Assembly: GCA_024958655.1 (NCBI GenBank)
Contig: JANWUR010000013.1
Span: forward strand, 35,043-99,042
DNA from: Cyanobium sp. FGCU6
Lineage (GTDB): Bacteria > Cyanobacteriota > Cyanobacteriia > PCC-6307 > Cyanobiaceae
DNA: 64,000 bases
Reading direction: 5' to 3'
In this document: positions 1 through 64,000 of the stretch, in pieces
Position numbering within the stretch: position 1 is the first letter of the stretch
How the letters are laid out: each line of letters begins with the position of its first letter
Notes under the pieces: model-generated
Told to the model about the DNA's origin: nothing
Seen by the model: only the letters and a program-made list of their open reading frames with translations
Databases searched by the model: none
Made by a program: the position numbers and the translations under genes

Positions 1-9003: not shown

Positions 9004-10344
9004 ATGTCCCGCCTGCTGCTGGCCCTCGGTCTCCCCCTGCTGCTGGCCCTCGTCCAGCAGCAATGGCTGAGCTCCCGGCCGCCGCATCTCGAGAAGCTCA
9101 GGGGAGCGGCGGCCAGCGCCGGGCCCGCCAGCCTGGAGGCGCGCTTCAGCCGGCCGATGTCCGTGGCCGCTCTGGAGCAGGCCAGTCGGCTGGAGCCGCC
9201 CCTCCCCCATCGCTGGCTGGGGCGGGGCGACACCGTGATGCTGGCGCTGGCGGCGGGACAACGGGTGAATGGCCCGCTGCGCCTCCACCTGGCCGGCCGC
9301 GACCATCGGGGCCTGGTCCTGCCACCCAGCACCTGGCGCTGGGATCCGCGCCCCCGGGTCGTGGCCGTGGTTCCTGTGCCCGGCGGCGGGGAGCAGCTGC
9401 GGCTGCGGGAACACGATGGCCGCTGGCGCGCCCTGACGCCCGCCCTCAGCCAGATCCCGCAGGTGGAAGCGCTCGGGGACGGTTCCGGGGTGGCCTTCAC
9501 CAGCGTTGACGCCCAGGGCCGGCAGCAGGCCTGGCGCCTCGACCTGCGCCAGAACAATCTCGCGCCGCTCACCACACCCCTCGCTCCACCCCGCCCCGGC
9601 CGCCTCCAACGCCTGGCCGGCGGAGCGAACGTGCTGTTCGCCCACCTCAGCGTCGACCGCCGCGGATCGCTGCTGGTGCAGAGCGGCGGCCTCTCAGCCA
9701 GCGACGGGAAGCTGGTGCTGTGGCCGCCACGAGGCGGACAGGAGGTGCTCAGCCTCAAGGCCTCAGGTCCGGTGCGGTTGCTGCCGGAGGGCGGCGGCCT
9801 GGTGGTGCCGGAGAGGGAGGGGTTGAGCCTGCAGTCCCTGCCGCCCAGGCCGCCGCGGCGCGACCTGCTGCCGGGCAGTCGCGATCTGGTGGCCTTCTGT
9901 CCCCGGGCCGGCCGGGCCCTGCTGGTGCGCCACTGGCCCGACTACCGGCGCTCCCTCGAGCTGGTGGAACCCGGTCGCTCGCCACGCCAGCTCTGGATCG
10001 GCCCGCAGGCGGTGGTGGCCGCCGCCTGCGGGGGCGCGGGCGAGCGGGTCTGGATGCTGCTGGTGGAAGGGCTGGCTCAGCCCACGCTCACCCTGGTGGA
10101 CCTCGACCGCCGTGGATCCCTGCGCAGCAGCCGGACGCTGCAGGACTGGGAACTGGAGCCCGGCGCGGGGCTGCACCATGACCCCACCGGCGACCGCTTG
10201 CTCACGGTGCTGCGGCCCCATGCCTCGACCACGGCAAACGCAGCGCCGCCACCGCCGCAGGTGGTGCTGATCGACACCACCGACCTGATGCCGCGGCCGC
10301 TGGGGCGCAGCGGACGGCAGGCGGTGTGGCTGCCGCCGGGGTAG
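9004..10344 (+). CDS. Periplasmic Ig-like + beta-propeller-like hypothetical protein of the permease operon
   Basis: N-terminal anchor, ARFSRPM Ig-like segment, repeated beta-strand/turn pattern; co-oriented in the operon. Confidence 0.7.
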   Translation: MSRLLLALGLPLLLALVQQQWLSSRPPHLEKLRGAAASAGPASLEARFSRPMSVAALEQASRLEPPLPHRWLGRGDTVMLALAAGQRVNGPLRLHLAGRDHRGLVLPPSTWRWDPRPRVVAVVPVPGGGEQLRLREHDGRWRALTPALSQIPQVEALGDGSGVAFTSVDAQGRQQAWRLDLRQNNLAPLTTPLAPPRPGRLQRLAGGANVLFAHLSVDRRGSLLVQSGGLSASDGKLVLWPPRGGQEVLSLKASGPVRLLPEGGGLVVPEREGLSLQSLPPRPPRRDLLPGSRDLVAFCPRAGRALLVRHWPDYRRSLELVEPGRSPRQLWIGPQAVVAAACGGAGERVWMLLVEGLAQPTLTLVDLDRRGSLRSSRTLQDWELEPGAGLHHDPTGDRLLTVLRPHASTTANAAPPPPQVVLIDTTDLMPRPLGRSGRQAVWLPPG

Positions 10345-10372
10345 AACGACCCCTGCGCACGCAGACGAGGCC

Positions 10373-10774
10373 GTGGCCATCCCCGCGAATGCACGGCAGG
10401 AGCTGCTGCTGGCCGAACTGCGGAGCGCGGGCTGTGAACTCAGCGGGCAGGACCTGCACGCGCGCCTGCGCGGCGGGCCCGCCGCCATGGGGCTGGCCAC
10501 GGTGTACCGCCACCTGCGCCAGCTGCAGCAGCGGGCCCTGGTGCGCTGCCGCCATCTGCCCAGCGGCGAGGCCCTGTTCGCCCCCACCGAGCGGGACGAG
10601 CACCACCTCACCTGCGTGGACTGCGGCCAGACCATGGCGCTGCCCCATTGCCCGGTGCACGACCTGCACCTGCCGGACCATGCTCTCAATGGCTTCCAGC
10701 CTCTCTATCACACGCTGGAGTTCTTCGGGCTCTGCGGCCACTGCCGCCACCGCCACGGCGACGACGACACCTGA
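10373..10774 (+). CDS. Fur-family regulator (Zur-like)
   Basis: GLATVYRHL HTH, HHLTCVDC and FFGLCGHC metal sites. Confidence 0.9.
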   Translation: MAIPANARQELLLAELRSAGCELSGQDLHARLRGGPAAMGLATVYRHLRQLQQRALVRCRHLPSGEALFAPTERDEHHLTCVDCGQTMALPHCPVHDLHLPDHALNGFQPLYHTLEFFGLCGHCRHRHGDDDT

Positions 10775-10864
10775 CCCTGACCAGGGCCCCGGCTCAGGGC
10801 GCCGGCCTCTGCCTAGGGTCAACAGGGCCCGTGACGGCCTCCTTCACCCTGCGCCTCCGCCGCG

Positions 10865-12007
10865 ATGACCACCAGCCCCGCTGTCGACGCCACGGCGATG
10901 GATCCGGTGCCCTCCAGCCTGCCGGTGACGATCCTCACCGGCTTCCTCGGCGCCGGCAAGACCACCCTGCTGAATCACATCCTCAGCAACCAGGAGGGTC
11001 TGAAGACCGCGGTGCTGGTGAACGAGTTCGGCGAGATCGGCATCGACAACGAACTCGTGGTGGCCACCGGTGAGGACATGGTGGAACTGAGCAACGGCTG
11101 CATCTGCTGCTCGATCAACGGCGAACTCCTGGATGCCGTCTACCGCATCCTCGATCGGCCCGAACCGGTGGACTACCTGGTGGTGGAGACCACCGGCCTG
11201 GCGGATCCGCTGCCGGTGGCGATGACCTTCCTGGGCAGCGATCTGCGCGACCTCACCCGCCTCGACTCGATCATCACCCTGGTGGATGCCGAAAACTTCG
11301 GCGAGGAGATCCTCGAGGGTGAGGTGGCCCGGGCCCAGGTGATCTACAGCGACATGCTGCTCCTGAACAAGTGTGATCTGGTTGACGAAAGCCGCCTGGA
11401 TCAGTTGGAACACGACCTGCGGCAGATCAAACCGGAGGCCCGCATCCTCCGCTCGGTCAAAGGGGAGGTTCCCCTGCCACTGCTTCTGAGCGTGGGGCTG
11501 TTTGAGAGTGACCGGGTGGTGGCGGCCCAGGAGTCCCCGGCACCAGTCGCGGCCGACGCGCACGACCACAGCGCCTGCGACCACGAGCACGGGCACTGCG
11601 AACACGACCACGACCCTGGGCACAACCACAGCCACGCCCATGGCCACGCGCCCGAGCATCACCACCATCACGACCACGGCGCCCATCCCGACCACCTGGC
11701 GATCGAGGGCTACACCTCGCTGTCCTTCAGTAGCGACGGACCATTCTCGCTGCGCAAGTTCCAGAACTTCCTCGACAACCAGATGCCGGAGAACGTGTTC
11801 CGGGCCAAGGGCATCCTCTGGTTCAACGAGAGCGAACGGCGCCACGTGTTCCACCTGGCAGGCAAGCGGTTCTCGATCGATGACAGCGACTGGACGGGTC
11901 CGCGCAAGAACCAGCTCGTGCTGATCGGCCGCGACCTCGATCACGACGCCCTCCGTCGCCAGCTTCAGGCCTGCGTGGCCCGCGATGCCGGGAAGGGCTT
12001 CGCCTGA
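10865..12007 (+). CDS. COG0523/CobW metallochaperone GTPase with a His-rich insert
   Basis: GFLGAGKTT, GCICC, ETTGLADP, RAKG; HDH...HHHHHDH segment. Confidence 0.95.
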   Translation: MTTSPAVDATAMDPVPSSLPVTILTGFLGAGKTTLLNHILSNQEGLKTAVLVNEFGEIGIDNELVVATGEDMVELSNGCICCSINGELLDAVYRILDRPEPVDYLVVETTGLADPLPVAMTFLGSDLRDLTRLDSIITLVDAENFGEEILEGEVARAQVIYSDMLLLNKCDLVDESRLDQLEHDLRQIKPEARILRSVKGEVPLPLLLSVGLFESDRVVAAQESPAPVAADAHDHSACDHEHGHCEHDHDPGHNHSHAHGHAPEHHHHHDHGAHPDHLAIEGYTSLSFSSDGPFSLRKFQNFLDNQMPENVFRAKGILWFNESERRHVFHLAGKRFSIDDSDWTGPRKNQLVLIGRDLDHDALRRQLQACVARDAGKGFA

Positions 12008-12066
12008 ACCACCACCGTCCCCATCCCATTTCATACTGAACCGAAACGACCCCAACCGGCGGCTGC

Positions 12067-12642
12067 ATGGCTTCCACCTCCCCCCGTTCTCTTGCTCTCA
12101 CCGCCGCCGCCGGGCTCGGTCTGAGCCTGCTCTCGGCCCTGCCCGCCGGGGCCCACGGATTCTCCGGTGAGGGGCTGGCGGCGGGTCTGGCCCACCCCCT
12201 GACGGGGCTCGACCACCTGCTGCTGCTGGTGGGTGTGGGCGGAGCCGCCGCGGCCATCGACGCGGCCCTGCTGGCCTTCGCCCTGGCCGGCGCCGTTCTG
12301 GGGGCGGCCTTCGGTGCCCTGGGCGGCACCCTGCCGGCGGCCGAACTGCTTGCGGCTCTGGCCATCAGCGCCATGGGCCTGCTGATGCTGCGCCGGGGTC
12401 AACCCTCCCGCCTCGCGCCCGTGGGTGCCCTGGTGGCCGCAGCCGTGGCGATCCACGCCATGCTCCATGGCCAGGAAGCCCCGGCCCAGGCGCTCTGGTG
12501 GCTGGGGGCCGCCCTCGGCTCGGGAGGCGTTCTCCTCGGCAGCTTCGCCCTGCTGCGACGCCTGGGAGACGCCTGGCTCGGCCGGCTTGCTCTGGTGCTC
12601 TGCCTGGCCGGCGGCGTTCTGGCCCTGATGCCCGCCGCCTGA
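12067..12642 (+). CDS. hupE: HupE/UreJ Ni/Co transporter
   Basis: Signal peptide, AHG, GLAHPLTGLDHL and HAMLHGQE motifs. Confidence 0.9.
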   Translation: MASTSPRSLALTAAAGLGLSLLSALPAGAHGFSGEGLAAGLAHPLTGLDHLLLLVGVGGAAAAIDAALLAFALAGAVLGAAFGALGGTLPAAELLAALAISAMGLLMLRRGQPSRLAPVGALVAAAVAIHAMLHGQEAPAQALWWLGAALGSGGVLLGSFALLRRLGDAWLGRLALVLCLAGGVLALMPAA

Positions 12643-12728
12643 GATCACCCTGGGTGAGGGGAACCGGCAGCAACGGATACGCCAGATCCAGCCAGCGGGG
12701 TTAGTGTGCTTCAACCTGATGCGGCCTC

Positions 12729-12866
12729 ATGACCGAGCTGATTCTTCTGGTGGCCGCCTTCGGCCTTCTCGGTCTGGTGTTCTGGTTGAGCGTCGATTCC
12801 GACGATGACAATGGCGGCGGCGGCCTCATGCAGCCCGCTCTGGTGCCCGTGCGGGTCCGCCGCTGA
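12729..12866 (+). CDS. 45-aa single-TM small protein (MTELILLVAAFGLLGLVFWLSVDSDDDNGGGGLMQPALVPVRVRR)
   Basis: Read manually; TM helix plus acidic DDD-GGGG-LMQP motif of a type seen in picocyanobacterial small proteins; GC3-rich codons. Confidence 0.75.
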   Translation: MTELILLVAAFGLLGLVFWLSVDSDDDNGGGGLMQPALVPVRVRR

Positions 12867-12898
12867 GCAGGCCCTCCTTCGTTCATTCCAGCCTTCCT

Positions 12899-12932
12899 TC
12901 GCCCTGATGTGACCTTGATCACATCAGGGCGA
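12899..12932. terminator. Perfect 14-bp inverted repeat (terminator-like) whose core is TGTGA-N6-TCACA
   Basis: tcgccctgatgtga-ccttga-tcacatcagggcga followed by a T-rich tract. Confidence 0.6.
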
Positions 12933-13010
12933 TTCTTTTGTTCCGGGCTCAGGCAGCGCAGTGCCTAGCTTCTTCGTTGCCTGGGGGCACTGACTCCCTT
13001 TCGTTCGCCC

Positions 13011-14627
13011 ATGCTCAGCCCCGGGGGTCGATCCCGCCGTCCCAGCCGCAGGATGCTGGCGGTTCTGGTGGTGGTTCTCTGCGCCGCCGCCCTGCTTCCC
13101 CTTCTCGGTCTGCTGCTGTTTGCGCTGGCCGGCCGTGGCGGGCTCAACCTCAGGAGTGACGGCTTCACCCCCCTGGCCCACACCCTCCTGCTGGTGCTCG
13201 GGGTGGGGGTGGGCGGAGCGGTTCTGGGAACCGCCAACGGCTGGCTCACCGCCTGTTGCGACTTTCCCGGTCGCCGCGGCCTGCGAATCGCCCAGCTGGT
13301 GCCCCTGGCCACACCTGCCTACCTTCTGGCAGCCACCCTGATCGATCTGGGGAGCCGGCTGAAGCTTCGCATCCATGGAGACGGCTGGGCCCTGGTGGTC
13401 CTCACCCTGGCCACCTACAGCTACGTGTTCCTGCTGGCCACCGAGAGCTTCGCTCAGGGCGGCCGCCGCCAGCTGGAGGCCTGTCGCAATCTCGGCTGCG
13501 GCCCCTGGAGCGCGTTCCGCCGGGTGGCCCTGCCCATGGCCCTACCTGCGATCGGGGCCGGCATCGCCCTGAGCGGCATGGAGGTGGTGAACGAACTCGG
13601 AGCGGTGGAGTTGCTGGGCGTCCCGACGCTCTCGGTGGGAATCCTGCAGCGCTGGCAGAGCGACGGCGATCCCCAGGGGGCGGTGGGTCTGGCCCTGCTG
13701 GCCCTGGCGATCGTGAGTCTGCTGGTGGCGGCCGAGCGGCGAATGCGTCACCGCAGCCGGCGCTGGAGCATGGGCGGAGCCGAGGCCAACGAACCGCTGT
13801 GGCAGCTGCGGGGAGCCAGGGCCAGCGGCGCCCAGCTGATCACCCTGCTGCCACCCCTGCTCACCCTCGGTCTGCCCCTGCTGTGGGCCGCGCTGAGCCT
13901 GGATCAGCTGGTGGGGGAATCCCCGCTCGAACTGGCCACCCTCAGCCTGCGCTCCCTCTCCCTCGCGCTGGTGGCCGCCGCCCTCACGCTGGCCGCCGGC
14001 CTGCTGCTCTCGATCGCCGGGCGCTGGCTGCCATCCCGCTGGCTGCAACGCCTCGGTTTCGTGGCGGGCATGGGCTATGCGGTGCCCGGTGCGGTGCTGG
14101 CCCTCGCCCTGATGCTGGTGGGCGGCCCCCTGCAGCTGGCGCCCCTGCTCCTGCTGGTGTGGGGCTACACGGATCGCTTCCTGGCCGTGAGCAAGCAGGG
14201 CCTCGAAGCAGGCCTGGAGAGGATTCCGCCCTCGATCGACGAAGCCGCCACGGGCCTGGGCTGCAGCTGGATCGAGGTGCTGCGGCGCATCCACCTGCCG
14301 CTGCTGCGGGGCCCCCTGCTGGTGGGTGCCCTGCTGGTGTTCGTCGACGTGGTGAAGGAGCTCCCCCTCACCTTCGCTTTGCGCCCCTTCGACTTTGACA
14401 CCCTCTCCGTGCGCGTCTATCAGTACGCCAGCGACGAGCGGGTGGGGGCAGCCCTGATGCCGGCCCTGCTGATCCTGCTGCTGGGCCTGGCGGCCGCTCT
14501 CGCCCTGATTCCCCAGCTCGAGCCGAGCGTTGGACGGCCTCGATCGGCGCGACGGTCACCTGCTGCAGAAGCTTCAGCCCCTGCAGTTGAGGCGGCCCGG
14601 GCGGCCAGCCTCACGGGCGTGGGCTGA
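13011..14627 (+). CDS. futB: Fe(III) ABC transporter permease
   Basis: Two permease halves with EAA-like loops (EACRNLGC, EAATGLGC); VKELPLT and YASDE motifs. Confidence 0.9.
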   Translation: MLSPGGRSRRPSRRMLAVLVVVLCAAALLPLLGLLLFALAGRGGLNLRSDGFTPLAHTLLLVLGVGVGGAVLGTANGWLTACCDFPGRRGLRIAQLVPLATPAYLLAATLIDLGSRLKLRIHGDGWALVVLTLATYSYVFLLATESFAQGGRRQLEACRNLGCGPWSAFRRVALPMALPAIGAGIALSGMEVVNELGAVELLGVPTLSVGILQRWQSDGDPQGAVGLALLALAIVSLLVAAERRMRHRSRRWSMGGAEANEPLWQLRGARASGAQLITLLPPLLTLGLPLLWAALSLDQLVGESPLELATLSLRSLSLALVAAALTLAAGLLLSIAGRWLPSRWLQRLGFVAGMGYAVPGAVLALALMLVGGPLQLAPLLLLVWGYTDRFLAVSKQGLEAGLERIPPSIDEAATGLGCSWIEVLRRIHLPLLRGPLLVGALLVFVDVVKELPLTFALRPFDFDTLSVRVYQYASDERVGAALMPALLILLLGLAAALALIPQLEPSVGRPRSARRSPAAEASAPAVEAARAASLTGVG

Positions 14628-14658
14628 GGCCGGCACCGGCGGCTGTGGAGAGGGGAGG

Positions 14659-14811
14659 TCAGTCCCGCCCGCAGCGGCACTTGCCTCCCTTCCAGTTGGA
14701 GCACTTCTTCTGCTTGCAGCCCTTCTTCTTGGCGGCCACCCGTGGAGCGCGAACGGCTCCTGCTTCGCCGGGACGGAGGGGCTCGCGTTCGTTACCGAGG
14801 GGCTGGGCCAT
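14659..14811 (-). CDS. 50-aa basic protein with a Cys-rich tail (GCKQKKCSNWKGGKCRCGRD)
   Basis: ATG at 14811; four Cys in the last 20 aa; lies between futB and fur. Confidence 0.6.
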   Translation of the reverse strand: MAQPLGNEREPLRPGEAGAVRAPRVAAKKKGCKQKKCSNWKGGKCRCGRD

Positions 14812-14828
14812 GGGGGTGAGGGGCTTGC

Positions 14829-14883
14829 TGCGAATGACTCGCAACCTAAACAACCCGCCGGCCTCTTTGCAAGCGATTCTCAA
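14829..14883. promoter_or_regulatory. Two candidate Fur/Zur-type boxes
   Basis: TGCGAATGACTCGCA (14829-14843) and TTGCAAGCGATTCTCAA (14867-14883) both resemble TGAGAATnATTCTCA. Confidence 0.4.
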
Positions 14884-14962
14884 TAGCGAGAAATGTTGCG
14901 ATGGCACGCCCCTGTCGATCTCCGCTCCGCATGGCTGCGTCGGTCGCGGGATCCCCGTGCCC

Positions 14963-15427
14963 TCAGGCCTGCTCGGCTGCCGCGCAAGCCGGGCAGAGCG
15001 CCCTCACATTGAGCACGCACTCAAGCAGCCGGAAGCCGTGCTGGCCGGCCGCCGCCTCACCGGCGGTGAGCACCGCCCCGCTCTCGAACTCCTCGGTACG
15101 GCCGCAGCGCACGCACACCAGGTGGTGATGGTCGGGATGGGCATCGCTGGCCAGTTCGAAGCGGCGGCCCCCTTCGGGCAATTCCAGTTCCTGCAGCAGG
15201 CCCATCGAGCTGAGCAGTCGCAGAGTGCGGTACACCGTGGCCAGCGACACCCGCTCACTGGAGCGGAGCAGGCGCTGGTGCACCTCCTCGGCACTGAGGT
15301 GGCTGCCCTCGCCGATGCGTTCGAACAAGGCCAGCACCCGCTGGCGCTGGGGGGTAAGCCGCTGACCGCGGTCGTGAAGGCTGGTGCGCAGGGCACTGGG
15401 CTGGGCGCGGGGCGTTTGCAGCGGCAC
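14963..15427 (-). CDS. fur: Ferric uptake regulator
   Basis: GQRLTPQR, HLSAEEVH, SLATVYRTL, HHHLVCVRCG, CPAC; GTG start with GGAGG RBS. Confidence 0.93.
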   Translation of the reverse strand: MPLQTPRAQPSALRTSLHDRGQRLTPQRQRVLALFERIGEGSHLSAEEVHQRLLRSSERVSLATVYRTLRLLSSMGLLQELELPEGGRRFELASDAHPDHHHLVCVRCGRTEEFESGAVLTAGEAAAGQHGFRLLECVLNVRALCPACAAAEQA

Positions 15428-15459
15428 CAGGCCCTCCCAAAGCCTCGCAACACTAAGCC

Positions 15460-16578
15460 CTATTGAGAACCGACGCCGGCCTTTCCCGTTGACAGCGCCC
15501 AGGCATCGCACTGAACCAGGGAGGCGCCCAGCAGGTCGGCCAGGGTGACCATCAGGCGGTAGCTCAGGGCCACCGCCAGCAGGGAGGCCTCCGGCAGTGT
15601 CCCCCCCAACCGCAGCAGCAGCACCGCCTCGAACACGCCCAGGCCACCGGGCGCTCCGGGAACCACCAGCCCGGCGGTCCAGGCCAGGGCGAAGCCCGCC
15701 AGCCAGGTGGGCCAGTCGACCGCCAGCTGCAGATCGAAGGCCCAGACGCAGCAGACGAAGCCGGCAAAGCGGAGCATCACGAACCCCAGCTGAGCCAGCA
15801 GCGGCCACCAGGGGAAACCGGGCAGGACCGTCGCGCTGGACGCGCCCGCCACCCGCTCGCCGACCATCTCATCGACAAGGCCCAGCTCCTGGGCCTTGCG
15901 CCGTTCCTGCCGCAGCAGCAACGGGCCGAGCCAGCGCGGCTGGAGCAGCATCAACGGCAGCAGGGTCAGCACACCGAGCCCGCCCTGCCAGCCCCCCAGG
16001 GTGACCAGGACCAGGGCGGCCACCGCCGCCAGCAGCGGCTCCAGCAGCACGGTGAGCAGGGCCTTGGCGGGTCCGATCGCCGCCTGCAGAGGCGTCTCGG
16101 TGCCCCGCAGCGCCTGGACCCTGCCGGCCAGGTGCCAGAACCCACCCGGCAGGAACTTACGGAGGTTGGTGGTGATGAACAGGCTCACCGTCGCCTGCCA
16201 GCGGGGCCGCAGCCCCAGCCAGCGCATCAACACGCCCCAGGCCAGCCCATTGACCACCAGGCTCAGCAGACTCACACCCACGCCCAGGGTGAGCCAGAGC
16301 CATCCCTGCAGATCGATCCGGAACAGGAGCAGCTGGCGACCGTGCTGGAACAGGGCCGCCAGCACAAAGCCGAGGCTGGCCAGCGTGATCCAGGGCCGCA
16401 GACCGCCCGGCAGCCGCAGCTGCAGCCGACGCAGCCCGGCGAGACGGGGGGCGAGCCCCTGCCATGCCTTCCGCGCGACACCTCGGAACCAGACGAGCAA
16501 CCTCCCCCCAAGGTGGGCGAGCCGGTCGCCCGGTGGGGGAGCACCCGGAAGCGGAGGCCTGGGTTGCGGCCCGCTCAT
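15460..16578 (-). CDS. Lysylphosphatidylglycerol synthase/flippase-like membrane protein (UPF0104)
   Basis: TNLRKFLPGGFWH, PGAPGGLGVFEA, SYRL. Confidence 0.85.
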   Translation of the reverse strand: MSGPQPRPPLPGAPPPGDRLAHLGGRLLVWFRGVARKAWQGLAPRLAGLRRLQLRLPGGLRPWITLASLGFVLAALFQHGRQLLLFRIDLQGWLWLTLGVGVSLLSLVVNGLAWGVLMRWLGLRPRWQATVSLFITTNLRKFLPGGFWHLAGRVQALRGTETPLQAAIGPAKALLTVLLEPLLAAVAALVLVTLGGWQGGLGVLTLLPLMLLQPRWLGPLLLRQERRKAQELGLVDEMVGERVAGASSATVLPGFPWWPLLAQLGFVMLRFAGFVCCVWAFDLQLAVDWPTWLAGFALAWTAGLVVPGAPGGLGVFEAVLLLRLGGTLPEASLLAVALSYRLMVTLADLLGASLVQCDAWALSTGKAGVGSQ

Positions 16579-17810
16579 GGCGTCGGCTCCCATGGCTCGG
16601 TGGCATCCACGGCCTGCATCACCTGGCGGCGCACCTGCTCCAGAGAGCAATCATGCCTGCGGGCCAATGCCACGAGATCATCATGCTCGGGCTTGGCGCG
16701 GCGACGGCCATCAGGCAGGCGGGCCCATTTGATCCGCACCGGTCCGAGCGCGGTCTCCACGCTCCCGCTCTGGCGCGGCAGGCGCCAGCGACGCTGCTCC
16801 TGCTCCCGCACCCCCAGGGTGGTGCCGTGCTGCCACCACACCCGCCGCAGTGAAGGCCCGCAGTCCGGCGGGGCCAGGGCAGTGATCAGCACACCCGGTC
16901 GCCCCTTCTTCATCGCCACGGGCTGGCTGAACACCTCGACGGCACCGGCGCAGCGCAGCTCTTCGATCAGAAAGGCCAGATCCTCCGGGGTGGCGTCATC
17001 GATCTGGGCCTGCTGCTGAAGCAGGGCCTCGGACTCGGCACCTTCTCCCTCCGGGCTCGGCGTCCCGGCCTCCTGCGGCAGCGGTTGGGCCAGAACCAGG
17101 CGCAACAGGTTGGGCCGATCCAGGCGGCGGCTGCCGAGCCCCACCCCCACCTGCCGGGGAATCGCCGTCGGGGCCGGGCCGAAGCGCTCGGCCCAGACCG
17201 CCGCCAGGGCCAGGCCGGTGGGAGTGGTGAGTTCACCGGGGGGGAATCCCTCGCTGGATCCGAGGGGAAGCCCGCGTCGGCGGGCGATCTCCAGCACCGC
17301 CGGGGCCGGGAGGGGCAGGCGGCCATGGGCGGTGGCCACCGTGCCATGGCCCGCCGGGGGCAGGCCCACCACGAGCTGAGACACCTTCAGATGGATCAAT
17401 CCCGCACACACGCCCACGATGTCCACCAGGGCATCGATCGCCCCCACCTCATGGAAGTGAACCTGCTCGGGGGCATGGCCGTGGACCGCCGCTTCCGCCT
17501 CCGCCAGCAGGGTGAACACCGCCAGTACCTTGTCCTGAAGAGCGGGCTCCAGGGCTGCGCCCGCCAGCAGGGGTCGCAGTTCCCCCCAGGCGCGGTGACC
17601 GGGCTGCCGCTCGGTGGCCTCCACCGCCAGGTGCAGCCCCCGGAGACCACAGCTACGCCTCTCCTCCACCTGCAGCCGGTAGCAGCGTGCCAGCCCCAAC
17701 TCGGCCAGGGGCCCGTGGATCACCGTTTCCGGCACCCCCAGATCGAGGAGCGCGGCCAACAGCATGTTGCCGGCGATCCCGGTGGGGACATCGAGCAGAG
17801 CCAGGCTCAT
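16575..17810 (-). CDS. larC: Nickel pincer cofactor biosynthesis protein LarC
   Basis: GIAGNMLL, VHFHEVGAIDALVDI, GELTTPTG, MKKGRPG, KPEHDD. Confidence 0.93.
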   Translation of the reverse strand: MSLALLDVPTGIAGNMLLAALLDLGVPETVIHGPLAELGLARCYRLQVEERRSCGLRGLHLAVEATERQPGHRAWGELRPLLAGAALEPALQDKVLAVFTLLAEAEAAVHGHAPEQVHFHEVGAIDALVDIVGVCAGLIHLKVSQLVVGLPPAGHGTVATAHGRLPLPAPAVLEIARRRGLPLGSSEGFPPGELTTPTGLALAAVWAERFGPAPTAIPRQVGVGLGSRRLDRPNLLRLVLAQPLPQEAGTPSPEGEGAESEALLQQQAQIDDATPEDLAFLIEELRCAGAVEVFSQPVAMKKGRPGVLITALAPPDCGPSLRRVWWQHGTTLGVREQEQRRWRLPRQSGSVETALGPVRIKWARLPDGRRRAKPEHDDLVALARRHDCSLEQVRRQVMQAVDATEPWEPTP

Positions 17811-18478
17811 GCGAGCGGCAATGGAGCAGGGTCCGGGCTGGCCTGCGGGCGGGGTCGGCCGAGGCGGGGGGCGGTCCGGAGCAGGCGATCGGCCTCGCCC
17901 TCGAGGTCGTGCCGCTGAAGGCGCAGCAGCGTGGTGATCTCGCGGCGGGCACGGCGCTGCTCGCGCTGGGCGGTGTCCACATCGAAGCCCGACAGGCCCC
18001 AGAGACGCCCGAGCAGGGCACGGTCATCACTGCCGCCCACGCTGCTGCCGTAGATCACTTCCTCAGCCACCATGCCGGCCTGCAGCACACGGCTCCAACG
18101 CCGCAGCTCCTCGGCGGGCATCTTGGCGTGCTCGGGGAGGGGAAATTCGGTGACGCCGCCTGCGGCCAGCCCCGCCTGCAGGCAGGCCAGGGTCCCCACC
18201 AGCACGCGCTGCACCGGCAGGTTCTCCGAGGCGGCCACCAGGGCATGACCGGCTTCATGGATGGCGACACGCCGCAGCCGACGCTCGCCACCGGGAAGGC
18301 TCTCGGCCAGCAGATGGCCGCCGCGGCCGCCGAGCCGCGCGGCATCGAGGGTGAGCAGGGCGAGCCCCAGCCCAGCCCCGAGGGCAATGGCTCCGGCGGG
18401 AAGTCCGAGCAGGGGGCCGAACACGGCGAGCACGGTGACCGCCGCCACGAACACCCCGGCCCTCAGAGCATTGGGCAT
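17807..18478 (-). CDS. Conserved cyanobacterial membrane protein with an FtsH/M41-like HEAGH motif
   Basis: Two TM helices, IHEAGH, AGMVAEE. Confidence 0.8.
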   Translation of the reverse strand: MPNALRAGVFVAAVTVLAVFGPLLGLPAGAIALGAGLGLALLTLDAARLGGRGGHLLAESLPGGERRLRRVAIHEAGHALVAASENLPVQRVLVGTLACLQAGLAAGGVTEFPLPEHAKMPAEELRRWSRVLQAGMVAEEVIYGSSVGGSDDRALLGRLWGLSGFDVDTAQREQRRARREITTLLRLQRHDLEGEADRLLRTAPRLGRPRPQASPDPAPLPLA

Positions 18479-18479
18479 G

Positions 18480-19199
18480 TCAGCGCCCCGGACGGCTCAC
18501 CGCCTTGCCATGGCCCCGCACCGGCCGCGGCCGTTCCGGTCCACCAGCACGCTCGCCGCCGCGCTCGCCGCCGCGTTCGCCGGCCGGCCTCTCGCCGCCA
18601 CCCCGCCGGCCCTTGCCGCCGCGGTTGCCGCGCTGGGCCAGGGGGCCCAGCACCTCAAGCGACTCCAGCACCAGCTGCTGGCCCTGACGCCGCAGATCGA
18701 GGGCAACGAAGTGGCGCAGGTGCTCGAGGGGGATCGTTCCTCTGAGCTGAAGCTTGAAGGGCACGGGCCGGGTGCCGTCAGCACGGGGCTGCTGGCGCAC
18801 CTTCACCACCAGGTCGCCGGTCTCGGGGCGGGTGAAGATAAGCTCGCCGCGCACGGAGAAATAGTCGTCGCCTTCGGGGAGGACGTCCCCGGCCCCCTCG
18901 GGCTCGCCGGCCGAGAGGGTGCTCGGCTCCCACACCCCCACCATCTGCAGATGCAGGCGGTCCTGCTCGCGGCAACGGGGGTAGACCACCCAGAGATGGG
19001 GCTCGGAGAGATCGAGATGGCGCCGCATCAGGGTGAGCAGGCGACCCAGCACCACCGCCTCGATCTCATCGCCCTCGGCGGTCCGGATCAGGCCGCGGGT
19101 GAGGGCCTCGGGCTCGGCCGGCACGTAAACGCCCCGCACCACGCCGATGGCCCGGTACTGGTTCGGTTCGGTGACCGGGGGGATGGGGTGCTGGCGCAT
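18480..19199 (-). CDS. Conserved cyanobacterial hypothetical protein
   Basis: MRQHPIPPVTEPNQYRAIGVVRG...HLWVVYPR...FSVRGELIF. Confidence 0.8.
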   Translation of the reverse strand: MRQHPIPPVTEPNQYRAIGVVRGVYVPAEPEALTRGLIRTAEGDEIEAVVLGRLLTLMRRHLDLSEPHLWVVYPRCREQDRLHLQMVGVWEPSTLSAGEPEGAGDVLPEGDDYFSVRGELIFTRPETGDLVVKVRQQPRADGTRPVPFKLQLRGTIPLEHLRHFVALDLRRQGQQLVLESLEVLGPLAQRGNRGGKGRRGGGERPAGERGGERGGERAGGPERPRPVRGHGKAVSRPGR

Positions 19200-19322
19200 G
19201 GGGTGGGGAGAAGGTTCCCGCCGGAACCGAAGGTCCGGCCGCGCCAATGTAACCAGCCCCGGCGGTAGCCTCCGTCGTCGGCGTGGTGATCCCCACCAGC
19301 CGTTCCGCCGCCCTTCCAACGG

Positions 19323-20171
19323 ATGCCGACGCCGAAGCCACGCCTTGCGGGCCTCTGGTGGCTGCCCGCCCTGATTCTGGCGCTGGCGGTTGCCCTCGGC
19401 GGCGGCTGGTGGCTGGGGCGACGGCAGGCCCCCGCGCCCGCCGCCGGCAACCCCCGGCGCAGCGAAGTCGCCCGCGAGGCCGCCCGCCTCAGGAGCCAGC
19501 TGGACCGCGGCGTGGCCGGCGATGCGGAGCGACAGAGGCTGCTGGAGCTGCTGGTTGGACTGGAGCGCAAGTCGGAGGCGATCGCCCTGCTGGAGCCGAT
19601 GGCCGACCGCGAGCCTGACCGCTGGTCGCTGCGGCTGATGCTGGCGGAGCTGCGCCGCGACGGCGGTGATCGACGCGGTGCCGAACGGGAACTGCGCCAG
19701 ATCCTCTCCCGCCATCCCCTTCAGGAGGAAAGTCTGCAGCTGCTCAGCCTGCTGATGCTGGAGACAGGTCGCGGCAGCGAGGCGGAGTCGAAGGTGAAGA
19801 TCGCCTATGGGAACGCCACCCGCAGCGAGGTGCGCCCCGAAGCCCTGGGGCTGGGGTTGCTGCTGGCGGAACTGCAGCAGCGGCGCCAGCAGCGTCCTGC
19901 CGCTGAGGCCACCCTCACCAGGCTGGCCCAGCAGTTCCCGACAGACCAGCGTCCGCTGCTGGCCCTGGCGCTGCTGCGCCATGAGGGGGGAGATCGCAAG
20001 GGTGCCCAGGAAGCGCTTGCCCTGGCCCGGCAGCGGAATCCTGAGCCGGGCCTACGCGACCGCCAGCTGGATCGGCTGGCGGCCGGCTGGGGGCTGGCCT
20101 CCCTCAGGGAGTCCGCACCGTCGAAGCCGGGCTCGCCTTCGGCGCCGTCGTCTGGGCCTCGAAATCCCTGA
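19323..20171 (+). CDS. Membrane-anchored TPR protein
   Basis: N-terminal TM followed by helical TPR-like repeats. Confidence 0.75.
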   Translation: MPTPKPRLAGLWWLPALILALAVALGGGWWLGRRQAPAPAAGNPRRSEVAREAARLRSQLDRGVAGDAERQRLLELLVGLERKSEAIALLEPMADREPDRWSLRLMLAELRRDGGDRRGAERELRQILSRHPLQEESLQLLSLLMLETGRGSEAESKVKIAYGNATRSEVRPEALGLGLLLAELQQRRQQRPAAEATLTRLAQQFPTDQRPLLALALLRHEGGDRKGAQEALALARQRNPEPGLRDRQLDRLAAGWGLASLRESAPSKPGSPSAPSSGPRNP

Positions 20172-20457
20172 GGGCCTGATCCACCGCCGAACCCGGAGGG
20201 GTGGCATCGTCCATGGCACTGGCCCGACGCAGCTTGTTCATCAGATCGATCGGATTGGTGGATTCGAGGATCGTTCCCCCCCGACCGTTGGGATTGGTGC
20301 CGCCGTCGAGCAACTGGCGCTGCTGCTGTTCCGTGCCGAGGGTCTGGCCGTAGCCGGCCTGCTGGGCAGCAGCCGGGGAAGCGGCGATCGGCCCGAGGGC
20401 CAGCACAACAGCCAGCAGGGCGGAAGAGCGAAAGGGGTGGGAGAGGGTGCGGCCCAT
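20104..20457 (-). CDS. Secreted conserved hypothetical protein
   Basis: Signal peptide ending AAAQ; NPIDLMNKLRRASAMDDATPP motif. Confidence 0.75.
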   Translation of the reverse strand: MGRTLSHPFRSSALLAVVLALGPIAASPAAAQQAGYGQTLGTEQQQRQLLDGGTNPNGRGGTILESTNPIDLMNKLRRASAMDDATPPGSAVDQALRDFEAQTTAPKASPASTVRTP

Positions 20458-20535
20458 AGAGACTTCCGGGGCCGGCACTACAGCCGGCGACTCACGATAG
20501 TGGTCCCAATCTAAGAGCCTCCTCCGGAAGCCACG

Positions 20536-21372
20536 ATGCGGATCGCCAGCTGGAACGTGAACTCGGTGCGCATGCGCCTGGAGCAGGTGCGGCAATGGCT
20601 GGCTGCGGAACGCCCCGAGGTGCTGTGCCTGCAGGAGACCAAGGTGGCCGACGAGCTGTTTCCCCACGACGCCTTCCTGGATCTGGGCTACAGCGCGGCG
20701 ATCAGCGGTCAGAAGGCCTACAACGGCGTGGCCATCCTCAGCCGGGTCCCCGTGGAGGATGTGATGGTGGGGTTCTCGGCCCTCCTGCCGGACGACGCCG
20801 AAGCCATCGAACTGGAGGCGCAGAAGCGTGTGATCAGCGCCCGGATCGAGGGGCTGCGGGTGCTCGACCTGTACGTGCCCAACGGCTCCTCGCTCCGCTC
20901 GGAGAAATACGCCTACAAGCTGGCGTGGCTGGCCTGCCTGCGTCGCTACCTGGAGGTCCAGGAGCGGCAGGGGGAACCGCTGGTGATGGTGGGCGACTTC
21001 AACATCGCACCGGAATCCCGCGACCTTCACGACCCTGAGAAGCTCACCGGCTCGATCATGGCCAGCGAAGCCGAGCGCGAAGCGCTGGCCGCGCTTCTGG
21101 GAGAGCGGCTGGTCGATGCCTTCCGCCTGTTCGAAAGCGAGGCGGGCCACTGGAGCTGGTGGGACTACCGCACCGGGGCCTGGGACCGGGATCGGGGCTG
21201 GCGGATCGACCATGTCTATCTCGATCACGACCTGCAGGAGTGCGCCACGGGCTGTGTGATCCACAAGCGGATGCGCGGCAACGAGCAGCCCAGCGACCAT
21301 GCGCCTGTGGTGGTGCACCTCGACTGGCCGCCCTCTGACGGCGAGGACCAGGAGGATGGCGAGGAGATCTGA
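20536..21372 (+). CDS. xthA: Exodeoxyribonuclease III
   Basis: MRIASWNVNS, LQETK, YVPNG, GDFNIAP, RIDH, SDHAP. Confidence 0.96.
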   Translation: MRIASWNVNSVRMRLEQVRQWLAAERPEVLCLQETKVADELFPHDAFLDLGYSAAISGQKAYNGVAILSRVPVEDVMVGFSALLPDDAEAIELEAQKRVISARIEGLRVLDLYVPNGSSLRSEKYAYKLAWLACLRRYLEVQERQGEPLVMVGDFNIAPESRDLHDPEKLTGSIMASEAEREALAALLGERLVDAFRLFESEAGHWSWWDYRTGAWDRDRGWRIDHVYLDHDLQECATGCVIHKRMRGNEQPSDHAPVVVHLDWPPSDGEDQEDGEEI

Positions 21373-21400
21373 AGCGGCCCGCTGGCGACAGACGAGGCCG

Positions 21401-22675
21401 TCAGCCCCTGGCCAGCATGCGGGCGAGCAGCTGCGGTTCGCGGCCCGGCAGGGCCATCAGTCCCCAGCGCACGTCCCAGGGCGCCAGACCGTAGAGCCGC
21501 ACCATCGCCGCCAGCAGCTGCCGGGGCGTGAGGGTGTTGGTGAGGAAGCCAAACCACTGCTCAGGGGGCAGAGCGAAGAAGGTGGCGAAGTGGTGGCGCA
21601 GGCGGGCCTCGTCGAAGCGCATCAGCTTCTCGAGCCCGAAGCGGAAGAAGGCATGGTTCCAGCGCCGATCCGCCGGCCACAGCCCCTGCCAGGCGGCCCT
21701 GGCCAGAGCATCCCCGCCGAGGCCCCCATCCAGAGCTGACGCGATGGCAGTGGCAAGATCCGGTGCCCGCCGCAGCAGCCCTCCCACCAGGTAACCCGAG
21801 GCGGGATGCACCATGCCGGCGGCGCCGCCGAAGCCCACCACCCGCTGGGAGAGATCGGGCAGCGGCGGATTCATCGGGAACAGGCAGAACTCCTCGTGCT
21901 CCAGCTCCAGCACCGGCGCCCCACGATGGGCCAGACGGCGATGCAGCCGATTCCGGAGCACCGGGAACGGCACCGGCGGTGCCAGGGCGAGGGACGTTTC
22001 CTCCACGAAGAAGCGCCCTTCGCCCAGATCCATCGCATAGAGAAAGGTCGGGGGCTCGACGCGGCGCTCCTGCTCCTCGAGATGGTCGGCCCTGTAATCC
22101 ATGAACACGAACTGCCCTGGGGCAATCGGCGGCGCTGCGAAGCGTCCGACGATGCCGTAGGCCGCCTGGCCGGCGATGGGGCCGTCGGCGGGGCGCTGAA
22201 CGAACACCGGCTCATGGCCGGTGGCATCAACCACCAACCGCGCTGGCAACGCCTCTGCCGCGGCGGTCGTCACCACGGAGGAGCCGGCGTCATGGTGGAT
22301 CGAGGCCGCCTGTCCCCGGTGCCAGCGCAGGCCGGCCCGCTCCCCTGCCCCCAGCCAGTGGGCCTGCAGGGCCGCCTTGTCGAACAGGCCGTAGTCCCGC
22401 CCGTGGCGGATCGGGCCAGCATCGCCCGGGCCCCCGTTGCCGAACCAGCTGATGGTGTCGCTCCAGCGATGGGCGAGCAGGTGGGCCAGACCCAGGCCCT
22501 CCACCTCGTCGGCCCAGATTCCGTAGGTGTTGGTCCAGGGCGCATCGGGTTCACCGGCGGCGAGGGCCTCGACCCGCAGGCCCCGCTCGCAGAGGGCCGC
22601 GGCGATGGTGAGGGCGGCGGGGCCGGCCCCGATCACGAGCACGTCGGGAGTGGTCAGGGGAGAGCAGGCGAGCAA
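21401..22675 (-). CDS. crtL: Lycopene cyclase (CrtL type)
   Basis: DVLVIGAGPAA FAD motif, NTYGIW, FVEETSLA, VHPASGY. Confidence 0.93.
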   Translation of the reverse strand: MLACSPLTTPDVLVIGAGPAALTIAAALCERGLRVEALAAGEPDAPWTNTYGIWADEVEGLGLAHLLAHRWSDTISWFGNGGPGDAGPIRHGRDYGLFDKAALQAHWLGAGERAGLRWHRGQAASIHHDAGSSVVTTAAAEALPARLVVDATGHEPVFVQRPADGPIAGQAAYGIVGRFAAPPIAPGQFVFMDYRADHLEEQERRVEPPTFLYAMDLGEGRFFVEETSLALAPPVPFPVLRNRLHRRLAHRGAPVLELEHEEFCLFPMNPPLPDLSQRVVGFGGAAGMVHPASGYLVGGLLRRAPDLATAIASALDGGLGGDALARAAWQGLWPADRRWNHAFFRFGLEKLMRFDEARLRHHFATFFALPPEQWFGFLTNTLTPRQLLAAMVRLYGLAPWDVRWGLMALPGREPQLLARMLARG

Positions 22676-23192
22676 CGCCCCAATCGTTCCACGGCGGATC
22701 GGGTTACGGCCGGCAGCGTTGGCCGGGACCTAGCTCAGCTCAGCCTCCGAGCCGTGAGGGAAGGAGGCGCGCCGGGCAGGCGAGCGAGGCTGAGCAGGGC
22801 CATGTGGAGACCAGCACTCCACGGTGGCCGCAGAAGCCCCCCGACACTGGAGGTGACCGTGTCCGAGCGACCAAACCGCTGAGCCGGAGCAGTCGCAGAT
22901 GGCGACGGCGTCGATGGGCTGGATTTCGACCCGGGCTGCCTGGTAGCCGCGAGCGGGCCCGCTGCCCCAGCGGTGATCGATCCGCCGGGAAAGGCATACA
23001 GGTGGGAGGAGGCCTGCAACGCTGTTCGTGATGGCGCTGCAGAGAACCTGCACTGGAAAGGATCTGCCCGCGCAGGCTCTGCCGTAGGAGCCGTCAGGAC
23101 GAAGGCAGGCATTGAGCCTACGCCGAAGTGCCTGGATCGCTGCCGCCCGGTTCTCCCAGGCTTGACATCAGACGCCAGATGGCCAAGCGGGT

Positions 23193-25547
23193 TCAGATAA
23201 CCTGCAGTGGCGCCAGGTCTCCCGTGTAGCCGGTGATGGCATCGGCAGAGTTGGGGAAGGCAGCCGTGCTGTTGTTGATCGCGAAAAATGTTCGCCTGGC
23301 GTCTGAGGCTCCAAAGGTGACTACCGATGAACGATTGGCCTTGAAGTCACCGGTCGTCCTGAGCAGCTGGCTGACAGGACCGCTGCCCAGTTTCGTAGGT
23401 TGAGGGCTGGAGATCTGGACCGTCGGGGGTCGATTCAGAGAGGCATCGATGATATGACTGCCCTTGGCGAAATCGGTGATGAAATCGTTGGCCGTGAACG
23501 TCGACTTGGTCGACTTGGACAGCCGGAAGGTGTCGGTGCCGCCTTGGCCGGTGTTGGAGTTGCTCTTCGTGCTGAAGGTATTCGGCCCGATTGTTCCCCT
23601 CATCTGAACATCATCATTGAGGATCACTCCAGTGATCGGATCTGCGGTAGCAATAATGTATTCGGAACTGGCGGCCAGAGTCAGCGACACTGTTTCGTTG
23701 GTCTCCACCGTCAGATCTGCTGAGGGATTGACGACGACGGTGGCGGTGGCAGATCCAGCCATGAACTGAACGGACTTGGTGCTCCCAGTCGCAGCAATCC
23801 CGGTGTAGTCGCTGTCGAGGGTGGCGGTTCCACCTACGGCATAACTGACTGTAAGGGGATTACCGGTGGAACCTGAGCGGGTGAATGTGTAGGTGAGATT
23901 GGAGGTTCCATCTTCTGTGACCGAAGCAGGAGTCAGGTCGAGGGAGACGGATGGCAGCGCCGGCGATAGTGGCGTTTGCGGAGAGCCGAACAGGAAGATA
24001 TCGTGAGCCGAAAGAACTGGCTTACCCTCAAGGACCGCAAAGGCAATTCCCTGAACCGCTCCCGCGCCATCCGAGTCATAGGAGAGGGTACCGGAAGAAA
24101 GATTGTAAATAATCTGACTCCTCAGAGCAGCTGTCAGGCCCGTCGAATTGGATACGAATGAATTCGCATCCAGTAGACCGTTGGTCGAATCGAGACCGGC
24201 GAATCTCGAGACATCCAGCCAGATCTGATCCGGGGTGCCGGAGGCCGCCTCAAAACCACGGATCGTGTCAACGTTCGCCTGGGAATCAAGGGGTGCCCAG
24301 AAGACAAACGCATCGAAGGCGCTTGAGGCTCCATTCAGCTGATCGTTCCCGGGGCCCCCGCTGAGCCAGTTGCTGGCAGATCCACCAATTGGAGACATGT
24401 TCAACTGATCATCCTTCACCCCACCGACATGGAGACTGTTGAAAAGAGTTCCATTCACCGTATTGGAACCGAACACCAATTCACCTGGCGTCGACAGCTC
24501 GCTTCGTACGGCCAGTCCATTATTGAAGGTATTGCCCGATAGGGTTAGGGTTTTCTGGACCACGCTGGCATCCGAGTCGGAGCGGATCATCACCCCGTAG
24601 CCTCCGGTCAACAGATCGAAAGTATTGCCCGATATCACCGTTCTGAGACCAAACGTTCCGTCTGGAGTGAAATGCTTAGATTTATAATCCTGCCAAACAG
24701 CACCTCCATCAGACACATTGAAGAAGTAGTCGAAGAACGCCCCCGAATTCAGGTAATTATTGGAAAAGAAACCGCCAGAATTATAGAAGCGTTCTCCGCG
24801 CGGGTTGTAAGCTGTATCCGTACCGTCATCCTGCTTGATCAGACCAGCACCCAGAAATCTGTTGGCGTGGACGCGAGCATCTGGAACGGCAAAGAATAAA
24901 ACAGATGAACTGTAGCCAGATTCGTCAAACTCGCTGTTGAGAATCTGAACGTTCCGGCCGCCCTCGTTGAAAACGAAGAAGCCGCCTCCCGTACCGAAGA
25001 GGGGGTCGTAGCCGAATTGTCCGGACAGGGAGACCTTGATGGCGTCAAAGGTGACGTCATTTGAGCCGGAGATATCCATGTACGTGCCGCTGACTCCAAC
25101 GGCACCTAGATGCTGGCCGGAAAACGATACGTTCCTAAGGGAGTAGTTGCTGATAGTAGGAGCGTCTGGATCAAAGGGGATACTTCCCTTGCTGGGGGAG
25201 AAGATATATCCACTTGCGCCGGCGTAAACCAATAAAAGATCCTCGACCCTCATGCCGCTCGGGGCAATCGATCCATCAACCCCACGGGCATAAAGGCTTG
25301 CATTGCCGCCGATCGTCGTGCGCTGGGCCCCCGCCCCCTTGACTGTCAGGTTTGATGAAGCAGATCCCGCCAATGTGGCGGCTGAAGCTCCGGGCTTCTC
25401 CGGCGTTGCCGAATCATTGTCTGACTTGGTGATATTAAATGAGCCGGCACTGAGAACGATGGTCGATCCGGAGGCCGCTGCGGTCAACGCGGATCGAATA
25501 GTCGGATAGGTTGTGGTATTGATCTTGATGCTGGGAACGTCAGACAT
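23193..25547 (-). CDS. Large secreted/surface protein: beta-helix-like N-terminus, RTX-type module, Calx-beta domain, bluetail-like C-terminus
   Basis: SVTEDGTSNLTYTFTRSG...ETNETVSLTL (Calx-beta); GGPGNDQL; C-terminal DFITDF...TFFAINNSTAAF...ITGYTGDL; lower GC than the core. Confidence 0.85.
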   Translation of the reverse strand: MSDVPSIKINTTTYPTIRSALTAAASGSTIVLSAGSFNITKSDNDSATPEKPGASAATLAGSASSNLTVKGAGAQRTTIGGNASLYARGVDGSIAPSGMRVEDLLLVYAGASGYIFSPSKGSIPFDPDAPTISNYSLRNVSFSGQHLGAVGVSGTYMDISGSNDVTFDAIKVSLSGQFGYDPLFGTGGGFFVFNEGGRNVQILNSEFDESGYSSSVLFFAVPDARVHANRFLGAGLIKQDDGTDTAYNPRGERFYNSGGFFSNNYLNSGAFFDYFFNVSDGGAVWQDYKSKHFTPDGTFGLRTVISGNTFDLLTGGYGVMIRSDSDASVVQKTLTLSGNTFNNGLAVRSELSTPGELVFGSNTVNGTLFNSLHVGGVKDDQLNMSPIGGSASNWLSGGPGNDQLNGASSAFDAFVFWAPLDSQANVDTIRGFEAASGTPDQIWLDVSRFAGLDSTNGLLDANSFVSNSTGLTAALRSQIIYNLSSGTLSYDSDGAGAVQGIAFAVLEGKPVLSAHDIFLFGSPQTPLSPALPSVSLDLTPASVTEDGTSNLTYTFTRSGSTGNPLTVSYAVGGTATLDSDYTGIAATGSTKSVQFMAGSATATVVVNPSADLTVETNETVSLTLAASSEYIIATADPITGVILNDDVQMRGTIGPNTFSTKSNSNTGQGGTDTFRLSKSTKSTFTANDFITDFAKGSHIIDASLNRPPTVQISSPQPTKLGSGPVSQLLRTTGDFKANRSSVVTFGASDARRTFFAINNSTAAFPNSADAITGYTGDLAPLQVI

Positions 25548-25758
25548 GCGGGAGGAGGGTTATGGGGAAGGATCATCCGACTCTTGCGGTCGGCTCAGCC
25601 TCTTGGACGCTTTCACTACGAGAGAGGATAACGTCAGCCCTGCCCCTTCAGCACCTGGACCAGGAGGTCGCGCAGGAGGGCAGGGCTCATGAAGCGGCCG
25701 ACTTCTGCTCCTCCTGCTGCCGCCTGGACGTCTGACGGTGGCACTCAAGGCGGCGCCA

Positions 25759-26994
25759 TCACAACCGGCGAAGCAGATCGGCTTTCTTGGCCGCGAATTC
25801 CTCCTCGGTGAGGATGCCCTTGTCCCTCAGCGCACCGAGGCGGGCCAGAGCGTCGAGCACGTCGCCCTCCCCGGAGTCACGGGCGGATTCCGCCGCCTGC
25901 GGCTCGGGCGCCGACGCCGCGGGCCGCACCTCCGGCAGCGTGGAAAGGGCAACGCTGCCGCTGCCGGTGGTGAACCGCACCCCATCCGCGCCACTGTCCT
26001 GAGAGCAGCCGGAGATCTGCAGGTCGCCGGTGTCGTGCAGGCTCAGGGCTCCGTTCAGCTCCACCGCCAACCGGCGTGCCGCCGGGAAGAAGGCATAGCG
26101 CAGCTCGTTCTGGGCACCTGTGGAACTGGGGCTGCCCAGGTCCTTCGGCCACCAGGGCTCCGCCGAGCCCATCGGCGAGAACGTCATCGGTGCCATCGCC
26201 CCCATCGGTGGCATGCCGGCCATGGGCGCCATCGAACCCAGGCCTGCCATAGGCGTCACGCCGGTGCTCACCTGCTGCTGCTGCTGGCTTCCCCCACCGG
26301 AGCTCTGGGCCTGCTGGAACGTGCCGCCGCCGGTGCTGGCCAGACTCGCCAGGCTCACACTCCCACCGGGCGTGCTGAACACCACGGCACCGCCGGGGCC
26401 CTGCTGCTGGGAGAGCCCGGCGATCTGGTGCTCGCCGGTGTCGTACACACTCACCTTTCCGTTCGCCTCCACGGCGAGGCGGCCGGCGGCGGGGAAGAAG
26501 GCGTAGCGCACCTCGTTCTGGGCACCCATGGCACTGGGGGTACCCAGCTCCTTCGGCCACCAGGTATCACGCGGATCCGGCGTGAACAGGCTGCCGCCCC
26601 CGGCACCCATCGGCGGCATGGGCGTCATCCCCCCCACCTGCATCTGCTGGCCCGTACCACCCACCTGCATCTGCTGGCCGCCGCCGCTCTGGCTCTGGGC
26701 CTGGAAGCTGCCGGTCGGGAACAGGTCGGGCTGGCTGGCGAGCTGAGCGGCGATCGCCTGGCAGAGCCCGTCGACCCTCGCCTTGAGGGCGTGGTTGAAC
26801 ATGTCACCCAGCATCAACATGCCGCCCCGCATCCACTGCCCCGAGCCGGCGAACTCCGGATGGTTGAACTGAGCCATGCCGCCCCGTCCGCGGAGCATGG
26901 CGACCATCATGTGGTAGACAGCCTCCTGGCTGAAGCCGTAGCGCTGAGACAGTTCAGTGACGACCCTGAGGCCCTCGGGGGTCAGTTGTTCCAT
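25759..26994 (-). CDS. SHOCT-domain protein with an internal duplication
   Basis: AQFNHPEFAGSGQWM N-domain; two WWPKxLGxPS...GAQNExRYAFFP repeats; C-terminal LARLGALRDKGILTEEEFAAKK. Confidence 0.85.
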   Translation of the reverse strand: MEQLTPEGLRVVTELSQRYGFSQEAVYHMMVAMLRGRGGMAQFNHPEFAGSGQWMRGGMLMLGDMFNHALKARVDGLCQAIAAQLASQPDLFPTGSFQAQSQSGGGQQMQVGGTGQQMQVGGMTPMPPMGAGGGSLFTPDPRDTWWPKELGTPSAMGAQNEVRYAFFPAAGRLAVEANGKVSVYDTGEHQIAGLSQQQGPGGAVVFSTPGGSVSLASLASTGGGTFQQAQSSGGGSQQQQQVSTGVTPMAGLGSMAPMAGMPPMGAMAPMTFSPMGSAEPWWPKDLGSPSSTGAQNELRYAFFPAARRLAVELNGALSLHDTGDLQISGCSQDSGADGVRFTTGSGSVALSTLPEVRPAASAPEPQAAESARDSGEGDVLDALARLGALRDKGILTEEEFAAKKADLLRRL

Positions 26995-27071
26995 CGCTAC
27001 GGCAGGCACAGTCCTTGAACCGTACGCACGTCCCTTGCGCTTCCGTATGGGATGTGGCAGGGCGCACATCG

Positions 27072-27101
27072 AAAGGCCCGCCGGAGCGAACCGGGAGGCC
27101 C
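27072..27101 (-). terminator. Probable intrinsic terminator of gyrA
   Basis: GC hairpin gggcctcccgg-ttcgct-ccggcgggcc followed by TTT just after the gyrA stop. Confidence 0.5.
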
Positions 27102-27111
27102 GAGCAGGGGC

Positions 27112-29769
27112 TCAGGGCGCGGGGCGGTCTTCGGCCGGTTCGTCCCCGGGAGCCAGCTCTTCCCCTTCGCCCTGAGCGGATTCAGCCAAGGCCGAATCAG
27201 TGGTCTCCTCCCCCTCGGCGGCCGGCGGCACCAGCACCAGCTCCGCCAGACGATCGCCGGAGTCGAGACGCTGCAGGCGCACGCCGGTGGCGGCCCGGGA
27301 CTGCTGGGGAACGGCGTCGGCCTGCATGCGCACGATCACCCCGCGCTCGCTCACCAGCAGCAGCTCCTCCCTCGCGCCCAGCACCTTCAGACCCACGAGA
27401 ACGTCGCCGTCGCGGCGGAACTTGATCGCCCGCAGGCCCATGCCGGCGCGCTTCTGGAGACGGAACTGATCGACCGGCACCCGCTTGCCCAGGCCGCCGG
27501 CGGTGGCCACCAGAACCCAGGGTCCCTCGCTCACGGCCACCTCCTCCACCTCGGCCTCGTCGTCGGCCACGGCACTGATGGCCACCCGGTCGGCCAGCTC
27601 AGCCGGCAGCACATCCATGCTCACCAGGCGATCGCCATTGCGCAGGGTCATCGCGCGCACGCCCCGGGCGGTGCGGCCCAGGGGCCGCAGCTCCTCGTCG
27701 CTGAGGCGGAAGTGGATCGTCATGCCCTTGAGCGAGCCGATCAACACGCTGTCGCCGGGCAGCGCCAGCCGCACCCAGCGCAGCGCATCCCCCTCCTCGA
27801 GCGAGATGGCGATCAGGCCGTTGGAGCGGATGTTGGCGAACGCCGACAGCCGGGTGCGCTTCACGTAGCCGCCGCTGGTGAGCATCACCAGCACCGCGTC
27901 ATCGTCGAAGGCGCTCACCGCCAGCAGGGAGGTGAGCGCCTCCTCGCGGGGGATCGGCAGCAGCTGCACCACCGGCGTGCCCTTGGCGGTACGGCTGCTG
28001 ATCGGCACCCGGTAGGCCGGCAGCGAATACACCACTCCGCGGTCGCTGAACAGCAGCAGGCTGTCGTGGTCGTTGCAGCTGATGAACAGCTTCACGGCCT
28101 CCTCGCCCTGGCTGCGGGTGCCGGCCTTGCCACGGGTACCGCGGCTGGTGGCCTCGAACTCGCTCACCGCCATCCGCTTCAGGTAGCCGTTCTCGGTGAG
28201 CAGCACCACCGATCGCTCATTGGCGATCAGGTCGATGTCCTCGAGGCCGCCCTCGAGATCAAGGATCTCGGTGCGGCGAGGGGAGTCGTAGCGGGTACGG
28301 ATCGCCTGGAGCTCGTCGGTGATCAGGCCGAAGACCCTCTCCCGGCGCGCCAGGATGTCTTTGTAGTCGGTGATCTTGGCCAGCAGATCCTCATGCTCGA
28401 GCCGAATCTTGTCGGCCTCCAGAGCCGTGAGCCGCCGCAGTTGCATCTGGAGGATGGCGTCGGCCTGCACCTCGCTGAGGCCGAATCTCTCCATCAGCTG
28501 CTGGCGGGCGGTGGCGGTGTCGGCGGCCGCGCGGATCAGGGCGATGATCGCGTCGAGATTGTCGAGGGCGATCAGAAGGCCGAGCAGGATGTGATCGCGC
28601 TCTTCGGCCTTGCGCAGCAGGTAGCGGGTGCGGCGCTCGATCGTCTCGACCCGGAAGTCGAGGAACACCTCCAGCAGGCGGCGCAGGGTGAGCAGGATCG
28701 GCTCACCGCCCACCAGCGCCAGCATGTAGGCGTTGAAGTTGCTCTGCAGGGGCGTGAGTTTGAACAGGTTGTTCAGCACCACCTGCGGGTAGGCGTCACG
28801 GCGCAGTTCGATCACGATGCGCATGCCGTCGCGATCGCTCTCGTCGCGGATATCAGCGATGCCGTCGAGCTTCTTGTCGTTCACCAGTTCGGCGATGCGC
28901 TCGATCAGCGCCGCCTTGTTCGTTTGGTAGGGGAGTTCGGTGATGATCACCGCATCGCGGTCGGGCCGGCCCTTGGCCTCGATCGTTTCGATGTTGGCGA
29001 CGCCGCGCATCGTGACCGACCCACGGCCGGTGGTGTAGGTCTCACGGATGCCACGGCGGCCGAGGATCTGGCCGCCGGTGGGAAAGTCGGGCCCGGGGAT
29101 GATCGCCATCAGCTCGCGATCGCTGAGCTCCGGGTTCTCGATCAGGGCCAGCAGGCCGTCGATCAGCTCGGTGAGGTTGTGGGGCGGGATGTTGGTGGCC
29201 ATCCCCACGGCGATGCCGGTGGAGCCGTTGAGCAGGAGCTGGGGAATGCGCGCCGGCATCACCGTGGGCTCCTGCTGGGAGCCGTCAAAATTGTCGACGA
29301 AGTCGACCGTTTCGCTCTCGATGTCCTCGAGCAGGCTGTCGGTGGTGAGGGCCTGAAGACGCGATTCGGTATAGCGCATCGCGGCAGGCGGGTCGTTGTC
29401 GACCGAGCCGAAGTTGCCGTGCCCATCCACGAGGGGCATGCGCATCGAAAAATCCTGCGCCATGCGCACCAGGGCGTCGTACACCGCGGTGTCGCCGTGG
29501 GGGTGATACTTGCCCAGCACCTCGCCCACCACACGGGCGCACTTGCGGTAAGGCCGATCGCTGGTGAGACCCAGCTCGTACATCGCATAAAGAATGCGGC
29601 GATGCACGGGCTTCAGGCCATCGCGGGCGTCGGGCAGCGCCCGGCCCACGATCACGCTCATCGCATACTCCAGGTAGGAGCGCGACATCTCGTTGCGGAG
29701 GTCGGTCTGGATGATCCGTCCGTCGGAATCGCCGGGATTGGTTCCGCCGGGTCCGGTGGGATCCGCCAT
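27112..29769 (-). CDS. gyrA: DNA gyrase subunit A
   Basis: [22 protein letters not shown] and C-terminal beta-pinwheel repeats. Confidence 0.97.
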
Positions 29770-29853
29770 GCATGACCGCCTGGTGCAGGGCTCAGCCTAC
29801 CGCCGGGTGCATCCCAGGTCCGCCCGCGCCTCCAGAGGCCACCAGGAGGCGCC

Positions 29854-31020
29854 ATGAGCCCGGTCGACGACCTTGCGCCCCGGAAGGAGGCCGAACTCCA
29901 GTTGCGGCAGCGCCAGGGGCGCCTGCGGGTGCGCACCGCCGCCGACTTCCGGGCCCTCGTGGCCGGTGCCGGGCTGGCGTCGGCCTATGCCGACACCGAC
30001 GTGGTGGTAGCCGCTTCAGCCGAGTTCACCGACCAGGCCAGCCTTCACCTGGGCCTCGGACCCACCGATCCGCCGATCCGGCTGCGCGATCCCGTGCTCG
30101 GAGGTGTGGCGGCGATGGCCGGTGGGGCCGGTGGCGATCTGGTGCTGCCGATCGGCGGCGGCCTGGCCGAGGGCCAGCGCCGCGGCGGCGCCCAGGTGCT
30201 CGGGGACCTGCTCAGCGGACGCCCGCTGGAGCTGGGGGCCATGGGAGAGGTGACCCCCCTGCAGCCCCGCCGCGACCTCCACACCCAACTGGATCTCGAG
30301 CGGCTCGGCAGTGCCCGGCTGCTGCTGCACCGGGGAATCGTGGAGAACGGCGTGGTGGCGGTGAGCAGTGCCGAAGGGGTGTTGCGCAGCGCCTACGGCC
30401 CTCTGCTGGGGCCCTTCCACAACGCCCTCCACACCTGCGGCGGTGCCGACAGCATCGGCCTGGCGATGCCGGCCCTGGCGCTGCTCGGCCCGGGATCACC
30501 GGTGCTGGTGGCTGGAGCCGTGGGCTGGGTGGTGGGCACGGGGCACGGACATCAGCCCCGGCCGAAGCGGCAGGCCAGTGGCCATGCCCGCACACCCGGT
30601 GCCGTGGCGGCGGTGAGCGTGGATCTCCACGGCCTGAACCCTGCCTGGATCCGGCCCTGCTTCTTTGAAGGCCACGGCAGCGCCCTGCTGGTGGCGATCG
30701 CCGCCCCGATCCCCCTGCTGGATGGCGAGACCGCCCGCCGAGCCGCCACAGCCGACGAGGCTCTCGAGGCACCGGTGCTCGACGTGGCCATCCCCCGCCG
30801 GATCAAACCCAGCTTTGGCGGTGTGCCCTACGGCCAGCTGCGGTCGGGGACGATCCGGGTGGAGGGTCGCGCCGTGGCTGCAGCGCCCGCCCACAGTCCC
30901 CGGCTGGCGGCCGCCATCGCCGGCGAACTGGTCGCCCGGCTGACCAGCGGACGCTTTCCCCTTCGCCTGCCCCTGGTACCCCTCGGGGAGCGTTCCGGCC
31001 TCGTTCCCCTCGAGGCCTGA
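29854..31020 (+). CDS. DUF39 / homocysteine-biosynthesis-protein-like (divergent)
   Basis: DTDVVVAA, RRGGAQVLGDL, IGLAMP.LALLGPGSPVL, CFFEGHG, YGQLRSGTI. Confidence 0.7.
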   Translation: MSPVDDLAPRKEAELQLRQRQGRLRVRTAADFRALVAGAGLASAYADTDVVVAASAEFTDQASLHLGLGPTDPPIRLRDPVLGGVAAMAGGAGGDLVLPIGGGLAEGQRRGGAQVLGDLLSGRPLELGAMGEVTPLQPRRDLHTQLDLERLGSARLLLHRGIVENGVVAVSSAEGVLRSAYGPLLGPFHNALHTCGGADSIGLAMPALALLGPGSPVLVAGAVGWVVGTGHGHQPRPKRQASGHARTPGAVAAVSVDLHGLNPAWIRPCFFEGHGSALLVAIAAPIPLLDGETARRAATADEALEAPVLDVAIPRRIKPSFGGVPYGQLRSGTIRVEGRAVAAAPAHSPRLAAAIAGELVARLTSGRFPLRLPLVPLGERSGLVPLEA

Positions 31021-31083
31021 GCAGGATCGGGGGACCGGCGGGGGGAAATCGCCGTAAGCTCCCGCCATCACCACGCCAGAGGC

Positions 31084-31752
31084 ATGGCCGACGTCCCCGT
31101 GAACCCCGCCTCCCCCGACCACCCAGAGGCTGCGGAAGCTCAGGACTCCCCCCTCGAAGCGCCGGCCGCCGAAACTGAGGTCGCCGCCGAGGCCGTGGAG
31201 CCGCCGGTGCCGGCGGAGGCGTCGGCTCCTGAAGCGACTCCCAGGCAGGAGGTCCCCGGTCACGACACCCCGCCGGCGTCAGAGCCGGAGCCTTCGGCTC
31301 CGGAGTCGGAACCGGAGCTGGAGCCGGTGGCCGCTGCGGCACCGGCCCCCAGCGCACCGCCGCCCCTCGCCGCCCCCTCGATCGCCGCCACTCTGGAAGC
31401 GCCTCCCGTGGCCGCAGGAACCGGCGGATCCGCGAGCGAGGAAGGGGGCGAATGGGACCTGCTGGTGGGGAAGGTTCGCGCGTTCCTCGACGGCGGCGAG
31501 CTTCAGGCCTGGTGGGATCGCCTCGGAGGACCGCTGCGCGGCCTCGGCCTGCTGATCGGTCTCGTTCTCGTGCTGCGCCTCTACGACGCGCTGCTCGACA
31601 CCCTCGACGATCTGCCGCTCGTTCCCCGATTGCTCCAGCTGGCCGGGCTGATCGCCCTGGTGCGTTTCGCCCTCACCCGGCTGGTGCGCACCGAGGAGCG
31701 CCAGGCGGTGCTGAGCGACTGGAAGGCGCGCTGGCAACGCTTCCGCGGCTAA
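31084..31752 (+). CDS. CAAD/CURT1-like thylakoid membrane protein
   Basis: Long acidic Pro-rich N-terminus; two TM helices with LPLVPRLLQLAGL...ERQA. Confidence 0.85.
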   Translation: MADVPVNPASPDHPEAAEAQDSPLEAPAAETEVAAEAVEPPVPAEASAPEATPRQEVPGHDTPPASEPEPSAPESEPELEPVAAAAPAPSAPPPLAAPSIAATLEAPPVAAGTGGSASEEGGEWDLLVGKVRAFLDGGELQAWWDRLGGPLRGLGLLIGLVLVLRLYDALLDTLDDLPLVPRLLQLAGLIALVRFALTRLVRTEERQAVLSDWKARWQRFRG

Positions 31753-31823
31753 GCCCGACGGCAGAGTGCCGGTGAGGTTTCGCCTGGCCGGTTGATAACT
31801 TGACCCGATTGTGCAGCACTCCG

Positions 31824-32987
31824 GTGAACATCCAGCTCGGTCGCAACCGCGTCGTCCGCCGCGCCTACGGCATCGACGAGATCGCACTGGTGCCGGGCGG
31901 TCGCACCGTCGATCCAGCCGTGACCGACAGCAGCTGGACCCTGGCCGGTATCACCCGCGAGATCCCGATCATCGCCAGTGCGATGGATGGCGTGGTGGAT
32001 GTGGGAATGTGCGCGGAACTCACCAGGCTCGGTGCTCTTGGTGTTCTGAACCTCGAAGGCGTGCAATGCCGCTACGACGACCCGAACCCTGTGCTGGATC
32101 GGATCGCCGCGGTGGGCAAGGAGGAGTTCGTGCCCCTGATGCAGGAGCTCTACAGCCAGCCTGTGCGCGAAGACCTGATCCGCCGCCGCATCGCCGGCAT
32201 CAAGGAGAAGGGCGGGATCGCCGCGGTGAGCGCCACGCCTGTGGCCGCCCTGAGGTTCGGTGCGGCCATCGCCGAAGCCGGCGCCGATCTCTTCTTCGTG
32301 CAGGCCACGGTGGTGAGCACGGAGCACATCGGACCTGAAGGTCAGGAATCCCTGAACCTGGAGACCCTCTGTCGCACGATGGGTGTGCCTGTGGTGATCG
32401 GCAATTGCGTCACCTATGCGGTGGCGCTGCAGCTGATGCGTGCCGGCGCCGCCGGTGTGATGGTGGGCATCGGGCCGGGGGCCGCCTGCACCTCGCGGGG
32501 TGTGCTGGGCATCGGCATCCCCCAGGCCACGGCCGTGGCCGACTGCGCCGCCGCCCGTGACGACCACTTCAACGAAACCGGCCGTTACGTGCCAATCGTG
32601 GCTGACGGCGGCATCGTCACCGGCGGCGACATCTGCAAGTGTCTGGCCTGCGGCGCCGACGCCGTGATGATCGGATCGCCGATCGCCCGGGCCGCCGAAG
32701 CCCCCGGCCGCGGTTTCCACTGGGGCATGGCCACGCCCAGCCCGGTGCTGCCCCGTGGCACCCGCATCAAGGTGGGCACCACCGGCAGCCTGGAGAAGAT
32801 CCTGCGCGGGCCTGCCGGTCTCGACGACGGCACCCAGAACCTGCTGGGCTGCATCCGCACCTCGATGGGCACCCTCGGCGCGCGCACCATCAAGGAGATG
32901 CAACAGGTGGAAGTGGTGGTCGCCCCCTCGCTGCTGACCGAGGGCAAGGTGTACCAGAAGGCCCAGCAGCTGGGCATGGGCAAGTAA
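31824..32987 (+). CDS. guaB: IMP dehydrogenase (GuaB3 type)
   Basis: RRAYGIDEIAL, VGIGPGAACT, ADGGI, KAQQLGMG. Confidence 0.95.
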   Translation: MNIQLGRNRVVRRAYGIDEIALVPGGRTVDPAVTDSSWTLAGITREIPIIASAMDGVVDVGMCAELTRLGALGVLNLEGVQCRYDDPNPVLDRIAAVGKEEFVPLMQELYSQPVREDLIRRRIAGIKEKGGIAAVSATPVAALRFGAAIAEAGADLFFVQATVVSTEHIGPEGQESLNLETLCRTMGVPVVIGNCVTYAVALQLMRAGAAGVMVGIGPGAACTSRGVLGIGIPQATAVADCAAARDDHFNETGRYVPIVADGGIVTGGDICKCLACGADAVMIGSPIARAAEAPGRGFHWGMATPSPVLPRGTRIKVGTTGSLEKILRGPAGLDDGTQNLLGCIRTSMGTLGARTIKEMQQVEVVVAPSLLTEGKVYQKAQQLGMGK

Positions 32988-33039
32988 CCGGCGGGGCCAG
33001 CGCCTCACCTGCCCACAGAACGGGGGCTAACCTCCGGAT

Positions 33040-33097
33040 GTGGGGGCTACGGCTCGCACACTCCTCACACCCACCGGCCCGGGGTTCCCGGGCTTTT
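33040..33097 (+). ncRNA. yfr1: Yfr1 small RNA
   Basis: 5' hairpin, conserved ACTCCTCACAC loop (33060-33070), terminator hairpin plus TTTT; canonical guaB-trxA location; TAACCT -10 at ~33028. Confidence 0.92.
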
Positions 33098-33213
33098 CGT
33101 CTTCCAGTCCGCTCGGCGCCGCGCCACGCAACGGCCTGCAACGTTGCGGGCCGTTGCGGAGAGCCGAACCCCGCACAGTTGCTAGATTCCGGGAATTCCG
33201 ATCCCCGCCAAGG

Positions 33214-33537
33214 ATGTCCAGCGCCGCCGCTGTCACCGACGCCTCCTTTGAGCAAGACGTGCTCAAGAGCGATGTGCCCGTGCTGGTCGACTTCTGGGCT
33301 CCCTGGTGCGGACCCTGCCGCATGGTCGCTCCGATCGTCGACGAAATCGCCAAGGACTACGAAGGCAGGATCAAGGTGTTCAAGCTCAACACCGACGAGA
33401 ACCCCAACGTCGCCAGTCAGTACGGCATCCGCAGCATCCCCACCCTGATGCTCTTCAAGGGCGGTCAGAAGGTCGACACCGTGGTCGGCGCCGTTCCCAA
33501 GACCACCCTCTCCGGCACCATCTCGAAATACCTCTGA
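33214..33537 (+). CDS. trxA: Thioredoxin
   Basis: WAPWCGPC active site. Confidence 0.97.
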
Positions 33538-34604
33538 CTTCCGCCTCTCCGTCCGCCGGCCTCTCGCGAACCGGCGGCAAAAGCCCCCTTGAAGCTCTGG
33601 CCGAGCAATTGCAGGGCCATCCGCAGCGCCGCCTGATCGAGCGCGCGGTGATCTCCCTGCTGGAGGTGGCGCGCGATGAGAACGAGATCGACGAGTGGCG
33701 GTTGATCAGCGGGTGCCTCGCCGACATCAGCGAGGCGATGGAGGTGTTTCGGCCCAGGAGAACAGCGCGCAAGATCACCGTGTTCGGTTCGGCCCGCACC
33801 CTGCACGACGATCCCAGCTACCACCTGGCCGAGGCGATTGCCAAACAGGCCGTTGAGGCCGGCTTTGAGGTGATGACCGGAGCTGGTGGCGGCGTGATGG
33901 AAGGGGCCAACAGCGGCGCCGGCTGTGAGCACAGCATCGGCCTCAATGTCGACCTGCCGTTCGAGCAGCATCCCAACGCTTATGTGAGCGAGTGTGAAGG
34001 CAGGCTGCTGTATTTCCGCTACTTCTTCACCCGCAAACTCTTCTTCCTGCGTGAGAGCGATGCCCTGGTGGTGATGCCCGGCGGCTTCGGCACCCTCGAT
34101 GAGCTGTTCGAGGCCCTCACCCTGATCCAGACAGGCCGCACCCCGCCGATTCCGCTGGTGCTGCTGGCCCCGGAGGGCGACGACTTCTGGAAGCTGTGGC
34201 AGCGCTACGTGAGCCAGGAGCTGGCCGGCCGCGGTTTGATCTCCCCCGAAGACGTCGACCTGGTGGTGGAAGCCACCTGCGCCGGTGCGGCGGTGGAGCG
34301 CATCGCCCGCTTCTACCGGGTGTTCCACAGCGCCCTGCTGGGGGGAGAGCGGATCGAGCTGCTGCTCAACGCCCCGATCCCCAGGGAGCGGCTGCCCGAA
34401 CTCAACCGCACCTTTGCCGACATGGTGGAGGAAGGGGCCATCCAGGCGGGCGAGAACGTCGACGACCGCGGCATCCTGCGCCCCTGCCTGCGCTTCCGCT
34501 TCGACCGCCGGCGGGTGGGGCGGCTGTATCAGTTCATCGACCACCTCAACGGCATGGACCTCGACGACAGCGAAGCCCTCCAGCACCCCGCCGACAGGAT
34601 CTGA
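33534..34604 (+). CDS. LOG family (Rossmann-fold nucleotide-binding) protein; start uncertain
   Basis: [30 protein letters not shown]. Confidence 0.88.
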
Positions 34605-34645
34605 ACACTCCGCTGGCAGAGTGGGGCTTGACGTCGTCCTCATCC

Positions 34646-35275
34646 ATGCGCCCGCGCCGGCTCGGTCTGATCGACTACGGCATGGGCAATCTGCATTCCG
34701 TGCAGCAGGCCTTCCAGCGGCTCGGAGCCACGGTGGAGGCGGTGCACGGCCCCGGGCTGCCCGGCGATCTCGATGCCCTGGTGCTGCCCGGCGTGGGCGC
34801 CTTCGATCCGGCGATGGAACGGCTGGCCGAAGCAGGACTGATCGCGTCCCTGCGGAACTGGTGCGGCGCGGATCGCCCCCTGCTGGGCATCTGCCTGGGG
34901 CTGCAGCTGCTGTTCGAGGCCAGCGATGAGGGCAGCCGCGAGGGGCTCGGCCTGCTCAAGGGTCGCGTGCGGGCCCTGCCCCGCCACCCCGGCCATCCCC
35001 TGCCCCACATGGGCTGGGCCCCGCTGATCCCCGCCACGCCCAGCCCGCTGCTGCCGCCGGGATCCCCCGAGGCCTGGGTGTACTTCGTGCATTCCTTCGC
35101 CGCCGACCCCACCGATCCGGCCTGCACGATCGCCCGGGTCGACTACGCGGGCACGCCGGTCACCGCCGCTGTGGGCCAGGGACCGATCGCCGCCTGCCAG
35201 TTCCATCCAGAGAAATCGGGCGTGGTGGGAGAGGCGATGCTGCGGCGCTGGCTGCAGCAGCTGCCGCTTCGATGA
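34646..35275 (+). CDS. hisH: Imidazole glycerol phosphate synthase glutaminase subunit
   Basis: DYGMGNL, LPGVGAF, GICLG, QFHPEKS. Confidence 0.96.
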   Translation: MRPRRLGLIDYGMGNLHSVQQAFQRLGATVEAVHGPGLPGDLDALVLPGVGAFDPAMERLAEAGLIASLRNWCGADRPLLGICLGLQLLFEASDEGSREGLGLLKGRVRALPRHPGHPLPHMGWAPLIPATPSPLLPPGSPEAWVYFVHSFAADPTDPACTIARVDYAGTPVTAAVGQGPIAACQFHPEKSGVVGEAMLRRWLQQLPLR

Positions 35276-35865
35276 GCCTGCGGGTGAGCGGCGGGCGGCG
35301 GCTGCGCAGCCCCAAAGGAGACGTGGCCCGTCCCACCAGCTCGCGGGTGCGGCTGGCGGTGATCAACCTGCTGGCCCCCCGGCTGGCCGGGGCCCGCTGG
35401 CTGGATCTCTGCTGCGGCAGTGGCGCGATGGCCTGCGAGGCGCTGCAGCACGGGGTGGCCGAGGTGGTGGCGGTGGAGCGCGACCGGAGGATAGCCGCGG
35501 TGGCCCGGGCCAACCTGGAGGCGGTGCAGGGGGGACTCACCGGAGAGGAGGGAGATCAGGGCCCCCGCGTGCGCGTGGACGCGGAAGACGTGTTGCGCTG
35601 GTTGAAGCGACCCTGCACCACCCGCTTCGATCTCATCTACGCCGATCCGCCCTATGCCGCCGGGCTCTACGCCCCGATCGCCGCGGCGGTGCTGAAGGGC
35701 GGGTGGCTGGCCCCCGCGGGGATTCTGGTGTGGGAATGTGCGAGCGATGCGGTGCCCGAGCTTCCCCAGGGTTGGCGCTGCCATGACCGACGCCGCTACG
35801 GGGGGAGCACAGTGGTGCTGCTGGAGGCGGCGCCTCGGCAAGAGAACGGAACCTTGCCAACCTGA
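35272..35865 (+). CDS. rsmD: 16S rRNA m2G966 methyltransferase
   Basis: RPT, LDLCCGSG, ADPPY. Confidence 0.92.
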   Translation: MSLRVSGGRRLRSPKGDVARPTSSRVRLAVINLLAPRLAGARWLDLCCGSGAMACEALQHGVAEVVAVERDRRIAAVARANLEAVQGGLTGEEGDQGPRVRVDAEDVLRWLKRPCTTRFDLIYADPPYAAGLYAPIAAAVLKGGWLAPAGILVWECASDAVPELPQGWRCHDRRRYGGSTVVLLEAAPRQENGTLPT

Positions 35866-36040
35866 AGGTCGTCAGGCGTATGGATTGGACAACGTTCGCC
35901 ACCGGCGGGCTAAACAATTGTCATCAACCCTCAATCATCTGCCGCACATCCGCTGCAGAACTCAGGCCAACCTGCTGAGCAGAACAAGTTGGCCCAGATT
36001 CCGATGTAACCAGGTAGGGCCCGTTCTGGCACCGAGAACC

Positions 36041-36748
36041 ATGCCCACCCTCAGCTCCAGTCACTCCAGGCCATCCCCCACCACCGCCTTCAACCCGAAG
36101 CGCCTCCTCTCACGGGCGCTGATGGCAGCCGCTCTGCTTGCTGGTGCCGGCGCAGCGCTCTCCGCGGGTTCCGCTCAGGCAGCAACCGGTTGTGGGGTTC
36201 AGATCACCTGGGCAGCCTGGGCAGGCGGTCAGTCTCTGACCTGTGACGACAAAGAATTCACATATCTCTCCACACAAACCATCGGCGATCTTGCCAGCTC
36301 AGTCGTCCAGGCCGATCAACCCCTCCCGGGCGATTATCTGTTTAATCTGGATTTCCCCGTTTTCACGACAGATCCATTCGCCTTCACTTACCAAGCGACC
36401 ATCACAGATCCAACGCGCTTCTTCAATGAAGTTGATCTCGACTCCGATGCAGATTCGGCCGCGAATCCACCCAGTATTCTAACGGCAACATATACATTTG
36501 CTGGCGTAAATTCTCCCATTGTCCTGACGAGCACAAATGGCTCCTCAGCTGTTCAAGGTGTTGAAGGACACCCGACCATCATGACAGTCAATAACGTGTA
36601 CAACGGCGACGGTGCTATTGACTCTATGCAGAACAGCTACCAGCAAAACGAGGTCCCAGGTCCGGTGCCTATCCTCGGCGCCGGCATGGCTTTCGGCTTC
36701 AGCCGCAAGCTGCGCCGTCGCATCCAGGGGCAGCGCGTCACAGGCTGA
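36041..36748 (+). CDS. PEP-CTERM-type (VPGP) sorted surface protein
   Basis: Signal peptide ending SAQA; low-GC middle; tail VPGPVPILGAGMAFGFSRKLRRRI. Confidence 0.88.
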   Translation: MPTLSSSHSRPSPTTAFNPKRLLSRALMAAALLAGAGAALSAGSAQAATGCGVQITWAAWAGGQSLTCDDKEFTYLSTQTIGDLASSVVQADQPLPGDYLFNLDFPVFTTDPFAFTYQATITDPTRFFNEVDLDSDADSAANPPSILTATYTFAGVNSPIVLTSTNGSSAVQGVEGHPTIMTVNNVYNGDGAIDSMQNSYQQNEVPGPVPILGAGMAFGFSRKLRRRIQGQRVTG

Positions 36749-36771
36749 CGAACACGTCTGAAAGCGTGATC

Positions 36772-36801
36772 GGGCCCCGCCGACCGGCAGGGCCCTTTTT
36801 T
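36772..36801 (+). terminator. Intrinsic terminator
   Basis: gggccc...gggccc hairpin followed by a T6 run. Confidence 0.75.
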
Positions 36802-37331
36802 CTGCCCATTCCGGCTTGCCGACCCTGCCCGGCTCGGGAAAGCCCTGGTGCATCTGGCCGCCTATCTCGACCCTTCCAATCCCCTTCTGAGCCGCCGCCG
36901 CAACACCTTTGCCGCCCAGGTTCTGTGGCAGCGCTGGGCTGGGCGGCAGGGGGAGGCATCCGCAGCGCCAACGGCCTGCAGAGCAGCCTGTTCCACGAGC
37001 TCAAGAGCAGGATCGCCGCCGTGCGGGAGGCGTTCAACAGATCCTCCAGCACCAACAGGCTGCAAGTTCACTGCGCAAACCGGCAGCGAATCCTTGGGTC
37101 GCCACAAAGGAATCAAGCCCCCGGCGGCGTTGCGCGCAAACCTGCTGCAGGAGGTGGAGCAAGCGGAAATCCGGGCCGCAGATTGGGTTTCAGCAGGCGC
37201 CACCGCTGGAGACGGCAAGCCGTAAGCAAGGCCTGTGTCCGAGACAAAAGCGAAGTTGTCGTCGCCCTCGAGCCAGGAGGGCGGGGGTTCGGGCCTCAAG
37301 GCCGAACGGCCCGGGGGACGGCCTGGAGCGT

Positions 37332-37445
37332 TCAGCCGCCCAGGGCGCTGCCGCGGTTGTACTGGTTCCAGGCGGCCACGAACAGACCCAGCAGCGTCAC
37401 GGGGATCAGACCGAGCACGATGCCACAGAGCAGGGGTTCGATCAT
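37332..37445 (-). CDS. petG: Cytochrome b6f subunit V
   Basis: [37 protein letters not shown]. Confidence 0.97.
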
Positions 37446-37517
37446 GGAGAGTCTTGGTGGTGCGTTGCACAATTCTTCCATGAGCGGCGCCGCCCCGGTG
37501 ACCCCCCGTCCCAGACC

Positions 37518-37937
37518 GTGACAGGAACGCCTCCCACTCCCGAGCTCAGCCCTGAAGTCGCCAGCCTCCCCGCTCCGGCCGCCGGCCGGGGCGGGGCCTT
37601 CGCGGCCCTGTTGGTGGTGGTGCTGGCCGCTTCGCTGCTGATGGGGGCGGTGCTGGCTCTGCCGGGCCTGCGCGGCGATCCCTACACCCGCACCACCCTG
37701 GCGCTGAGCGGATCGGTCGAGAACGGCGGACGGCTCTTCCGGCTCAACTGCGCCGGCTGCCACGGCCTGGCGGCCCAGGGCCTGGTGGGTCCGAACCTGC
37801 ACGGCGTCGACCGGCGCAAGAACGACCGCCAGCTGATTCAGCAGGTGGTGAGCGGCCGCACGCCGCCGATGCCCCGCTTCCAGCCCGAGCCCCAGGCGAT
37901 GGCCGACCTGCTGGCCTTTCTGCACAGCCTTCCCTGA
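37518..37937 (+). CDS. cytM: Cytochrome cM
   Basis: TM anchor, NCAGCH heme motif, GRTPPMPRF; divergent from petG. Confidence 0.9.
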
Positions 37938-37958
37938 ACCCCGCGGCAGGATCGGGCC

Positions 37959-38738
37959 ATGACCCTCCATCTGGTGCTGGTGGAGCCGGCCGGCCCCCTC
38001 AACGTGGGCAGCGTCGCCCGCCTGTGCGCGAACTACGGACTGACCGGTCTACGGCTGGTGGCCCCCCGCTGCGATCCCCTCGGCGAGGAGGCCCGGCGGA
38101 TGGCGGTGCACGGCCTCGCGGTGCTGGAGACCGCCCGCACCTACCCCACCCTCGCGGCGGCCCTGGCCGACTGCCGGCGGGTGGTGGCCACCAGCGGCCG
38201 GGGCGAGGGGGAACCGCTGCCCCTCGATCCCCCCGAGCGGGCCCTGGCGTGGCTGCGGGCCGCGCCGGCGGAGGAGCCTGCAGCGCTCGTGTTCGGGCGG
38301 GAGGACCGGGGACTGGCCAACGAAGAACTGCGCCAGGCGGGACGGCTGCTGCACATCCCCACCAACAGCAGCTACGGCTCGCTCAACCTCTCCCACGCCG
38401 TGGCGGTGGTGCTGCACGAATGGCAGAGCCTGCAGCGGGAAAGCAGCGCCGCCGCCACGGGGGCGTGCCCACCGGAGCCGGCCCCCCGGGCGGCATTGGA
38501 GGCCACCCTGGCGGATGCCGAGGCCCTGCTGCTGGAGGTGGGCTTCCTCCATCCCCACACCGCCCGGGCCCGGATGGCGAAGCTGCGCACCCTGTTGCAG
38601 CGGGCCCAGCCCGGCAGCAACGAGGTGGCCCTGCTGCGGGGGATGGTGGCCCAGCTGCGCTGGGCCAGCCGCCGCGGCCTGCCCATTGACGCCACCCCTA
38701 GCGTCAGAACCTTCCCCCCGCCCCTCCCTCCACCGTGA
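37959..38738 (+). CDS. trmJ: SPOUT RNA methyltransferase (TrmJ/TrmH family)
   Basis: [27 protein letters not shown]. Confidence 0.88.
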
Positions 38739-39859
38739 ACAGCGGCCGATCACCCCGCTCGCGCAGCAGCAACCCCGTGGTGCGCCCGCTGTTGCTGGTG
38801 CTTCGCCTGGCCGTGATGGGCGCCGGGATCGGCGTTCTGGTGGGCACGGGACTGAAGCTGCTGGCCCCCCGGCTGGCGCAGGGCGCCGTCGGCAAGCCCC
38901 AGGTGGACGCCGCCCCCCGCATCGCCGCCGGCGGCGGCATGTCGCTCGGGCGGTTCGACCCCCGCCGCGAACTCACCGACCTCAGCCGCCAGTGGACCCA
39001 GCTGGCGGCAGCCCAGAAGGGACTGACCGTCTCCGGCTTCCTGCTGGTGCTCGATGACGGCCGCTACGCCCAGCTTGCCGCCGACAAGCCGATGCCCGCC
39101 GCCAGCTCGATCAAGACACCGATCCTGCTGGCGGGCCTCGAAGACCTCGACCGCGGCAGGCTGCGCTGGAATGAGCCCCTGCCCCTCACCAAGGAGGTGC
39201 AGGGCGGCGGCGCCGGCTGGATGGCCAACAAGCCGCTCGGCACCCGCTTCCCCTTCTTCGAGGCCGCCACCGAGATGATCCGGGTGAGCGACAACAGCGC
39301 CACCAACCTGCTGATCAAGCGGCTCGGCGGCCGGCAGGCCCTCAACGCCCGCTTCCAGTCCCTCGGGCTGCCCGCCACCGTGATCAACAACTGGCTCCCC
39401 GATCTGGGCGGCACCAACACCACCAGCGCCCGCGATCTGGCCAAGGCGATCGCGATGGTGGACACCGGCGAGAAGCTCAGCCCCCGCGCCCGGGATCTGT
39501 TCCGCGAGATCCTCTCAACCTCCGGCACCAACACCCTGATTCCAGCTGGCCTGCTCAAGGGCCTGGGCAAGGAGTCGTCCGATCCCGACGATGAACTGCT
39601 GCCCTACGGCGTCACGGCCTACAACAAGACCGGCGACATCGGCATCGCCTACGCGGACGCGGCCCTGATCCAGCTGCCCAGCGGCCAACGGGCGGTGGCG
39701 GCCTTCATGGTGAAAGGGCCCTTCAACGACCCCCGCTCGGGCGACCTGATCCGCGCCATGGCCGCCACCGTGAGCCGCACACTGGTGGGCAAGGGCGCGG
39801 TCTCGAGCGCCGACCTCCCCAACCAGGGGGAGACCCCCGCCCGACGGCCCCAGCCATGA
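38735..39859 (+). CDS. Class A beta-lactamase-like serine hydrolase / PBP
   Basis: SxxK (ASSIK), SDN and KTG motifs intact; N-terminal TM. Confidence 0.9.
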   Translation: MNSGRSPRSRSSNPVVRPLLLVLRLAVMGAGIGVLVGTGLKLLAPRLAQGAVGKPQVDAAPRIAAGGGMSLGRFDPRRELTDLSRQWTQLAAAQKGLTVSGFLLVLDDGRYAQLAADKPMPAASSIKTPILLAGLEDLDRGRLRWNEPLPLTKEVQGGGAGWMANKPLGTRFPFFEAATEMIRVSDNSATNLLIKRLGGRQALNARFQSLGLPATVINNWLPDLGGTNTTSARDLAKAIAMVDTGEKLSPRARDLFREILSTSGTNTLIPAGLLKGLGKESSDPDDELLPYGVTAYNKTGDIGIAYADAALIQLPSGQRAVAAFMVKGPFNDPRSGDLIRAMAATVSRTLVGKGAVSSADLPNQGETPARRPQP

Positions 39860-39869
39860 GGCCCCAGTC

Positions 39870-41306
39870 ATGAGAACGATCGCTGCGCTGCTCCTGGCCC
39901 TGCCGCTCGCCGGCCCGCCGGCGGCGGCCCTCGCCAACGGCGCCCCGGCCGCGGCGCCGACCTCCGTGCTGAGGCCCCGCACCGTCGCCCCCCTGCCGGG
40001 GGGGCTGGATGCGGTGCCGATGCTCAACGACAACAACCCGGAGCTGATCCGCTCCGCCGGCATCCTGCTCTCCACCTTCGCCGGCAGCGGACAGGCGGAT
40101 CCCTCCGCCCACCTCGACCATCCCCTGAGCGGGCGCTTCGACCTGTTCAGCCACCACGTGTACGCCGGCCGGCCCGAAACTCTCGACTCCACGCTGTGGC
40201 TGGCGCTGGTGGGGCGGCCCCGGGGCGATCGACCGGTGCGGCTCCAGCTGCTGGCCGGTTCGACGGCCCTCTCCCAGTCCCCCGACGGCCGGGAGCCGGC
40301 GGCGCCGTTCCTGCCCCTGCCCACCCTGATGCCCCAGGGGGCGAGCACCACTCCCGCGTGGTCGGGGCCGGGCAGCCGGGTGGCCACCGAACTGCTGCAG
40401 CGGCAGCGGGGCGCGGGGCTGCCCTCGGGCTGGACCCTGGAGCCCGGCCGGATCACCACCCTGCTGGAGCTGCCGCTGCCGGTGCGGGGGCTCGATCCCC
40501 TGCTCAACGGCCGCAACCTCCAGCTCCAGCTCCAGAGCGACGGACCGCTCGACCTGGCCCTGCTGGCGGCCCCCGCCGACGGGGAGCGGCCTCCGTCGGC
40601 GACTGTCTGGCGCCAGCTGCTCGAGGGCGGGCTGAGCCCGAAGGAGCATGCGCCCACCCCGAAGGGAGCCCCGGGCGGGATGGTGTATTCCCGCGTCAGC
40701 GGCGTGCAGACGGGCAGCCACTGGCGGGGCCGGCTGGCGGCGCCGGGCAGCAGCGAGCTGCCGGTGAGCCGGGCGCCGATCTCCTGGCCGATCGCCTCCC
40801 TGGAGCGGGGCAGCCTGGGAACCGGCCAGGTGCAGACCGCCCCGCTTTCGGCCTTCTACCCCGGCACCGCCTGGGCAGCCCACGGCAACTACGGCGTCAC
40901 CTACGACCTCGTGCTGCCGCTGGTGAACGACACCGGCCGGCCGGCAGCCCTGGCGCTCGCCTTCGAATCGCCCCTCAAGCACGATCGGCCCATGGGGGGT
41001 CTGCGCTTTGCGGTGACCCCCAGCCGCGCCGTGACCTTCCGGGGCACGGTGGAGGTGAGCGGCCTCGACGGCCCCCAGGGACGCCCCCTCGGCAGGCAGG
41101 CGTTTCACCTGGTGCTGCGGGCCGGCGAGGAGGGACCGCCGCTGGGCCAGGTGCGCCTGGCCCCCGGCGAACGGCGCTCCCTGCGGGTGCGGCTGATCTA
41201 CCCCGCCGACGCCACGCCGCCCCAGGTGCTGTCGCTGCTGCCGCTGGCGCCGGTGGCCGGCGGGGCTGTGAAACAATCCGGGATTACGCCGTCCGCCACC
41301 CCGTGA
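39870..41306 (+). CDS. DUF3370 family protein
   Basis: LNDNNPELI, FDLFSHH, HGNYGVTY. Confidence 0.88.
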   Translation: MRTIAALLLALPLAGPPAAALANGAPAAAPTSVLRPRTVAPLPGGLDAVPMLNDNNPELIRSAGILLSTFAGSGQADPSAHLDHPLSGRFDLFSHHVYAGRPETLDSTLWLALVGRPRGDRPVRLQLLAGSTALSQSPDGREPAAPFLPLPTLMPQGASTTPAWSGPGSRVATELLQRQRGAGLPSGWTLEPGRITTLLELPLPVRGLDPLLNGRNLQLQLQSDGPLDLALLAAPADGERPPSATVWRQLLEGGLSPKEHAPTPKGAPGGMVYSRVSGVQTGSHWRGRLAAPGSSELPVSRAPISWPIASLERGSLGTGQVQTAPLSAFYPGTAWAAHGNYGVTYDLVLPLVNDTGRPAALALAFESPLKHDRPMGGLRFAVTPSRAVTFRGTVEVSGLDGPQGRPLGRQAFHLVLRAGEEGPPLGQVRLAPGERRSLRVRLIYPADATPPQVLSLLPLAPVAGGAVKQSGITPSATP

Positions 41307-42391
41307 GCCAGACCAGGAAGCGCAGGGTCTTCCCCTTCACCGCCATCGTTGGTCAGGAGGAGATGAAGCTGGCTCTGCTGCTCAATGTGATCGATCCACG
41401 CATCGGCGGCGTGATGATCATGGGCGACCGCGGCACGGGCAAGAGCACCACGATCCGCGCCCTGGCGGATCTGCTGCCGGCGATCGACGTGGTGGCGGGC
41501 GACCCTTACAACAGTTCGCCGGCGGATCCGGATCTGCAGAGCACCGAGGTGCGCCAGCGGCTGGAGCATGGCGAGCAGGTGCCGGTGGAGCAGCGCCAGG
41601 TGCCGATGGTGGATCTGCCGCTGGGCGCCACCGAAGATCGCCTCTGCGGCACGATCGACATCGAGAAGGCCCTCAGCGAGGGCGTGCGGGCGTTCGAGCC
41701 GGGGCTGCTGGCCAAGGCCAACCGCGGCCTGCTCTACGTGGATGAGGTGAACCTGCTCGACGACCACCTGGTGGACGTGCTGCTGGATTCGGCGGCCTCG
41801 GGCTGGAACACCGTGGAACGGGAGGGGGTGAGCGTGCGCCACCCGGCCCGCTTCGTGCTGATCGGCTCCGGCAACCCGGAGGAGGGAGAACTGCGGCCCC
41901 AGCTGCTCGATCGCTTCGGCATGAGCGTGGAGGTGCGCACGGTGCGCGATCCGGAGCTGCGGGTGCAGGTGGTGGATCAGCGCACCAGCTTCGACAGCGA
42001 TCCCGACGGCTTCAACGACGCCGTGCAGTCGCACCAGGACGCGCTGCAGGCGCGGGTGGTGGAAGCCCAGCAGCGCCTGCCGCACGTGAGCATCGACGAC
42101 GACCTGCGCATCCGCATCTCGGCGGTGTGCGGCGAACTGGATGTGGACGGTCTGCGGGGCGACATCGTGACCAACCGCGCGGCCCGGGCCCTGGCGGCCT
42201 TCGAGGGCCGCACCGAGGTGGGCGACAACGACGTGGCCCGGGTGGTGGCCTGCTGCCTGCGCCATCGCCTGCGCAAGGACCCACTGGAGCAGATCGACTC
42301 CGGCGATCGGGTGGTGAAGGTGTTCTGCAAGGTGTTCGAGCGCCCCGAACCCAGCGACCGCAGCGCCTTCCAGCTGGCCCTCGCCGGCTGA
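41303..42391 (+). CDS. chlI: Magnesium chelatase ATPase subunit I
   Basis: FPFTAIVGQEEMK, GDRGTGKST, DEVNLLDDH, LRHRLRKDP. Confidence 0.97.
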   Translation: MSQTRKRRVFPFTAIVGQEEMKLALLLNVIDPRIGGVMIMGDRGTGKSTTIRALADLLPAIDVVAGDPYNSSPADPDLQSTEVRQRLEHGEQVPVEQRQVPMVDLPLGATEDRLCGTIDIEKALSEGVRAFEPGLLAKANRGLLYVDEVNLLDDHLVDVLLDSAASGWNTVEREGVSVRHPARFVLIGSGNPEEGELRPQLLDRFGMSVEVRTVRDPELRVQVVDQRTSFDSDPDGFNDAVQSHQDALQARVVEAQQRLPHVSIDDDLRIRISAVCGELDVDGLRGDIVTNRAARALAAFEGRTEVGDNDVARVVACCLRHRLRKDPLEQIDSGDRVVKVFCKVFERPEPSDRSAFQLALAG

Positions 42392-42401
42392 ACCCTTGCG
42401 C

Positions 42402-42472
42402 ATCCTCGGCATCGATCCCGGTCTGGCCCGCGTGGGCTACAGCGTGATCGACGTGGAGGCCGGCGGGCAGCA
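42402..42472 (+). repeat. Orphan copy of the ruvC 5' end (71-bp direct repeat, copy 1)
   Basis: Identical to 45527-45597 except a/g at 42441/45566; preceded by TTG CGC at 42396. Confidence 0.95.
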
Positions 42473-42504
42473 AAGCGCCAACGGAAGGCGCTACGAGAAT
42501 AAAT

Positions 42505-42675
42505 CAGAGCTGCAAAACCTCAGCAACTCGTAAAGCCTGCCCAGAGTCGGCCGGCCTACTCAATTCCGCAGCCGAACAGCAGGTCGGTGGAGCTGAATCC
42601 CACACGATTCATATTCTCGGCGATGCGCTGGTCGGCGTTGTCGATCAGGCGTTCGCCTGCTGCTGCTCAACGGCG
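42505..42675 (-). pseudogene. Fragment resembling the YddA/BacA/ABCD-type ABC transporter membrane domain
   Basis: Frame reads LIDNADQRIAENMNRVGFSSTDLLFG, similar to the IDNPDQRIxED signature; no start codon. Confidence 0.45.
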
Positions 42676-42798
42676 TCCTGCGCTGCCACTTGCTGCTGCA
42701 ACGGCATGCTCCGCTCGAAGACGTGCCGGCCCCCGCAGCTGGCCGCTGAGCTCCAGCTGGTGCTGGGGGCATCGCGCTTGGGATGCTGTGGGTCCTGC

Positions 42799-43989
42799 TC
42801 ACCCGGGGGCTGGCCCTGGGGGCCCCGCTGCTACAGGCATGGCGTTGAAAGCTCCGGCACGGGCCCGACGCAGCAGCTCCGAGGGCCTCAGTCCCTGGAA
42901 GCGCTGGAAATCGGCGCTGAACTGGCTGGTGGAGCGATAGCCACATTCCCGTGCCAGCACCTGCACCGTGTCGGAGTCGCGGGGGGCAGAGAGCCTGGCA
43001 AAGGCATGGGCCAGGCGCAGCTGGCGAACCCACTGCATCGGGCTGCACTGAAATCGCTGCTGAAAAGCGTTGTGCAGAGTGCGGCGCGAATAGTGGCTGC
43101 GCTGCTCGAGCAACTGCAGGCTGATCGGCTGATCGAGGTTGGCTTTGATGTAATCGAGCAGGGGCTCGATCAGGTCATCGTCGCCATGGGAAGCAGTTCC
43201 CCGCACCTCGCCCGCGGCGACCGTCTCCGCTTCGTCGAGGTCAGCAAACGCCAGCAGGGCCAGCAGACGCGGAAGCTGCCGGTCGAACAGGAGCGGATCC
43301 TGCAGCCCGTCGCCGATCCGCTCCAGCTGGCAGATGCTGGCAAGTAAACATTCCAGGGATGCCAGCAGGGCGGTGCCGCGCCGGTCGTGGCTGCCGCCAA
43401 CCTGCTGGGGCGAGCGCAGCGGCCGGGCGTTGAAGGGTGCCTGCGCGCCCCGCTCGGCGTGGATCCGGCAGGCACTCTTGAACAACTCCGCCGGATCCAG
43501 GGGCAGCAGCGTGCCGCTGGCAATCCGGCTGCGCGCGATCAGCACCCAGGGTTCCCCCGAGAGGATCAGACCAGAGCCGGCCCGCAGCTCGTGCTGCAGC
43601 CCGTGCTGCTCCAGCCGCGAGACACCCTGGTGCTGTAGCAGCAGCCAATGGCCGTCATGGCCATCAACCTCCAGCCGCAGCGGCGAGCCAAGCCAGGCGG
43701 CCATGCAAAGCGGTCCTGGCTGTAGGTGGCCGTCGCGGTGCCACCAGGCCGACTCGCCCGCGAGGGATACCAGCCTCCGCAGCGGCAGCAGACCGGCCAG
43801 AACGCGGGCGGTGTCGGCCACACGGGGGGAGGGCTGCAGCCAGGGCCGCAGGGGGTGGCGCAGCGTCCGATTGGGCAGTCGAGCCTGCCGCGACCTTCTG
43901 CTCTGATGTTGCGGCAGGTCTGTCAAGACAGCTCCGGGATCAACGGCAGAGCGAATGTGCCGAAGCGACACAACCCGGCGCATGATCAA
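42799..43989 (-). CDS. AraC-family transcriptional regulator
   Basis: C-terminal double HTH: YIKANLDQPISL...SRRTLHNAF...SPMQW...ECGY...FSADF...PSE. Confidence 0.92.
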   Translation of the reverse strand: MIMRRVVSLRHIRSAVDPGAVLTDLPQHQSRRSRQARLPNRTLRHPLRPWLQPSPRVADTARVLAGLLPLRRLVSLAGESAWWHRDGHLQPGPLCMAAWLGSPLRLEVDGHDGHWLLLQHQGVSRLEQHGLQHELRAGSGLILSGEPWVLIARSRIASGTLLPLDPAELFKSACRIHAERGAQAPFNARPLRSPQQVGGSHDRRGTALLASLECLLASICQLERIGDGLQDPLLFDRQLPRLLALLAFADLDEAETVAAGEVRGTASHGDDDLIEPLLDYIKANLDQPISLQLLEQRSHYSRRTLHNAFQQRFQCSPMQWVRQLRLAHAFARLSAPRDSDTVQVLARECGYRSTSQFSADFQRFQGLRPSELLRRARAGAFNAMPVAAGPPGPAPG

Positions 43990-44405
43990 CAGAAAGCAAT
44001 TCTGGCCGACCCGCCTACTAGGACAGAAAAATTGTGAAATTTATATGCACCGCACCCCCACCAGAACCATCAAAAACAGGCAGTAGTAACAAAATCAGGA
44101 AATGATCAGCAACAGCAGTACCTTGAGGCGCAACACAGCAGCAACAGATATGCTAACCTAAAAATGATAGGTCGGCTTTTGCAGTTCTCCGGTTTTCAGA
44201 TGTCATGACTTTCTGCCAAACATCTCAGCAATTCTTACCCCATCAGCCTGATCTCAGCAAAGCCGATGTTGACGTCCAGGAAATTCCCGCCACCCGGGGA
44301 GATTCAGGCCTTTGCAATAATCTGCAGCCATGCCAAGACACCTACATAAATCCTCGAAACCGGGTACGCAATTTTACAGCCCGACAACCTCACGCTCATC
44401 TTAAT

Positions 44406-45452
44406 ATGAAATCTACAACAGTCGCTATTGCCAAGCCCCTGTCAAAGCTTTCACTTGTTATACCAGCTGTGTCAGCAGTACTCCTGGCGGCAGGTAGTGC
44501 TCTTGCTTCAGGGAACACCGCTTACGGCGTGCCAACTCCACCAGGGCCTTTTGTCGTGCCGGTTCCAAGCAAAATCCTCCCCGAGCCCTGGCGTGTTCCA
44601 GGAAAAGAATTCTCGACATATCCTGATCTTAATTCTGCTAATAACCAGGCGATCGGCCAGTCGATGTTCTGGGATGGCCTCGGCGGCGTGCAGGATGCGA
44701 AGGTTTATTCGAATATTTTTCAGCTTGACGCTTTGGCGTACTCCAGCGACGCTTTATTCCATGCCGTCCTAGAAAGACGAACAAACTTGTTATTATCTTT
44801 CGTAGGCGACTCCGGCGGCAATTCTGTCTATGCCATTAACCCCTATGGAAATATATCTATTTGGGCGACCAATCATACAGTATGGTCTGGTCCTCCAGCC
44901 TCATTTGATTTGGATGCGTTAGAAATCTGGGGACCCGAGCTCGTAGTCGCAAACCGTTTTTCCCTACAGGGCGATGTCAGTCCAGATGGCACTCAGCCTG
45001 CCTCTGTCATGAATGATAATGGAACAGTTAAATATACACCCTTAGACATTGCAACTGCCATCGGCGCTCCTCAGCTTGCTGATGATATTGATCTTGATGG
45101 CCTTATGGTTTTTGGAGATGAGCTTTTGTTTAGCATTCAACCCATTGGTGGATTTGATGGTGGTGAAATCTGGCATTGGACTGGCGGAGCCGCGCCAGCC
45201 GAATTCCTCAAGTTTGGCAAAAATTTGCTAACCAGTGATCCCGATGATCTGATTACCTGGAACACCGGTTTCAACATTCAAGACTACTTTGCACATCAGG
45301 GTTATACTATCAATTCTGAAAACATTGATGCGATAGAAGCTGCCTCGACTGTTCCCGGCCCCCTGCCGCTCCTTGGAGTCGGCACCGCCTTCGGCCTCAG
45401 CCGTAAGCTGCGCCGTCGGATCGAGGGTGCACGCTTGCTGACCAAAGGCTGA
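44406..45452 (+). CDS. PEP-CTERM-type (VPGP) sorted surface protein
   Basis: Signal peptide ending ALA; repeated DxDAL/G motifs; tail VPGPLPLLGVGTAFGLSRKLRRRI. Confidence 0.88.
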   Translation: MKSTTVAIAKPLSKLSLVIPAVSAVLLAAGSALASGNTAYGVPTPPGPFVVPVPSKILPEPWRVPGKEFSTYPDLNSANNQAIGQSMFWDGLGGVQDAKVYSNIFQLDALAYSSDALFHAVLERRTNLLLSFVGDSGGNSVYAINPYGNISIWATNHTVWSGPPASFDLDALEIWGPELVVANRFSLQGDVSPDGTQPASVMNDNGTVKYTPLDIATAIGAPQLADDIDLDGLMVFGDELLFSIQPIGGFDGGEIWHWTGGAAPAEFLKFGKNLLTSDPDDLITWNTGFNIQDYFAHQGYTINSENIDAIEAASTVPGPLPLLGVGTAFGLSRKLRRRIEGARLLTKG

Positions 45453-45520
45453 TTCTTTCTGCCACGCTCGACCATTGCTGATTCGCCGACCACACTGGAT
45501 CACCAGCAGTCCGGCCTCCG

Positions 45521-45988
45521 ATGGTGATCCTCGGCATCGATCCCGGTCTGGCCCGCGTGGGCTACGGCGTGATCGACGTGGAGGCCGGCGGGCAGCAGCA
45601 GTTGCTCGACTGCGGCATGATCAAGACCGACCCCGGCCGCAGCGACGGCGAGCGGATGGTGGAGATCGCTGCCGATCTGCGCCAGCTGATCCGCCGCTGG
45701 CGCCCCGATCTCGCGGCGGTGGAGAAGTTCTTCTTCTACCGCTCCAGCACCACCATCTCTGTGGTGCAGGCCCGCGGCGTGCTGGTGATGACCCTGGCCC
45801 GCTTCGCGGTTCCGGTGGTGGAGTTTCCGCCGATGCAGATCAAGCTGGTCCTCGCCGGCCATGGCCATGCCGAAAAGGGCGAGGTGCTCGCCGCCGTGAT
45901 GCGTGAGCTGGCGCTGGAGGCGCCCCCCCGGCCCGATGACGCCGCCGATGCCCTGGCGGTGGCGCTCACCGCCTGGTTTCAGCGATGA
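45521..45988 (+). CDS. ruvC: Holliday junction resolvase
   Basis: [23 protein letters not shown]. Confidence 0.96.
45527..45597 (+). repeat. 71-bp direct repeat, copy 2 (within intact ruvC)
   Basis: Matches 42402-42472 at 70/71 positions. Confidence 0.95.
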
Positions 45989-46608
45989 GCGAACCCGCCA
46001 CCAAGGACTCCCTGCGCCGCCACTACCGGCGGCTGCGCCGCGACAGCCTGGCGGCCGCCCTGCCGGCCCTGCAGAGCGCGGGCTGCCGGGAGCTGCCGGA
46101 CCTGCTGCCTCCCGGACGCCGCCTCGGCCTGTACTGGCCGGTGGGCAGCGAAGCCGATCTTCGTCCCCTGGCGGCCCTGCTGCCCGATCGGCTGGCACTG
46201 CCGGCGATCCGGCCCTGGAGCGGCGGCCCGGCCGCGGGCGTGAAGGGCGAGCAGCGCCTGGTGTACCTGCCCTGGAGCCCGGGCCAGCCACTCGCAGACG
46301 ACGGCTGCGGCATCCCGGCACCGCTGGAGGGATCCGCGCCTCTGGCGGCCGGGGCGCTGGGGCTGCTGCTGGTGCCGGCTCTGGCGATGGATGCCGAAGG
46401 CCTGCGGCTGGGATCGGGGGGCGGGTGGTACGACCGCCTGCGCAGCGATGCGGCCTGGGGAGCCGTGCCGGCCCTGGCGGTGCTGCCGGCGGCCTGTGTG
46501 GCGCTCTCTCTGCCCCGTGATCCCTGGGATGTGGCCTTCGATGGCTGGCTCGACGAGGGCGGCCTGCACCTGGTTCCACGAAGGCGAATGAACGTTGCAA
46601 GCTCCTAA
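45985..46608 (+). CDS. 5-formyltetrahydrofolate cyclo-ligase
   Basis: [10 protein letters not shown]...[11 protein letters not shown]; YWPVGSEAD. Confidence 0.9.
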
Positions 46609-46674
46609 GGCTGGGAGCCCGCGCACGCACAGCAGGCGGAGGTTTGCCAGGATCGCTTCAGTGATGCCTCCGCC

Positions 46675-46947
46675 TTGGACCTGACGCCCCTGGATCGCAC
46701 CACCCATCAGCTGGCGGCCACCAACACCACGGACACCACCGACACCACCGAGGGCGCACACCCCCGCGCCCTGTCGGTTGCGGCGCAGGCGGCCTCGGCC
46801 AGCGGTCCCACCGCCGCGGAGCGGATCCTGGCCGCCGAAATGGCGGGCAGGGCGGAAGGCAGTGACGCCCTCTCGATGATGGTGGGCTCGATCGCCCGGA
46901 TGGTGCAGGCGGGCAAGACGCGCGACAGTCGGTGGAAAGCCTCCTGA
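46675..46947 (+). CDS. Small conserved hypothetical protein; start uncertain
   Basis: GC3-rich frame ending DALSMMVGSIARMVQAG...W. Confidence 0.6.
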   Translation: MDLTPLDRTTHQLAATNTTDTTDTTEGAHPRALSVAAQAASASGPTAAERILAAEMAGRAEGSDALSMMVGSIARMVQAGKTRDSRWKAS

Positions 46948-46963
46948 ACACGCCTCCACTTCG

Positions 46964-47464
46964 ATGAAGCTCCGCTCTCTCTCCTGGCTGCTGGCCAGTG
47001 GCACACTGTTAATGGCCGGCGGTGGCGCCCATGCCCATGGCATCGAGTCGAGCCTCGAGCGCCTGGCGCCTCTCACCGATGGCAAAGCCTTCGAGCGGCC
47101 CCGCAGCTCTGACACTTCCCTGCAGTTGGAGAGCCGGTTCTCCTCCGGACTGCCGGCCATCGACGCCGCGGTTCGCCTCGTTCCTCCGGATGGCGGCACG
47201 CCGATCGATCTCGGCCGCACCGACGCCGAAGGACGACTCACCTTCGCCCTGCCGCGCGGCGCCCGGCCCGACTGGGAGCTGCAGGTGGATGCCGGACCCG
47301 GCCACCGCGACTACCTCGAGCTGCCCACCGCTCCCGGGGCCAGCCAGGCCCGCACGAGCGAAGGCCTTCGCCTCCCACGGCTCGCGGCGGCGGCCAGTCC
47401 GATCGCTGCCCTCGGCCTGATCGGCTGCCTCGGCGCCGTGCCGCTGCTGCGCCGGCGCCGCTGA
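46964..47464 (+). CDS. Secreted/anchored hypothetical protein with an AHG N-terminus and a transthyretin-like segment
   Basis: Signal peptide ending AHA-HG; GRTDAEGRLTF...VDAGPGH; C-terminal TM plus RRRR. Confidence 0.75.
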   Translation: MKLRSLSWLLASGTLLMAGGGAHAHGIESSLERLAPLTDGKAFERPRSSDTSLQLESRFSSGLPAIDAAVRLVPPDGGTPIDLGRTDAEGRLTFALPRGARPDWELQVDAGPGHRDYLELPTAPGASQARTSEGLRLPRLAAAASPIAALGLIGCLGAVPLLRRRR

Positions 47465-47465
47465 C

Positions 47466-47915
47466 GTGATGGGCACCGGCAGTCCCGCCCTGGACCGGAT
47501 CGTGGAGAGGCTCGGCAGCACCGCCGATCCCAGGCGCCGCTACGAGTACGTGCTGTGGCTGGCGAAGAAGCTGCCCCCCCTGCCGGAGGACTACCGGCAG
47601 GACGTGTTCAAGGTGCGGGGCTGCGTGTCGCAGGTGTATGTGGTGGGACAGCTGCAGGAAGGCCGCCTTCATTGGCAGGGCGATTCGGATGCGGCGATCA
47701 CCAAGGGCCTGCTGGCACTGCTGATCGAGGGCCTGGAAGGGCTCACCCCGGCCCAGGTGGCAGCCCTCGATCCAGCCTTCCTTGCCGAAACCGGGCTGCA
47801 GGCAAGCCTCACCCCCTCGCGCGCGAACGGCTTCCTCAACATCTTCCGGATGATGCAGACCCAGGCCCGCTCCCTCGGCAGCCCCGGGACCGATGCCGCT
47901 GCCGGGGCCACCTAG
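47466..47915 (+). CDS. sufE: Fe-S sulfur-transfer protein SufE
   Basis: KVRGCVSQV, DSDAAITKGL, SLTPSRANG. Confidence 0.94.
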   Translation: MMGTGSPALDRIVERLGSTADPRRRYEYVLWLAKKLPPLPEDYRQDVFKVRGCVSQVYVVGQLQEGRLHWQGDSDAAITKGLLALLIEGLEGLTPAQVAALDPAFLAETGLQASLTPSRANGFLNIFRMMQTQARSLGSPGTDAAAGAT

Positions 47916-47965
47916 CCTGGATGCCGTTGGATTTCTAGGATCGGAGGTTTGCGGGACTGCGGCCC

Positions 47966-49273
47966 ATGGCGATCGGCGTCGGCTTGCTCGGACTGGGCAC
48001 GGTGGGGGCCGGCGTCGCCGCGATCCTGACCAGTCCGGAGGGGCGCCACCCCCTGGTGGGGGCCCTCGACCTGAAGAAGGTGGCGGTGCGGGATCCCGGC
48101 CGGGTGCGGCCGGTGAGCCTGCCGGCGGAGGTGATCACCACCGATCCCGAAGCGGTGGTGGACGATCCGGCGGTGGAGATCGTGGTGGAGGTGATGGGCG
48201 GCCTGGAGCCGGCCCGCAGCCTGATCCTGCGGGCGATCGCCGCCGGCAAGCCGGTGGTGACCGCCAACAAGTCCGTGATCGCCCGCCACGGTGAGGAGAT
48301 CGCCGCCGCCGCCGCCGAGCGGGGGGTGTACGTGCTGATCGAGGCGGCGGTGGGCGGCGGCATCCCGATCATCGAACCGCTGAAGCAGTCGCTCGGCGGC
48401 AACCGCATCCAGCGGGTGAGCGGCATCATCAACGGCACCACCAACTACATCCTCAGCCGCATGGCCGATGAAGGCGCGGCCTACGGCGCCGTGCTGGCCG
48501 ACGCCCAGCGACTGGGCTACGCGGAGGCCGACCCCGCCGCCGACGTGGAGGGCCACGATGCCGCCGACAAGATTGCGATCCTGGCTGGCCTGGCCTACGG
48601 CGGTCCGGTGCCCCGCGCCGCCATCCCCACCGAGGGCATCGACCGGCTGGAGGCCCGCGACGTGGCCTATGCCGCCCAGCTGGGGTTCGTGGTCAAGCTG
48701 CTGGCGGTGGCCCAGCGCATCGGCGATCCCGACGACGCCGGGGTGCAGGCCCTCGATGTGCGCGTGCACCCCACCCTGCTGCCCGTGGATCACCCCCTGG
48801 CCGGCGTGAACGGGGTGAACAACGCGATCCTGGTGGAGGGCGATCCGGTGGGCCGGGTGATGTTCTACGGGCCCGGGGCCGGCGCGGGTCCGACGGCTTC
48901 GGCGGTGGTGGCCGACATCCTGAACATCGCCGGCATCCGCCAGGTGGGGGGCCCCCAGGCCGGGCTCGATCCGCTGCTGGCCGCCAGCAGCTGGCGGCGC
49001 TGCGCCCTGGTGGAGGGCGCCCTCACCAGCCATCGCAACTATGTGCGTTTCCGCACCCACGACCAGCCCGGTGTGATCGGTCAGATCGGCACCGCCTTCG
49101 GCAGCGCCGGCGTGTCGATCCAGTCGATCGTGCAGCTGGAGTGCGACGGCGGCGCCGCCGAGATCGTCGTGATCACCCACGATGTGCAGGAGGCCCGTTT
49201 CCGCGAGGCCTTGGCGGCGATCGAGGCCCATCCGGAGGTGCTCACCGTGGCGGCCAGCCTGCGCACGCTGTGA
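47966..49273 (+). CDS. hom: Homoserine dehydrogenase with ACT domain
   Basis: GLGTVG, EAAVGGGIP, NGTTNYIL, GAGPTASAV, DQPGVIG. Confidence 0.96.
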   Translation: MAIGVGLLGLGTVGAGVAAILTSPEGRHPLVGALDLKKVAVRDPGRVRPVSLPAEVITTDPEAVVDDPAVEIVVEVMGGLEPARSLILRAIAAGKPVVTANKSVIARHGEEIAAAAAERGVYVLIEAAVGGGIPIIEPLKQSLGGNRIQRVSGIINGTTNYILSRMADEGAAYGAVLADAQRLGYAEADPAADVEGHDAADKIAILAGLAYGGPVPRAAIPTEGIDRLEARDVAYAAQLGFVVKLLAVAQRIGDPDDAGVQALDVRVHPTLLPVDHPLAGVNGVNNAILVEGDPVGRVMFYGPGAGAGPTASAVVADILNIAGIRQVGGPQAGLDPLLAASSWRRCALVEGALTSHRNYVRFRTHDQPGVIGQIGTAFGSAGVSIQSIVQLECDGGAAEIVVITHDVQEARFREALAAIEAHPEVLTVAASLRTL

Positions 49274-49428
49274 CCCGCGAGTCCGACAGGGCGATTGCGT
49301 AGCGTTTCGCTGACAAAGCCGGGGTCGGTCACCTGTTCGGTAGCGGCCGGTACGCCGCCCGTCGATCCGGTAGAAATGATGAAGAAGCAAAACGCGTTCC
49401 CCAAAGCCCTCTCCCCGGGGCGCCCCCC

Positions 49429-49689
49429 ATGACCCTTCATCAAGGCGACTGCATCAGCCTCCCCGCCGTCGAGCCGAGCCTCGCGCTGCCCCTCGACCCG
49501 GCGGTCGATCCCTCCGGCGACCAGCTCTATCAAGTGGTGAGCGTCGACGCCCCGGGTGATCGCTGCTGGCTCAGGCGCTGGCCCCTGGCCCGCCACGGCT
49601 CGCCGGTGTTCGAGCTCTCCCTGCGCCAGCTCCAGGGCCGCCAACCCCACCGTCAAGCCCATCGCTGCTCTCTCCACGGCCGTTCCTGA
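49429..49689 (+). CDS. Small conserved hypothetical protein
   Basis: YQVVSVD...RCWLRRWPL...SPVFE; GC3-rich codons. Confidence 0.7.
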   Translation: MTLHQGDCISLPAVEPSLALPLDPAVDPSGDQLYQVVSVDAPGDRCWLRRWPLARHGSPVFELSLRQLQGRQPHRQAHRCSLHGRS

Positions 49690-49845
49690 ACCGGCCCCGC
49701 CCGCCCTCGCGCGCCGCCGCCCCACGTCTTGAATGGCGCGATCCGAAGCACTGGCTTGGCCGCATCCGCAGGTCCGGACACCGGAACGTCACCATCCCGC
49801 CTGGCTGCGTGCGACCAAGGCCGCCATCGCCTGCGCACACCTCCG

Positions 49846-51411
49846 ATGGCTCTGCGGATACTGGCCCTGTCCCTCCTGGCGACCGCTATCGCCGCCTGCC
49901 AGCCGCAGCGCCCCGCCGGCAGTGTGATCGTGGCCACCAAGAGCCGCATCGACTCCCTCGATCCCGCCAAGGCCTCGCGGGTGGGGGTGATGCAGGTGCT
50001 CAGCGCCCTCGGCGATCCCCTCTACGCCATCGCCGCCGACGGGCGCATCGAACCCCGCCTGGCAACCGCCATGCCGCGCCTCAGTGCCGACGGCCTGCGC
50101 GCCCGTATCCCCCTGCGCCGTGGCGTGCTCTTCCACGACGGCACCCCCTTTGATGCCGCCGCCATGGTGTTCTCGCTGGAGCGGTTCCGGCGGATCGGCA
50201 CCCTCGGCTACCAGCTCAGCGACCGGGTGGCGGCGGTGCGGGCCACGGGCTCCCATGAGATCGAGCTGGAGCTCAAGCAGCCCTTCAGTCCCCTGCCCCG
50301 GCTGCTGAGCGCCATCTTCCTCACGCCGGTGTCGCCCACCGCCTACCGGGCCCACCGCGATGCCCCCCTGGCCAGCCGCTTCGTGGGCACCGGGCCCTAC
50401 CGGCTGGCCGCCTACAGCCCCCAGCAGCAGCGGCTGGTGCCCTGGGAGCGCTACTGGGGCCGCCGGCCCGCCAACAGCGGCCTCGCCCTGGTGACCCTGG
50501 GCAACTCCACCGCCCTCTACGGCGCCCTGCGCAGCGGCGAGGTGGACGTGCTGCTCAACAGCGGCCTGGAGATCGACCACCAGCAGGCCCTGCACAAGGA
50601 GGCGGCCGCCGGCCGGCTGCGGGAATCCGTGGGGCCGGCCATGGAGATCGGCATCCTCTCGCTGCTCACCGACCAGCCGCCGCTGGCCGATCCGCTGCTC
50701 CGCCAGGCGATCGCCCGCAGCCTCGATCGCGACCTGCTCAGCCGCCGGGTGAGCCTGGACATCCGACCGCCGCTGCGGCAGCTCGTCCCACCCAGCCTGC
50801 CGGGCTCCGATCCTGAGGCCTGGCCCGCCTACGACCCGGCCCGCGCCCGCAGCCTGTTCCGCAAGGCGGGCTACTGCCAGGGCCGTCGTCTGGAGCTGCC
50901 GCTCACCTTCCGCTCCGACATCCCCAGCGACCGCCTGTTCGCCCTCACCTGGCAGGCTCAGCTGCGGCGCGACCTTGACGACTGCGTGACCCTGCAGGTG
51001 AGCGGCATGGAATCCACCACCGCCTACGACCAGCTGGGCAAGGGCTCCCTGGCCCTGTTCTTCTACGACTGGATCGGCGACTACCCCGATGCCGAGAACT
51101 TCCTGGTGCCGCTGCTGGGCTGCACCAAGGCGAAGGGCGAGCGCTGCCTCGAGGGCAACAGCGCCCTGAGCGGCAGCTTCTGGACCAGCCCCGGCCTGGA
51201 GGAGGAGCTGCAGCGCAGCAGCCGGGTGGGTGGGCCGGAGCGGATCGGCCTGCTGCAGGCGATCCAGCGGCGCACCGCCCGCGCCACTCCCTACCTGCCG
51301 GTGTGGCTGATGGCGCCGGTGGCCTGGACGCGGCCGGAGCTGAGCCCACCCCGCTACGACGGCTCAGGCCGCGTGCAGCTGGGTGAACTGCGGCGGGAGG
51401 CGGGCCGATGA
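49846..51411 (+). CDS. Peptide ABC transporter substrate-binding lipoprotein (family 5)
   Basis: Lipobox IAAC; SLDP, FHDGTPF, GTGPY, WIGDYPD. Confidence 0.92.
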   Translation: MALRILALSLLATAIAACQPQRPAGSVIVATKSRIDSLDPAKASRVGVMQVLSALGDPLYAIAADGRIEPRLATAMPRLSADGLRARIPLRRGVLFHDGTPFDAAAMVFSLERFRRIGTLGYQLSDRVAAVRATGSHEIELELKQPFSPLPRLLSAIFLTPVSPTAYRAHRDAPLASRFVGTGPYRLAAYSPQQQRLVPWERYWGRRPANSGLALVTLGNSTALYGALRSGEVDVLLNSGLEIDHQQALHKEAAAGRLRESVGPAMEIGILSLLTDQPPLADPLLRQAIARSLDRDLLSRRVSLDIRPPLRQLVPPSLPGSDPEAWPAYDPARARSLFRKAGYCQGRRLELPLTFRSDIPSDRLFALTWQAQLRRDLDDCVTLQVSGMESTTAYDQLGKGSLALFFYDWIGDYPDAENFLVPLLGCTKAKGERCLEGNSALSGSFWTSPGLEEELQRSSRVGGPERIGLLQAIQRRTARATPYLPVWLMAPVAWTRPELSPPRYDGSGRVQLGELRREAGR

Positions 51412-52427
51412 GCCGGCGGCGCGAACTCGCCCGGTACGTGGCCGCCCGGCTGGCCCTGGCGCCGGTGATGCTCTGGCTGCTGGCCAGCCTGGTGTTCCTG
51501 CTGCTGCGGGTGGCCCCGGGCGATCCGATCGATGCCCTCCTGGGCCCGAAGGCACCCGCCGCCGCCCGGGCCGCCCTGCGCCAGCAGCTCGGTCTCGATC
51601 GGCCCCTGCTGGAGCAGTACGGCCACTTCCTGGGCCAGCTGCTGCACGGCAACCTGGGCACCTCCCAGGCCGCCCAGGAGCCGGTCACCGCGATCGTGCG
51701 CGACACCCTGCCCGCCAGCCTGGAGCTGGGGCTGGTGGCCCTGCTGCTGGCGGCGGTTCTGGGTCTGGCGGTGGGCTTCAGCGGCATCGCCAGGCCGGAG
51801 GGGAAGGTGGATCTGGCGGGCCGCCTGTTCGGCATCGGCACCTATGCCCTGCCCCCCTTCTGGGCGGCGATGGTGGTGCAGCTGGTGTTCGCTGTGTGGC
51901 TGGGCTGGCTGCCGGTGGGGGGGCGGTTCCCGGCCACCCTGGTGCCGCCCGGCGGCAGCGGCTTCTACCTGCTCGACAGCCTGCGGGCCGGCAACCTCCC
52001 CCAGCTGCTGGGAAGCCTGCGGCATCTGGCCCTGCCGGCCGCCACTCTGGCCGTGCTGCTCAGCGGCATCTTCACCAATGCCCTGCGGCTCAACCTGCGG
52101 CGGGCTTTGGGTTCCGACTACGTGGAAGCGGCCCGCAGCCGGGGTCTGAGCGAGCGGCGGGTGGTACTCCACCACGCCCTGCCCAATGCCCTGCTGCCGG
52201 TGCTCACGATCACCGGCATCACCGTGGCCTCCCTGATCGGCGGCGCCCTCCTGATCGAGGTCACGTTCTCGTGGCCGGGGATCGCCGCCCGGCTGCAGGA
52301 GGCGATCGCCCAGCGCGACTACCCCCTCGTGCAGGGCATCGTGGTGGTGGTGGCGGCCCTGGTGGTGCTGGTCACCGTGGCGGTGGATCTGCTGGTGGCG
52401 CTGCTCGATCCGCGCATCCGTTTCTGA
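51408..52427 (+). CDS. Peptide ABC transporter permease (DppB-like)
   Basis: PGDP, GLDRP, EAARSRG, RDYPLVQG. Confidence 0.93.
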   Translation: MSRRRELARYVAARLALAPVMLWLLASLVFLLLRVAPGDPIDALLGPKAPAAARAALRQQLGLDRPLLEQYGHFLGQLLHGNLGTSQAAQEPVTAIVRDTLPASLELGLVALLLAAVLGLAVGFSGIARPEGKVDLAGRLFGIGTYALPPFWAAMVVQLVFAVWLGWLPVGGRFPATLVPPGGSGFYLLDSLRAGNLPQLLGSLRHLALPAATLAVLLSGIFTNALRLNLRRALGSDYVEAARSRGLSERRVVLHHALPNALLPVLTITGITVASLIGGALLIEVTFSWPGIAARLQEAIAQRDYPLVQGIVVVVAALVVLVTVAVDLLVALLDPRIRF

Positions 52428-52445
52428 GCCCGCTTCGGCAACCTG

Positions 52446-54086
52446 TCAGTCGTCGCCGACCTGAATCTCCCGCTCCCAGCGGCGGGCGATCGACGGGTCG
52501 AGCAGCCAGGCGCTCACACCCCGACGCCGCCGCACCTGGGGAGCCTGCGGTGGGGTCGTCTCCAGCGTGGAGAGGAAATCACCCGTGAGCGCCAGCAGCA
52601 GGCCCTGAACCACGGCGGGATCCTCCCCCACCAGATCGCTGCCCAGCCGGAACAGCACCGCCTCCTGCCCGCTGACCCGCACCGGTGAGAAGTGGCTGCC
52701 GCCGTCCACCACGACCAGCCGGCTGCGTCGGTGACCGGCCGGCAGGAACAGGGAGAGCTGCTCCTCGATCGGCGGGGTGACCAGATCGAGGCCGCCGCCC
52801 ACCAGCAGCACCGGCACCGGCAGGGCGCTCAGCCCCTGATGGGGCCACAGCAGGCTGCCGAAGGCGTTGTAGGCCACGACCGCCTTCAGATCGGGCGGGC
52901 GGCGCCGGGGAGCGGGCAGGCTGCTGGCGGGCAGCTGGCACTGGAGCAGGCGCGAGGGGTTGGAGATCGGCAGGCGGCGCAGGGCCCGCCGGCAGCGGGC
53001 ATCGAGGCCGGGCTCGGGCACCATCCCTGCGGCCAGCAGGGCGGTGAGGCCCCCCAGCGAATGTCCCACCAGCACCACCCCGTCGCCGGGAACCTCCAGC
53101 CGACCACTTCGCCTGGCCTCCAGCACCGCCTCCACGTCGTCGAGGCGGATCGCCAGGGTTTCGGCACCGGGCGGCGGCCGCTGCCCCTCCAGAGCCGCCC
53201 GCACGGCCTCCGCATCGCTGCCCGGATGTTCCAGAGCCAGCACCGCCCAGCCCCGGGCCGCCAGGTCGGCGGCCAGCCAGCCCAGCTGGTCGGTGGTACC
53301 GCCGAGGCCCGGCATCAGCAGCAGCCAGGGCCGGGAGGCTGCTGGAGCGGCAGCGGAGGGCAGCCAGATCTCCAGGGGCAGGGGCTCGCTGCGATGGGCC
53401 ACCGTCAGAGACCACCGCCGGGGGGTGATCGGCGGCGGGCTCGCCTGATCGGCGGTGGCAGGTCCGGCCACCAGCGGACCCCGATCGGCGGGCAGAGAAA
53501 CCTCAACCGGCGAACCTTCCGCCAGAGGGAGGCGCCTGAGGCTGCGCAGGGCCTCCCCCTGGCGACGCAACTGGCGGCGCCAGCCATCGGCGAGCGACAG
53601 CAGGCCGTCGAGATCGAGCACCAGCTGGCGGGGCGGCAGGGCCCGCAGCAATTCGATCGCCGTCACCTGCCGGCGCCGCACCAGTTGCTCCCGCAGCGTC
53701 ACCGGCAGCAGGGCCCTGGTGCTGGCGCCATCGACGGTGGTGAGCAGATCCCCGAGGGTGGCCAGCATCTGGCCGCCGGCCCAGCTGTCGAGCAGCTGGC
53801 GACCGAAGCTTCGGTCCCGCAGCAGCGGGGCCTGCAGCAGGGCCCGCAGGTCGTCGCGGCTGCCCCTCTCCAGCAGGCCCATCCACACCTCCAGATCGGC
53901 GGCGGGCTCCCGCTTCCCCAGGCTCCAGGCCTCGAGCTGGTCGAGGCGGATCGGAATCGCCAGCCCGTCGAGCCGCAGCTCCAGCAGCTCGGCGGCGCCG
54001 GCCCTGACACCCCAGGCCAGCGGCAGCGCCACCAGCAGACTGGCGAGCACGGAACCCAGGCGGCGAAGAAGGCTTGAAACAGGCAC
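52446..54086 (-). CDS. Alpha/beta hydrolase (DUF1400-type N-domain)
   Basis: PGLGG, GHSLGG nucleophile elbow, DLVTP, HFS. Confidence 0.88.
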   Translation of the reverse strand: MPVSSLLRRLGSVLASLLVALPLAWGVRAGAAELLELRLDGLAIPIRLDQLEAWSLGKREPAADLEVWMGLLERGSRDDLRALLQAPLLRDRSFGRQLLDSWAGGQMLATLGDLLTTVDGASTRALLPVTLREQLVRRRQVTAIELLRALPPRQLVLDLDGLLSLADGWRRQLRRQGEALRSLRRLPLAEGSPVEVSLPADRGPLVAGPATADQASPPPITPRRWSLTVAHRSEPLPLEIWLPSAAAPAASRPWLLLMPGLGGTTDQLGWLAADLAARGWAVLALEHPGSDAEAVRAALEGQRPPPGAETLAIRLDDVEAVLEARRSGRLEVPGDGVVLVGHSLGGLTALLAAGMVPEPGLDARCRRALRRLPISNPSRLLQCQLPASSLPAPRRRPPDLKAVVAYNAFGSLLWPHQGLSALPVPVLLVGGGLDLVTPPIEEQLSLFLPAGHRRSRLVVVDGGSHFSPVRVSGQEAVLFRLGSDLVGEDPAVVQGLLLALTGDFLSTLETTPPQAPQVRRRRGVSAWLLDPSIARRWEREIQVGDD

Positions 54087-55393
54087 AGCGGGCGTCCAGG
54101 GTGTGGTCCTGGTTCCACCAGTTTCCCGCGCCGCTGCAGGAACTGGCAGGGGTGCGGCTGCTTGCCGCCCTTGGGGCCGGCGGCGTGATCTACCTCACGC
54201 CGATGGTGTTCCACCTGGCGGCCTTCAGCGCCCGCAGCGTCACCCAGGGGCTGGCGGCCGCTGCCGTAGCCGGCACCGCCGGGCGGCTGGCCAGCGGCCT
54301 GCTGCTCGATCGGGGGATGGCGGTGTCACGTCCCGTGCTGCTGGCCCTGGCGATGGGGTTCCTCGGCGACGTGGTCCTGCTCGGCGCCCATGGCTTCGGG
54401 GGCTACCTGATCGGCCAGGTGTTGATGGGGATGGCGGTGGGGCTCTACTGGCCGGCGATCGAGCTGGCCGTCCCCCTGGCCTGTCCACCGCTGCCCTCCG
54501 CCCGGGCCTTCGCGCTGGTGCGCACCGCCGACGCGGCCGGCATCGCCGCCGGCGCCCTGCTCGGGGCAGCCCTGGCGGCGGCCGGCTGGCTGCGGGGCAT
54601 CTACGTGGTGGACATGGGCGCCCTGGCCGCGGTGGCGCTGCTGCTGGTGCGGCGCCCCCTGCCCACCGCCCCATCCCGCCGGCGCGGGAGGCGCGGCGGC
54701 GGGGTGGGCTGGGTGCTGCCGCTGCTGCCGGTGCTGGCGGTGACGCTGCTGGCCACCGGCATGCAGGCCCTGATGCAGAGCGCCCTGCCGCTGGATCTGG
54801 TGCGGGGCGCCCCGATGCGGCCTGCCCTGCCGGAAAGCCTCGGAGCCCTCACGATCGGCCTGCAGCTCAGCCTGCTGCTGGCACTGCAGTGGCCGGTGGG
54901 TCAGGCCCTGGCCCGTCGGCCCGTGCGCGACGGGCTGGCCCTCGGCCTCGGCGCGTTCGCCGCCGGCAGCCTGCTGCTGGCGCTCTCGGCCCTGCTGCCC
55001 TTCGGAGGGGCCGTGATGATCGCCGCCCAGCTGCCGCTGGCTCTGGCGGAGGCAGCCTTCCTGCCTACGGCCACCGAAGCGATCGTGGAGCTCACACCCG
55101 CGTCCCACCGGGGGCTGGCCCTGGCGCTGTTCTCGCAGTGCTTCGCCCTGAGCGCGTTTGCGGCCCCGCTGGTGGCCGGCTGGCTGCTCGATCTGCAGGG
55201 CCATGCGATCGGTCTGTGGCTGGCGATGGCGGCGCTGCTGCTGCTGGGCCTGCTGCCGGTGGCCCGGCTGGAAGGCCTGCAACGCCGCAATCTTCTGGAG
55301 GTGCTCAGCGGCGAAGGGGAAGGGGGCGATCTGGAGATCCTCTATCGACTCCCGCTCGACAACCCCCCCGAGGGGGCGCCCCCCCCGGGTTGA
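54074..55393 (+). CDS. MFS transporter; true start may be slightly downstream
   Basis: About 12 TM helices; GRLASGLLLDRG motif A-like. Confidence 0.88.
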   Translation: MKQAQRASRVWSWFHQFPAPLQELAGVRLLAALGAGGVIYLTPMVFHLAAFSARSVTQGLAAAAVAGTAGRLASGLLLDRGMAVSRPVLLALAMGFLGDVVLLGAHGFGGYLIGQVLMGMAVGLYWPAIELAVPLACPPLPSARAFALVRTADAAGIAAGALLGAALAAAGWLRGIYVVDMGALAAVALLLVRRPLPTAPSRRRGRRGGGVGWVLPLLPVLAVTLLATGMQALMQSALPLDLVRGAPMRPALPESLGALTIGLQLSLLLALQWPVGQALARRPVRDGLALGLGAFAAGSLLLALSALLPFGGAVMIAAQLPLALAEAAFLPTATEAIVELTPASHRGLALALFSQCFALSAFAAPLVAGWLLDLQGHAIGLWLAMAALLLLGLLPVARLEGLQRRNLLEVLSGEGEGGDLEILYRLPLDNPPEGAPPPG

Positions 55394-55411
55394 GGCCTCG
55401 AGTCCCTCCCC

Positions 55412-55624
55412 TCAGCCCGCTGCCGACTGGGCGGGATCGAAACCCTGACCGCCCTTGCGAACCCAGGCCTCGTGGGGAAGCGGCTCGGTGCCGTACTCCC
55501 AGTCGTCGTAGTCGGGATCGTTGCGGATGCTGCGGTGGATCTCCTTCTGCACCTCGAAGTTGTGGGGATGGGCCGGGGCGCCGTCGATCGGAGCCGGGGA
55601 CGCGGCATCGGTGGACGGGCTCAT
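55412..55624 (-). CDS. Small conserved hypothetical protein
   Basis: NFEVQKEIHRSIRNDPDYDDWEYG motif; GC3-rich codons. Confidence 0.65.
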   Translation of the reverse strand: MSPSTDAASPAPIDGAPAHPHNFEVQKEIHRSIRNDPDYDDWEYGTEPLPHEAWVRKGGQGFDPAQSAAG

Positions 55625-55721
55625 GGCGCGGGAAGGAACGCTCCGGTCATTCTCCCCGATAGGCCCACGGAGGGCGTGCCCCGGAACGCAACGTGATGGA
55701 GCCGGCGCCACGCGCGCGCCC

Positions 55722-56624
55722 TCACGAACGGGCGAACCAGCGGGCCAGGGCCGAGACGTCCTCACCGCCGAACCCCCTCGCGATCAGGTCCTCCTCGATC
55801 GCCGCCACCCGTTCGCACACCGGCAGCTCAAGCCCTGCCGCTGCCGCCTCCTCCAGGGCGATGGCCAGGTCCTTGCGGTGCAGCGCCAGCTGGAACCCCA
55901 GCGGATAGGAGTCGGTGAGCATGTTGGTGGCCCGGTGCTCCAGGGCCCAGGAGCCTGCCGCTCCGCCCATCAGGGCCCGGCGCACCTGCTCCATCGGCAG
56001 GCCCAGCCGAAGCCCCAAAGCCATCGCCTCCGCCACGGCGGCGTAGCTGCCGGCCACCAGCACCTGGTTCAGCGCCTTCACCCGCTGGCCGGAACCCACA
56101 GGGCCGAAATGGTGGAGGGAACGCCCCACCAGCTCCAGCAGCGGCCGGGCCCGCTCAAGATCCTGCGCGCTGCCCCCCACCAGCACGGAGAGGGTGCCGG
56201 CCTCGGCCCCCTCGGTGCCGCCGGTGACCGGCGCATCGAGATAGGCCACCCCCCGCTCCGCCAGGGCTGCCGCCAGAGACTCGGCGGTGGCAGGGGCAAT
56301 GGTGGAGAAGTCCACCACCAACGAGCCGGGGGCCAGGCCGGCGATCGCCGGATCGGACGCATCGCCCTCCCCCAGCAACACCGTTCGCACCACCTTGTCG
56401 TCGCTCAGGCAGAGGCAGAGGATCTCGGCGCCGGCCGCCGCCTCAGCCGGCGTGGCGGCCCGGCGGGCCCCGGCAGCCGCCACCGGCTCCTCACGGGAGC
56501 GGTTGCGGTTGTGCACGGCGAGGGGCACGCCGCCCCCCACCAGCCGCAGGGCCATCGGCGTACCGAGGGCGCCGAGTCCGAGGAAGGCGGTGGGGGGGAA
56601 ACAGGGGGGAGCAGGCGTGGACAT
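55722..56624 (-). CDS. NAD(P)-dependent beta-hydroxyacid dehydrogenase
   Basis: GLGALG, DFST, DAPVTGG, KALNQ, HRKD. Confidence 0.93.
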   Translation of the reverse strand: MSTPAPPCFPPTAFLGLGALGTPMALRLVGGGVPLAVHNRNRSREEPVAAAGARRAATPAEAAAGAEILCLCLSDDKVVRTVLLGEGDASDPAIAGLAPGSLVVDFSTIAPATAESLAAALAERGVAYLDAPVTGGTEGAEAGTLSVLVGGSAQDLERARPLLELVGRSLHHFGPVGSGQRVKALNQVLVAGSYAAVAEAMALGLRLGLPMEQVRRALMGGAAGSWALEHRATNMLTDSYPLGFQLALHRKDLAIALEEAAAAGLELPVCERVAAIEEDLIARGFGGEDVSALARWFARS

Positions 56625-56639
56625 CCGACTTCAGTCACC

Positions 56640-57233
56640 TCACTTGGATCGTTCACCCTCACACGGCAGGACATGGGCGCGGGGATCCTTCTCGTTCCAG
56701 GCCAGGTAGGCCGTGCCGGGTTCGGGACGGCGCAGCGGCAGGGCCGGCGCCACGCTCGGGTTGGTGGGATAGGTGCGGCCATCGAAGGGCAGCTCGGCGT
56801 TGTAGCCATGTCCGGCATCCACCCGCACGCGGGTGATCAGCTCCTTCCAGCCGTTTTGGCGCCGCTCGGCCACGATCAGTGGATCCTTGAACAGGCTCAT
56901 CTGCGTCAGCAGTTGCAGCCGGCCGGGGCTGGGTTCGCGGAAGATCAGCAGTGGGCAGCCACCGGTGCCGCAGAACATCGGCCCCAGCACCTGCGCCACC
57001 AGTTCGGGCCTGCCGTCGCCATTGAGATCCACCCGGCTCCAGGTGTAGCGATGGGCCGGCAGGCGCCCGCATTCGGCCTTGATCCTGTGGCGCCTGGCGC
57101 TATCAGCCTCCGCACTGCCGGGATCGGGGCCCTGACCCTGGCCGTCGCCGATCCGCACCGGGAACAGCGCCTCGCGCAAAGCCGCTTCCAGCGCGCGGTT
57201 GGGTTTCGGCTCCGGCGGCACGGACCGCACCAC
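56640..57233 (-). CDS. DLNGDG/CGTGGC-motif protein, apparently 5'-truncated
   Basis: VDLNGDGRPEL...FCGTGGCP...GWKEL...FDGRTYP; in-frame stop at 57303 and no signal peptide. Confidence 0.7.
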   Translation of the reverse strand: MVRSVPPEPKPNRALEAALREALFPVRIGDGQGQGPDPGSAEADSARRHRIKAECGRLPAHRYTWSRVDLNGDGRPELVAQVLGPMFCGTGGCPLLIFREPSPGRLQLLTQMSLFKDPLIVAERRQNGWKELITRVRVDAGHGYNAELPFDGRTYPTNPSVAPALPLRRPEPGTAYLAWNEKDPRAHVLPCEGERSK

Positions 57234-57385
57234 GGTGGGGGTGGCGCTTGGGGGCGGCTGGGCCCGTGCCGGGAAAGGAACAGAAAACCTCTTCTTACCG
57301 CCTCAGCTGCGCGCCGGCGATCACGGATCAGCGCAGAGCGCTGCAGTCCTGGGACGGCGGTGCCTCCTGGGGGGGGACATGACCC

Positions 57386-57622
57386 TCAGCGGTTGTCCGT
57401 CTTCACGCTGAGGAACTTGCCGTTGGGGTTGAACTTGCAGTGGAACACCTGCACATCATTGGCCGGGGTGATGGACTGCCCGAATACGCGATACCTGCCG
57501 TCCGACTCCTTGCGCGCCTTGTTAGTGGTCACACGACCAGTCTTGTCATCAAAGGCCTCGGCTGCCTTGCCCTTGCAGAATCTGGGCATCTCTGTAACGG
57601 TGCCCCCCTCAGGTGGCATCAT
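57386..57622 (-). CDS. Small two-Cys hypothetical protein, probably N-terminally truncated
   Basis: MPRFCKGKAAEAF...VFHCKFNPNGKF; overlaps the stop of the upstream gene. Confidence 0.5.
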   Translation of the reverse strand: MMPPEGGTVTEMPRFCKGKAAEAFDDKTGRVTTNKARKESDGRYRVFGQSITPANDVQVFHCKFNPNGKFLSVKTDNR

Positions 57623-58100
57623 CAGCCGCCTGAGCGGCCATCAAGGGGAGGAGGGCGTTGAGGCTGGAGCGGTTGGCGTCGGAGGGATCGAGCTGGAATC
57701 GGGCAGAGAGCAGAGCTGTGCTGCGGAGGAGAGCAATTCCCTGCCTCTGGCGTTCAGCAGCCTGAGCCTGGCGTTCTCTTGCTTCAGCTGCTCGGTCTCG
57801 TTCCTGATCCTCTCGGACTCGCTCCTCAGCTCGTTCGTTCGCTGCTCGATCTCGCGCACGGGTCGCCAGTTGAGCATCGATAAAAAAGACCGCAAAGGAG
57901 ATAAGGATGAGTCCGATGCCCCATTGCCGCTGGAGGGGGACGACCCGGCCGGGGAGTGCGATGTGGTCATAAGACGAAAACAGCGCGATGAGACCGACAA
58001 CAATCCCCGCCAGGACCTGAACGATGCCCTGGTTGTCAAGCCCCAGAAACCGCCGCTGAGGCGGAACGGCCCCCGGGAGATCAGGCGAAGGAATGGTCAA
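57609..58100 (-). CDS. 2TM + charged coiled-coil hypothetical protein
   Basis: Two TM helices followed by RARDRAANERAEER...RQRQ. Confidence 0.7.
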   Translation of the reverse strand: MTIPSPDLPGAVPPQRRFLGLDNQGIVQVLAGIVVGLIALFSSYDHIALPGRVVPLQRQWGIGLILISFAVFFIDAQLATRARDRAANERAEERVREDQERDRAAEARERQAQAAERQRQGIALLRSTALLSARFQLDPSDANRSSLNALLPLMAAQAADDAT

Positions 58101-58215
58101 AGCCTAAAAGCTCCAACCCTGGCGAGAGGAGATGATACGTCAGTACTGGTCGTTGAGCAATTCTCAGGGCTTCGCGGGGGTCTTTGAAGCACACGGGAAC
58201 CATCCCGAGGCGCGA

Positions 58216-58401
58216 TCAGGACACGAGGAGAGTGGCGCAGCGAACCGCTCGGCCGTCGCTGGTGTCCAGCCGGATCCCCTCCGGCTCCCTCACCAGCCCA
58301 AGAAACGGCTGCCAGTCATCGCGCCACCCCTGGGCGCTTGCCACCGCCAGCACCCTGCCGCCGGTGTCTTCGAGCGTGAAGGTGAACCGATCGATCGCCA
58401 T
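58216..58401 (-). CDS. Small hypothetical protein
   Basis: MAIDRFTFTLEDTGGRVL...; GC3-rich frame. Confidence 0.4.
   Translation of the reverse strand: MAIDRFTFTLEDTGGRVLAVASAQGWRDDWQPFLGLVREPEGIRLDTSDGRAVRCATLLVS

Positions 58402-64000: not shown

Follow-up and report, generated by a model that had tools for sequence, protein, structure and literature searches.

The chlI–ruvC junction in the window (the whole stretch of 64,000 nt analysed) is occupied by an insert that separates ruvC from its native start and provides it with a new one. The insert is flanked on both sides by the same segment of the ruvC 5' end, holds genes for an AraC-family regulator and a PEP-CTERM-like protein along with gene debris, and has no recombinase. 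Most probably (about 0.7), an island-bearing chromosome fragment of a relative entered the empty site via host recombination, using homology in the ruvC 5' end and one illegitimate joint. The locus is a natural recombination scar and not a new kind of mobile element or mobility mechanism. It is a clean natural record of a core-genome junction gaining a flexible islet with no mobile-element machinery: sequence is enough to recognise the empty site, the donor-type arrangement, the anchor that was duplicated and the essential-type gene that became chimeric.

Table 1. Features of the chlI–ruvC region (window positions)
Feature	Position	Strand	Evidence
chlI (Mg-chelatase subunit I), left flank	41303–42391	+	Pfam AAA_lid_2 and Mg_chelatase matches
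ruvC stub ORF, 45 codons	42396–42533	+	native TTG CGC start, 4 nt past the chlI stop
Left repeat copy	42402–42472	+	A at 42441; empty-site-type alleles at core positions 21 and 51
Insert, 3054 nt	42473–45526		L084 and L085 alignments jump from 42472 to 45527, sharing one 71-nt core
ABC-transporter fragment, ~30 codons	42560–42649	-	resembles internal 'IDNPDQRI' segment of a 690–740-aa ABC transporter
3' remnant of rhomboid-like membrane protein gene X	42648–42848	+	frameshifted, internal stop
AraC-family transcription regulator	42799–43989	-	longest ORF; HTH_18 and HTH_AraC matches
AT-rich divergent intergenic region between araC and PEP-CTERM-like gene	43990–44405		GC 0.47–0.54 vs ~0.70 in flanks
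PEP-CTERM-like gene, 348-aa secreted beta-rich protein, tail VPGPLPLLGVGTAFGLSRKLRRRI	44406–45452	+	low GC, 0.46–0.53
Donor-type ruvC upstream region (68-nt spacer and ATG GTG)	45453–45526	+	spacer homologous in L086, L088, L105 and L106
Intact chimeric ruvC	45521–45988	+	donor-type MV start, empty-site-type body (VIDVE...)
Right repeat copy	45527–45597	+	G at 45566; matches the single L084/L085 core at 71/71 positions

Repeat, stub and intact ruvC

The repeat search returned a single 71-nt direct pair (70/71 identical, spacing 3125). The other repeat families in the 8-kb region were at most 38 nt long and 70–90% identical, and the pair is therefore not a chance one. Its sole mismatch falls in codon 16, which reads AGC (Ser) in the left copy and GGC (Gly) in the right. 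Gly is found at this codon in every relative compared, so the Ser of the stub is derived.

On the left, chlI has a GTG start and a stop codon at 42389–42391, encodes 362 aa, the same length as called in relatives, and is 93–94% identical at the nucleotide level to L084, L085 and L110. The stub ORF behind it is made up of 25 RuvC-derived codons, including Gly16Ser, and 20 codons read through into the insert. Its residues 1–27 match NF000711 (E 1.8e-7), and its TTG CGC junction is the genuine ruvC start in L084 and L085. On the right, the intact gene encodes a 155-aa RuvC Holliday-junction resolvase, with a full-length match above the curated cut-off (NF000711, 208.6 bits, cut-off 163) and a match to the RuvC Pfam family (PF02075, 125.8 bits). 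No other full-length ruvC was found in a search of the genome.

The source genome is a 69-contig draft. The right junction (CCGATGGTG|ATCCTC) is included in L114, a Logan assembly made independently from a different run, which matches window positions 43835–45556 at 99.88%; the left junction (GGGCAGCA|AAGCGCC) is supported by one assembly. Merging of co-existing empty and island-bearing strains into a chimeric contig would fit the draft state of the genome and the occurrence of both allele types in nature, but such an artefact is extremely improbable. The join of the core end (GGGCAGCA) to AAGCGCC is absent from both parental arrangements, so a graph mis-walk cannot make it; the copies also differ by a substitution absent from all relatives, and the right junction is repeated in the second assembly.

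Empty site in the closest relatives

In the closest relatives, L084 and L085 (91–93% nucleotide identity), chlI is followed by TTG CGC and a single core with no insert, and this core aligns to both repeat copies of the window. The contig encoding P0091, a RuvC identical at 153 of 155 residues, likewise has chlI, a 4-nt gap and ruvC. The initial annotation had described a 71-bp direct repeat with one mismatch, a recombinase-free module inserted into the first codons of ruvC, a native ruvC start stranded behind chlI, an insert-supplied ATG GTG start, and loss of the coupling to chlI. All of this was confirmed, including the empty junction in relatives (L084, L085 and the P0091 contig) on which that reading depended. 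The stub had been given as 25 codons with a Gly-to-Ser change, which holds for its ruvC-derived part, but the ORF itself has 45 codons.

Content of the insert

Scans of the insert ORFs with Pfam and NCBIfam gave only AraC helix-turn-helix domains, and no integrase or transposase domain. The regulator was assigned to the AraC/XylS family by its C-terminal double helix-turn-helix domain, which scored above the cut-offs (HTH_18 PF12833, 68.3 bits, cut-off 33.6; PF00165, 41.4 bits, cut-off 26.6). Its start is uncertain, as the longest ORF opens at 43989 and the NCBI call is 340 aa from 43821. The nearest homologues are in L086–L088 (81–83% identical). Identity to the AraCs at the chlI–ruvC site in species of the genus is only 44–49%, and those are 60–95% identical among themselves.

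The divergent intergenic region presumably holds the control region of araC and the PEP-CTERM-like gene; no consensus promoter was scored within it. A promoter and terminator scan of 42300–45700, of a kind that is uninformative for such organisms, gave no terminator and one wrong-strand promoter-like match in the PEP-CTERM-like gene.

The 348-aa cargo protein matched no Pfam or NCBIfam family above cut-off, and its score against TIGR04155 (cyano_PEP) was below threshold (12.6 bits vs cut-off 21.6). Read by eye, its tail has VPGP, a hydrophobic stretch and then RKLRRR. PF07589 is present in distant members of the family, and the genome also encodes an exosortase (PF09721, 98.3 bits, G000:C13:52615-53331). 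The AlphaFold model (pLDDT 84) consists predominantly of beta strands, and a Foldseek search against PDB gave only non-significant beta-propeller matches (E ≥0.016, TM ≤0.25). When the insert was searched against its own genome, nothing recurred but the ~80-nt PEP-CTERM tail.

The left end of the insert is gene debris. The ABC-transporter fragment ends with a TAG stop (42557–42559) and has 78–79% nucleotide matches within large ABC-transporter ORFs of G119, G047 and G125. In a genome search, the remnant of gene X gave a match at 42657–42839 (52% to X residues 369–428, with one TGA), and it is 79% identical at the nucleotide level to the X 3' end in G081. The gene is complete and adjoins araC in lineage L086, and X matches Pfam Rhomboid just above cut-off (23 bits, cut-off 22.6). 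Such truncated genes are as expected of a chromosomal fragment.

The borrowed ruvC start

The sequence 'ccgATGGTGATCCT' is identical in L086, L088, L105 and L106. Judged by sequence comparison, ATG GTG and the preceding 68 nt are the native ruvC start region of related module-bearing lineages. Among RuvCs at least 90% identical to that of the window, MV and (L/M)R start alleles coexist. The gene now lies 68 nt behind the PEP-CTERM-like gene, its former 4-nt spacing to chlI is gone, and its expression may be driven from the island. In this way, a housekeeping repair gene can acquire both the start codon and the upstream control region of another lineage in place of its own.

Modules at the same junction in other lineages

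An araC gene on the opposite strand and a PEP-CTERM-like gene lie immediately 5' of ruvC in G003, G108, G118, G089 and G095, and araC adjoins chlI in G075 and G134; at least seven species of the genus have such a module between chlI and ruvC. A similar module is also found in the metagenomic lineages L086–L088 and L106. The donor-type architecture, with an ATG GTG start and a homologous spacer, is seen in L086–L088, G081/L105 and L106. In L106, the order is chlI (on the left, with no stub), debris, X remnant, araC remnant, PEP-CTERM-like gene and ATG GTG ruvC, and the flanks are 95–96% identical to those of the window. Across the genus, the chlI–ruvC junction is empty or holds a 133-aa ORF, 1.4 kb, 4.3 kb, or one to two araC genes with PEP-CTERM-like genes. 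A literature search on PEP-CTERM, Cyanobium and genomic islands returned nothing on this locus.

The initial annotation had regarded ruvC as the attachment site of a circular element and had suggested surveying relatives for other cargo with the same duplication. Other cargo and modules were indeed found, but neither L106 nor any of the 14 loci examined in relatives, of which at least nine are occupied, had a second ruvC 5' copy. Direct repeats bounding the whole insert, and a gene rebuilt by it, would be accounted for by a self-contained circular element that integrates and excises at the ruvC 5' end, its attachment site, through a site-specific recombinase acting in trans or by another route. 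The module is also present or absent beside ruvC in differing left contexts (chlI in several species; gene X in L086 vs G081). Still, such an element is very improbable: besides the missing duplications, the insert carries no recombinase, the two flank alignments of L086 and G081 overlap by just ~6 nt, the left end consists of truncated chromosomal genes, and the cargo head differs between otherwise homologous modules. The proposed attachment site is thus not upheld, as similar modules occur elsewhere with no ruvC duplication and the left end is chromosomal debris; ruvC is best read as a variable hotspot and not as a dedicated attachment site. The chlI–ruvC junction is a hotspot of surface-protein variation in freshwater picocyanobacteria.

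It is also doubtful that the module is a recombinase-free cassette that rides on homology, entering empty genomes beside different left-hand neighbours (chlI, gene X) via host recombination alone and leaving through the repeat. The module always travels with the conserved first ~70 nt of ruvC, which on this reading would make the block a portable homology arm. If so, a family of surface-protein cassettes would have in the ruvC 5' end a functional attachment site defined by homology.

As a separate observation, ruvC is inverted in one clade of the genus; no convincing inverted repeats accounting for an in-place inversion were found there.

Proposed origin by host recombination

The ancestor would have had chlI, 4 nt and ruvC with a TTG CGC start, as in the closest relatives today. 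DNA may have been taken up from a related picocyanobacterium with araC and the PEP-CTERM-like gene directly 5' of an ATG GTG ruvC. The incoming piece would have spanned from the decayed genes left of araC to the conserved ruvC 5' block, so that it shared homology with the recipient on one side only. Integration would have proceeded through this short block and an illegitimate joint at ruvC +77, carried out by host recombination. The likeliest route would be a Campbell-like single crossover with a circularised fragment; alternatively, homology-facilitated illegitimate recombination (HFIR) could have bridged two sister chromosomes. Either route would leave 71 nt of ruvC 5' sequence flanking the insert on each side. 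The old start would have become the chlI-coupled stub, which would have acquired Gly16Ser later, and the working ruvC would have ended up with the donor start codon and upstream spacer. The insert may still be able to leave by recombination between the repeats.

The alleles of the core constrain the route. Donor-type sequence ends at ATG GTG, and both repeat copies have T21 and C51, as in the empty-site relatives, whereas C21 and G51 are found throughout the ATG GTG lineages sampled. This contradicts a plain single crossover with a sampled ATG GTG core. As neither copy has donor alleles, one of three things would be needed: an unsampled donor whose core is identical; gene conversion or mismatch repair; or a route in which recipient sequence is copied twice. 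Moreover, 71 nt of homology is short for RecA-dependent exchange.

The empty-site type of both copies would be accounted for by the reverse polarity, in which the module and an ATG GTG ruvC were resident and the stub is the newcomer, brought by a fragment of an empty-site strain. The homologous joint would then lie in chlI and the illegitimate one at ruvC +77, into the debris, with the ruvC body converted in the same or another event. In the chlI tree, the source genome (G000) groups with module-bearing species in an unresolved polytomy and not within the large empty-site clade, and the L106 lineage, with its module, its ATG GTG ruvC and its similar flanks, is in keeping with this polarity. 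Nevertheless, it is unlikely: no fewer than two foreign tracts would be needed instead of one, for the stub side and for the ruvC body; the two window flanks are similarly close to empty-site relatives across several kb; and the low-GC, divergent part is the insert and not the flanks.

A replication-based or staggered-break insertion, with both repeat copies templated by the recipient, would also explain why the two diagnostic positions have recipient-type alleles and why donor-type sequence halts at ATG GTG. By template switching, a nascent strand would leave at ruvC +77, copy foreign DNA and return via ~20 nt shared at the core start; in the other version, a break with 71-nt staggered ends would capture a fragment. 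Such an event is improbable here, as a 71-nt target duplication is far above the usual length for break repair. The right edge of the repeat also coincides with the end of donor–recipient homology, at a variable RuvC loop, which is a better fit to homology-limited exchange.

Comparison with known systems

Entry of a chromosomal fragment by host recombination resembles the Campbell single crossover of a suicide plasmid, and, as in that class, the whole insert lies between two direct copies of the shared segment. The 'SCO' recombinants of Amarir-Bouhram et al. 2011 (PMC3240628) likewise have the duplicated homologous segment at both ends of the insert, arise with no dedicated recombinase, and carry one truncated and one complete copy of the target gene. 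In that E. coli HFIR screen, the PCR product that signals the duplication was obtained from 56 of 60 recombinants, sequencing of 14 confirmed duplications of 109–950 bp, and a circular molecule integrating by single crossover was given as their source (PMC3240628). Here, by contrast, the event was natural, a circularised piece of a relative's chromosome would take the place of the 'plasmid', homology extends over only 71 nt vs 109–950 bp, and both copies have T21/C51 where a reciprocal spread of donor alleles is expected. The Campbell-style integration of the initial annotation is retained for the repeat-bounded layout, but not for a mobile element with an attachment site in ruvC.

HFIR occurs in natural transformation of Acinetobacter, S. 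pneumoniae and P. stutzeri. It shares with the present locus one homologous anchor (the ruvC 5' block), one illegitimate joint and one-sided homology, but it is predicted to delete recipient DNA beside the anchor, not to duplicate it (PMC3240628). A duplication as seen here would require two sister chromosomes, as in transformation-induced merodiploidy, in which interchromatid pairing of donor DNA can also yield duplications (PMC3784515).

Recombinase-based systems were also considered. A site-specific integrative element (genomic island, prophage, ICE or tycheposon) lacks support, as the insert has no integrase of its own and att repeats are missing at other occupied sites. A transposon or insertion sequence was dismissed given the absence of a transposase domain and of inverted repeats pairing the insert ends, and the 71-nt duplication. 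All PF00589 matches in the genome lie outside the insert; the closest of these tyrosine recombinases, an integron integrase, is ~13.8 kb downstream (window ~59380–59982). Its involvement is unlikely, given this distance and the junction sequences, neither of which, read by eye, has a GTT core.

Some site-specific islands and prophages insert at gene ends and bring a replacement end, among them tRNA- or gene-end-targeting islands and the tycheposons of Prochlorococcus. Flanking direct repeats and a target gene restored by insert-borne sequence are common to these and the present locus; the likeness is in outcome only, as integrase and consistent att repeats are missing here and the left end is debris. 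With the flexible islets and hypervariable hotspots of picocyanobacteria, the locus shares variable cargo at a conserved core-gene junction. Those usually have no datable scar, whereas here the stub, the duplication and the chimeric start are all preserved.

Direct repeat and displaced ruvC start

The region 40000-48000 was searched for repeats. A direct repeat of 71 nt was found, identical at 70 of 71 positions (Table); the remaining repeat families were at most 38 nt long and 70-90% identical. The right copy opens an intact RuvC of 155 aa that exceeds the NCBIfam equivalog cut-off, and this gene is the single full-length ruvC in the genome. The left copy opens the truncated ORF behind chlI (the stub). 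Because of the mismatch, codon 16 reads Ser in the stub, whereas it is Gly in every relative compared; Ser16, found in no lineage compared, most plausibly arose later, by mutation of the dead copy. The initial annotation had described these features (the one-mismatch repeat, the native TTG CGC start stranded as a 25-codon stub, the Gly-to-Ser change, and an ATG GTG start supplied by the insert), and each was recovered here.

Table. Features at and around the insert (window positions).
Feature	Position	Strand	Remarks
Second PEP-CTERM-tailed gene region	about 35836-37332		about 5 kb upstream
chlI stop codon	42389-42391		followed by 'accc', TTG CGC and the left repeat copy, as read in the sequence
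Stub ORF, 45 codons	42396-42533		RuvC-like over the first 25 codons only
Left repeat copy	42402-42472
ABC-transporter-like piece, roughly 30 codons	42560-42649	minus	similar to an internal stretch of a large ABC transporter; precedes the X remnant
X 3' remnant	about 42648-42848		frameshifted; left end of insert
AraC-family gene	between repeats	minus
PEP-CTERM-like-tailed gene	between repeats	plus	GC 0.46-0.53 vs about 0.70
PEP-CTERM-tail DNA	45351-45434		roughly 80 nt
Right repeat copy	45527-45597		ATG GTG immediately 5'
Integron integrase	about 59.4-60.0 kb		closest tyrosine recombinase in the genome

Empty site in relatives

A 29-mer from the repeat was scanned against public genomes and metagenomes, and two contigs were recovered, L084 (a Cyanobacteriota MAG) and L085. 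Both were 91-93% identical to both window flanks, and each carried a single core (the 71-nt ruvC 5' block) that aligned to both window copies, the alignment skipping from 42472 to 45527. At their junction, the chlI TGA is followed by 'gccc', TTG CGC, and a core identical to the window's right copy (71/71). P0091, a RuvC matching the window's at 153/155 residues, is encoded on a metagenomic contig where ruvC follows chlI after 4 nt, and chlI directly adjoins ruvC in about a dozen species of the genus as well. The empty junction sought in relatives was thus present. Because chlI and ruvC abut in the closest relatives and in these species, the native start, coupled to chlI, is TTG CGC, and the sequence between the repeats (3054 nt) is an insertion.

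Origin of the insert

Protein-domain scans of the insert revealed no recombinase domain, in agreement with the earlier statement that neither an integrase nor a transposase lies between the repeats. The integron integrase was considered as the agent of insertion and rejected on its distance and on the junction sequences; nothing ties it to either junction.

The best homologues of the window AraC (81-83% identical) were on metagenomic contigs L086-L088, where the gene order is X (a rhomboid-like membrane protein gene, 431 aa), araC convergent with X, a 239-aa PEP-CTERM-like gene, a 68-nt spacer, and ruvC. Against Pfam Rhomboid, X scored 23 bits (cut-off 22.6). The right junction of the window has homology to the PEP-CTERM tail, spacer, and ruvC start of these contigs, 'ccgATGGTGATCCT' being identical. 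Contig L106 is closer to the window: a chlI 3' end (96% to the window) is followed by ABC-ATPase debris, 3' remnants of X and araC, a low-GC PEP-CTERM-like gene of the same type as in the window (74% aa), then 68 nt and ATG GTG ruvC, with no stub in this contig. The insert thus derives from the chromosome of a relative and does not constitute an element; it was most likely taken in by host recombination.

In G081, of the same genus, ATG GTG ruvC comes immediately after the same X (99.7% nt over 345 nt), and the module (araC and the PEP-CTERM-like gene) is missing; compared with the L086 type, the module is therefore present or absent at that site too. In this second presence/absence pair, L105 (G081:C82:1-527) and L086, the two flank alignments share only about 6 nt (CGYTGA-like) where they meet, suggestive of microhomology deletion or insertion. 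In one lineage, X (L086 2292-3587) is the neighbour of the PEP-CTERM-like module; it also has a weak match to rhombosortase TIGR03902, and the FGCU6 genome encodes a homologue (44% identical) at another place (G000:C47:16889-18019).

RuvCs that share at least 90% identity with the window's include two N-terminal alleles: (L/M)RILG...VIDVE at empty chlI-coupled sites, and MVILG...VIEVE where chlI and ruvC are separated by other sequence. The window RuvC combines the MV start with the VIDVE body and is thus chimeric.

Mechanism of insertion

The locus consists of the recipient flank, native start, core, insert, donor start, core, and remainder of ruvC. Exactly this layout would result if the chromosome and a core-bearing circle recombined by a single crossover. 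In an E. coli screen for homology-facilitated illegitimate recombination (HFIR), 56 of 60 recombinants gave a PCR product diagnostic of a duplicated homologous segment, and the 14 recombinants sequenced confirmed duplications of 109-950 bp, which the authors ascribed to single crossovers involving a circular molecule (PMC3240628). On the right, the repeat ends at ruvC +77, in a variable loop where donor-type (ATG GTG) and recipient-type ruvC cease to be alignable, which fits homology-limited exchange. With its left end inside the debris, the DNA taken up would have carried no chlI, which explains why the module was not simply moved across by an ordinary double crossover.

Core positions 21 and 51 do not fit the simplest single-crossover version: they are C and G in all sampled ATG GTG lineages, and T and C in both window copies, as in empty-site relatives. 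The remaining explanations are an actual donor with an identical core, repair or later conversion of a short heteroduplex, and the recipient as template for both copies, by way of interchromatid HFIR (compare PMC3784515) or template switching. The right junction was independently assembled (L114); the left one is from the window's own assembly.

The initial annotation, which proposed Campbell-style integration of a circular element, was partly right. The Campbell-like insertion into the first ruvC codons holds, but what was inserted is a relative's chromosome piece with debris at its left end. Its view of ruvC as the attachment site of a mobile element is not supported, given the lack of a recombinase in the insert and of a ruvC duplication at the other occupied sites compared. 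The locus is a fresh example of an already known process.

Consequences for ruvC

As had been proposed, ruvC was uncoupled from chlI: the 4-nt coupling is lost, and the gene now lies 68 nt downstream of the PEP-CTERM-like gene, with no terminator-like site between them in a promoter/terminator scan. Since this 68-nt arrangement is the native one in L086, L088, and L106, it is presumably functional here as well. The stub, still coupled to chlI, may give rise to a translated 45-aa product. Recombination between the 71-nt repeats, 3.1 kb apart, could plausibly restore the empty site.

Variation at the chlI-ruvC junction

One or two araC and 250-290-aa PEP-CTERM-like genes were found upstream of ruvC in G003, G108, G118, G089, and G095, with chlI on the left side of the module in the first four and the chlI side not recovered in G095; araC adjoins chlI in G075 and G134 (partial contigs). 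The PEP-CTERM tails of the module are conserved in the genus (...VPGPLPLLGAGTAFGFSRRLRRR...). The survey for other cargo with the same duplication yielded cargo, but a second ruvC 5' copy was absent at all of these sites. The AraCs at this junction in species of the genus share 60-95% identity with one another and only 44-49% with the window's, so two deeply divergent module classes occupy the same position. The junction is a hypervariable hotspot of a known kind.

Other, unrelated cargo comprised 4.3 kb in G009 (L036 7719-12026), 1.4 kb in G010 (L041 9804-11216), and a 133-aa minus-strand ORF in the junction of an MV-start lineage (L110 6493-7000). In one clade of the genus (L042, G013; L043, G018; L044, G019; L045, G007), ruvC keeps its place between chlI and the 5-formyltetrahydrofolate cyclo-ligase gene but is inverted, and no flanking inverted repeats were found around it.

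Cargo protein and PEP-CTERM tails

The cargo protein appears, by eye, to have a putative N-terminal signal peptide. Its predicted structure is confident and mostly beta strands, and the model had no significant structural match. The tail scores under the cyano_PEP cut-off; an exosortase is encoded in the genome. The cargo is best described as a PEP-CTERM-type protein of the cell surface, variable and under an AraC regulator transcribed divergently from it.

The tail DNA is 78-88% identical across many paralogues and species, with unrelated gene bodies. The window gene and L086 have the tail and the spacer downstream of it in common, but the head of the window gene is different and low-GC; the tail DNA may serve as a recombination anchor for head swapping. 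The second PEP-CTERM-tailed gene region is also variable, measuring about 760 nt in L085 vs about 1500 nt in the window, and only the tail aligns (77%). Homologues of the window protein (59-61% identical) were found at another locus in other picocyanobacteria, after mqo in L107 and L109 and before a TP_methylase gene in L107, so the same head family occurs in several hotspots.
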